Below, one piece after another: positions 1 to 64,000 of a stretch of DNA of 64,000 nt. Position 1 is the stretch's first letter. Each line of letters starts with the position of its first letter. The position numbers and the translations under genes are program-made. This DNA is from the human T2T-CHM13v2.0 reference genome, Homo sapiens, in the NCBI RefSeq assembly GCF_009914755.1, contig NC_060936.1, one strand, 5' to 3'. The notes below the pieces were generated by a model. That model was not told the origin of the DNA, made no database searches, and was given only the letters and a program-made list of their open reading frames with translations.

Positions 1-87
1 GCCCAAGAGGTCGAGGCTGCAGTAAGCCCTGATCATGCCCCTGCACTCCAGTCTGGGAAACAGAGCAAGACCCCATCTCAAAAAAAA
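1..87 (+). mobile_element. Alu 3' end (AluJ-like)
   Basis: gaggtcgaggctgcagt...cactccagtctggg...poly(A). Confidence 0.85.
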
Positions 88-825
<738 letters not shown>

Positions 826-855
826 TGTTGGGGGGGGTGTCTTTGCATTTTTCAG

Positions 856-1028
856 ACGTTTCATGAGAGCATTGTGGCTGTGAGTGGCAAGCTGACATTC
901 TGCACGCTAGCACTTTACAAAAATATTGTGCAAGACCTACCTCCCACTCCGTCAAAGTTCCATTACATCTTCAACCTTCGAGATCTCTCACGGGTTTTTA
1001 ATGGTCTTGTCCTCACTAACCCGGAGCG
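856..1028 (+). CDS. DNAH10: DNAH10 exon (AAA3 lid; TFHESIV...LTNPER)
   Basis: ttttcag|ACG acceptor, CG|gtgagt donor; dynein motif PTPSKFHYIFNLRDLSRVF. Confidence 0.93.
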
Positions 1029-1734
1029 GTGAGTTTGATTTATCTTACTAAAATATGCCCCACAGGTATGATAGTTTTCTTATTCTTTTAAGACAGAGGG
1101 CTTATCAGTGGATTTGATGAATCGTTGTATGAATTAATTACCCAATGTCTTTGCTTATGTTGAAGAAGAGAGACCAACACTTGGCTTAAGGCTTGATGCT
1201 TTGTAAGCCTTTGCATTGAAACAGGCAAAACCAAGAGAAGCAGAAGTGGGGACAAGCCTATCACACCCCTTGGGCAGGCTGTGTTGTTGACTTCTCGTTT
1301 TCAGTTCTGAAGTTGGAATTTGCCTGCATGGAGCCTTTTGCTCACATAACTCAGTCGTTGCCGGTTGGTTATAGGATGTGTGTCTTTATGAGAAGTAAGC
1401 AGAGGACAGAAAGGATTTAAGTCACGATATAGGGAAATTCCCGATTAAAACTAGGCTTATACCTTTACATGAATGTCTACTTTAGTCTATGTGGATTTGC
1501 AAGCATAGTCCAATTATGTGGATTCATATTATGAATCCAGAAGATACTGAAAAATGAATTGAGAATTTTCCATGTATCCTGCTTTTGAGTGCCTTGAAAC
1601 ATACAGACTGTCAGGGGCGGTCAGGAGAGGGCAGCTCCAGGTGTTTCAGGTGGAGTGACGGTTCTTTGCTAGAATGCAGGGAAAGTTCTGGAATTGGGGC
1701 CAGATTGAGTTGGCTCTTAGAAAAAGGAGCTGTC

Positions 1735-2043
1735 GGCCAGGCACAGTGGCTAATGCCTATAGTCTCAGCACTTTGGGAGGCCAAGGGAGGAGGATCACTT
1801 GAGCCCAGGAGTTTTAGACCAGCATGGGCAGCATAGTGAGACTCCATCTCTACAAAAAAATTTAAAAAATTAGCTGAGTGTGGTGGTATGTACCTGTAGT
1901 CCCAGCCACTTGGGAGGCTGAGGTGGGAGGATCACTTAAGCCCAGGAATTTGAGGTGGCAGTGAGCTATGATTGTGCCAATGCACCAGCCTGGGTAACAA
2001 AGCGAGACCCCACCTCTTAAAAAAAGAAAAAAGAGAGAAAAAG
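1735..2043 (+). mobile_element. Alu (AluJ-like)
   Basis: ggccaggcacagtggct...ggaggatcacttgagcccagg, dimeric, A tail. Confidence 0.9.
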
Positions 2044-2379
2044 AAGTTGCCAGTGACCCTGATGCTGATTTTAAATTCATGTATTCCAACAAGTAGGGAT
2101 GATGTCAGGTACTTATTTTACGTCATTTATAGACAACGCTCTTTTTTTCTTTCCTACAGTAAGATAAGCTACGGATGATGACTTTAGGGGGTTTACATTA
2201 CTTTCTTAGCTTCTGTTGGATTCTCTGGTTAGATTTCATTAACGTGAGACTAGGGGGGCACGACTGGAGAAATGTTGGGCCTTTATTGCGCTCTGTGTGT
2301 CTGTCTGAATGTCACAGCCGTCAGCCCTGGTATCCTTCAGGTGACTTCCTGGCTGATTTTTGTCCCTTCCATTCTGCAG

Positions 2380-2473
2380 ATTCCAGACGGTGGCCCAGAT
2401 GGTGAGAGTCTGGAGGAATGAGTGTCTGAGAGTCTTCCACGACCGGCTGATCAGTGAAACAGACAAGCAGCTG
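2380..2473 (+). CDS. DNAH10: DNAH10 exon (FQTVAQMVRVWRNECLRVFHDRL...)
   Basis: ctgcag|A acceptor, CTG|gtcagt donor; W.NEC.RVF.DRL motif; phase fits. Confidence 0.92.
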
Positions 2474-2749
2474 GTCAGTACATCCAATGCTTCTTCTCAG
2501 GAAATTCTTCTCAGGAAAATAAACAAGCGCCAAAAGTGTTTTTTATATTAGGACGCGAATTGTGGAAAAATAGGCACGAAAGGTCAATGGGGCAAAGGAG
2601 GGTGGGTGGGTTATTAAGCGTCTTGCAGCAACTGAAAAAAAATAGAACGCAAATTATTTTAGATAATAGTACGTATCCTCTGCTCCTAGCAAGTTTCAGG
2701 CCGTGTACTGTTGTTGAGTTTGGGTCCTTAAGTGGGCTTCTGTTTCAAG

Positions 2750-2917
2750 GTACAACAGCACATAGGCAGCTTGGTTGTGGAACATTTTAAAGATGACGTG
2801 GAGGTGGTGATGAGGGATCCCATATTGTTTGGAGACTTCCAGATGGCTCTGCACGAAGGAGAACCACGCATTTATGAAGACATCCAGGACTACGAGGCGG
2901 CCAAGGCTCTGTTCCAG
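2750..2917 (+). CDS. DNAH10: DNAH10 exon (VQQHIG...AKALFQ)
   Basis: tttcaag|GTA, CAG|gtgggg; 168 nt in frame. Confidence 0.9.
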
Positions 2918-3446
2918 GTGGGGATGAGCCCCACCCTGTCCATGGGCTCACTTTCTCCTGAGCATGGGCCAAGCGGGAGCTGAGCATCGCGCGGGTGCCC
3001 GGGAGCCTATCACCTGGGGCTCTGTCTGAGGGCTTGAAATACGGGCTTGTGTCTGGTCCGGTGGTTCCCACATCCAGCATGCTTGGGAGTGACGTTAGGA
3101 AATTGTTAGACTCCTGGGGCCACCCCGTGAGATTTGCTGCGCTGGGCCCATGGAGGGTCCCCAGATTCTGGTGCACAGCCAGGTTTGGGAACCACTTGTT
3201 TGACTCCCTAATATTCATTTTCATTTAAATTCATGAGATGAGCCTTGTTACCGGCTTTGGGTCGCTGCTGGCCAATCAAAGCCCAGCAGATGGAAATCTC
3301 GATTGTGAAAGCTAGATTAGTCCTGGAGACCCAAGCAGTTTAATTATTTTAACTACTATAGATGTTCAGAAAAATCTCTCTTCCATTCTTAATCTCCTCT
3401 GGACAAAAGGAGGGAGTCTGTCTCTTAAAATCCAGTGATCCTTTAA

Positions 3447-3756
<310 letters not shown>

Positions 3757-3769
3757 GGTTTTAAATTCT

Positions 3770-4696
3770 CTTTTTTTTTTTAATGCTTTAAATTCTAGGG
3801 TACATGTGCACAACATGCAGGTTTGTTACATACGTATACATGTGCCATGTTGGTGTAGTGCACCCATTAACTCGTCATTTACATTAGGTGTATCTCCTAA
3901 TGCTATCCCTCCCCCCTCCCCCCACCCCACAACAGGCCCTGGTGTGTGATGTTCCCCTTCCTGTGTCCATGTGTTCTCATTGTTCAATTCCCACCTATGA
4001 GTGAGAACATGCGGTGTTTGGTTTTCTGTCCTTGCAGTAGTTTGCTGAGAATGATGGTTTCCAGCTTCATCCATGTCCCTACAAAGGACATGAACTCATC
4101 CTTTTTAATGGATGCATAGTATTCCATGGTGTATATGTGCCACATTTTCTTAATCCAGTCTATCATTGATGGGCATTTGGGTTGGTTCCAAGTCTTTGCT
4201 ATTGTGAGTAGTGCCGCAATAAACATACGTGTGCATGTGTCTTTATAGCAGCATGATTTGTAATCCTTTAGGTATATGCCCAGTAACGGGATGGCTGGGT
4301 CAAACACTATTTCTAGTTCTAGATCCTTGAGGAATCGCCACACTGACTTCCACAATGGTTGAACTAGTTTACAGTCTCACCAACTGTGTAAAACTGTTCC
4401 TATTTCTCCACATCCTCTCCAGCACCTGTTGTTTCCTGACTTTTTAATGATTGCCATTCTAAGTGGTGTGAGATGGTATCTCATTGTGGTTTTGATTTGC
4501 ATTTCTCTGATGGCCAGTGATGATGAGCATTTTTTCATGTGTCTTTTGGCTGCATAAATGTCTTCTTTTGAGAAGTGTCTGTTCGTATCCTTCGCCCACT
4601 TTTTGATGAAGTTGTTTGATTTTTTCTCGTAAATTTGTTTAAGTTCTTTGTAGATTCTGGATATTAGCCCTTTGTCAGATGGGTAGATTGTAAAAC
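3770..4696 (-). mobile_element. 5'-truncated primate L1 (L1PA): ORF2 3' end + 3'UTR + poly(A)
   Basis: ORFs 4377..4703 and 3984..4355 translate L1 ORF2 C-terminus ([21 protein letters not shown]; WNQPKCPSMIDWIKKMWHIYTMEYY); TSD 3746..3769 / 4697..4720. Confidence 0.95.
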
Positions 4697-4740
4697 CCAC
4701 CATGCTGGGTTTTGAATTCTTTTTTTTTTTTTAAATGCAG

Positions 4741-4929
4741 GAAATTCTTGAAGAGTATAATGAAAGCAACACCAAAATGAACTTGGTTCTCTTCGACGAT
4801 GCTCTGGAGCATTTAACCCGGGTGCACCGTATCATCCGCATGGACCGCGGCCACGCCCTGCTGGTCGGGGTAGGGGGCTCAGGGAAGCAGTCTCTTTCGA
4901 GGCTGGCTGCCTTCACAGCCAGCTGTGAG
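4741..4929 (+). CDS. DNAH10: DNAH10 exon, AAA4 P-loop ([16 protein letters not shown])
   Basis: poly-T+aaatgcag|GAA, GAG|gtcagt; Walker A. Confidence 0.95.
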
Positions 4930-5134
4930 GTCAGTCCACGTACCCTCCCAGAAATAGGTTTACGATGCCAGTTTCTGCAGTTGGTAGTTCGTGTACATAT
5001 TGGAACAATCCACAGCAGATCATAGCATGATGTTTTCATAGAGTATCGAGGTGGGTGTTTTGGTTTGTTTTATTTTTTCTTGTTTTTGGCTTGATATTAC
5101 TATATTTTAACTGAATAGCCAGAGCATCTAAGTA

Positions 5135-5285
5135 CAGGTGTTCTTTGGCTTAGGATAGGGTTACATCCTGATAAAATAATCATAAGTCAAAAATATTGTC
5201 AGTTGAAAATACATTTAATATCCCAATTAACCCATCATAAAGTTGAAAAATCCTAAGTGGAACCATCAAAGCCGGGGACCATCTG
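5135..5285 (+). mobile_element. Tigger5/MER47-family MITE
   Basis: TA|caggtg...catctg|TA ends; gggttacatcctgataaa, aagttgaaaaatcctaagtggaaccatc. Confidence 0.7.
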
Positions 5286-5489
5286 TATTGCTTTGTTTTT
5301 AGGATGGAGAATGTCAGATCAAGTTAGAAAGTCAAATACAAGCACATCCTGTGAACGGTGATGTGTGTTCATATGGGGAGGGCTTGGCCCAAACCTCAGT
5401 GCACCCATAGTATGGGGCTGGCAATTTGCTGGCTGCCATATCTGCACAGCCTGCACACACAGATCTGGGTTAATCTTAGAATCTTGTAT

Positions 5490-6470
<981 letters not shown>

Positions 6471-7151
6471 TCTTAGAATCATACAGGTACCTCCTGCAGG
6501 TTCCACAGGTAACTCACCTGCAAGGGGCCTCTCGAAGTGGAGCAGACACTATGCATTGAGATGTAATTTGAAGAAGAGTCATGTCCCTCATTCACCCTTT
6601 TCTCCCCGACTCTTCATTAGTTCTCTGGTATCTGACTTCTTTCACTATTAGGGTCTCCCGTTATCCAAAATGCCTCTGTTTTTGCCTCTGGTTGCATGAT
6701 ACACATGCATGCTTATAATATTTTCAATTTACAATGGATTTATTGAGACGTAGCCCCATCTTAAGCTGAAAAGTGTACCCTAAAATGCAACTAGTACCTA
6801 ACAGCGGCTATCTTTAGGTGATGAAATTACAAATGATCTTTATTTTCTTTAGACGTTTCTGCATTGCTTGAATTGTTGCAATGAGGATTATTCCATTTAG
6901 AGAGAGAGAGAAATGAGTGAGTCCATAACAATAGTGATTCTTATTCCATGCAATGGACTGAAGTTTTGTCCGTGCCTGTTCTGGGTGTGTGGTGCAGGAC
7001 GGGATCTGTATTCAGCCTCAGTTCTTCTCAGATGCTCAGCCACCCCTCATGTCTACCTCAGAACCTTTTGATAAGTCCACCTTTAGAGAAGACACTTCTT
7101 GCAGAAGGGTCATTTTCATGACTCTTCTCCTCCTGGCAAGCAAGAGGTGTT

Positions 7152-7383
7152 CTTTTTCTTCGCCCCCGAGATGGAGTTTCGCTCTGTTGCCCAGGCTGGA
7201 GTGCAATGACGTGATCTCGGCTCACTGCAACCTCTGCCTCCCCGGGTTCAAGCGATTCTCCTGCCTCAGCCTCCTGAGTAGCTGGGATTACAGGCATGTG
7301 CCACCACGCCCGGCTAACTTTTGTATTTTTACTAGAGACGGGGTTTCGCCATGTTGGCCAGGATGGTCTTGAACTCCTGACCT
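7152..7383 (-). mobile_element. Partial AluS
   Basis: gagatggagtttcgctctgttgcccaggctggagtgcaat... Confidence 0.88.
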
Positions 7384-7475
7384 AAGAGGTGTTCTTTTGC
7401 ACAGACTTTCTTCTTTGTCTTCAGTGTGTTTTCTGGAATCAGATTTAACTCAGCATCATTGCCATTACCACAGAG

Positions 7476-7854
7476 AGTCTTAGGCAGTTCAGGCTGTTAT
7501 AACAAAGTGCGATAGACTGGCTGGCTCGTGGACAGCAGGTGTTCGTTTCTCACCATTCTGGAGGCTGGGAATTCCAAGATCAGGGTGCCAGCATGGTCGG
7601 GCTCCAGAGAGGGCCCTCTCCCGGGCTGCAGATGGCTGGCTTCTCATGGCATTCTTACATGGATGGATGACAGCACGAAAAGTCTTTGGGGTCCCTTTTA
7701 TAAGGGCACTAATCCCATTCGTGAGGGCTCCACCCTCATCACCTAATCACCTCCTAAAAGCCCAACCTCCAAATACCATCACATTGGGGGTTATGATTTC
7801 AACAAAGGAATTTTGTGTGTGTGTGTGGGGAGAACAAACATTCAGTCTATTGCA
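7476..7854 (-). mobile_element. MaLR solo LTR (MLT1A-like)
   Basis: ctggaggctgggaattccaagatcagggtgccagca...ataagggcactaatcccattc... Confidence 0.8.
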
Positions 7855-8090
7855 CGGAGTAAGAATCACTATTGTTATGGACTCACTCATTTCTCTCCCT
7901 CTAAATGGAATAATCCTCACTGCAACAATTCAAATGATGCAGAAGCGTCTAAAAAAATAAGGATCACTTGTAATTTCATCACCTAAAGATTGCCACTGTT
8001 AGGTACCAGTAGCCTTTTAGTGTATACTTTTCTTTTTTTAAATTATTTTTCTGTTATTTTCATTTTTGGTCTGGGAACCAACGGAATAAT

Positions 8091-8315
8091 GTACACTTTT
8101 CAACTTACAATAGGGCTGTCTCAATAAACCCATCATAAGTTGAAAATATTATAAGCTGAAAATGCACTTTTGATTTATATATTCAACTTACAATGGGTTT
8201 ATCTGGATGTGACCCCATCGTTAAGTTGAGGAGTGTGCTGAAAGTGTAGCACTTTTGCGCCATGGCAAAGTCAAAAAGTTCTAAGTTGAACCAGAGGAAG
8301 TCAGGGACCATATGT
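8091..8315 (+). mobile_element. MER47/Tigger5-family palindromic MITE
   Basis: Internal inverted arms caacttacaatagggc...aagttgaaaat / attcaacttacaatgggttt...aagttg. Confidence 0.65.
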
Positions 8316-9583
8316 GCATTCATACACAAACGTATTTCCTTCTTACCAGCAATGGGTTAAAGTTATATGTAACTTATGTCATTTTTCCCCACTGTGTCAC
8401 TGCGTCTTTCCAAGTCAATAAATACATATTTACATTGTCTTTGGAAGCGTTGGACAGTATTCTATTGTTTGGATATGCCACACATAACCCATTTCCAATG
8501 GCGGGCATTTAGCTTTGTCCTTGTTTTCTTATTACTAACAGTGCAGTGATGAACACCTTTGTTTATGTATCTTTGAATATTGTTCATTTTTTTTTCCCTA
8601 TAGGATCACTTTCTTTAGAGATTGGTAAGTTGGCAGGTTAAAGGGTATATGCTCTTTTACAGCTTTGGTTGCCTGGCACCAGATTTCGCACTGGGAAGGT
8701 TGGATCTAAACTCATATGGAGTTTGCCTCTTTGGAGTGGAAAGGACCTGGGGATGCAGGACAGAAGGAAAGGAAAAAAGTGTCCTTATTAACAACCAATC
8801 ACCCCACCACAAAGGATTATGCTAATTTATGCAACTGGCAGTGTCTGTTTTCACATATTCTTGCCAATACTAGATATTGTCATGCTGATATTTGTCAAGA
8901 TTATAGGTGGAAAATATTGCAGTTTAAATGATCCTTTCTCCAATTAATAGTAAAGTTTGAATATCCTTTTATACATTTTTTGGACATTTACCTTTTCTCT
9001 TTTGTGTATTGCCCCTTTATATACTTATTGAGTTGTGAGAACTCTTTATATAGGAGAGCAATCACAGTTCATTCAATGAATCCAGCTTCCAAAATTTCAC
9101 AAATATTGGCCTTTTGTTTGAGGTATTTGTAAAAAAGGGAAAAACTAATATGCTTGATCTAGCTTTAAATCTGATGAAATACATAATTGAAATCATTCAT
9201 TGTTAAAATATAACTGTTTGCAATTGTTTTCCACATTTTTCTATAGGACAAGGCATTCCCCACTGGAAAGTTTTATTATTTTTTTTCTGTTGATTTGTCC
9301 AGGTAAATCTGAGGCATTTTCCCCTAAAGTAGCGCCTCGAGGAACAGCAGAGAGGATGTTGAGGGACAGAGATCTGGAGGAGGTTGAGGACACACAGGGC
9401 TGTGTCTGGGCCCTAGGAAGTGGCGAGGGTTGGGTAGTGGGGTCAGAACAGGTGTTCAGAGAGTAGTGCCAGGAGCTGCTGGGGAGGGGAGGCGGCTGCA
9501 CTCGGGAGGGGTGAGGAAGGTTTGCAGGCGACAGGCAGAACTGGAGACCAGAGTCTATTGGCCAGAAGGCATCCTGGTTGCGT

Positions 9584-9730
9584 TGCGCGCGCGCGCGTGT
9601 GTGTGTGCACACGTGTGTGTGTGTGTGAGCATGTGTTCTAGTGCATGCCAGGGTGCAAGTGAGTGTGTGGCTGAGTGTGAACATGTGGGAATGACTGTGT
9701 GAGTGTGACAGTGTGAGTGAAGCGTGTGTG
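9584..9730. repeat. (CG)n(TG)n microsatellite, degenerate TG-rich tail
   Basis: tgcgcgcgcgcgcgtgtgtgtgtgcacacgtgtgtg. Confidence 0.9.
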
Positions 9731-10257
9731 TCAATGCATAGGGTTGAGGGAGGTAGGGAACAGAGAGAGATCTCTCAGTTCCTGGAAATCTGCCATGTTT
9801 CTGACAGTCGCTGGTTGCAATGAAAGTTTTAATTTCTGCTTCTGAGCTAAAAGAAACACTTGAGCAGAAAAAGCGTGCTTTAAACTTATGTCCTTATTCA
9901 CATTTACATCGATTTCGTGTGTACATTGATTTCCTGTCACGAAGTTAAAGTGCCTGCTTATTTCTCCCTGTGTGCGTCTTCCCACAGGGTCTGATTTTCT
10001 GTAAACTGCAGTATGTGGCTGGCGTTCACCTTGGGGTACATTCTTCCCCCCTTTCCTCTGTTGCTGGGCTCATGGGGCTTCCCCCTCCTCTGTTTCATGA
10101 CAGGGAGTCCCTTCCAGACTTTTCTTTCCTGACCTACTTCCTCGAGCTTGGACAGACCCACGCCCTCTGCACTCTCCTCCAGCGTCCCCACCCCGGAGCC
10201 CGCAGGGAAGGGAGGCTGGTGGTGGTGACGCCCATGTGCTCTGTGTCTGCATCGCAG

Positions 10258-10429
10258 GTGTTTGAGATCCTGCTGAGCCGAGGCTACTCGGAGAACAGTT
10301 TCCGGGAAGACCTGAAGAGCCTCTATTTGAAACTTGGGATTGAGAACAAAGCGATGATCTTTCTGTTCACGGATGCCCATGTGGCTGAGGAGGGCTTCCT
10401 GGAGCTCATCAACAACATGCTGACCTCAG
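10258..10429 (+). CDS. DNAH10: DNAH10 exon, AAA4 (VFEILL...NNMLTSG)
   Basis: cgcag|GTG, G|gtacag; FLELINNMLTSG motif. Confidence 0.93.
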
Positions 10430-10757
10430 GTACAGCCAAGGCTGGCGCCCGCTGTGGCCAACACCCCGCTCAGCTCTTAAGGGAGTTCACTTTCTTCAGC
10501 AGTTACCACCTCCAGACACTGTGGGTAGCCCTGTGCGGGTGTACCTGTTCCTCCCTCACGGCGGCCCCTGAGATAGGTCTCATTATCTTCCTTGGCTCCT
10601 CCTGTCCTGGAGTCTCCCGAGTGTGCCCCCTTCTCTCCGTCTGCGATGATGGCAGTATCCTTGCAGTAAGAACAGGTGGTGTCTGGGCATCTGGCCGTGC
10701 CCCGGGCTGTGCTAAGTGTGCATCATACATTCCCGTCTCCACAAAAACTTGATGAGA

Positions 10758-11340
<583 letters not shown>

Positions 11341-11422
11341 AAAAGCAACTGAAAAACAATCAAACCTAATAGGGAAGGTACCATTAACATCCTCATTTCA
11401 CAGCTGAGGAAACTGAGGCCCC

Positions 11423-11845
11423 TGTAGAGGGCTGAATGGCGGCCCTCTAAAAGACACATCCTAAACCCCTGGATCTTGAGAACGAGACCTTTGTAAGAAA
11501 AAGAGTCTTTGCAGATGTAATTAAATTAAAGATCTTGAAGTGCCTTCCTGGATTTAGGGTGGGTCCTAAATCCAGTGACAGCTGTCCTTATAAGAGAAGG
11601 CAGAGGGAGATTTGAGACACAGAGAATAAGGTCCCATAAAGATTCCCACAAGTCACGGGACACCTGGAGCCACCAGAAGCCAGAGGAGGCAAAGAAGGAT
11701 TTTTCCCTTGGAGCTGTTGGCAGGTTACCCTGAGACCTTGATTTCAGGCCTCCAGAACTGCAAGAGAGTCGGTGTCTGTATTTCTTGTCTGAAGCCACTC
11801 GCTTTGGGGTAATTAGTCATGGCTGCCCCAGAAATCTACTAGAGA
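11423..11845 (+). mobile_element. MaLR solo LTR (MLT1C-like) inserted in a MIR
   Basis: gggctgaatggc...ctttgcagatgtaattaa...ggatttagggtgggtcctaaatcc; MIR core gaggaaactgaggc on left. Confidence 0.75.
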
Positions 11846-12479
11846 TGCCACCTACCTTATCCAAGGGCACCTTGCTGGGAAGGCACTGAGGTGAGACTCG
11901 AACCCAGGATTTTTAGCATCTTAGCCACGCTCACAACCACTTTACCGTGTTGTTATCTTGTCTACCCTGGGGCCCTGCAAAGATCCGTGCTGACTTCGTC
12001 TGGCCTAATGGCTTACAGGGACCTCCTTTCTTTCCCAGGGACCTATTTCATCGATTGCTTGTTTGTTTCAGCACCTGACCATATTCATTATTGTATTGCT
12101 GTGTTATTCATTGAGCCCCAGCCTCCCAGCATTTACTATAAAAAATTTCTAACATAACAGTGAGGCTGAAAGAATTTTTTCTGTGAACATCTGCCGGCAT
12201 GCCATCTAGATCCCTCCTTTCTCGCCTTGCTGCACTTGCTCTGCCATGCGTGTAAACAGCTTTCCCTCCCTCCCTGCTTCCGCCCTTCTCGTTTTTAGAT
12301 GCGTTTCAGAGTCAATTGCAACATCACTGCTCTCCCCGCTAAATGCTTCTGCGTGCCACTATCTAGAGTTCAAGTTTTGTTTAGTGTTTTCTTTTGATGT
12401 AAAATTTACATACAGGGAAACGCACAACATTTTAAGTGTATATTTGCTGCATTTTGATCATTGCGTTTTAAGTTGCGTC

Positions 12480-14660
12480 TGTTTCAGTGGGTTGTCGGCT
12501 CCTTGAGAGGGGGGATCGGGTCATCCACCTGGATTTATTCCACAGTGTTTATTCCAGACACTGGGTTTGGTAGGGAATAAGATGGTCATGACCTCTGCCC
12601 TCCTTGGAGCATACATTTCAGCGTGTGAGTGGACTGGTTAACGACAACAACAACTACACAAAGAGATACAGCAATTGCAGATTGTGGTAAGTGCCGTGAG
12701 TGCAAAGGGGAGTTGCTGTGAGAGAGAGTGTGGGCAGGAGCATCTCAGGGCAGACAGGGAAGGCGTCACTGTAGAGACTTTTCAGCTGAGGCCTGAGAGA
12801 TGCTGTGTGATCACACTCCCTATGGCTGCTGTAGCAAATTTCCCCAAACAGCACGGATTTATTCCCCTATGCGCCTGGAGGTCAGAAATCAGAAAAGGGT
12901 CTTAAGGGGTTAAGATCAGGGTGTTGGTGGGGCTGGTTCCTTCCAGAGCTTCCTGGGGACACTCTGTTTCCCTGTCTCTTCCAACTGCTTCAGGCCACCC
13001 GTTTCTTGGCTCTTTAGCTCGCTGGCTCTCATCCTTCCAGTCTCTACTTCTGTCATCCTGATGCAAACTCAGCTGCTTCTCTCTTGTGGGGACCCCTGTG
13101 ATCGTCTCCAGCCCACCTGGGTAATTGAGAGCACGCGCTCCATCCCACCATCCTTGGCTGCGTCACATCCACAGAGTCCTTTTTGCAGGAAACATAAAGA
13201 AACCCATTGGCCGGTTCCTGGGCTTAGGATGCCATGGACACCTTTAGAGGGCTGTTGTGCAGGGATCAGGACGAGGTGGAGGGGGTCTATGGCGTGGAAC
13301 CTTGTAGGTCATTTATAGGAGATAAGATTTTATTCTCAGTGCAATGACGTAGTCCAGATTTATGGGTTTTTTAATTTTTTAGATTTAATTAATTAATTAT
13401 TTCAGAGACAGGGTCTTACTCTGTTGCCCAGGCCAGAATGCAGCGGCATGATCATAGCTCATTGTAGCTTCCAACTCCTGGGCTTACACAATCTTCCTGT
13501 CCCAGCCTTTCGAGTAGCTGGGACTACAGATGCATCTCACCACAACCAGCTGATTAAAAAAAAAAAAACACACTTTTTTTTTTAAGAGGTGGAGTCTTCC
13601 TGCATTGCCCAGGCTGGTCTTGAACTCCTGGGCTCTAGTGTTTTTCCTGCCTCACCTTCCCAAGGTGTTGAGATTACAGGCGTGAGCCACTGCACCCAGC
13701 CAAGATTTATGTTTCTAAAAGATCCCTCCAGTGCGCCGTGGGGACGAGATTAGAGGGGAACAGGAGTGGGAGAGGGGCATCCAGTTTGGAGCTACCCCTG
13801 CAGTGTAGGCAGGAAGTGACAGCGATTGGAGGAGGGTAGGGCACTGGGGACAGAGAGAAGTGGGTGGATTCACGAGGTATTCAGGAGGCAGAGCCAACGG
13901 GACTTCGATCGATTTGGCTGTGGGTTGGGGGAGGGGTATCAAGGGTGACTCCCAGGTTTCTGGTGGAGCGAGTGATCAGTGCTTCCATTTGCTGAGATGA
14001 GGAAGACCAGTTCTGGGCTTGTGGCATTAGGAGCGTGTTGAGTTTGCTGCACTAGATGAGAATCTGAATGTGATGTCATATAGTGTATTAGTTTGCTGGG
14101 GCTGCCGTCACAAAATGCCACAAACTGGGTGGCTTAAAACAATAGAAATCTACTCTCACAGTTCTGGAGGCCAGGAGCCCAAGATCACGGTGTCGGCAGA
14201 GCCCGTTCCTTCTGAGCTCTGGGTGGGGGAATCTGTGTTGCTGGTGGCTGCTGACAGTCTTTGGTGTTCCTTGGCTTGTAGGCACAGAACTCCAGTCCCT
14301 GTCTTCGTTGTCACGTGGCCTTCCCCTTGTGTGCTGTCTGTCTCTGTGTCCAAATTTCCCTCCTTTATAAGGGTACCTGTCATATTGCATTAGGGCCCAT
14401 CTCAATGACCTCATTTCAACTTGATTATCTCTGTAAAGACAATTTCCAAATAAAGTCACAATCTGAGCTACTTTGGGGACTTCAGTATATCTTTTTCAGG
14501 GCGACATGCAACTTCAACCGTAATACATAGGCAGTGTGTACATGAGTCTGGTTCTCAGAATAGGAGCCTAGGGTGGGGACGTCAATTTCAGAGTCACTGA
14601 CATGTGGTGGGACCCAAGTGAACCATCCAGGGAGAGCCCAGCACTGAGTTCAGGTGGAAG
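12480..14660. mobile_element. L2 remnant interrupted by MLT1 LTRs (~12805..13250, ~14083..14525) and an antisense Alu (~13385..13700)
   Basis: L2-like segments plus recognisable MLT1 and Alu motifs. Confidence 0.6.
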
Positions 14661-14831
14661 AGGAACGAGCAGAGACTGAGAGGGCAGGCGGAGCACGGGG
14701 AGCGAGAGACTGAGAGGGCAGGCAGAGCCCCGGGAGGAAGAGACTGAGAGGGCAGGCAGAGCACAGGGAGCAAGTTCCTCTTTGTCTTTTGGGAGTCTTG
14801 GGCTCCCTGCCAAGGGAGGGATCCCTCTCCC

Positions 14832-15770
14832 TTGTTGAATATCCCCAAGACCATCCCCGGCTCCGTGACTTGCTAGGAGGACTCGCAGGACTCAGCATGT
14901 GGTCCTGCTCATGGCTGTGAGTCATTACAGCAAAAGGACACAGAGCAACATCAGCAGAGGGAAAAAGTGCATGGGGGACCCTAGGGAAGACCAGTCTCAA
15001 GTCTCAGAGTCCTCTCTCCGGGGAGCCACACAGGACATGCTTAATCCCCCAACATTGAGTTGTGGCAACTCGTGTGAAGTACTGCCCACCAGGGGAGCTA
15101 GTTGGAGACTCAGTGCTCCGGGATTTCCTTGGGGCTGCTCATGTAGGCACCTCTACCTGGCATGTGCCAAAATCCCGGATGCCCGGAGGGAGAGCGGGTA
15201 GTCAGCATAGAATACGTTGCATACCCAAGCAGTGTGGGCACAATGTTAGGCTGTTCTTGCATTGCTATAAAGAAATACCTTAGACTGGTTTTTTATAAAG
15301 AAAAGAGGTTCATGTGGCTCACAGTGCCGCAAGCTGTACAGGAAGCATGGTGCTGATTTCTGGGGAGGCCTCAGGAAACTTACAGTCATGGCAGAAGGTG
15401 AAGGGGGAGCAGGCGCGTCCCATGGCCAGAGTGGGAGCAAGGTTGGGGGAGGGGCCACACACTTTCAAACAACCAGATCTCACGAGAACTCACTCGCGCT
15501 CACAAGAACAGCACTAAGAGGATGGTGCTAAACCATCCATGAGAGATCTGCCCCCATCATCCAGTCACCTCCCACCGGGCCCCACCTGTAACACTGGGGA
15601 TCACAATTCAACCTGAGATTTGGTGCGGACGCAGATCCAAACCACATCCCATATTGGGCCACTCTTATCAGTGAATCGGGGAGGAAGCTCTTAAGGAAAC
15701 TAAGTTCCCAGGTGCCTTTCAGAGGTGAGCAGCCGTGGCCTGCCACGTTAACTCTTCCCTGCACAGGAGA
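14832..15770. mobile_element. ERVL LTR (MER21-like) with nested MST LTR (~15244..15650)
   Basis: ccccaagacc...ctaggaggactcgcaggactcagc; ttcttgcattgctataaagaaatacct...cctcaggaaacttacagtcatggcagaagg. Confidence 0.7.
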
Positions 15771-15844
15771 ACGTCAGAGATGGCATAAAATGTATTGCAT
15801 AATTTGAAACGGCGTAGATATAGGAAAAAAGAAGTCCACGTAGC

Positions 15845-16050
15845 CAGGGTTTCTCGACTGCGTGCCGTTGACATTTGGGGCTGGGCTGTTCTTTGTTGTG
15901 GTGGGGCTCTCCTGGGCACTGTGGGAGGTTCAGCAGCATCCCTGGCCTTGACCTATTAGATGCCAGTAGCAACCTCCCTTGCAACAAGCAGAAATATCTC
16001 CAGACATGGCCCAGTGTTTCCTGGGGGCAAATCCCAGCTGAGAATCCCTG
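15845..16050 (-). mobile_element. MER20
   Basis: cagggtttctc...cagcagcatccctggcc...tagatgccagtagca...tctccagaca. Confidence 0.8.
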
Positions 16051-16348
16051 CTTCGGAGTTACAGGCAAGTGAGGCCTCCTCATGCTCTGCATGCTCCCTG
16101 TGATGCTCACGGTCATCCTCCCAGGCGAGCTGGCGGCATCTAGGATCCCCGTTTGACAGACAGGAGCTGGAGGCTCTAAGGGCTTGCCACGAGGTGGCAG
16201 GGAGCCTCGGGTCTCAGGTCAGGCCCACACGCTGCTCTCTGGACTCAGCACCTGCTGATCTTTCCACACCTTCCATCACTCAGTCAGCACTTAGAGCGGT
16301 CATGACCCTGGGACTCAGAGAGATCACCAGCATGTCTTCCTTTTCCAG

Positions 16349-16552
16349 GAATTGTACCTGCGCTTTTTTCTGAAGAGGAGAAAGAGTCTATCCTGAGTCA
16401 GATTGGACAGGAAGCTCTGAAGCAAGGCATGGGGCCGGCCAAGGAGTCTGTGTGGCAGTACTTCGTGAACAAAAGTGCAAATAACCTGCACATTGTCCTG
16501 GGCATGTCGCCAGTGGGGGACACCCTGAGGACCTGGTGCAGAAACTTCCCAG
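16349..16552 (+). CDS. DNAH10: DNAH10 exon (IVPALF...NLHIVLGMSPVGDTLRTWCRNFPG)
   Basis: ttttccag|GA, G|gtaccc; NLHIVL.MSPVG motif. Confidence 0.93.
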
Positions 16553-16860
16553 GTACCCGCGGTGGAGCCTGTGAACCCATTTCCCCTGCTTTGGCAGAGT
16601 GTGTGGCTGAGGGTCTGTCCACACCTCTCCAGGTTCCCCCAGCAAAGCAAAACAAGACACGGCCATTAGGTGGAAATGTGGGCTCTGCACTGTAGCTTGG
16701 GGCTCACTGCCCCTTCTAGGTGCCAGTGGGCGTGAGTGATGTCCCTCTGACAGGAGGATGTACCCATGCTCCTCCATGCGAGGCCCGCAGTGCATGGACG
16801 GTGGCTCCCCGCTTCCTTCCATTTGGGAAAATTCCACCAGCCTCATGCCAGCCTTTAGAG

Positions 16861-17091
16861 CAGAGGTTCCTAATGGGCGGGGCAGGGGCGGGGGAGGTTG
16901 TGTTCTAGGGGACTCTTGGCAATGCCTGGAGACATTTTTGGTCATCACAGCCCCGGGGAGCATGCAGTGTAGTACTGGCATCTAGTGGGTAGAAGCCAGG
17001 GATGCTGTGAAGCATCCTACAGTGCACAGCCAGCTGCTGCCACAAAGGATTAGAGCCCAGATGTCAATAGCGCCAAGGGTGAGAAACTCTG
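16861..17091 (+). mobile_element. MER20
   Basis: ggcaatgcctggagacattttt...actggcatctagtgggtagaagccagggatgctg...gagaaactctg. Confidence 0.8.
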
Positions 17092-17192
17092 CTTTTGATG
17101 AACTAGATTTGGACACATCTGGCTCATTCACCAACTTGTTGGCTATTGAAGATGGCATCCATGTTCTTGAGTGTCTCAGGGTTGCAGAATGA

Positions 17193-17726
<534 letters not shown>

Positions 17727-17758
17727 GAGCATCTTTTTAATCTCTCTTTCCTTTCAAG

Positions 17759-17839
17759 GTATGGTAAATAACACTGGTATTGACTGGTTCATGCCCTGGC
17801 CTCCCCAAGCCCTCCATGCGGTCGCAAAGTCCTTTCTAG
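17759..17839 (+). CDS. DNAH10: DNAH10 exon (MVNNTGIDWFMPWPPQALHAVAKSFL)
   Basis: tttcaag|GT, G|gtaagt; IDWF..WP..AL..VA motif; too short for the ORF track. Confidence 0.92.
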
Positions 17840-18074
17840 GTAAGTCACAGCTGTTATGGGAACTGCATTATTGATAAAACAAAGCAATTTATTTTCCCTT
17901 TTCTGACTTTGAATTCTGGTCTTGTAGATTTCTTCACTGGAAAACCCTATGGTAACAAATGGCTTTCAATTTTGTTAGTATGTTTTTGGTTTATATTTGG
18001 TGTTTTAGTCCAAAGACATTTCAGGAGACTTAGCAAGGACAATTTAGGATAAAAATTGATTAGGTGTTCTCCAC

Positions 18075-18795
18075 AGCAGCAGTTGGCAAAACCATGGTCT
18101 GCTGTCTAGTTGGCCCCTTACTTGTTTTAGTAAATAAAGTTTTATTGGTACACAGACTCACTCATTAATTAACATATTGTCTCTGGCTGCTTTTATGCTA
18201 CAACCGCAAAGCTGAATAATTGCAACAGAGACCGTATGAGTACTGTTCGGCTCTTTGTAGAAAACATGTGCTGGCCTCTATCCAAAGAATGCTCCAAGGA
18301 CAATTCAGCAAACATTCTGCATTCTCATTGAATTTCTAGCGTTTCAAACACCTAAGGCCTTGGATATTAATTTTAATGTTTGAATAAGAAAGGAAGTCTG
18401 TCTTCAGGGAACATCTTTTTCTTTTGACCTAACTTGAGCAGATTTATGATGAATGACACTGGGTAACCTTGAAAATAGTTTCAACCTTCTAAATCTGTAC
18501 TCAATAATAAATAAATAAATGTTCCTATATGTAAGAAGAAATCATAACTTTAATCATAATGCAGTTTTGGGGGAAAAGGGGCCAAGAGAATGACTCTTTT
18601 CTGATGATATATCTCAGGTCCAGATGGTAAATATTTACAGCTTTTTCGCAACTACTCAATTCTGCCATTTTATCATGAAAGCAGTCATAGACAATACGTA
18701 AATGAATCGCTATGGCTGTGATCCAATAACACTTTATTTACAAAAACAGGGGGCGGGCTGGATTTGTCCTTTGGCCCGTAGTTGGCCAGCCCCAA
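18075..18795. mobile_element. Two oppositely oriented MER58A-like hAT MITEs (~18075..18280, ~18590..18795)
   Basis: gtaaataaagttttattgg and its reverse complement ccaataacactttatttac. Confidence 0.7.
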
Positions 18796-18930
18796 TATAG
18801 ATGTCCCCTTGTTCTCAGAGGCGTATTTGCCGTTTCCATGTGTGAAGTGCTTGTGTTTGCTTTCAGTATTCAGTGATTCAGCATCATAAATAATGCTGCC
18901 TAGAATTTGCTTAGAACTTTTTTGTCCTTA

Positions 18931-19345
<415 letters not shown>

Positions 19346-19954
19346 CTATGCCCAAAGGCACAGATATTTGTGAGGCACCGTTTTTCCTGCACACTGTAAA
19401 ATGGGCCCTGGGGCTGTGTTTTGCTAACCCCGGAGTAACTCAGGACCAGCTCTGCAGAATCTGGATTAATCGGTACTTTCAATCTGTCTTTCCTTCCTCC
19501 ATTTTAATATGAGACATTCTCTGCTTTGAGCTGAATGCATTTAACAACCTATCAGATAATCCAGGTGATGTGATCTTGACACTGGAAGCCATCATTCATT
19601 CTTTCAGCGGGTGTATAGGAAGGCCCACCTTTGCCGATATGTGCTGGGTGTCATCCAGCGGTGGGTAACCGAATAAGCCCACCCAGTCCTCGGGCGGGCG
19701 AGGGGAGCAACAGGGCAGAGTTAGACGTGGTGATCGCTTCTGAAAACCCAAGGCCCTTCTGCCACGGTGTCTTGGCCTTTAGGGAAGACAGGGCTTCCTA
19801 ACAGTAGGGAAGGAATTAGGTAACAGAGTGAGACCCTGTCTCAAGAAAAAAAAAAAAAAAAAAGAAGGATTAGCACGGATCACTGCTGTGGCCCTGAAAA
19901 GCCACCAATAAGTGATAGCCATTCTTTTCTTGTCCTATTAAAAACTTTAACATC

Positions 19955-20540
19955 ATTTTTTTATTGTAGTAAAATATATGTAACATAACATTTTCCATTT
20001 TAAGCATTTTGAAATGTACATGTGGCACTAATCACATTCGTAATGTTGTGAAACCAACACCACTGTCTGTTGCCAAAACTTTTCATCATCCCAAACTGAA
20101 ACTCCATACCCGTTAAACACGAACTCCCCATCGCCCCTCCCTCCAGCCCCTGGCAACCTCGAATCTGTGTTCTGTCTGTATGAATTTGCCTGTTCTAGAG
20201 AGGGTTCGTATAAGTGGAATCATGCAATGTTTGTCCTTTGGTGTCTGGCGTCTTTCACTTAGCATCATGTTTTTGAGGCTCATCCGTGTTTCAGCATCGG
20301 AACTTCATTCCTTTTTACAAGTGAATACTATCCCCGGTATAGATAGGACACATTTTGTTCATCCATTCCTCCGTTGCTGGACGCTTGGGTCTTTCCACCT
20401 TTTGCTTATTGTGATAGTCTACAGTAAACATTGGCATACAAGAATTCATTTGAGTCCCTGCTTTTCAGTTCTTTGGGGTATATACCTAGGAGTGGAATTG
20501 TTGAGTCATATAATAGTTCTATATTTAACTCTTTGAAGAA
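19955..20540 (-). mobile_element. Old L1 (L1MB-like) 3' fragment
   Basis: gtaaaatatatgtaacataac...tatatacctaggagtggaattg. Confidence 0.75.
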
Positions 20541-20567
20541 TCCCTGTTTTCCTTTCTTAACAAGCAT

Positions 20568-20891
<324 letters not shown>

Positions 20892-20895
20892 TCAG

Positions 20896-21093
20896 GGTAT
20901 AATCCAATGATCCCGGCAGAAAATATAGAAAATGTGGTGAAGCATGTTGTCTTGGTTCACCAATCCGTGGACCACTACAGCCAACAGTTTCTACAGAAAT
21001 TGAGGCGCAGCAACTATGTCACTCCCAAGAACTACCTTGATTTTATTAACACCTATTCAAAATTGCTGGATGAGAAAACTCAGTGTAATATAG
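20896..21093 (+). CDS. DNAH10: DNAH10 exon (YNPMIP...RSNYVTPKNYLDFI...)
   Basis: ttcag|GG, G|gtaagc; R.NYVTPK.YL motif. Confidence 0.93.
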
Positions 21094-21330
21094 GTAAGCC
21101 TTGGGGATGGGGTGGTTGACAAAAGTCATTATTATTTATGGGTAAGGATTCGAGCGCTGATCTTTTCTTTAGTAAGATGGGGCATCTTCAGTATTGAGGC
21201 CAAACGAAGCACATCTTGGATTTTGTGTCTTGGAGCGATTCTTTCATGTGGGCAGGACCCTGGCATGTCCTTATTTTTGTTCTCAGTGTTGAGTCTTAGA
21301 CTTTGAAGCTTTACATTTTGATCACATTAG

Positions 21331-21648
<318 letters not shown>

Positions 21649-21778
21649 TGAAAGACATGTGCCATCTTGTAAAAATGTTTTGTTTTGTTTTTGATAAGCT
21701 GAAGTTAGGCAAATCTCAGTGATTGTGTTGCGAACAGTGGCCACCTCGACGATGAACATAGGTGCCCTCTTTCCTCAG

Positions 21779-21940
21779 CTCAGTGCAAGCGTCTGGATGG
21801 GGGACTGGACAAGCTGAAGGAGGCCACCATCCAGCTGGACGAGCTGAACCAGAAGCTGGCCGAGCAGAAGATCGTGCTGGCGGAGAAGTCCGCCGCCTGC
21901 GAGGCCTTGCTGGAGGAGATCGCCGTCAACACCGCTGTAG
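21779..21940 (+). CDS. DNAH10: DNAH10 exon, start of stalk coil (QCKRLDGGLDKLKEA...)
   Basis: cctcag|CT, G|gtgagt; RL..GL.KL motif. Confidence 0.92.
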
Positions 21941-24709
21941 GTGAGTGAGGGCGGGGCCAGGGCAGCCCATCCCCAACACCCAATACCCACCGTAGGTGAG
22001 TGAGGGCGGGGCCAGGGCAGCCCATCCCGAGCAGGACAGGGCTCTGCCAGGCCGTCCCTGTGAAACTGCTTGTAGGCACTGAGCGTGCCATCTTTGACCC
22101 TGCAATTCCTGTTTTCTTTCTGAATTCGTGTCCAGCCAGTCTTGTCCCCTTTCATAAGCACTGAGAAGCTACCATATGTAGGCCCCTGCGCTGGTAGCCT
22201 GAGGATGTTCAGGGGAGTGGAAAAGTCACTCGACCCTCTATGGGCTGGTGAACTAAGTCCGTGGGGTTGAAATGACCTAAGCCTTGGCACCATCGACGCG
22301 GGACTTTCTTGGTTCTTGAAGCTGTTTCAAGGTTCTTTCTTGGGCCCCTTCCCTCGGTCTTCTTGGCCGAGCCTCTGTGTCACCTGCACTGTCCTGCTCT
22401 TGACGACTCTACCCTCTCGCGATGCCTGGCACAGGACGGCTCCTGCAGCCCACAGCTCTGTGCCTGGCCTCTAAGCCTCCTCTCTAGGTCTTTGGGCCAG
22501 TGGCTTCTGATGTGTACCCTCCCCAGCTCGTTCCCAGATTCCTGCAGATGCCGCTCAACCTGCCTGCCTCTTCCTTCTCCTGCTGGTCCGTGTTCGTGTT
22601 GCTGCTAAGTGTCATCTCGGTTCAGTTCCTTTGTCATTGCACCCGGCCCTGTGCACAGGATCCATTTGTCATCACTCTGGCAACAGCACCTTAACTTGGT
22701 GTTGGCAAACTGCCTCTCCCCGACTCCCAGTGCCTGCCATCAGGATGGGCTTATTCTAACCCTGACAGACCAATTAGATGTTCTCTGGGACTGCACATTT
22801 TGAATCAGCCAATATAAAGACTGAAGATTATTTGTGTTCATTCATTGCACAGCAGCGCCGTGAAGAGACTGCATTCAGTGCCCGAGCCCAGATCCCTGAG
22901 GCGCCTCTAGTTTATGTGTTTCAGCATCTTCCATGTCTGTGAGCTACCATATCTTCTTAAAACAATTTCACGTTTTTCTTAACTCGACCATCATTAGCTT
23001 CTGTTGCTTGCAACCAAAGCAACTTAATCGATAGATATCCTTTCCCAGGAATTTGTGGCATATCCCTGCTGCCTGTTTTGATGCTGAGTCCTCACTGTGG
23101 CCGTGAAGGGTCCCATCAATCCCTCTATGTCATCTTGCCTACCTAATTTCTCATGACACCCTGTCGCCTGCTCACAGCATCACTTCTTCATGCCTGTGTG
23201 AGTCCTGCAGTAACTTGCTCTTTCTCTCCCTTTGGTCTGCTAAGAATATCCGTACCACTTCTTTCTTCCTGTCCATGTTTCTCCTTCCAGAACTTTGATC
23301 AAATGCCTCATTCCCACATAGCTGCACTTTGCTTTGATCTGTCTTTTAAAAACTATATATTTCTGGCCCCCTAAATGTAAAAAACTATATATTCCTGGCC
23401 CCCTAGATGTAAAACTAGACTGGAAGTGTCTTGAAGGATGCTGGTATTCCACGTATTCATCTGTCCAGTCAGCAGATACTGACTTCAGCTTCATGGCAGC
23501 CACCGTGGTAGGGAGAGTGGGGGCTAGAAACCGAATGAGACTCAACCCCTGCCTCGAAGAAGCTCACAACCAAGAGAGCCCCTCCCCCGGTGCCCAGGCC
23601 ACAGTTTGTACTGAGGACCGCCTATTTGCCACACCTGTGTTTAGTGCCTCTCCTACCTGTGCTTGTTTTTCTTTCCCCATTGCCATCATCCTTGTCCAGG
23701 GTCACCTTGCTCCCACTTGGAATTTTGGAGGAAGCTTCATCTAGGAACTCTGTTTCCAGGGTTGCAAATGGTAGAAACTGAGCTCAAAGTGGCTTAATCC
23801 AAAGTGGAAACGCATTGATTCCAGAGGCATGCTGGCTTCAGGCACAGCTGGATCTAGGATTCAAATGTATCAGTGGGAATCTTTCCTTCCCTTTCTTGGC
23901 TCTGCTGTCTTCCGTTTGGGCTTCATCTCAGGCAGCCGGCTCTGTCCATGCTGAGACTTTGGGAGCCTCCAGCATGAGGTTGGCATCCTATTAGCTCAGC
24001 ATCCCCAGGGGAGAGAGGGCTCTTCTTTCCCATACATTCCCTCAAAGCTCCCAGAGTTGGCTGTGATTGGACAGATTTGGGTCACATGCCCATGCCGAAA
24101 CCAATCCTGGTGGCCATAGGAATGGGATACATTGACACGTCCCACAGAGGGTAGGGTGGAGTGCAAACAATCCTCTCTCCTGAGGGTGGCTCTTCAGCAC
24201 CTGCCCCAGCCTCCAGCCCATGCTTCTGCCTGGCTGAAAGAGCCCACAATTTTGCTCCTCAGCATGACTCAAGCACCTGGCTTCGCCAGCCCCCTTTGCA
24301 GGCTGCTCCCCACACTGAGGTTCCTGAGGCCTGTACCAGCCCTCTTCCTTCCCAGCCAGCTCTGGTGGTGTCCTGTTACCTCTGCACTCCGTTCCTGCTG
24401 GCACCACCCCCCACCCCCGCGCCTCAGCACGCTCACAGCTTAGACAGCTTCCTTTCTGCTTTTCTGTTCCGAAGGTTCCACACTCGTGATCTTGCTACCC
24501 TTTTCTGATGCATTCATCCCCCTGCTGCCCCAGGGACAAGTAGTGCCTGGGCTGGGGACCCTTTACAGTGTCAAGGCCCGTGCACGGCTTTGCACGCTGC
24601 AAGTGCCAGTGCTGGCTTGTTAGCTGTGGAGATGGGTTCCGAGAGACCTTATCATGGGGGAGGCAGAGCCTCTGCAGCCAGCATCTGTTTGTAGAAGGCC
24701 TGCTGCATT

Positions 24710-25462
<753 letters not shown>

Positions 25463-26064
25463 GTGAGCCAAGCCCTGCTCTAGGTTTTGGGGTTCCGGCC
25501 CTCGGGGAGGTGCTGACATCCTAGTGAGTGAGGGCACCCAGGCAGTGAATCAGCCAGTGGTGAAATGAAACTTCCGATTGCGATTGGTGTCATGAAGCAA
25601 GTCAGCAAGGAAGGGAGAGAGAGGACGACAGAGGGGCAGGCTCCTTAGAGGGTGGCTCTGGCTGGGCCCGAGTGAGCGTAGGAAGAGGCGATGAGAGGCA
25701 GAAGGAGGAGATCGCAGGGAGCCGGTAAGCAGGAGGGGGACCCCAGCATCCTCACTGAACACCGGCGAGGCAGGGCTGGGGGCTATCAGGAGCCATGGGA
25801 TTTGTCCTGGATGGAGTGGGTGGGACACAGGTGGGCCAGTTGAGGAAGGTCAGAGTCAGGGTGGCTGCCTAGTGCTGGAGGCCCCACGCATGGTGAGGTT
25901 TTCTGTCCCACCAGGATCACTGAGGCTGCCACATTGGCCAGAGCCCCTTAGATCCCCGCTAGGGCTCAAGCCAACCTTTGAGGACTGCACTCTGCTCAGA
26001 GCCGGGGCCGCGAGTGCATCTCCTCTGAGCCCAAGCTTTACTCACCCCCTGTCCTACCCTGCAG

Positions 26065-26239
26065 CCGAGGAGAAGAAGAAACTGGCAGAGGAAAAGGCCA
26101 TGGAGATAGAGGAGCAGAACAAAGTCATTGCCATGGAGAAGGCCGAGGCCGAGACGACCCTGGCAGAGGTCATGCCCATCCTGGAGGCCGCCAAGCTGGA
26201 ACTGCAGAAGCTGGACAAGTCGGACGTGACTGAGATTAG
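26065..26239 (+). CDS. DNAH10: DNAH10 exon, stalk CC1 (EEKKKLAEE...DVTEIR)
   Basis: ctgcag|CC, AG|gtaatg. Confidence 0.93.
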
Positions 26240-27784
26240 GTAATGCACCTGAGCCACCATTCTGGGCTTCCATTCCACCTCTGCAAGCCAGTAGTCTCCA
26301 TGATCGTGGCAACCAGGAGCTTACAAAGGAGCCGATGCCACATGCTGCCACTGTGCCTGGCTCTCTCCATGGTGGAGACTGTTGTTGCCCTCATTTTCGG
26401 ATGGGGAAAATGAGGCCCAGGGAGATGAGGTGGGCGCCCCAGGCATCCAGATCCCCCAGCTAGTAGGAAGCAGGGCCTGCTGACCTTGAACCCAGGCCAA
26501 GGGAAGGATGGAGTGGGGTAAAACAGTGCTCTTCACGGAACATGCGGGGGCAAGTGTCCGCCCTAAGCAGGGGCAGGATGCTCACCATGGGGCTGAGCCC
26601 TGCTGAAAACAGCTCTGCAGAGATGTGTGCACACCACGGCCGGACTGGCGATGCCTGAATCCATTTCCAGCCAAGGAAGCTTTCAAGGAGGGTGAGAGTA
26701 GGTCACTATTGAGGCCCCCATACATCTTGCAAATCAATCTGTAAGATGACCCTGTCCCCCACACCAGAGGGCTCATCTGCTGTCAGCGAGGGTAACGTGG
26801 TGTGGCGTGGGCTAACAAGCTTTCTCCTCGCATGGCTTGGCCTCCCCAGGGCACTGTTCCTGGGCTCTGATGGTCAGTTGAGTCTTGTGAGTAAAGCCCT
26901 GGGAGGGAACACTGTCCTGGTGCCAGCCTCCGCCCACTGCCTCTGCCCCTGTGCTGCCTGGCCCCGCACAGACCCCTCGGCGTGGGAGCCTCAGCTCTCT
27001 CCTTCCCCACTCTTCATCCAGAAGGAGATCAGTCTTCCTGGCCCCACACACGGGTCTCGCAGCCGAGAGGCTCCGTTCCTGGGTCAGTAATGGGCTTCCA
27101 TTCTGGGCTCCCGCTGGAGCGGTGCATGTTCCCTGTGCTTCCTATTTCTCTGCCTCTGTGCTGCCTGTGAAGGCTGAGCAGCGCTCCTTGTCCAAGTCCG
27201 TGCCCTTGTTTTCTTATTGGTGAAACATTTGTGAATTTGAGCATGGAATTCAGCTCACTCCAGGACAGAATGACCTCCCGGTTCATTCTTGGGAGGTCAC
27301 TTGGAGGTGCTGCTGTGGTCAGCAAGAAGTCATTAGTTCAGTGTTGAGGATGGTGTCAAGGAGGGTATAAGGATCGATGTATTAAAACTTCAGCACTAGG
27401 CGTTGGAAGTTTAGGCTGAGGTACCAGGACACAGTGGAAGTGCACACCCAGCGGAGGGGTAGGAGACACGGTCAGCACACACATCCTCCAGGGAAATTTC
27501 TAGCTACCGGTGATAGGATTTGGGCCACTGCTCCCAGGTCAGCAGCATAAAAACATCGTGAAAGCAGAGACTAGGAAGGATTTTTGAAGGGGATTTATTT
27601 GAAGAGAAGGAACGGTGAGTCCCTTCCATCAATCCAAGGTGGAGGAGTGGGGGGGAGCTTCCATGGGGCCAAATAGAGGGCGTGGCATGTGTCCCCTGCA
27701 GTGAGACAGGCATTGCAGACAGGTGCCCCGCTCACCCCTGAGAAAGCCTAAGTACAAAAGGAATAATTTTTACACATTCATACA

Positions 27785-27975
27785 TGGCTCTGCCTCTTTG
27801 CTGTGTGACGTTTAGCAAGTCATCTAACCTCTCTTTGCTCCAGTTTCTTCATTTGTAAAATGTGGATAAGAATTGTCTCGGCTGCATCAGGGTCTTCATG
27901 AGGATCATATGAGCCTATATGTGAAGAACTGGGCTGGGCACATGGTCAGAGCCATGTAAGCATTAGCTGTGATTA
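27785..27975 (+). mobile_element. MIR
   Basis: gctgtgtgac...gcaagtca...cagtttcttcatttgtaaaatg. Confidence 0.7.
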
Positions 27976-29032
27976 TGGCTCCAGCATCCAAAAGGTATGC
28001 TGGGAAAAGCCCACGGCCACTGTGTCCTCTATCAGCTGTGGTCACCTTCCCACACTGCAACAGGTAGTATGGGTATATCATTTCTCATATACACTTCCTG
28101 AGGATTTTCATGCATGACCAAGGCAACCAGGTACACAAGGGTCTCTTCTCTTCCTGACTTCAGGTTCTGAGGGTTTGGAGAGCAGGGGATGCCTGCAAAT
28201 CCTTTTTTCCTTCTTTTATATACAAATTATAACACCCTATGCATATCTTTCTGCATCTTTTCTGCTTAGCAGTATATTTTGGAGAGCTTTTGCATGTTGA
28301 TGTATGATGAACTTCCCCGATATTTTAGAACATTCCTTCACATTCCATTGTGTGGCTGTGCCGTAATTTATTTAACAAGGCCTTACTGATGAGTTTGTTA
28401 AATAAATTGATTGTGTCTCCAGTCTTTTGCCTTTACAAACAGCGTGGCAAAGAATAAATCTGACCATAGTTCATTGTGCACGTGGGCGAGTCCACCTGCA
28501 GGATACATTTCTGGAAGTGGAATTGCTGGGTCCCAGGGTGTAGGCATTTATAGTGTTCATAGCTGTTGCCTAATCCCCGCCGTGGGGATGGAACCTATTT
28601 ATCCTCACCAACAATCCAAACGAGTAGTACCTGCTTTTTCCTAGACTTACCAACAGGGGGCGCGATCACATGTTGGGATTTTTGCATATTTTGTAGATGA
28701 GTGGTACTTGTGTAGTTTTAATTTGCATTTCTCTTAGTGTGAGTGAAGCTGGCCTTTTTTTTTTTTCCTATGAGAAAAGTGTGTCTAAGAGTTATGTGTA
28801 TTTCCTTTTCTGTGAACTTGGTTTGCGTATCTATTGGGTCGTGGTTATTGTTGCTTTTTATTTCAAAACCATTTCCAGGGGCTTTTTATATAATGGGGAG
28901 CTCAGCTTTTTATCCATAAGGTGAGTTGCAAATCTTTTCCTGGTTTGTCATGGGCTATTTGACTTTGTTTATGAGGTTTATGTGTGTGTTTGTTTTTGCC
29001 ATCTATGTTTATTTTTATGTGGCAGGTTTTAG

Positions 29033-29695
<663 letters not shown>

Positions 29696-31190
29696 TAGTT
29701 AAAAGGCCTGATCACACTGCAAGATTGTAAAATAATTTCCCCATGATTTCTTTTGGTACTCTTATGTTTTAATTTTTTATATTTAAATCTTTTATCTATT
29801 GAGGATTTTTTTCCTGGGGTTCTGTGTGAGTTTGGATCCAATTTGAGTTTTTCCAGATGAGTAAAATCTGGCTTTTCTCAGGTCATTTGGATGTTAAGCG
29901 CAATGAGCCGGCACTTACATCTTGACAATTTTATAATCTTTTAAGTCCTTAAAAAGCGCTTCCTTCTTATCATACTCAATCCTCTTTGTAGAAATCATTA
30001 AATGTTAAGGCAGGAAGATGAAGAGTCATGAAGATTAGAAGTAGATGTTTCTCTAACTATAAAACTATAAAAGCCTCCCTTTGTTGCTGGCTCTTGAGTT
30101 TCACTTTTCTTCCTTTCATTCATTCAGTAGTCAGTGGGTGTCTGTCCCCCACCCCACCCCTGCCCTGAGCAGGCACTGGGGCCCATCAGCAGTGAGGCAG
30201 GCAGGGTCTTCACTGCGTGGCGCTGACACTCTGTTTTCCTATAGGAATCCCATGTGCATGGGGAAATTATGTAGGATTAGGTTAGGAAGGAAAGGTCCTT
30301 GCTGCTCTGACAGTGGATGTTGGGACCTGACCTAGTCATGGTCATGGAGGGCGGAGGGGGCACCTTCTCTGAGATTGCAAGGAGCTCGGCTGGAGAAAAA
30401 GCAGAGACAGCTGGTGTGTCAGGGGTAGAGTACTGGGAGGTGGGGAGTGGGGTTTATAAGGATTATTTTCCTCTAGGGAGGGTAGCATATCATTCTCCCT
30501 TTCTCATTCCTGAGTTTGTTTTGTGATAGAAGAAAGGAATCAAATTAAACAGACATCTCCCTTTCTCTTGACTTGCACCCTCCACATTTCACACACCTTG
30601 GTCATCCGGCATTGTGGAAAGTGGTATGTTCTGGATAAGTGAGATCCCAGAGCGTGGCCTGCAACCCAACAGCAGAAAACGTCACTTTGGTAGACTCAGA
30701 GGATTTGGGAACTGGAAGGTTCCAGTTCTGCGTCTCTACTTCACAGATGGGGAAACTGACGCCCTGGCTGGTTCCTAACTTGCCCAAGGGCTCAGGACCC
30801 CGCCGCAGGCCTGGGCTCCTTCTGTCTTGAATCTGAAAACATCTCCCCCATTCTTTCCCCACCTGCTTGTTCACAGAGCGGTGGCCGGGGCCTGGTTTCC
30901 ATCCACCCTGAAGGGACCTTTTAAAGACACTTGACAGCCCCGCCGCTTTCCTAAGCAGCCAACACCAGCGTGATCGAGCCTTTTCCCGGGGACTCAGGGC
31001 CTTTCTTTCATCACTGGGCTTTGTGCTGAAGTGTGGGCGCCCTCCCTCCTGGCTGTTGCCCTGGCTTGTCCGTACACTATGGGGCCTTCTCTCCTCTGCT
31101 GTCTGTGTGGGAGTGTGTGAGGGTTCCGGGGTCAGGAGGGGTGGGGGATTTGCTCACTGCAGAAAGCCTCCAGGTTGCTGTCTGCTCAGG

Positions 31191-31400
31191 CTGTCTCCTC
31201 CCTGTCTCTCTGTCTCCTCCCTGTCTCCCTGTCTCCTCCCTGTCTCTCTGTCTCCTCCCTGTCTCTCTGTCTCCTCCCTGTCTCCCTGTCTCCTCCCTGT
31301 CTCTCTGTCTCCTCCCTGTCTCTCTGTCCCCTCCCTGTCTCCTCCCTGTCTTCCTGTCTCCTCCCTGTCTCTCTGTCTCCTCCCTGTCTCCCTGTCTCTG
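31191..31400. repeat. CT-rich minisatellite of CTGTCTCCTCC / CTGTCTC(T/C) units
   Basis: Directly visible. Confidence 0.92.
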
Positions 31401-32386
31401 TTCTTGTGCATGTGTCTCCCCCTCTGTCCCTCCATCCCCCTCTTTCTTCTCTGGCTCACCCCAGCCTCCTACCAGAGCACAAATGCCTGGGCCCCTGCCT
31501 GGCCGCCCCCACACTGCATCCATGCCCTCCGGGACCTCTGTCTCCTGCTCTTCTCTCCTGCTTTTCCTTCCTCTCCTGCTTTGCCTTGTCTGTGCTGTTC
31601 TCTTCCACTTCTGTCTTTCCATGGCGTGGTCTGGGAGACTCCTGTGGCTTTCACTGACCTTGCCTGGCAGTGGGATGCCCCGGTGAGATGGGTTCGGTTC
31701 CTTCTCTGGCCTTTGTACCAGCGCTGCTGTTCTGTCTCCTGTTCCGTTGGCAGTTCTGGTTCTCCAGAGGAACAAGGGCAGTGGACATCTGCGTTCTGGA
31801 GGAGCAGAGTGATGATCTAGTCTTATCAAAGCCACAGAACACAATTACGGGGCAACATAGCCTGGAAAGAGCCCAGGATGCGGGGACCCCAGGCTTCCCA
31901 GGCGGTGTCAGCACAGCCAGTCATGCAAGCTCCCAGGACCCTGTTTGTCCATCTAGTAAATGGGGAGAGATAATGGTTGGTGGTGATGGTGATGGTGATG
32001 ATGATGATGATAATGACAATAATGACGGCAGCCACCATTTAGAGTCTGAGGAATCAGCCGAGGGTGTAATTAAAACATAGGTGCTCAGGCTGCCCCCTAA
32101 CCACTGATCCAGACGCTCCGGGGACGGCCTGGGTTTGTATTTTAATGCTGCCCCCGCACCATTCCAGGCGCCTGGTCTGGAACCTGAGAGGGGGACCCGG
32201 CCCTGCCCTTAGGGACGCTCCCGCCCAGGAGTGCGGTTTGTGTTGGGACCTGGCTTCTTTCGTTTGCTTGCAGCAGTAGCTCCAGGGACTGTCTTTTGGT
32301 TGAGCTCGTTTTTCTGGAGCTCTCTTTCAGGCCAGATCCTGGCCACATCCCGGGGTTGTGACCCACGTGCCTTGGTTTCTTGCCAG

Positions 32387-32568
32387 GTCGTTTGCTAAGC
32401 CCCCGAAGCAGGTGCAGACGGTCTGCGAATGCATCCTCATCATGAAAGGGTACAAAGAGCTGAACTGGAAAACAGCCAAGGGCGTGATGTCCGACCCGAA
32501 TTTCCTGCGGTCTCTGATGGAGATTGATTTTGATTCGATTACCCAGAGCCAAGTGAAAAACATCAAAG
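32387..32568 (+). CDS. DNAH10: DNAH10 exon, microtubule-binding domain (SFAKPPKQV...KNIK)
   Basis: gccag|G, G|gtgagt; S...PP..V and W..AK MTBD motifs. Confidence 0.93.
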
Positions 32569-33661
32569 GTGAGTGTAGCCACGTGTGGGAATCGCCAGGG
32601 TGGATCTCGGTCTGGCATCTCAGGCTCTGGGACAGGGATGGAGGGCAAGGAGGCTTGTCGTGGGCAGGCCCTCCCCTTCTGGTCAGATGGTATCGGATGG
32701 AACAGGCAACTGATGGTCACCAGAGGAAAACAGCAGCCCCATGACGTGACCCAGGGAGAGTGGCTGGGGATGCGCGGCGGCAGCCGTGCCCACTGAGGGT
32801 TCGATTCGGCACTAGTCCTAGCTCTCCGTGTCAGGAAACAGGATCTTCTCATTGGAACCTAGCCCAGCCTTGTCTTCTGTGCATCTCACCCAGTGCTGTT
32901 CAGTGCACATGCAGAAGCCCAGAGCTAGTCTGACCTTGACTTCCCCCCTTTCTCCTCTTGTCAGTGTCAAGTCTTCTGGAGGTCCCTGGGGAGTGGGCAT
33001 GGGGGTGGGCAGCATCACTGATGGCCAGCCTCTCCTCCATCTTTGGTTATAGGACTGAGTTCCCCTTGAGCTCAGTTCCTGACCCTGCCCAGTGCTCAGC
33101 CAGGCGGTGATAGTGTAATGGTGTTAGTCTTTGCGAAAAGCAATACAAGTTAACGCTGTGTTTGATGGTTTATTTAGACTCTTATCAAATGCTTTTTCTT
33201 AGCCCCTTAAAAACAAAAGCAATCTCAACACAAATGACCCCAACCACTACAAAAACCCAAGGCACTCCCTCTGTCTGAATCTTCATTGGATGGACTTCCG
33301 TTTATGTGAAATTACTCCTGGGGTGAGGGTGCGGGTGAAGGTAACAGGTGACCTGTAGTGGCCTGTGAATTCCAGTTAGCCACCTGGGTGCCCAGTTGGG
33401 AGTCTCCGTTACGCCCTGGGTCTCCTGTGTGACACCTGCGTCCTGGGTGGCAGTAAACCATGTCCCTTGCCCACATCTGAAACATCCGTTTATGCAGAAC
33501 CCATCTTGGTTTGACACCACGCTGTTGGCCGTAGGAGAGCTTTGTGCATTCTGCTCACAGGGCCACTGAAGAATAAGAAACTAGTTATGCTTATTTTGTC
33601 TATTTTATGCTCCCAAGATGAAGCTTGCCACTCATAAAAATTATTGCATGTTTCACGTTAG

Positions 33662-33798
33662 GCCTCTTGAAGACTCTTAATACCACAACTGAAGAAATGG
33701 AAGCTGTCAGCAAAGCCGGGCTGGGGATGCTGAAATTTGTTGAAGCTGTAATGGGCTACTGTGATGTTTTCAGAGAAATCAAGCCCAAAAGAGAGAAG
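33662..33798 (+). CDS. DNAH10: DNAH10 exon, MTBD/CC2 (LLKTLN...IKPKREK)
   Basis: cgttag|GC, AAG|gtattg; phase fits. Confidence 0.9.
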
Positions 33799-34050
33799 GT
33801 ATTGCCCGAATGTAAGACTGCCACACCACTGCCAAGGGACCCATTCAGAGTCAGAATTCACATGTACATACCTTTGCTGAAAAACTTCTCCCGAGGTTCT
33901 GACTTCAAGCTGCATAAACTTTCCCTCCACCACCCAATAAATGGCAATCCTGAAACACCACTATCACTTAGGCATAGTGTGGGTGGTGGACAAGACCGAG
34001 GTCTGAAAGAGTTTCAAACTTCCTGTGAAAGTGTAGTATAAAGATGTTCA

Positions 34051-34310
34051 GACCAGGCGTGGTAGCTCATGCCTGTAATCCAGCACTTTGGAAGGCCCAG
34101 ATGGGAGGATCACTTGAGCCCAGGAGTTTGAAACCAGCTTGGGCAACATAGTGAGACCCTGTCTCTACAAAAAAAAAGTTTTTTAATTAGCCGAGCATGG
34201 TGGCACACACCTGTACTGCCAGCTACTTGGGAGGCTGCAGTGAGCTGTGATTGTACCACTGCACTCCAGCCTAGGTGACAGAGTGAGACCCTGTCTCAAA
34301 AAAAAAAAAA
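34051..34310 (+). mobile_element. AluJ (internally deleted)
   Basis: Alu motifs, A tail. Confidence 0.85.
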
Positions 34311-34350
34311 TGACGTAAAGATGTTTAAAGTTGTTTCTCTAGGGTCAAAG

Positions 34351-37300
34351 CAGAGTTTCTCAGCTGCAGCTGAATGTGGCCTGGTGGTGGTGGGGGGTCT
34401 GTCCTGGGGGATCTGTCCTGGGGGGTCTGTCCTGGGGGGGGTCTGTCCTGGGGGGTCTGTCCTGGGGGGGGTCTGTCCTGGGGGGTCTGTCCTGGGTGGG
34501 TCTGTCCTGGGGGAGTCTGTCCTGGGGGGGTCTGTCCTGGGGGGTCTGTCCCGGGGGGGGTCTGTCCTGGGGGGGTCTGTCCCGGGGGGGGTCTTTCCCG
34601 GGGGGGATCTGTCCTGGGGGAGTCTGTCCTAGGGGGGTCTGTCCTGGGGGGTCTGTCCTGGGGGGACTGTCCTGGGGGGTCTGTCCCGGGGGGACTGTCC
34701 TGGGGGGTCTGTCCCAGGGGATCTGTCCTGGGGGGGGTCTGTCCCGGGGGGTCTGTCCTGGGGGGACTGTCCTGGGGGGATCTGTCCTGGGGGGGTCTGT
34801 CCTGGGGGCATCCGTCCTGGGGGGGTCTGTCCTGGGGGGGTCTGTCCTGGGGGGATCTGTCCTGGGGGGTTTGTCCTGGGGGAGTCTGTCCTGGGGGTGG
34901 TCTGTCCTGGAGGGGTCTGTCCTAGGGGAGTCTGTCCTGGGGGGGGTCTGTCCTGGGGGGGTCTGTCCCGGGGGGGTCTGTCCCGGGGGGACTGTCCTGG
35001 GGGGGTCTGTCCTGGGGGCGTCTGTCCTGGGGGTGGTCTGTCCTGGGGGGGGTCTGTCCTGGGGGGGTCTGTCCCAGGGGATCTGTCCTTGGGGGACTGT
35101 CCTGGGGGGGTCTGTCCTGGGGGCATCTGTCCTGGGGGGGGTCTGTCCTGGGGGGGTCTGTCCCAGGGGGTCTGTCCTGGGGGGATCTGTCCTGGGGAGG
35201 TCTGTCCTGGGGGGTCTGTCCTGGAGGTGTCTGTCCTTGGGGGGGGTCTGTCCTGGGGGAGTCTGTCCTGGGGGGGTCTGTCCTAGGGGGGTCTGTCCTG
35301 GGGGGTTTGTCCTGGGGGGGTTTGTCCTGGGGGGGTCTGTCCTGGGGGGGGGGTCTGTCCTGGGGGAGTCTGTCCTGGGGGGGTCTGTCCTGGGGGGTTT
35401 GTCCTGGGGGGGTCTGTCCTGGGGGCGTCTGTCCTGGGGGGGGTCTGTCCTGGGGGGGTCTGTCCTGGGGGGGTCTGTCCTGGGGGGGAGGTCTGTCCTG
35501 GGGGAGTCTGTCCTGGGGGGGTCTGTCCTGGGGGGTCTGTCCTGGGGGGGGTCTGTCCTGGGGGCGTCTGTCCTGGGAGGGGTCTGTCCTGGGGGGGTCT
35601 GTCCTGGGGGGGGGTCTGTCCTGGGGGGTCTGTCCTGGGGGGGGGTCTGTCCTGGGGGGTCTGTCCTGGGGGAGGGTCTGTCCTGGGGGGTCTGTCCTGG
35701 GGGGGGTCTGTCCTGGGGGAGTCTGTCCTGGGGGGGTCTGTCCTGGGGGGTTTGTCCTGGGGGGGGTCTGTCCTGGGGGCGTCTGTCCTGGGAGGGGTCT
35801 GTCCTGGGGGGGTCTGTCCTGGGGGGGGGTCTGTCCTGGGGGGGTCTGTCCTGGGGGGTCTGTCCTGGGGGGTCTGTCCTGGGAGGGGTCTGTCCTGGGG
35901 GTTCTGTCCTGGGGGGGTCTGTCCTGGGGGGGTCTGTCCTGGGGGGTTTGTCCTGGGAGGGGTCTGTCCTGGGGGGGTCTGTCCTGGGGGGGGTCTGTCC
36001 TGGGGGGGGGGGTCTGTCCTGGGGGGGGGGTCTGTCCTGGGGGGTCTGTCCTGGGGGGGGTCTGTCCTGGGGGGTCTGTCCTGGGGGGGGTCTGTCCTGG
36101 GGGGTCTGTCCTGGGGGGGGGTCTGTCCTGGGGGGTCTGTCCTGGGGGGGGGTCTGTCCTGGGGGGTCTGTCCTGGGGGGGGGTCTGTCCTGGGGGGCCT
36201 GTCCTGGGGGGGGGTCTGTCCTGGGGGGGGTCTGTCCTGGGGGGTCTGTCCTGGGGGGGGGTCTGTCCTGGGGGGTCTGTCCTGGGGGGGGGTCTGTCCT
36301 GGGGGGTCTGTCCTGGGGGGGGGTCTGTCCTGGGGGGCCTGTCCTGGGGGGGGGTCTGTCCTGGGGGAGGGTCTGTCCTGGGGGGTCTGTCCTGGGGGGG
36401 GTCTGTCCTGGGGGAGTCTGTCCTGGGGGGGTCTGTCCTGGGGGGTTTGTCCTGGGGGGGGTCTGTCCTGGGGGCGTCTGTCCTGGGAGGGGTCTGTCCT
36501 GGGGGGGTCTGTCCTGGGGGGGGGTCTGTCCTGGGGGGGTCTGTCCTGGGGGGTCTGTCCTGGGGGGTCTGTCCTGGGAGGGGTCTGTCCTGGGGGTTCT
36601 GTCCTGGGGGGGTCTGTCCTGGGGGGGTCTGTCCTGGGGGGTTTGTCCTGGGGGGGGGTCTGTCCTGGGGGGGGTCTGTCCTGGGGGGTTTGTCCTGGGA
36701 GGGGTCTGTCCTGGGGGGGTCTGTCCTGGGGGGGGTCTGTCCTGGGGGGGGGGTCTGTCCTGGGGGGTCTGTCCTGGGGGGGGTCTGTCCTGGGGGGTCT
36801 GTCCTGGGGGGGGGTCTGTCCTGGGGGGTCTGTCCTGGGGGGGGTCTGTCCTGGGGGGTCTGTCCTGGGGGGGGTCTGTCCTGGGGGGGGGTCTGTCCTG
36901 GGGGGTCTGTCCTGGGGGGGGTCTGTCCTGGGGGGTCTGTCCTGGGGGGGGGTCTGTCCTGGGGGGTCTGTGCTGGGGGGTCTGTCCTGGGCGGGGGGGT
37001 CTGTCCTGGGGGGGTCTGTCCTGGGGGGTCTGTCCTGGGGGGTCTGTCCTGGGGGGGGGTCTGTCCTGGGGGGTCTGTCCTGGGGGGGGGTCTGTCCTGG
37101 GGGGTCTGTCCTGGGGGCATCTGTCCTGGGCGGTGTCTGTCCTTGGGGGGGGTCTGTCCCGGGGGGACTGTCCCGGGGGGTCTGTCCCGGGGGGTCTGTC
37201 CTGGGGGGGGTCTGTCCTGGGGGGTCTGTCCTGGGGGATCTGTCCCGGGGGGTCTGTCCTGGGGGGGGGTCTGTCCTGGGGGGGTCTGTCCTGGGGGGTC

Positions 37301-38099
37301 TGTCCTGGGGGGGTCTGTCCTGGGGGGGTCTGTCCTGGGGGGGGGTCTGTCCTGGGGGGTCTGTCCTGGGGGGGGGTCTGTCCTGGGGGGGTCTGTCCCG
37401 GGGGGGTCTGTCCTGGGGGGGGTCTGTCCTGGGGGGTCTGTCCTGGGGGGGGTCTGTCCTGGGGGGGTCTGTCCTGGGGGGTCTGTCCTGGGTGGGTCTG
37501 TCCTGGGTGGGTCTGTCCTGGGGGGGGGTCTGTCCTGGGGGGGGTCTGTCCTGGGGGGGGGTCTGTCCTGGGGGGGGGTCTGTCCTGGGGGGGGTCTGTC
37601 CTGGGGGGGGTCTGTCCTGGGGGGTCTGTCCTGGGGGGGGTCTGTCCTGGGTGGGTCTGTCCTGGGTGGGTCTGTCCTGGGGGAGTCTGTCCTGGGGCGG
37701 TCTGTCCTGGGGGGGGTCTGTCCCGGGGGGGTCTGTCCTGGGGGGGGTCTGTCCTGGGGGGTCTGTCCTGGGTGGGTCTGTCCTGGGGGAGTCTGTCCTG
37801 GGGGGGTCTGTCCTGGGGGGTCTGTCCCGGGGGGGTCTGTCCTGGGGGGGGTCTGTCCCGGGGGGGGTCTTTCCCGCAGGGGGTCTGTCCTGGGGGGTCT
37901 GTCCTGGGGGGTCTGTCCTGGGGGGGGGTCTGTCCTGGGGGGGTCTGTCCTGGGCACTATAGGATGTTTAGCAGCATCTTCAGCCTCACCCCACTGGATG
38001 CCAGCAGCACCCTCCCTCCAAGCTGTGACATCCAGAAATGTCTCCAGACAGTACCAAACGTCCCCTGGGGGACAAAACCTACCGCAGTTGAGAGCAGCG
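34351..38099 (-). mobile_element. MER20 (hAT-Charlie) split by the minisatellite (pieces 34351..34391 and 37955..38099)
   Basis: Left cagagtttctc; right gcactataggatgtttagcagcatc...gatgccagcagcacc...aatgtctccagaca...tcccctggggg...gttgaga follows the MER20 reverse-strand consensus and the copy at 15845..16050. Confidence 0.85.
34392..37954 (+). repeat. G-rich minisatellite (G5-11 TCTGTCCT)n, ~3.56 kb, roughly 230 units
   Basis: Directly visible; unit mostly 14-17 bp; variants TTTGTCCT, TCTGTCCC, GGAG, GGCG, GGTGG. Confidence 0.99.
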
Positions 38100-38542
38100 G
38101 GGCCAAAGTCACATGAAGATCACAAAATACAAAGAGAATAAGGTTAATTTGATCATTTTGAGTCATATTGTGACCTTGCGCTATAGCTCGGAATTGTATT
38201 ATTCAGAAAGCTTGGAACCAATAGAAATACTGTTACTGTCTATGGTATATTCTTCTGAGTTTTTGACTTAGAACCACAGTGTCATCTTACGGAGACCTCA
38301 GTACATGAAAGTAAAACCATTTGATAACTTGGGTGCTGTGTCTTCTAATGGGACATGGAGTTTTTGCAGCAAACAGTCGAAGAAGAAACTAAGAAGCCAC
38401 GTGTCTCAACATAGCATATAGAGGCTCTGAAAAGCACAGACACCATTAGAGCAGTTTAGACATGTGGCCTGGTTTGAGGCCATGGGATCGCGGCCCCACC
38501 ACGGTCCTTTTCCCCATCTTTTTGCAAATTGTCTTCACTTAG

Positions 38543-38760
38543 GTGGCCAGGCTGGAGCGGAATTTTTACCTCACTAAACGGGAACTGGAAAGGATCCAGA
38601 ATGAGTTGGCAGCAATTCAGAAAGAGCTGGAAACATTGGGTGCCAAATATGAGGCCGCCATACTGGAAAAGCAGAAGCTGCAGGAAGAAGCCGAGATCAT
38701 GGAGAGGCGGCTGATTGCCGCAGACAAACTCATCTCGGGTCTGGGGTCAGAAAACATCAG
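38543..38760 (+). CDS. DNAH10: DNAH10 exon, stalk CC2 (VARLERN...[14 protein letters not shown])
   Basis: cacttag|GTG, AG|gttagc; A.KLISGL..E..R motif. Confidence 0.93.
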
Positions 38761-39773
38761 GTTAGCGCTGCTCACGAGCCCACCTGTTGCGGTTTGTAAA
38801 CGGACGTCACCCACAGAGTTTCTCGCCATGTTGATTCTTTATCTCACGTTGTGTTTTTATGTGAAAACCATGTGACCAGGTCTTATGTTCCTATTATCAT
38901 GTTTATGGCAGCTAATGGCTATTTTATAGGCTCTTGTTTGTATTAGGCACTGAGTGTTATTTATTAATTACTAAGGGTCAAGGAGGCAGTGCAGCTGTGG
39001 AGACGGGGGAATCCATACCATTTAGCAGGGTGCTCTAGGTTTGGGAAGTGTTCACTTCTTGGTGACCTCTAACCCCTGGGTCTTTTCTAGAAGAGTCTGT
39101 GGGAGAAGCCCATCTCTGTCACCGCACAGATGCCTTCTAAGGGTCCCAGTGGCTTGTTCAATCCTGGGCTTCAGTCTTAAGTGATGGGGCTGTTTGATAT
39201 TTATGGGCAAGACCGCTTGGCCACAGCTTATTCACCAAATAGGGCAACAATTTTGAATCTAGCATCTGTAAGTGTGGTGTAGAAAACACTGAAAAATGTT
39301 GTTTGCGTGTGGGAAACAATTTTCAGTATTTCTTAAACCTAAGTCTTGGGGCATTTACTGAAAGAGGACAAATGAAACAGACGCTTTCTTTTATCTTGGG
39401 TGGAATTCTGTCATTGAGTGAGGCCAGAACTTGTTAGCTCTGCCGGGCTGATTTATATGTCTTTGATTAAGGCTTCAGAAACAACGTGATTACTACTTAA
39501 TATGATCCACGCAATGTGATTACTGCTTAATAAAGACCACAGGCCTTTACTGAGCCCCCTGCTTGATGCTGGCTCCAAATACCAGGTTCACTAGGGTGGG
39601 AAGTTGCAAGATAAGCTGTTGGTCTCTGTTCCTCACAAGGAAAGAATATCTCAAAACATGTTTCCATCTGGCTAGCCCTGTTAGCAAGGTATCAAGCTGG
39701 TTCTTCTGGAATGTTCCTTTTGGTTGTGGCCAGAAGGTAAACTCACGGCAGCCTCCCTCTCCTCCCGTGCCAG

Positions 39774-39995
39774 GTGGCTGAACGACCTGGATGAGCTGAT
39801 GCACCGGCGCGTGAAGCTGCTGGGGGACTGCCTGCTCTGCGCGGCTTTCCTCAGCTACGAGGGAGCCTTCACCTGGGAGTTCCGTGACGAGATGGTCAAT
39901 CGGATTTGGCAAAATGACATCCTGGAGCGGGAGATCCCCCTGAGCCAGCCTTTCCGGCTGGAAAGCCTGCTCACGGATGATGTTGAGATCAGCAG
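39774..39995 (+). CDS. DNAH10: DNAH10 exon (WLNDL...[16 protein letters not shown]...)
   Basis: gccag|G, AG|gtgtgt. Confidence 0.93.
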
Positions 39996-40296
39996 GTGTG
40001 TGGCACCCTGAGCCAGCAGGAGGGAGGGGACACCTTAGCACAGGGGGTCTACGTGGGTGTCACCCTGGGGGGAGGCAATGGCCTGGGGGGCATCACCAGG
40101 ACCACAGTTGGCTCGACTGCATGGAAGTGGCCGGGCAAGCTGCAAACCCAGCACGGAGCCCTTCTCCCTGGCCTCTGAGGAGGCTTGTGTGGCCTGGGGA
40201 TGGGTAGATTGTTCTGGAAGGCCAGTCCTACCACCCTTAGCCCTTGGCTCACAAATTGGTGAGAAAAATTCATTTCCCAATGGCTGTTTCTTCCAG

Positions 40297-40444
40297 ATGG
40301 GGATCCCAGGGCCTTCCCCCCGATGAGCTCTCCGTTCAGAATGGCATCCTCACCACCCGGGCCAGCCGCTTCCCTCTGTGTATCGACCCCCAGCAGCAGG
40401 CCCTCAACTGGATCAAGAGAAAAGAGGAGAAGAACAATCTGCGG
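40297..40444 (+). CDS. DNAH10: DNAH10 exon, AAA5 ([16 protein letters not shown]...[10 protein letters not shown])
   Basis: ttccag|A, CGG|gtatgg. Confidence 0.94.
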
Positions 40445-40794
40445 GTATGGTGGCTCCTCCCAGGGCGTCTTCTGCCCCCTATTCCTGTTCTCTGGAGAAT
40501 GCCCCTCCCGCCTCCTGTACGTGGCAGTCCCTAGCCTCAGCGAGGCTGGGCTGAAATGCTTCCATCCTGACCCCCATGCGGAGCCCTCCCCCGGCTCCGC
40601 CTCCGCCTCCACCCCGTGGGTCTGCCAGGGCAGCTCAAACCGCCATGAACTCTGCCTCTCCCCTCGCAGGCTGTGAGCAACCTTAGCTTCGTGTTCCTCT
40701 GTCCAGTACGGGGTTCGTGGTCTGGGTGCTCAGTCACTATTTTTTGGAGCTGAGGTGGGGGATGGGGATGCAGGGGAGGAGAGGGGAGAGTAAT

Positions 40795-41345
40795 GGCTTG
40801 ATTGAGATGTAATTCACATACCACACCTTTCCCCCACTGAAAACATACAATTCAGTTTGAGTTTTAGTATATTTACAGAGTTGTATACCAATCACCAGAG
40901 TCAGTCTTAGAACATTTTTATTATCCCTGGAAGAAATGCTACATCCTTTAGCCATCACCCCTCCAGTCCTTCCGTTTCTCCCTCCCCGAGCCCCTGGCAG
41001 CCACTCATCTGCTTTCCGTCTGTGAATGTGCCTCCTCTGGACATTTCTTAGGAATGGACTCAGACGCTGTGTGGCCTTTTGTGTCTGGCGCCTTTCACTC
41101 AGCCTGATGTTTTCAAGGTCCGTCCTTGCTGTAGTGCATCAGGGCGTCATTCCTTCCTTGGGCTGAATGATATTCCGGTGTATGAACAGACACATTGTGT
41201 TCATCCATCCATTTGCTGAGGGACAGTTGGGTTGTCCTACTTTTTGGCTGTTTGAAGAATGCCGCTGTGAATGTTGGTGCACACGTTTCTATGTGGCCAT
41301 GTGTTTTCAGTTCTCTTGGGGCGATACCTAGGAATGGAATTGCCG
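40795..41345 (-). mobile_element. Old L1 (L1MB-like) 3' fragment
   Basis: attgagatgtaattcacatacca...atacctaggaatggaattgc. Confidence 0.75.
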
Positions 41346-41901
41346 GGGCGGCCCAATCACTTTTTGCTGAGCTAATGAACAAATTAATTATTTTCAATTT
41401 AGCTTTTCCTCATTTTTTTCTGGTCCTTGATCTCAGGTATTTGCCTGCTGTTAGAGGAAGCCCATTTGTACTCCAAGGTCAGGGGAACAGTCTGCCTCCA
41501 AAATGCACATGGAGCTATCAGGGAGCAAATACTATGAGGGCAGGAACTTTTCTAGACTCCCTCTTCCCTCAGCCTGCCAGGGAGCACTGAAATTGTCAGC
41601 CTACCCCTAGTCCAATTCCAACATCTACCCTCTCTCTTAAAGAGGAGGGGTTCTAGCTTACGGGAGAGGGGCTGAGGAATCCCCTTCCTTTCCTCTCTAC
41701 CCTGTTTGAGCAAGATCCTGCCCTGAGCCTGGACCTCATGGTGTATATGCGTTATACCCCTTGCTTCTCTCTTCTTTTCACCTCTGGCCCCCTCCAAGTT
41801 CCTGGCCCATCCACTTCCCACTTCCAAGCCATTCTCCCCTTATATTTGGCAGGGCCACAGTTAAACGTGGGCTTTCAGCATCTGCCTCCCTTCTCTTCCA
41901 G

Positions 41902-42181
41902 GTCGCTTCCTTTAATGACCCTGACTTCCTCAAGCAGCTAGAGATGTCCATAAAGTACGGGACCCCTTTCCTGTTCCGCGATGTTGATGAATACATCGAT
42001 CCTGTGATTGACAACGTCTTAGAAAAAAATATAAAAGTCTCCCAAGGACGGCAGTTTATTATCCTGGGAGACAAGGAAGTGGACTATGATTCAAATTTCA
42101 GACTGTACCTGAACACCAAGCTGGCCAATCCCAGATATTCCCCATCCGTGTTTGGGAAAGCTATGGTGATCAATTACACTG
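41902..42181 (+). CDS. DNAH10: DNAH10 exon, AAA5 (VASFND...[14 protein letters not shown]...INYT)
   Basis: ttccag|GTC, G|gtaaga. Confidence 0.94.
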
Positions 42182-42604
42182 GTAAGAATGTGTAGAACCT
42201 CCACTGCTAATTCAGATGGTTATGAGGGAGACCGCAACCTCAGATCAAGGCATTCATGGGACATCATTTCACTCAGTGACCCCAGATCATTCTCTCATAG
42301 GCACATCTGGACTAGTCAGCTCTTACCAATTAGGTACCACTTAGAAGGTGTGAGGCCATGAGTCACCTGTCATGAGTCACGCTGAGACGGGGCCGTGGGC
42401 TTATGTGTTCACACATGGGGTGGGATGGGACCTCTGACTGTGGGGGCAGGAAGTTACTCTATATTCGTGTATTTAAAATACATGTTGTGATGTTGAATTT
42501 TTTTTTTCTTCCTCTCAGTTGAATTCTGATAGAAATGGGATGTTATCTCTTACATTCTCTAGGGCTGTCATGCTCCTGCTTAAATAGGCTAATTTGATTT
42601 GGAT

Positions 42605-42750
42605 GTACTTTCTTTTCTTTTTTCTTTTTCTTTTTTTGTACAGATGGGGTTTGTCTGTGTTGTCTGGGCTCAAACTTCTGGGCTCAAGTGATCCTCCTGC
42701 CTCTGCCTCCCAAAGTGCTGGGATTACAGGCATGAGCCACTGCGCCCAGT
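42605..42750 (-). mobile_element. Alu monomer (FLAM/AluJ left arm)
   Basis: gggctcaagtgatcctcctgcc...ccaaagtgctgggattacagg. Confidence 0.8.
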
Positions 42751-43028
42751 CTGGGTATACTTTAAACTATGGCACCCCAGTCCGTGGAAGCCTGGGTTTT
42801 ATTTCAGTGTGTTTTTTCCTTTTTATCTGCCACTCTGCACCACAGCATCGCTGTTTTGCTCCTGCCTGCCACCTTGCTGCTCTAGAGTGACTTTGGTGGG
42901 CAGTGAATCCTCGTGCCTCTGGCCTGCTGGCTGAGACCCGCGCTAAGCTTGTCCCGTCACAGCAGGGCAGCGGGAGAGACTGTTGTTGGGGGCCGCAGGT
43001 GGTGAGGGCCTCTCACTGTCCCCCACAG

Positions 43029-43258
43029 TCACGCTGAAGGGCCTGGAGGACCAGCTGCTGAGCGTGCTGGTGGCTTACGAGAGGCGGGAGCTGGAGGAGC
43101 AGCGGGAGCACCTCATCCAGGAGACCAGCGAGAACAAGAACCTGCTCAAGGACCTGGAAGATTCCCTCCTTCGGGAGCTGGCCACGTCCACGGGGAACAT
43201 GCTGGACAATGTGGACCTGGTGCACACCCTGGAGGAGACCAAATCCAAGGCAACAGAG
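43029..43258 (+). CDS. DNAH10: DNAH10 exon ([10 protein letters not shown]...SKATE)
   Basis: cacag|TC, GAG|gtagca; GLEDQLL motif. Confidence 0.93.
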
Positions 43259-44120
43259 GTAGCAACCACAGTGGAAGAGGCCGTGAGTCAGGCGGGGCCT
43301 GCATGCGCCGTTGGAGCGTCCATTTCTCTGTCTGCTCAATGAGAAAATGGGGCTCTGTGATCTCAGGGCTAAAAACCCACCTCTATTGGGATGTGCTGTG
43401 GGGAGGGGAGCCCTAAAGGTGTTCCCAGGGACCCTTGGGCATCAGGTCAGTCTCTTTAAATCGAGAGTGATAGAAAATCCAGCCCTGCCTGGCTTAAGTC
43501 AAAAGGGAAGTTATCAGCTGAGAAAGCAGAAAAGTTCAGAGATGGCCTCAGGTGGGGCTGGATCCAGGACTTCAAAAATACCAGGAGGACCTGGTTTCTG
43601 TCCATTTCTGGGCTGGGCCTTCTACTGGGTTGGCGTCATTCTCTGCCAGCTCCCCACATGGTCATAAGACTGGTCTGGCCTCACGTCCTCTCGGGTCCAA
43701 ACCCAAAGGGGTAAGTGAGAATCTTCCTGTTCCTACCGTGAAGGTCCTGAGAGTCACTTAGGTCACGTTTCTACCCCAAAGCAGCCCTGGGAGCTTGGGG
43801 ATGCTAGGCTCAGGTTAGCTGGCCCTGGGTCACATCTCCTGGAGTCGGGGTGGAACCCCATATGGGAAGAAAAGGGAGAGGGCAGTACCGGAGACTTACA
43901 AGCAGTGTTACTAGGGGAAGGGGCCATGGGTGCAGGGGCGTCAGCCACAAATATTCACCCCTTCCTACAAGAGGGTGGGTGCCCTCGCTCCCCTGCAGTC
44001 CCTGGATACTTTCAAAGCCCTGAAGCATTGTACATACCTCTCTGCTGTCCCCCTGCCCCTCCTGCCCTCTGCCCACATCTCAGTCTTCCTGTTTCCAGGG
44101 TCACCTGTGCTTTTCTTCAG

Positions 44121-44394
44121 GTCTCAGAGAAACTCAAGCTGGCGGAGAAGACAGCCTTGGACATCGACAGGCTGCGGGATGGCTACCGGCCAGCAGCCAG
44201 GAGGGGGGCCATCCTGTTCTTCGTCCTGTCTGAGATGGCCCTGGTGAACTCCATGTACCAGTACTCCCTGATTGCCTTCTTAGAGGTCTTCAGGCTGTCA
44301 CTGAAGAAGTCGCTGCCTGATTCCATCCTCATGAAACGCCTGAGGAACATCATGGACACGCTGACCTTCAGCATCTATAACCACGGCTGCACAG
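44121..44394 (+). CDS. DNAH10: DNAH10 exon (VSEKL...YRPAARRGAILFF...MYQYSL...)
   Basis: cttcag|GTC, G|gtgagc. Confidence 0.94.
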
Positions 44395-44496
44395 GTGAGC
44401 TCTCCCCACAGAGGAGGACATGTTAGTGTAGTTTGGTGTGCCAGACGTGGCTTTAAGGAAACGTGATCTGTGAAAATGGAAAGTTACCAAATAGCA

Positions 44497-44820
<324 letters not shown>

Positions 44821-44884
44821 CCGAATGGCATTCTTGAGTCTGGCGATTCATGTTACAAGAGGAATGTTTAAAGCACTGAATTTT

Positions 44885-45500
44885 AAGATAGCAGCTTTAT
44901 TGAGACACAATTTACATACCATAAATTCGTCCTTTAAAAATATACCATTCGGTGGTGATTCATAGCATATACATAGAGTTGTGCAGCTATCACTACTCTC
45001 TGGCTCCGGAACGTTTCCACCAGCCCCGAAATGAAATCCCATACCCATTAGCAGTCACCCCCTGGCCCCCCACTCCTAGTCCCTGGCAGTCACCGCTCTG
45101 CCTTCCATCTGTAAGGATTTACTTGCTCTGAACACTTCATGTCAATGGCATCATACGGTGTGTGACTTCATGACTGGTATCTTTCACTCCACTCCGTGAC
45201 CTCACGGTTCATCCGTGTTGCTGCGTGTGTCAGCGCTTCATTCCTGCCTGTGGCTGAGTCACATTCCATGTATGGACAGACCGCACTGTGTTTATCCACC
45301 CGTCACCTGATGGGCATTTGGGTTGTTTCGCTTGTTTTGCTATTAAGGCAATGCTCCTGTGAACATTTGTGTGCAGGTTTTTGTGTGAATGTGTGTTTTT
45401 AATTCTCTTGGGGGTATATCTAGAAAGGGAACTGCTGGGTCATAGGGTAATTCTATGTCTAACTTTTGAGGAACTGCCAAACTGTTTTCCAAAGTGACTA
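44885..45500 (-). mobile_element. Old L1 (L1MB-like) 3' fragment
   Basis: cagctttattgagacacaatttacatacc...gaggaactgccaaactgttttccaaagtg. Confidence 0.75.
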
Positions 45501-45729
45501 CAGTATATTTAAACCCCTAAATCATTGATTTTTTCAAAAGACTTTTTATTATGGAAAACATATGCAAAAGAGAATAGTGTCGTGATCGTCTGCACAGCCC
45601 TCACCTGGCAATGATTAGCTCTGGATTTGTTTATATGTAACACGGTTCCCCATCAACCCAGATTATGTTGAAAATTTGCTTCATATTCAGATCACTTATC
45701 TGTAAGTATGTTAGTTTGTATCTCTAAAA

Positions 45730-45990
45730 CAGAGGTCAGCAAACTTTTTCTGGAAAGGGTCAGATAGTAAGTGTTTTAGGCTTTGAAGGCTAAGTGATTT
45801 CTGCCACAACTACTCACTTCTGCAGTTGTGTGCCACAGGCCCCACTGGGCATGGTGGCAATTGTAGCACAAAAGCAGCCATTGGATGATATGGAAGTGAA
45901 TGGCCATGGCTGTGTTCCAATAAAACTTTTTTAGCAAAAACAGGCAGCAGGCTGGATTTGGCCCCTTGCTTGTGGTTTGCCCATCCCTGC
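45730..45990 (-). mobile_element. MER58A-like hAT MITE
   Basis: cagaggtcagcaaactttttctg...gttccaataaaacttt. Confidence 0.7.
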
Positions 45991-46131
45991 TATAAAATAG
46001 AAGGATTCTATCTCAAAACATAGACATAAGGCCATTATCATATCCCCAAATTAATAATTCCTGAATATCATCATATTCAGGTTTTCAAATGTTCCCAATT
46101 GTCTTATATGTCATGTTTCACATTATTTTAA

Positions 46132-47885
<1,754 letters not shown>

Positions 47886-47986
47886 TTAGGAAGCAGAGGG
47901 TGGGTAGGACACACTCGTGTCCCTTTCCAGTCCTCTTCTGCTGAGACACTGTACTGACAGTGATATTTTCCATGCACCAGCGTTTG

Positions 47987-48392
47987 GTGTATTAGTTTGC
48001 CATGCCTGCCATAACAAAATACCACCGACTGGGTGGCTTAAGCAACAGAAATTTATTTTCTCATAGTTTTGGAGGTCAGAAGTCCAAAATCAAGGTTTTG
48101 GTAGGTTTCGTTTCTCCTTAGGATGCTCCCCTTGGCTTGTAGGAGGCTGTCTTCCTGCTCTGTCCACACAAGGTCTTTCTTCTCTGCGTGTGAATCCCTG
48201 GTGTCTCTGTGTGTCCAAATTTCCTCCTCTTATAAGGACACCAGTGAGGTTGGACTGGGCCCACCTTAATGGCCTCATTTGAACTTAATCACCTATTTAA
48301 AGACCCTGTCTCCAAATACTGTCATATTCTCAGGTACTGGAAGTTGGGGCTTCAACATAGGAAGTTTGGAGAAATATAATTTAGCCCTTAAC
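47987..48392 (-). mobile_element. MLT1 solo LTR
   Basis: tgtattagtttg...ataacaaaataccaccgactgggtggcttaa...ataaggacaccagt. Confidence 0.8.
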
Positions 48393-48604
48393 AGTTGGGC
48401 AGAAAAGAGATTGTTTCTATAGGGCTCACTTAAGTAGCCAACCCTCCTAACACATATAAAGTAGAATTCAAATTACAAATTTTGACTTAAACAATTTTTT
48501 TTTCCAGGAACACATGTCTTCTGTTAAAAAGCAAAAAAGAAGAACGCTGGTATTTTGCATCCATTAATAAAGAGTCTGTTGATGGAGTGTGTGTCCTCTG
48601 CAAT

Positions 48605-48830
48605 AGAGGTTGGCAACCCCCTAGCCAGCATCCAAATCTGGCCCACTGCCTGCTTTTGTAAATAAAGTTTTATTGGAACAGGGCCATATCCATTTGTATA
48701 CATATTGTCTATGGTTGCTTTTGCACTACAATGGCGGAGTTGAGTGGTTATGACAGAGACCATCTAGCTTCCAAAGCCAAAAATATTTACTATCTGGCCC
48801 TTTGTAGAAAGTTTGCCAACACCTCTTCTA
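48605..48830 (+). mobile_element. MER58A-like hAT MITE
   Basis: gtaaataaagttttattggaaca...aaaatatttactatctggccctt. Confidence 0.75.
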
Positions 48831-49198
48831 GACTCTAATGGACACAAATGCCATGGAGTCAGGCAAACAACCTGCCTTCAGTGGAGAGGGCTGCCCCTGC
48901 TGTACTGCCCCTCACTGGCTTTTCCTCTTCCCAGGTTGGTGTGATTTTACCTCCTGTAGACATGGCCATTTCCGTTACATACAGGAGCATGTCACTACAG
49001 ACTGGGGCATGACCTAGGAACTGAGCTCATCTCTCTTGAACTTAGATATTCATGGACATTAGGTGCAAAGAGGGGTAAATGCAGCCATACAGTTCGAGTG
49101 TTTCATTTATCTTACGTTTAAGCACAGTGTGCATAAGAAACTCAGTTTTTTAAAAATGAATTTTAAGAAATCAATACTCATCTGATGTTTCCCTCCAG

Positions 49199-49303
49199 GG
49201 CTGTTTGAGAGGCACAAGCTACTCTTTTCTTTTAATATGACCATCAAGATAGAACAAGCAGAAGGGAGAGTCCCTCAAGAAGAACTAGATTTCTTTTTAA
49301 AAG
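49199..49303 (+). CDS. DNAH10: DNAH10 exon (LFERHKLLFSF...FFLKG)
   Basis: ctccag|GG, G|gtaatg; LFE.HKLLFSF motif. Confidence 0.92.
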
Positions 49304-49713
49304 GTAATGAATTTGCCTAGCTTCATTCCTCCCATCTCCTTGCCCACATGATACATGTATATAAGTTTGTCTGTTGAAACAAACAATAACAAAAATTCTC
49401 CTTAAAACTTGGCTTCCAACAGCACTGCATTTTTCACTATTCCAGTTGATCATTCCAGCCTCAGAAATGGCTCTGGTTGAAATCGGAGCAGCCAGCCTCT
49501 GTCTCGGGGCCATCCTGAGGCTGGAAGCTGGATGCTGCACTGAGCGCCTGGTTGGTGTCACTGGCGGTGACGAGGGCAAGCCTGGGCCACTTCCTGTTTC
49601 CAGTCTCCTTCTTGAAAAGTGGACTTTTCCCAAAAGTGGGAGAAGTCGAAGCAGAGTTGCTTGCTTTGTGTTAGTGGTACAATGGCTGCTTGCTTCTCTT
49701 CTGTTGTGATTAG

Positions 49714-49868
49714 GAAACATTTCCCTGGAGAAAAGCAAAAGAAAAAAGCCCTGCGCTTGGTTGTCTGACCAAGGATGGGAAGATATCATTCTTTTATCAG
49801 AAATGTTTTCAGACAACTTTGGGCAACTTCCTGATGATGTTGAGAATAATCAGACTGTCTGGCAGGAG
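49714..49868 (+). CDS. DNAH10: DNAH10 exon (NISLEK...WLSDQGW...WQE)
   Basis: gattag|GA, GAG|gtgagc. Confidence 0.91.
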
Positions 49869-50054
49869 GTGAGCCCACGTTCCCTTTCTCCTCCTCTCCT
49901 TCCCCACATGTCAACAATCTCCAAACCTCAACTGTGGCCCAACCCCTTAAGAGAAGACACTCCTTTGAGTAACCCATTCAGTGTGTAACTGATGCCCTGT
50001 AACTCCCTGATTGGAATTCTCCTTTGGCTAATTCAGCTAGTTGTATGGGAGATC

Positions 50055-50228
50055 CAACCATCTACCTGTCCGTCCGTCCATCCATCCATCCACCTACCCA
50101 CCCACCCATCCATCCATTTACCCACCGACCCATTCATCTACCCATCTGCCCACCCACCCATCTACTCATCCATCCATCCATCCATCCATGCACCCACTCA
50201 TCCATCCACCTACACACCCGTCCATCCA
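50055..50228. repeat. Degenerate (CCAT/CCAC)n microsatellite
   Basis: Directly visible. Confidence 0.9.
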
Positions 50229-50485
50229 AGAAATAGTTGTTGGGCATCTGCCATGTACCATGTCCCTTGATGGGCACTGGGGACTCAGTGAATAAGACTC
50301 AGTTGCTCCTTTCTCAATGTCATAGCCTTTGGGGGTAGAGAATGACAGATCTGACCAGGTGGCCTTCAGTTAGTACACCTATGGATTCTCGTCCCTTTCC
50401 AGTGGCTTTTGCCACCTTCACACATAAATGGGGACCTATGTCATTTCTGAGTTGACGCACAATGAATATTCTTTGCTTTTCCCAG

Positions 50486-50640
50486 TGGTATGACCTGGAT
50501 TCACTGGAGCAGTTTCCCGTCCCCTTGGGTTACGATAACAACATCACCCCTTTCCAGAAGTTGCTTATTTTGCGCTGTTTCCGTGTGGATCGGGTCTATC
50601 GGGCCGTGACTGACTATGTGACTGTAACAATGGGAGAGAA
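50486..50640 (+). CDS. DNAH10: DNAH10 exon (WYDLD...FQKLLILRCFRVDRV...)
   Basis: cccag|TGG, AA|gtaagt. Confidence 0.93.
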
Positions 50641-50809
50641 GTAAGTGTGTCGTTTTGTTGATTTGCCACTTTCCGTGGGGTGGAATCTCTAGCGTCCTCC
50701 CACCTTGGACTCAAAGAAAGCAGAGGCTGACCAGCTCCCAAGACAGCTGTCGCCACCCTGCTGTACAATATTCGATAGCCGATATTCTAGAATTCTTCAA
50801 TATTCTAGA

Positions 50810-51107
50810 ACAGTGCTAGTCATAAGAAATTCAGTGTGAGCCACATATGCAGTTTCGAAAGTTCTAGTAGCTACATTAGAAAAGAAATGGGCGCAATTAA
50901 TTGTAATAACATTTTATTTAAATGAATATATTAAAATTATCATTTGAATGTATAATCAATATGAACATGATTGAGACATTTTACATGCTTTTTTCTGGTA
51001 TTAAGTCTACAAAATCCTGTGTGAATTCACACTTACAGCACATCTCAATTGGGGCTAGCCACATTTTAAGTGCTGTGCCTCACGGCCATCGCACTGGACA
51101 ATGTAGC
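50810..51107 (+). mobile_element. MER33-like hAT MITE
   Basis: gagccacatatg...ttctagtagctacatt...cacttacagcacatctcaatt...ctagccacattt. Confidence 0.75.
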
Positions 51108-51376
51108 TCTAGCATGGGGTACGAAGCCAGGCGGAGCGTGTGGGGCTGCAGCTCAGATGTGCCCTTGTAGCCAGCAGGCCATGGCAGTGAGTGATGAGGC
51201 TGGGTGGGGTCCTGGTCCCTGGGCAGCTGCCCTTAGCTCCTGCTGACTGATACCAGGTGCCATTGGGAACCCACAGTGGCTGGATCCTCTGACTCTGAAA
51301 GAAGCTAGGACTTCAGATTTTTTCCTGAAATATCCCAATATCTTTGTGTTTGCAATGAATTTTAAAACGCACATCT

Positions 51377-51705
<329 letters not shown>

Positions 51706-52072
51706 CCACACACAAAACACAAAACTCAAAACTCAAGATGTGGACCATTCAGGACACGCCTGTGGAACCTCAGGGTTTTGTGCCATGGGCAGGCCCACCT
51801 AGAGGGCAAGCTGAGGTGCCCAGCTCAGCACAAACCAACTGAATCGAGTGTGAGGGGGTACAGAGAAGTCCCTGCCACTCAGGAGTTCCCCATCAGGGTG
51901 GGAGACGTGCATAGAAACTAGAATCTAAAACAGGGAAGACTGCAACGAGCTATCCCAGAGGAGTGGTCAGAAGGTTCTGGACACCGGAGGAGGCAGCGCT
52001 GATCAGACAGACCAGCCCCTGGTCTGGAGCTGTCCTCGCGGGAGAGTTTTCTGACTGTGTTTCTTTCACCAG

Positions 52073-52256
52073 GTATGTGCAGCCCCCAATGATCAGCTTT
52101 GAAGCTATTTTTGAGCAGAGCACTCCACATTCGCCCATTGTGTTTATCCTGAGTCCTGGCTCCGACCCTGCCACTGATCTTATGAAATTAGCAGAGCGAA
52201 GTGGTTTTGGAGGAAATCGCCTCAAATTCCTTGCAATGGGTCAAGGTCAAGAAAAG
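52073..52256 (+). CDS. DNAH10: DNAH10 exon, AAA6 (PIVFILSPGSDP...AMGQGQEK)
   Basis: caccag|G, AAG|gtaatt. Confidence 0.94.
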
Positions 52257-52464
52257 GTAATTTGTGGCTGAAAGGAACAAGCTCTACGTTTAGGGGAGGT
52301 CCCTGGTGTCTGCTAAGAAGGAGCTAACCTGGGTTTAAGCTGAGTGCCACGCCACAAATCAGTTGGATGCATTTCCGAGCTAAGAAGCAGTAATGAAACA
52401 CTGGGAAGATGACAATAATAGTTATGATTTCACAACCTCATGTTGTGATCATGGTGCTGTGCTG

Positions 52465-52790
52465 TTTTCTTTTTTTTTCCTTTTTCTTTTCTTTTTGAGA
52501 CAGGGTCTCACTCTGTCACCCAGGCTGGAGTGCAGTGGTGCGAACATAGCTCACTGCAGCCTCGACCTCCTGATTGTGAAGTGATCGTCCTGCCTCAGCC
52601 TCCCCAGTAGCAGCTGAGACTACAGGCATGCGTCACCATGCCTGGCTAATTTTTTTGGTATTTTCTGTAGAGAAAAATACAAACACGTCACCATGTTGCC
52701 CTGGCTGGTCTTGAACTCCTGGGCTCAAGCGATCCTTCCACTTCGGCCTCCCAAAGTGTTGGGATCACAGGCATGAGACACGATGCTCAG
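52465..52790 (-). mobile_element. AluJ
   Basis: Alu consensus; flanks gctgtgctgtttt. Confidence 0.85.
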
Positions 52791-53822
52791 GCTGTGCTGT
52801 TTTCAAAGCCCTTTCACACACAGTCCTTACCTTCCTTAGTCCCTGAACAGCCTCATTGTGGATCAGGATTATTATGGCCCCAATTGCATGGCCAAGGGAG
52901 TGGGTGGAGAGAGGCTGAGCCCAGGACCATTCAGGACAGAACTGTGGTGCAAATCCTCCTACCTTTCTGAGCCAGTGAGCTTTCTTTGCTGAGGTCTTGC
53001 CTCTCTGCATCACAGTGCTCCCTGCTAGAACTTGCTACACAAGTTCAGTACAATGTGGGACAAAGCTTGCAGGAAAAGTCTGTGCGTCAGTAAGTGTGAT
53101 GGTTGCAGGCATGCGTGTTGGGGTCAGAGGGAGCTGACTGCCAGTCCTGGCTTTGCTATGAACTGTGAGGCTTTGGGTAAGCCCCTCTACTGCTGAAAGC
53201 CCCTGGGTGAGATGAGGATGGCAATACCCATGCTGGATGGCCCAGGAGGCAAGCCCTGGGCACCAGCAAGGCGGGCCAGCTCTCTCAACCACAACACTGA
53301 AATAAGCTATTGTAACGCCAGCACTCATGTGTTTTAAGCCATTTCAGAAAGCAAGGCTTGATTTGGGTGTTTAGCTTGTTTGTGCTTTGAATTACATTTG
53401 GGAGGGGACATGGTGATTGTTTTCCAGGCCTAGGGCCCTGAAGATCTTACAGTGGCCAGGACAGTCCCGACTTCCTGGTGGGCTTTAGCTGGTCTCTTGC
53501 AGCCCTGCTCAGGAGTCCTCAGGGGACAGGAGCGACTGTGTGGGAGGAGCTGGGACTTCCAGGGCCAGGGAGGCAGATGAGTGCAAAATGCTCACCCATC
53601 TTCCAGGCTGGGTGTGACCAGCTCAGTGCACCCACGGGGCCCATGGGGTTTCTCAAAGATGGTTTATTTGAAGGCTCCACCTGTAGCTCCTGGATCCTCG
53701 GCTTGCTTTTGGCTTCTGCTGGAGCTGCCATCGCCCTTCTGTGGGTGTGGAGTGGGTCTCTGGAGAGCACGGGGTTGGGTTTGGATGCCAACCCCTCTCC
53801 TCTTCCCTCTCCCCCGGCGCAG

Positions 53823-54023
53823 GTGGCCCTGCAGCTGCTGGAGACGGCGGTGGCTCGGGGGCAGTGGCTGATGCTGCAGAACTGCCACCTCCTGGTCAAG
53901 TGGCTGAAAGATCTGGAGAAGTCCCTGGAGAGGATCACCAAGCCCCACCCAGACTTCCGCCTGTGGCTCACCACGGACCCCACCAAGGGCTTCCCCATTG
54001 GGATTCTGCAGAAGTCCCTAAAG
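53823..54023 (+). CDS. DNAH10: DNAH10 exon, AAA6 ([11 protein letters not shown]...HPDFRLWLT...)
   Basis: gcgcag|GTG, AAG|gtctgg. Confidence 0.93.
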
Positions 54024-54711
54024 GTCTGGCTTCAGGATGGACATCAACATGCCAGCACGCAGCTTCTCAGAACACCTGCATGCTGCTCTGGGGCCGGGGT
54101 GTGCCTTTGTCTGTGTAGAAATAAACCTTAGGCTGCAGGTGAAACCTTGCGGTTGAAACCCTTCTCAATCCCACCTCTCTCTTTAGAGGGAGCCGCTGTC
54201 CTGGGTTGGGTGTTTGTGACTCCCAGGCCTATCTCTACCAATTCTGCATGTGTCCCTAACAATATCTACGCTACTTTTCATAAACTTCACGGCCCCCCCC
54301 CCCCACACACAGCCTGCAGTTCGCTAGTGCTGACTGCAGGAGTTTCGCGTGGTTTACATGCCCCATTTAATTTATTCTCCGGGAAATTCTTTTGGAAAGG
54401 TTTTGTCATTCTCTGTCTCTCTCTCTCTCTCTGGGGAGGTGGAGGGAAGACTTTACTTTCATTTTATATATAGTAAAGGATCTCATGGTTCAGAGGAAGG
54501 TCAAAGACTCTTGACCCTTGACCCTGAGAGCCAGAACATCTAGTCCTTTAACTTCTCAGCCTGGGCCCTGGACAAGAGACTTTAGCTATTGGAGGTCTCA
54601 GACAGATGGCTCCGTAGAGAGGAAGGAAAGCGCAGTGCCTGCATTGTGCACACTCTTCCAAGCTTGTGGGCCTGCGGTCTCCATCACTGTGTGTTTTCTT
54701 CTCTTCTGAAG

Positions 54712-54921
54712 GTTGTCACCGAGCCACCCAATGGGCTGAAACTCAACATGAGGGCAACTTACTTCAAGATCTCTCACGAAATGCTGGACCAGTGCCCGCA
54801 CCCTGCCTTCAAGCCGCTGGTCTACGTGCTGGCGTTCTTTCATGCTGTGGTGCAGGAGAGAAGGAAGTTTGGGAAGATTGGCTGGAACGTGTACTATGAC
54901 TTCAATGAGTCTGACTTCCAG
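54712..54921 (+). CDS. DNAH10: DNAH10 exon ([10 protein letters not shown]...[18 protein letters not shown]...)
   Basis: ctgaag|GTT, CAG|gtgaca. Confidence 0.94.
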
Positions 54922-55100
54922 GTGACAGTGGCTGCTTCTCCTTGGAAATGGCTTCCTTAGGCGGCCCACTTCCTCCCGACTTTCCTCCGGGTTCAACCAC
55001 AGCAGGGTTGCACCGTTCCCAGCAGCCTTTTCAGAAAAGTATCAGAATGTGAACAGCTTGGTGGGTTTCAGTATAACTGAGCGTGTTCTCTTCTTTCAAG

Positions 55101-55196
55101 GTCTGCATGGAAATTCTGAACACGTACTTAACGAAAGCCTTCCAGCAACGGGACCCAAGGATCCCGTGGGGCAGCCTCAAGTACCTAATTGGAGAG
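55101..55196 (+). CDS. DNAH10: DNAH10 exon (VCMEIL...[12 protein letters not shown])
   Basis: ttcaag|GTC, GAG|gtaggg. Confidence 0.93.
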
Positions 55197-55838
55197 GTAG
55201 GGGTGACCGGGGATCCTTCCGCAGGTGCCTCTGGGGCTACAGAGCTGTGGCCTCGTGCCCCTATTTTCCTCTGAGCCCTCAGAACCAGCCTCTTCTGCCC
55301 CTGTGTTCCCCTTGGGTTTCTGTGACAATTCTCTCTGCTCTCACCTGGTTGTTCTTTGTCCTAAGTGAGCTCTGTTCACATGGAGGTTCCCTGAGCTGGA
55401 TCCATGGCTGGGGATCCAGGCAAGGCATCCTCTAGCCCCTTGCCTCAGCTGTTGCTGTATACAGAGCTCACAGGAAGCATCCCCGGTGGTCTGCACACGG
55501 CTCAGGCAGTGACATCAATTCCAAAGACAGAAGCAGCTGCTGGCTTCTTCAGCTGTTTGTTTGATGTGTTTGGGGGACTTTGCCTGCTGCACAGGAGCTC
55601 CCAACACTTCCTGAGGGCTTCTTACTGCTTTGGGCCCTATCCCTTGGGAAGCCAGCAAAGCCACAGATCAATTGTGTGAACAGTGGCCCGAAAGGTTATG
55701 CAAGTCAACAGGTTCAAGCCTTGCAGCAGCCAGGCTGCTGGAGTCTCTTGACCCTGGGTGAGCCTCTGGCCCCGGGCCCCCAGGGTGCACACAGTAGGTT
55801 CTGAGCTCCTGGCTGGCTCTCAGGCCCTCTAATTTCAG

Positions 55839-56010
55839 GTCATGTATGGAGGACGGGCCATCGACAGCTTTGATCGCCGCATCCTGACCATCTACATGGA
55901 TGAGTACCTGGGGGACTTCATTTTTGATACTTTCCAGCCATTCCACTTCTTCCGGAACAAGGAAGTGGACTACAAAATCCCTGTTGGTGATGAAAAGGAG
56001 AAATTTGTTG
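55839..56010 (+). CDS. DNAH10: DNAH10 exon (VMYGGRAIDSFDRRIL...)
   Basis: tttcag|GTC, G|gtgaga. Confidence 0.93.
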
Positions 56011-56339
56011 GTGAGATTTCTCAGACATGAAAAGATGTTTTCAAGGCTTTTTCTAAGGGAGACCATACATTTCAACCGGCTCCTCTCCTGGTGGGGGCTC
56101 CTCGGCTGGTCAGGTGTGGTCTGTTAAGCCTGTTAGGTGGCTCGGCAGACGCTTCCTGGCTGCAGAGCTGACTGATAGAGTTCAGATTTCCCATCCTGGA
56201 ATGATGGTAAATAAATCAGGTTCCACCTGGAAGGGCAGAATGGCCACAGTGAAGCTCACTGAGCCATTTTCGTAAAAGATGAACATACGGCTGGACTGGG
56301 TGTGGTAGTGTAGAATTTTTACATTAAAAACATGTCATT

Positions 56340-56660
56340 GGCTGGTCATGGTGGCTCGCACCTGTAATCCCTTCTTTGGAAGGCCAAGAAGGGCAGATCG
56401 CTTGAGCCCAGAAGTTCAAGACCAGCCTGGGCAACCAAGCAAGATCCCATCTCTACAAAAAATAAACAAAAAATCAAAACAAAAAAACAAAAAACAAAAA
56501 TATTAGCTGAGTGTGGTGGTGAATACCTGTAGTACCAGCTACTTGGGAGGCTGAGATGGGAGAAGAGCTTGAGCCCAGGAGGTCGAGGCTGTAGTGATCA
56601 ATGACCATGTCAGTGCACTTCAGCCTGGGTGACTAAGACCCTGTCTCAAAAAAAAAAAAA
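56340..56660 (+). mobile_element. AluJ
   Basis: Alu consensus, A tail. Confidence 0.85.
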
Positions 56661-56777
56661 GTCACCCTCTAAACAGTGGAAATTAGTCTTGCATGTCTTG
56701 GAGACTTTGAGGCTGTGGGCCCTGAGAAAGCACAGGTGGCTGGACAGTGCCACCTCCGTTGTTCTCTGTGATTGCAG

Positions 56778-56909
56778 AAGCCATCGAGGCCCTCCCGCTT
56801 GCCAACACGCCAGAAGTGTTTGGTCTCCACCCCAACGCTGAGATTGGCTATTACACGCAGGCGGCTCGAGACATGTGGGCTCACCTGCTGGAGCTGCAGC
56901 CTCAGACAG
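56778..56909 (+). CDS. DNAH10: DNAH10 exon (AIEALP...PEVFGLHPNAEI...)
   Basis: ttgcag|AA, G|gtaaac. Confidence 0.92.
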
Positions 56910-57072
56910 GTAAACTCTACTCAGGAGGACTTCATTAGTTTGATTGGGGTTTTACGATTGCTTCTTGTAGCCCTCCCACGTTGCTGATGCCTTTCCCAGA
57001 ACTGGAAGGCTCAGGAGGCTCCGGTTCTGCACGTGGATGCCTTGCTTTCTCTGAAAAGTGTCCTGGTTTTAG

Positions 57073-57284
57073 GGGAATCCAGCAGTGGTATCAGCCGCGA
57101 TGATTATATTGGCCAAGTGGCCAAAGAAATAGAAAACAAGATGCCCAAAGTCTTTGACTTGGACCAGGTGAGGAAGCGCCTCGGAACAGGACTCTCCCCC
57201 ACTTCGGTGGTGCTCCTGCAGGAACTGGAACGCTTCAACAAGCTTGTGGTCCGGATGACGAAGTCTCTGGCTGAACTTCAAAGG
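57073..57284 (+). CDS. DNAH10: DNAH10 exon (ESSSGIS...VVLLQELERFN...LQR)
   Basis: ttttag|GG, AGG|gtgagc. Confidence 0.92.
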
Positions 57285-57377
57285 GTGAGCCTGTCTCTCA
57301 TGTGCAGATTACTGCCTAGATACGTGGCACCTGGGGTTCTGATAGAGTCCTGCCCGATTGCTCTTGATTCTAAATAG

Positions 57378-57545
57378 GCCTTGGCTGGAGAAGTTGGAAT
57401 GAGCAATGAGTTAGATGATGTGGCCAGGTCTCTTTTTATCGGGCATATCCCTAATATCTGGAGAAGGCTTGCTCCTGACACCTTAAAGTCCCTTGGAAAC
57501 TGGATGGTCTACTTCCTGCGGCGGTTCAGCCAGTACATGTTGTGG
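57378..57545 (+). CDS. DNAH10: DNAH10 exon (ALAGEVGMSNELD...KSLGNW...W)
   Basis: aaatag|GCC, TGG|gtaagt. Confidence 0.92.
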
Positions 57546-58767
57546 GTAAGTGGCACGTCACCGCCTCCTCTCTGCCGATTCAGGTGTCAGCCTAGACTCC
57601 TCAAACCACCTCCCAATCCCCTCTTTCCATTGCCCAGCAGTAACCTCTGTTAAAGTTTATTGGGTGCTCTGGAAATGGTCTGAGATTCTTACAAGCCTAT
57701 CTGTATCTTTTGTTTTTCCTTTTCTTTTGAAGACTTTGAAGCATACTCTTACATACCCGATTATTTTATCTAAGTGTATATCTTGGCACTTGTTCCATAT
57801 TAGTACACAGCTAGCTCGTTCTTTTTTAGAGTATGCCATTGTACAAATGTTTCATATCCTTTCTCCTCCTTCTGTATCCTAAAAATATGGTAACTGCCTA
57901 CATTTCGGTGGTTACCATTTTTTTTTTTTTTTTGCTAATACAAATAACATTCTGGTGCACATGTATATGAATATGCATAGGGGTATATTCCATGGGTAAA
58001 TTCTGACAGTGGAAGAGTTGGATCAAAGAGCTTGTGCATTTTAAATTTTGATAGCTCTTGTTGGATGGTTCTTGGAAAGGCTGAAACCACAGTCTATGAG
58101 AGTGCTTCTTTCCTCACTCCGCTGCAATGCTGCGTTCTTAACATTTTGGATCACTGTCTCCCTGATAGGTGAAAATAATATCTCATTGTTTTGCATGTCT
58201 TTAATTATGGTGAGTCTGAGCGTATTTTGCATGCTTTACAGACATTTTGTGTTTGTTTTTCTGTGAATTGTCCTTTTGTATCTGGATTTCATTTTTAGTG
58301 AGGTCTCCATCTTTCTCATTGATGTTTAAGAGCTCTTTGCAAATCAAAGAAATTAGCCCTTGGTCTGCCAGTGTTGCAGGTATTTCTCCAAGCTTGTCAT
58401 AAGTCTTGACTTTGCTTACGGTATTTTTTCCACAGAAAAGCTTTACATTTTTCCGTAGTCAAACCTACAAGGCTTTTCTTTTTTATCCTGGGCTTTGTAT
58501 TTCCTACTCCACGATATGAAAGCATTCATTGGAGATGTGGCCCAGTACTTTTGTGGTTTTATTTATTTTTATATCTAAATCTTTGATCTACCTGGAATGT
58601 GGCAGTCCAGATTGTTTTTCTCAGACAGGCGGCCAGTTGTGCCAACGCCATCTTTTGCCACTTAGGTGAAATATGTCTTTTATCATAAACTAAACTTCCA
58701 GGCCAGCTTTGACCTGGCATTGGATGGCAGCCCCAGGCTCCCAGCACTTGTCCTCTCTTCTCTCCAG

Positions 58768-58948
58768 GTGACCGAGAGCGAGCCCAGCGTGATGTGGCTC
58801 TCGGGGCTGCACATCCCTGAGTCCTACCTCACGGCGCTGGTGCAGGCCACCTGCCGGAAGAACGGCTGGCCACTGGACCGCTCCACCTTGTTCACACAAG
58901 TGACCAAGTTCCAGGATGCAGATGAAGTGAATGAGCGGGCGGGACAAG
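58768..58948 (+). CDS. DNAH10: DNAH10 exon (VTESEPSVMWLSGLHIPESYLTALVQ...)
   Basis: ctccag|GTG, G|gtaccg. Confidence 0.93.
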
Positions 58949-59528
58949 GTACCGTCAGCTCGTTAGGGATCCACAGCCTCTCACTTAGGATTTCTCTCCC
59001 TGAACCACCTCCAACTCAAAGGGACAGGCATAGCGTGGGCCTAAATGGGCCAGGCCATGTTTGAAAGCCAGCCTGCTGCAAATATTTCCTGTGTCTCTGC
59101 ACTGCCCATGTCTTAACACCTCTGAGGGTGGATACGGAAGTTTCTCTTCCACTTTCTCCGTTGAGACCTGGGGTCTATGGCAGGGGAGACCTGAACCATG
59201 TTCACTCTGCTAGCTCATGGCAAGTGGGCTCCTAGGTCAGAATTAGCTCTTGCAAAAACCATCAGGTGGCTTTCTTGTAACCCCTGACGGGGCCAGGGGC
59301 ATGGGAGCCACAGAGCAGCATGGACTAACTTGGTTGGAACTCTTTGATTATGCCAGAACTTCAGGTCCCTTAGACATTGGTTACTGACTGTGCAAATGAG
59401 AGCTGGAAACTGCTGTTTCCCCGGGTCCATGTTGTCTTAGAGTTCTTTTAACTGCAAGGAACAAAAGCTCTTTTGAGATGGCTTAAGGACTGGGGACTTA
59501 CGGTAAAGATGCAGGGACTCTCCAGGTC

Positions 59529-60020
59529 TCAGTGGCAGGGGAGGTGGCAGGTGTCCGGGCCACCACTCTCTCTGGGGCCACAGGAGTGTGTTCCTCTCTT
59601 TGCACATCTGCTGGGTCCTCCTCCCCGGAGACCACTTTCTCTGTGAGGCTTCGACTTCCTGCTCCCCAGCCACTTCGGCTCACAGGGTAGCTGGGGTTGC
59701 CATGGTGCCCATTCTGACTCTGGGACCATGCATCTTTCTAGCCTGGGGGCCCAGGGTGGTCTAAGTCCGTGGGCCTTGATGCCCCAGGAATGAGGATTCC
59801 TGGGGGAGAGGCCACCGCCCCACACCCATTTCTCTGGGCCATGGGGCAGGGCCACAGGGTCTCCTGTCTGGGCTGCTCCTCCACAGAGGGAAGGTGGGCA
59901 GGACAGAAATGCTGGAGAAGGGCCTGGGCTGTCCCCAATGCGCTGGGGAGGAGGCCAGCCAGTGGCCTGTGTGTCGCTGTGTGTGCGCCTGATAGAGCCA
60001 CTCCGTGGCAGGCTGTGCAT
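59529..60020 (-). CDS. DNAH10OS: DNAH10OS 163-aa antisense ORF (putative de novo protein), entirely inside a DNAH10 intron
   Basis: ATG ORF with A at -3; MHSLPRSGSIRR...CHLPCH recalled as the annotated DNAH10OS product; translation not provable from sequence. Confidence 0.65.
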   Translation of the reverse strand: MHSLPRSGSIRRTHSDTQATGWPPPQRIGDSPGPSPAFLSCPPSLCGGAAQTGDPVALPHGPEKWVWGGGLSPRNPHSWGIKAHGLRPPWAPRLERCMVPESEWAPWQPQLPCEPKWLGSRKSKPHRESGLRGGGPSRCAKRGTHSCGPRESGGPDTCHLPCH

Positions 60021-60057
60021 GCTCCAGTTGTATCCAGTCTCTGCCTTGTGTCCCTAG

Positions 60058-60203
60058 GATGCTTTGTCTCAGGACTGTACCTGGAAGGTGCTGACTGGGA
60101 TATAGAAAAAGGATGTCTTATCAAGAGCAAACCCAAGGTGCTGGTTGTGGACCTGCCGATCCTGAAGATCATCCCCATTGAAGCCCATCGCCTCAAGCTG
60201 CAG
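60058..60203 (+). CDS. DNAH10: DNAH10 exon (CFVSGLYLEGADWD...LQ)
   Basis: ccctag|GA, CAG|gtgaag; GLYLEGA.WD motif. Confidence 0.94.
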
Positions 60204-60771
60204 GTGAAGGTCCCAGCCCCTCCTCTCTGACACCAGGGCCCTTCCTCTTCTGACTGTAGTTATGGCTGAGGTGGTTTCCAACAGTCCTACTTTTTAAAAC
60301 AGGGGTGCCTAAGCTTTATGGGCTGGGGAGAGTCTTGGAGCCGTGATAAAAGCTACGGATAGCTGCTTCCTGGAAAAGGCGCGGCTGTATGTGTGTGTGG
60401 ATGCCGGTCCTTCCAGAGGTGTCAGGCTCAAGCTGTGATCCTGTGGTCTAGACTAACCAAGGGGAGACTCCCTCCCTTCTTGCAAAATGCTGCAGACATT
60501 GCCTGAGTCATAAAGTGGTTCCCGCTGGTGTGGACAGCAGATGTCTTCTGCTCTGCCTGGGCCAGGACCCACTTTTAACCAGGGTGTCAGTGTGAAGCCA
60601 GGTCCCCGTGAAGCTGGCGGAGGGTGGCCCTGAGCAGCCCCAGCCTTGTGCGTGTTCTCAGGTGCAGTCTTGCACAGGGGCCCCTGCCTGTCAAGACTTA
60701 CACTGCACCTCTGCCTTTATCCCTCTGCACCCTCTCTCCGTGGGGGCATCTCACCTGCCTTTCCCTTGCAG

Positions 60772-60918
60772 AATACTTTCCGGACCCCCGTCTACACCAC
60801 CTCCATGAGAAGGAACGCCATGGGAGTCGGCTTGGTTTTTGAAGCTGATCTCTTTACCACGAGGCACATTTCTCACTGGGTGCTGCAAGGAGTATGCCTC
60901 ACCCTGAATTCTGATTAA
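60772..60918 (+). CDS. DNAH10: DNAH10 last coding exon (NTFRTPVYTT...HWVLQGVCLTLNSD*)
   Basis: ttgcag|AAT; TAA at 60916-60918; typical axonemal dynein C-terminus. Confidence 0.95.
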   Translation, partial: NTFRTPVYTTSMRRNAMGVGLVFEADLFTTRHISHWVLQGVCLTLNSD

Positions 60919-61094
60919 CCTTTGGGTGAAGAAAACTGCTTAATGAATTCGGAGCCTGGGGTTGTCAGAGTGATCGGGTCTGCTGTCATTTCTTGGGGCC
61001 TCTCAAGAGGCAGGAGGGGGACTGACACTGATTTTTCATTTGAAATCAGCCACTTAAATCTCTTTCCATACAAATTAACCTGAATGGTTTTGTT

Positions 61095-61100
61095 TTTAAT
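61095..61100 (-). terminator. Candidate distal CCDC92 poly(A) signal (ATTAAA)
   Basis: tttaat on + strand. Confidence 0.4.
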
Positions 61101-61133
61101 ACTACTTTTTAAAAGGAATTTATATAATCAAAA

Positions 61134-61139
61134 AGTAAA
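61134..61139 (+). terminator. Candidate DNAH10 poly(A) signal (AGTAAA variant)
   Basis: PAS-like hexamer ~215 nt after the stop, followed by GT/T-rich downstream sequence; the first canonical AATAAA seen is at 61820. Confidence 0.5.
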
Positions 61140-61816
61140 TATTGGAGAGTATTTTAAGATGTGTGGAGTTTTCTTTTCCTTCTCAGAGAAAACACTTGAT
61201 TAGGCAAAAGTGCCTGGCATACATAGCATTGGCACAAGTGAGAATCCTAATGTAATTTCCAAAGGTGTGTTTTCGATGATCCAGGTCTGTTTCAGCAGAT
61301 GCTCCTTTTTGGCAAGAAGGGCTGATGATGTCGGGCACAGAGCAGAAGTGACCAGTCACCTGGAGCCACTTCTCCCCCTTCCAGAACTCTCTGGCCCTAG
61401 CTTCTTTGGCTCTGACCTGCTACGGCGACTGTGAAGTTGTTGAGCTTAGTGTTTAGTTCCTGCATGAGCTTCTACCCCCAGCCTGCCTGGGTCTGTGTGG
61501 GGTCAGGTAAGGACACAGAACCTCCAGGACCAGTGGTCACTGGGCACCCCTTCCCTCTGTGCACCATGAGGCTGGCCTGGAGCCCTGGCTGGCCACCTGG
61601 AGGTGAGGGGTGGCTTCACTCCATGAGGGAGGAGAGGGGCTAGCACGGGCAGCACAGTGGGCAGGGGCCATCAGAGGCAAAAGCAGCTTCCCACAGAAGC
61701 TCAGGAGCGCAGCACATTCTAAGGACTAGCTCTGGGCCGGGAGGAGGCCGGAGTCGCTTCTGGGACCTGTGATTGCTCTCCCTCCTGCAGTCTCCTAGCC
61801 CTCCTTCAGGTGTTTG

Positions 61817-61822
61817 TTTAAT
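61817..61822 (-). terminator. Candidate proximal CCDC92 poly(A) signal (ATTAAA)
   Basis: tttaat on + strand, ~670 nt after the CCDC92 stop, preceded in the transcript by U-rich sequence. Confidence 0.55.
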
Positions 61823-62494
61823 AAAAGACACAAAACAGAAGGAAGGCAGGTTTAGAAAATAAAGTTTGTTGGGATCTTAAACATTTTGGATAAAACTAAC
61901 AAAAAAATATGAACACACATTCAGGTTGTGGTGCTATGAGGAGTAGCGTCATCTTATTTAGTTCCTTGAGATACACGCACGGCTGCTCGGTGATCGGTGC
62001 CGCCCTGGGAAAGGTTGGTCAGGAGGTGACAGGGGTCTCCAGGAGGAGCTCGGGAGGTGACAAGGGTCTCCAGGAGGGAGCAGGGGCTGCTCGGCCAGGC
62101 TGCCCTGGAGCTTGAGGATAAGGTCAAGGTTGGTATGTGTTGCTCCGACTTGAGAATGAATTAGGTGTGTGACTGTGTGGCATCGTGAACATCAGTAGTG
62201 ACGCAGCCGTGGCCTGGGCTTTGCCTGCAGCGCACTTAGGTTACACGGAGCGGGATCAGAAGCAAGCGATTCGGCACACAGGCGTTTGGCCACAGCAATT
62301 AGGAAATACATATTCTGCGGCAGGGACACGATCATATTTTGGTGTGAAGAAGAGGGCAAGAGAAGCAGAAGGAGAATGGGTCGGTAGGTGTGAAAAGTGT
62401 TTGGCATGCATGGGATTAAACAGAAAAGGTGTGGCTGAGATTTCCCAGTGGTGCTCACAGTGCATGGACAGCGCGGGGTGGGGCACGGCGGGCT

Positions 62495-63267
62495 TCACAC
62501 AGTTCTGTCCGTCCCTGAGTGCTTCCTCACCACCTTGCCTCCGTTCACCTGGTCGACCGCCAGGGTCTTCACCTCGGGCTGGGCCTGCGGCGGGGTGGCG
62601 TGGTGGATCCGATGTGCCACCCCGACGTGGGCCTTGTGCGGCTTTTCGCGGGCCGGGCTGTGCTGCTCGCCGCTTCGGTCGGAGGCGATGGGGGGGATGA
62701 CGAGGGGCCTCTCTTTGATGAGGTGGACCTCGGCGGACTCCCTAGCCAGCAGAAATGGGGTGGGGTCGGGCATAGCATCCACTGGTTCCCGCAAAAGGAG
62801 TTTCCTGCTCTCTGCCCCGAATCTGTAGACCTCTTCAAATTCCGGGTGCAAGGGGGCTGAGAGGCTCTTTTTCATGCGGCGGCGAGGCGTTTCGGGTAGC
62901 TTGTCTTTGGGGGGCGCTGGCTTGTAGCTGGCCAGCACGGGGCTCCCTGACGGGCTGGCATCTGAGGTCCCGCTGGAGCTCATGAGCTTCTTCTTGGCGG
63001 CGTGCAGCTGGGAGGTCAGGTAGGCGATGGTGCTGGCCCGCTGCTCCAGCTCGCTAGACAGCAGGGTCAGCTTGTGACTCTTGGCCTTCAGCTCCTCCAG
63101 GTACTTCTTCTCTCGCTCCTTGATGGTGTTCTCCAGCACTGTGATCATCGCGTTTTTCTGCTCCAGTTCTTTCAACAACTCAGCATTTTCGTTCTCTTTC
63201 ACTTTCAGTTGGGCTTCCAGCTCTTCACATCTTTTCTTTAATTCACTGCTTTTAGAAGTCCCGTCTC
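62495..63267 (-). CDS. CCDC92: CCDC92 last coding exon (coiled-coil domain-containing 92; DGTSKSSELKKRCEE...HSGTDRTV*)
   Basis: Minus-strand acceptor cttattcttgtag|GA at 63267; 773 nt open to TGA; coiled-coil then Pro/Ser-rich sequence recognised as the CCDC92 C-terminus. Confidence 0.93.
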
Positions 63268-64000
63268 CTACAAGAATAAGCCGAGGAAGCAGGTGAAGAA
63301 CTCATTAGACTGAGGCCGAGTGGTGAGGCCTATGGGGCAGGCGGACCTGTCTGGTGGGGGCCCTGTCTAGGCTGTGGGGGCCATGCAGAAGGCAGGGCTG
63401 TGGGGGCTCTGGAAAGACCCCTCCCCTCCCCGAGGTGGGGAGATCGGGGCATCTCAGAGGCCCTTTCCGGCTCTTAGTTCTCTGGCCTACTGCATAAAAG
63501 AATGTCTCTGAACCTTAAAGATGCTGAACTTAAAACAGGCAATTGCAGAGTATCAGACCTCAGCAAACACTTAGGATTCAACTGGCCGCAAATCCCTCTG
63601 TCTGCTCAGATGGCATTTATGGAATGCCTGCTACATTCAAAGTACTGTTTTGAAACTCAAATGTAAAAAGAATTATCCATGTCTATTGAATTAAAATTCT
63701 GATGTTTAGAGGAGAAGAGGTGTGGGGCTGTCACCTTTGCTCTGCCGCTGGCCGCCTCTCTCACCCCCCTACCCCCGTCTCTCTCACACACACACACACA
63801 CAGACTCTTTCCCACTTCCTGCTCAGAGAGTGAGCTGTCTCGCCTCTGTGGCTCTTACCCTTGGTCCCTCCCTGCCCCTGCCCTAACACTTCGGGCCTCT
63901 GCCTCCTTTTGCTGTCCCTGGGTGCCTGCCCTCACCCAGTCCTTCAGCAAACACCAGCCACCTCCTTCTCCTGCTCTTCTGGTGACCTGCAGTCCCTGGT

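What the first reader, a model, noticed from the sequence alone, without database searches (positions are those of the whole stretch)
34351..38099. A 3.5-kb G-tract minisatellite grown from a ~14-bp seed inside a MER20 transposon
Seen: the array is bracketed by the two halves of one reverse-strand MER20 (left cagagtttctc...ggtggt, right gcactataggatgtttagcagcatc...). Recalled consensus: MER20 reads ...GTGGGGGGCTGTCCTGTGCATTGTAGGATG... at exactly this junction, essentially one repeat unit. The MER20 at 15845..16050 keeps the unexpanded homolog (gtggtggggctctcctgggcactgtggg) as an in-window control. Inference: a fossil DNA transposon seeded a roughly 230-copy, probably lineage-specific and length-polymorphic VNTR in the intron between the DNAH10 MTBD and CC2 exons.
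Basis: partly seen in the sequence, partly recalled or inferred. Interest (0 to 1): 0.8.

Follow-up and report, generated by a model that had tools for sequence, protein, structure and literature searches.

The report
Transposon-seeded G-rich minisatellite in DNAH10 intron
A 3.6-kb run of 234 copies of a 15-base G-rich unit sits inside an old MER20-type transposon fossil in a DNAH10 intron and grew from a piece of that transposon; it is a clean example of an already known way that minisatellites arise.

Summary
Window 34392-37954 holds 234 head-to-tail units of about 15 bp (GGGGGGTCTGTCCTG). It is by far the largest tandem array in the window.

The array interrupts one transposon fossil, 34351-38100. 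This fossil has terminal inverted repeats and a 7-of-8 target-site duplication. With the array cut down to one unit, the flanks align as a single collinear hit to positions 2-215 of a 222-position family profile. I built that profile from 26 other copies in the same genome. The joined flanks score 161.6 bits, and intact copies score 158-162. The repeat unit matches profile positions 60-73 at 12 of 13 bases.

The array is much more uniform than its host: 2.1% core divergence against about 16%. It contains exact 287-bp and 140-bp internal duplications and higher-order periods of 2, 9 and 45 units. This points to recent growth by multi-unit exchange.

No other locus in this genome carries this unit as an array. 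Lineage specificity and length polymorphism could not be tested. G-quadruplex and R-loop potential is predicted only, and no canonical motif is present. This is an ordinary kind of feature and a tidy example of it.

The parts
34343..34350 (.). Left copy of the candidate 8-bp target-site duplication (GGTCAAAG)
   Evidence: Read. It matches 38101-38108 at 7 of 8 positions once the element's ends are set from the family alignment.
34351..34391 (+). Left arm of the MER20-type element: the terminal inverted repeat CAGAGTTTCTCAGC..., followed by a shortened, G-enriched stretch
   Evidence: 34347-34362 is identical at 16 of 16 bases to the terminus of copy C. On its own the arm is weak against the family profile (E 2.3-4). 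It is collinear once joined to the right arm. About 13 profile positions are deleted.
34392..37954 (+). Minisatellite of 234 units, consensus GGGGGGTCTGTCCTG. Composition is G 52%, A 1.3%. The G-rich strand is the DNAH10 sense strand.
34392..34677 (+). 5' terminal block of about 19 variant-rich units, repeated in the same unit order at the 3' end of the array
   Evidence: alignment. Of 196 windows tested, the 3' end window scored best (483; next 466; median 410.5). The rare unit with TCTTTCCC occurs only in the first 20 and last 20 units.
35668..35954 (+). 287-bp block (19 units) that is exactly duplicated at 36363-36649
36083..36362 (+). Two exact tandem copies of a 140-bp, 9-unit block (36083-36222 and 36223-36362)
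36363..36649 (+). Second copy of the exact 287-bp block
37665..37954 (+). 3' terminal block, matching the 5' terminal block
37955..38100 (+). Right arm of the MER20-type element, ending in the inverted terminal repeat
   Evidence: nhmmer with a profile built only from copies B and C gives E 1.6e-26. The 26-copy profile gives E 4.3e-47 over positions 51-215. Substitution identity to the family consensus is 117 of 139.
38101..38108 (.). Right copy of the candidate target-site duplication (GGCCAAAG)
15845..16057 (+). In-window unexpanded copy B of the same family, used as a control
   Evidence: 162.1 bits.
16884..17094 (-).
   Evidence: 157.9 bits.
38543..38760 (+). Downstream DNAH10 exon, in the second coiled coil of the stalk
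   Evidence: Pfam PF12777, E 5e-9, profile positions 234-294 of 344. Exon bounds come from the hub's annotation.

Best explanation
This is a single-locus, transposon-derived G-rich minisatellite.

Origin. An old non-autonomous MER20-type (hAT/MER1-class) element inserted into what is now a DNAH10 intron. Much later, a roughly 14-bp internal segment of it (a G-run plus CTGTCCTG, family profile positions 60-73) was duplicated. In this copy the segment is bounded by the short direct repeat TGGG...TGGG. The first duplication most likely arose by slipped mispairing between those repeats; this step is inferred.

Growth. The array then grew to 234 units by unequal exchange or gene conversion of multi-unit blocks, with slippage in the G-runs. 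The block structure is shown; the process behind it is inferred.

Consequences. The G-rich strand is the non-template strand of DNAH10. The array is therefore predicted to form long-loop G-quadruplexes and R-loops when transcribed, which would feed its own instability. This is predicted, not shown. I take it to be an essentially neutral by-product rather than a selected element.
For: 1. Collinearity. With one unit kept, the flanks give a single nhmmer hit to profile positions 2-215 of 222, at 161.6 bits. Intact in-window copies score 162.1 and 157.9. The profile was built from 24 copies elsewhere in the genome plus the two in-window copies, and excludes this locus.

2. Unit origin. The last unit on the left side and the first unit on the right side map to the same family columns. 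The unit matches consensus positions 60-73 at 12 of 13 bases, and the right arm resumes at position 76.

3. Element hallmarks. The family shows terminal inverted repeats. This copy has a 7-of-8 duplication of 8 bp at its ends. The first look found 1158 candidates genome-wide, and all 40 that were scored had E <= 1.6e-18.

4. Array younger than host. 197 of 234 units have the exact core TCTGTCCT. 40 of 1872 core sites (2.1%) differ from the array consensus. The host's arms are 80% (16 of 20) and 84% (117 of 139) identical to the family consensus. The 26 copies have a median of 86%.

5. Block growth. There is an exact 287-bp duplication 695 bp apart and an exact 140-bp tandem duplication. Unit-type autocorrelation peaks at offsets of 45, 9 and 2 units (0.229, 0.179, 0.177), against 0.094 +/- 0.02 in 300 shuffles. 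The two ends of the array share unit order. Variant units are dense in the 5' third (10-14 of 18) and sparse in the centre (1-7 of 18).

6. Strand and composition. GC skew is +0.38 to +0.49 across the array, and G is 52%. DNAH10 is on the + strand (hub annotation).

7. Precedent. 23% of human minisatellites and satellites are TE-derived (PMC3389668, abstract and passages). A 28-kb array at 2q37.1 derives from MER20 positions 128-219 (PMC2588610, passages).
Against: - The left arm alone is not significant against the family profile (E 2.3-4). Its assignment rests on the 16-of-16 terminal match, its position, its strand and collinearity.
- The direct repeat TGGG is not sufficient for expansion. 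4 of 26 other copies also carry G at that site and none of them is expanded. Those rows were chosen for being near full length, so this set could not have contained an expanded copy.
- Canonical G-quadruplex motifs (loops of 1-7 nt) number 0 in the array, because the spacer is 8 nt. With loops up to 8 nt there are 55.
- In the ViennaRNA G-quadruplex fold, only the central 120 nt clearly beat composition-matched shuffles (-109.2 against -63.0 +/- 10.8). A mid-array segment (-65.5) did not, and the 5' segment (-78.5) was about 1.4 sd better.
- The similarity between the two ends is the best of 196 windows, but by a modest margin (483 against 466).
- No data on other haplotypes or other species were available, so neutrality, age and polymorphism are inferences.
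Confidence: 0.8

Rival explanations
1. The array is old. It expanded before the primate or eutherian radiations and is merely kept uniform by ongoing turnover, so it is not lineage-specific.
For: Concerted evolution can keep old arrays uniform. The variant-rich 5' third (10-14 variant units of 18) and the diverged terminal blocks show that part of the array has had time to accumulate substitutions. No cross-species data were available.
Against: Exact 287-bp and 140-bp duplicates span 19 and 9 mutable G-runs without a single change. Core divergence is 2.1%. These argue that most of the present length is recent. They do not date the first expansion.
Confidence: 0.15
2. The array is a selected functional element. 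Examples would be a transcription-pausing or R-loop element, a sink for G-run-binding splicing factors, or an enhancer that modulates DNAH10 or neighbouring genes such as CCDC92.
For: There are 226 G-runs of 4 or more on the sense strand of a transcribed intron. Intronic G-rich VNTRs with effects on the host gene are documented, for example TERT VNTR6-1 (PMC11830802; abstract in the search listing only).
Against: The hub's RefSeq functional-element list has nothing between 34351 and 38100. There is no canonical G4 motif. The block structure is what neutral unequal exchange produces. No paper in the searched library pairs DNAH10 with VNTR (0 papers) or minisatellite (0), and the 8 papers that pair it with 'tandem repeat' look unrelated by title and abstract; I opened only one (PMC4419785), which concerns a DNAH10OS insertion.
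Confidence: 0.07
3. The array, or its fine structure (G-run lengths, block duplicates), is partly an assembly or homopolymer-calling artefact.
For: Most differences between units are G-run lengths of 6-11. This is the error mode of long-read consensus calling, which I state from established knowledge.
Against: Nineteen consecutive units, G-run lengths included, are reproduced exactly at a second place. This is unlikely if run lengths were noisy. Both flanks are unique sequence and collinear with one element.
Confidence: 0.03
4. The array did not come from the transposon. An unrelated minisatellite arose or was inserted there by chance.
For: Similar-looking G-rich minisatellites exist without MER20-like flanks, for example an 18-bp unit array on contig C9.
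Against: Both array boundaries are in register with the family alignment, with no foreign sequence between. The unit matches family positions 60-73 at 12 of 13 bases.
Confidence: 0.02

Closest known systems
TE-derived minisatellites in the human genome (Ahmed and Liang 2012, PMC3389668; abstract and passages read)
   Same: A tandem array whose unit is a piece of the transposable element that surrounds it, expanded by local duplication.
   Different: That survey used units longer than 20 bp and found that younger, more active TEs contribute most. Here the unit is 14-15 bp and the host is an old DNA-transposon fossil. Its supplementary list could not be opened, so I cannot say whether this locus is listed.
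The 2q37.1 MER20-derived array (Warburton et al. 2008, PMC2588610; passages read)
   Same: A MER20 copy that seeded a large tandem array, with a full-length element at the array's edge.
   Different: That array is 28 kb of 89-bp units from MER20 positions 128-219. This one is 3.6 kb of 15-bp units from about positions 60-73, and both element halves are kept. My pattern search for the 2q37 array found nothing on C2, so I did not compare the two directly.
G-rich hypervariable minisatellites such as the insulin-linked polymorphic region and CEB1 (ILPR abstracts in the listing; CEB1 and G4-dependent instability in PMC4426816 passages)
   Same: A short G-rich unit of 14-15 bp, up to hundreds of copies, and G-quadruplex-linked instability as the proposed driver.
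   Different: Those have short loops and experimentally shown G4 formation and polymorphism. Here the spacer is 8 nt, there are 0 canonical motifs, and neither structure nor polymorphism was tested. ILPR unit length and copy ranges are recalled, not taken from a call.
Immunoglobulin class-switch regions (recalled general knowledge; no call)
   Same: A kilobase-scale intronic tandem repeat that is G-rich on the non-template strand, the architecture associated with co-transcriptional R-loops.
   Different: There is no evidence of programmed use, and the unit and locus are different. This is an analogy of architecture only.

Membership tests
MER20 (non-autonomous MER1/hAT-class DNA transposon) | The sequence aligns collinearly over the full length of the family model once the array is removed | tested here: met
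   One hit to profile positions 2-215 of 222, at 161.6 bits. The profile was built from 26 other copies in the same genome.
MER20 (non-autonomous MER1/hAT-class DNA transposon) | Element length of about 219 bp | tested here: met
   A full-length MER20 is given as positions 1-219 in PMC2588610. My family profile has 222 positions. This copy without the array is about 201 bp, with about 13 profile positions deleted in the left arm.
MER20 (non-autonomous MER1/hAT-class DNA transposon) | Terminal inverted repeats and an 8-bp target-site duplication (the 8-bp size for hAT elements is recalled) | tested here: met
   The family's ends read CAGGGTTTCTCAAC... on the left and ...GTTGAGAACCACTG on the right. 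This copy's flanks are GGTCAAAG and GGCCAAAG, a 7-of-8 match.
MER20 (non-autonomous MER1/hAT-class DNA transposon) | It is the family that the literature calls MER20 | tested here: met
   This link is indirect. The profile finds a 201-bp copy (E 1.4e-46) 8.4-8.6 kb upstream of PRL exon 2. Published work places a 198-bp MER20 there, about 6 kb upstream of the pituitary promoter (PMC1891148, PMC2731163; passages). A second copy lies 2 kb upstream of exon 2, so the match is by position and size only.
MER20 (non-autonomous MER1/hAT-class DNA transposon) | Match to the curated Dfam/Repbase MER20 consensus, and orientation relative to it | not testable with these tools
No Dfam or Repbase library was available.
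Minisatellite / VNTR | Head-to-tail repeats with a unit of 10-100 bp | tested here: met
   234 units of 14-19 bp.
Minisatellite / VNTR | Copy number varies among individuals | not testable with these tools
   Only one haploid assembly was reachable. No paper in the searched library pairs DNAH10 with VNTR or minisatellite.
G-quadruplex-forming minisatellite | Four G-tracts of 3 or more separated by loops of 1-7 nt | tested here: not met
   There are 0 canonical motifs in the array, 55 with loops up to 8 nt and 62 with loops up to 12 nt.
G-quadruplex-forming minisatellite | Predicted or measured G4 stability beyond what composition alone gives | tested here: inconclusive
   The central 120 nt fold to -109.2, against -63.0 +/- 10.8 for shuffles. 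A mid-array segment folds to -65.5. No experiment was possible.
R-loop-prone G-rich repeat (switch-region-like) | Dense G-clusters on the non-template strand of a transcribed unit | tested here: met
   G is 52%, GC skew is +0.38 to +0.49, and there are 226 G-runs of 4 or more on the + strand, which is the DNAH10 sense strand (hub annotation). Actual R-loop formation was not tested.

The most novel reading that the evidence does not exclude
The array is a recently expanded (ape- or human-lineage), highly length-polymorphic VNTR. Its length would tune DNAH10 or neighbouring CCDC92 expression through R-loops, long-loop G-quadruplexes or sequestration of G-run-binding splicing factors in the intron. 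It would then account for part of the genetic association signals reported at this 12q24.31 locus. That such signals exist is recalled, not taken from a call.
Probability: 0.04. Interest if true: 0.7.

Novelty: new member of a known kind. Interest (0 to 1): 0.27.

Why it matters
This is a clean case of minisatellite birth. Both halves of the parent transposon, its target-site duplication, the single-copy progenitor segment in sister copies, and the internal block structure are all still readable. Seed, register and mode of growth can therefore be stated base by base.

The practical value is modest. The locus is a 3.6-kb G-rich block on the sense strand of a large gene expressed in cilia and sperm. 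Short reads cannot size it, so any effect on DNAH10 or its neighbours would have been missed by SNP-based studies. Transposon-derived minisatellites, including one from MER20, are already described, so the kind of feature is not new.

Tried and rejected
I could not check the TE-derived tandem-repeat list of PMC3389668 or any VNTR catalogue for this locus.
- Literature searches. DNAH10+VNTR gave 0 papers and DNAH10+minisatellite gave 0. DNAH10+'tandem repeat' gave 8; I opened one (PMC4419785), which was unrelated. CCDC92+VNTR gave 1, not opened. A 13-nt unit string gave 4 papers, none on this locus by title.
- The PRDM9 13-mer motif (recalled) occurs 0 times in the array on either strand, so there is no support for a hotspot-motif explanation.
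- Same array elsewhere. A three-unit pattern with this array's core gave 147 matches. 128 are in this array. Of the other 19, I saw 18, all in arrays on C13, C14 and C18 with different 17-18-bp units. One match was not listed.
- Consensus-type core pattern. It gave 17 matches, in one array on C8 and one on C9. Neither had significant MER20-like flanks (best E 0.39 and 5.6). The C18 locus was not fetched. I therefore found no evidence that this MER20 segment is a recurrent seed.
- An attempt to find the published 2q37 MER20 array by pattern, to tie the family name, found only an unrelated C9 repeat. I used the PRL promoter MER20 instead.
- The long open frames across the array (up to 1257 codons) simply reflect the 1.3% A content and are not a gene signal.
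Full report
**1. The observation**

Tandem Repeats Finder reports one array at 34392-37954. It has period 15 (consensus GGGGGGTCTGTCCTG), 234.1 copies, 86% matches, 9% indels and score 4846. A period of 31 is also reported. It is by far the strongest tandem repeat in the 64-kb window; the next scores 400.

Anchoring on the TGTCC core gives exactly 234 units of 45 distinct types. Most variation is in G-run length. 173 of 233 units have a pure G lead: G6 in 66 units, G7 in 43, G8 in 35, G9 in 25, G10 in 3 and G11 in 1. The 8-nt core TCTGTCCT is exact in 197 of 234 units. Composition is G 52.1%, T 26.2%, C 20.4%, A 1.3%, with GC skew of +0.38 to +0.49.

**2. The flanks belong to one transposon fossil**

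The right flank aligns to two other places in the window. These are 15900-16034 on the plus strand (E 1.4e-15) and 17029-16892 on the minus strand (E 2.6e-12). The left flank's first 16 bases are identical to the terminus of the second copy. The window therefore holds two unexpanded sister copies, B at 15845-16057 and C at 16884-17094.

A profile built from B and C alone hits the right flank at E 1.6e-26 (profile positions 52-212). It hits the left flank only weakly (positions 1-22, E 4).

The assembly that holds the window could be searched. The 145-bp right arm gave 1158 first-look candidates, and all 40 that were scored had E <= 1.6e-18. This is a high-copy interspersed family. From 29 fetched loci, 24 near-full-length copies were extracted. 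Together with B and C they gave a 222-position profile that does not include this locus.

With the array reduced to one unit inside a script, the flanks give one collinear hit to positions 2-215 at 161.6 bits. This equals the scores of intact copies B (162.1) and C (157.9).

The family alignment shows inverted termini, and this copy is flanked by GGTCAAAG and GGCCAAAG, a 7-of-8 match. The element spans 34351-38100.

**3. The unit is the element's own sequence**

In the family alignment, the last unit on the left and the first unit on the right occupy the same columns. The unit matches consensus positions 60-73 at 12 of 13 bases, and the right arm resumes at position 76.

In this copy the progenitor segment is bounded by TGGG on both sides, 14 nt apart. 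The array ends with a partial unit (GGG) before CACTAT. This fits initiation by slipped mispairing between short direct repeats, one of the two initiation models summarised in PMC3389668 (passages). This step is an inference. 4 of 26 sister copies also have G at the position that completes the second TGGG and are not expanded. Those rows were selected for being near full length, so expanded copies would have been excluded from that set.

**4. The family name**

No Dfam or Repbase library was available. PMC2588610 gives a full-length MER20 as positions 1-219, close to my 222-position profile. PMC1891148 and PMC2731163 place a 198-bp MER20 at -387/-189 (or -395/-148) of the decidual PRL promoter, about 6 kb upstream of the pituitary promoter (passages).

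I located PRL on contig C6 with Pfam PF00103 and fetched 18 kb upstream. The profile finds a 201-bp copy (E 1.4e-46) 8.4-8.6 kb upstream of exon 2. It also finds a second copy 2 kb upstream of exon 2. The first fits the published element by size and position. This is an indirect link to the name.

**5. The array is young relative to its host and grew in blocks**

The host's arms are 80% (16 of 20) and 84% (117 of 139) identical to the family consensus. The 26 copies have a median of 86%, ranging from 79% to 91%. Within the array, only 40 of 1872 core positions (2.1%) differ from the array consensus.

A 287-bp block of 19 units is repeated exactly 695 bp away (35668-35954 and 36363-36649). A 140-bp block of 9 units is exactly duplicated in tandem (36083-36362). 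Unit-type autocorrelation peaks at offsets of 45, 9 and 2 units (0.229, 0.179, 0.177). In 300 shuffles it is 0.094 +/- 0.02. Adjacent units are identical less often than chance (0.060).

Variant units are dense in the 5' third (10-14 of 18 per bin), rare in the centre (1-7 of 18) and intermediate at the 3' end (9 of 18).

The first ~285 bp and the last ~290 bp share the same unit order, including a unit type found nowhere else in the array. The score margin over other windows is modest (483 against 466; median 410.5; 196 windows).

Together these features indicate growth by unequal exchange or conversion of multi-unit blocks, most recently in the centre. The process itself is inferred from the pattern.

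**6. Single locus**

A three-unit pattern with this array's core has 147 matches in the genome. 128 are in this array. 18 of the other 19 were seen and lie in three arrays with different 17-18-bp units. One match was not listed.

A pattern with the family-consensus core found arrays on C8 and C9 only. Neither has significant MER20-like flanks within 1.5 kb (best E 0.39 and 5.6). I found no second case of this MER20 segment expanding.

**7. Structure and possible effects**

The G-rich strand is the DNAH10 sense strand (hub annotation). It has 226 G-runs of 4 or more, but 0 canonical quadruplex motifs, because the spacer is 8 nt. There are 55 motifs with loops up to 8 nt.

ViennaRNA with G-quadruplex terms folds the central 120 nt to -109.2 kcal/mol as RNA, against -58.2 without quadruplexes and -63.0 +/- 10.8 for shuffles. 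A mid-array segment reaches only -65.5 and the 5' segment -78.5. Quadruplex potential is therefore largely compositional and unproven.

G-rich human minisatellites are known to be destabilised through G4 formation (PMC4426816, passages citing the CEB1 work). No RefSeq functional element is listed in this interval (hub annotation). The recalled PRDM9 motif is absent from the array.

**8. Gene context**

The downstream exon matches the dynein stalk family PF12777 at profile positions 234-294 of 344 (E 5e-9). The 45-aa upstream exon gave no hit. The array lies in an intron within the stalk-coding region. The finer 'MTBD/CC2' wording is only half checked.

**9. What is not shown**

Lineage specificity, length polymorphism, actual G4 or R-loop formation, and any effect on expression are all untested. 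No paper in the searched library pairs DNAH10 with VNTR or minisatellite. Supplementary tables, where VNTR catalogues would list such a locus, could not be opened.

**10. Verdict**

It belongs to a known kind: transposon-derived minisatellites (PMC3389668), with a MER20 precedent (PMC2588610). It is a new, well-preserved member of that kind and of modest interest.

Noticed in passing
An Alu-like dimer repeat sits next to it at 17211-17545.
   Followed up: partly
G000:C9:149690395-149691815 (loci L050, L053): About 77 copies of an 18-bp unit (C-strand CCCCCCAGACCAGGACAG). On the G strand the unit reads like the MER20 consensus segment plus GTCTG. No MER20-like flanks were detected (E 5.6). Its origin is unexplained.
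   Followed up: partly
window 31191-31398: A 19-bp unit repeated 11.4 times (CTGTCTCCTCCCTGTCTCT), overlapping the RefSeq-annotated enhancer at 30968-31262 (hub annotation).
   Followed up: no
window 19228-19321: A perfect compound dinucleotide repeat, (CA)22 followed by (AG)25.
   Followed up: no
L056 (G000:C6:22169042-22169268 and 22175494-22175694): Two MER20-type copies lie upstream of PRL. The distal one fits the published decidual-promoter MER20. The proximal one, about 2 kb upstream of exon 2, is not mentioned in the passages I read.
   Followed up: partly
window 34343-38141 (+ strand frames): All three plus-strand frames are open across much of the array, up to 1257 codons. This is because A is only 1.3% of bases. 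It is a composition artefact, not a coding signal.
   Followed up: yes
window 34051-34317: An Alu with its poly-A tail ends about 30 bp upstream of the element's left target-site duplication (masked stretch in the hub annotation).
   Followed up: no
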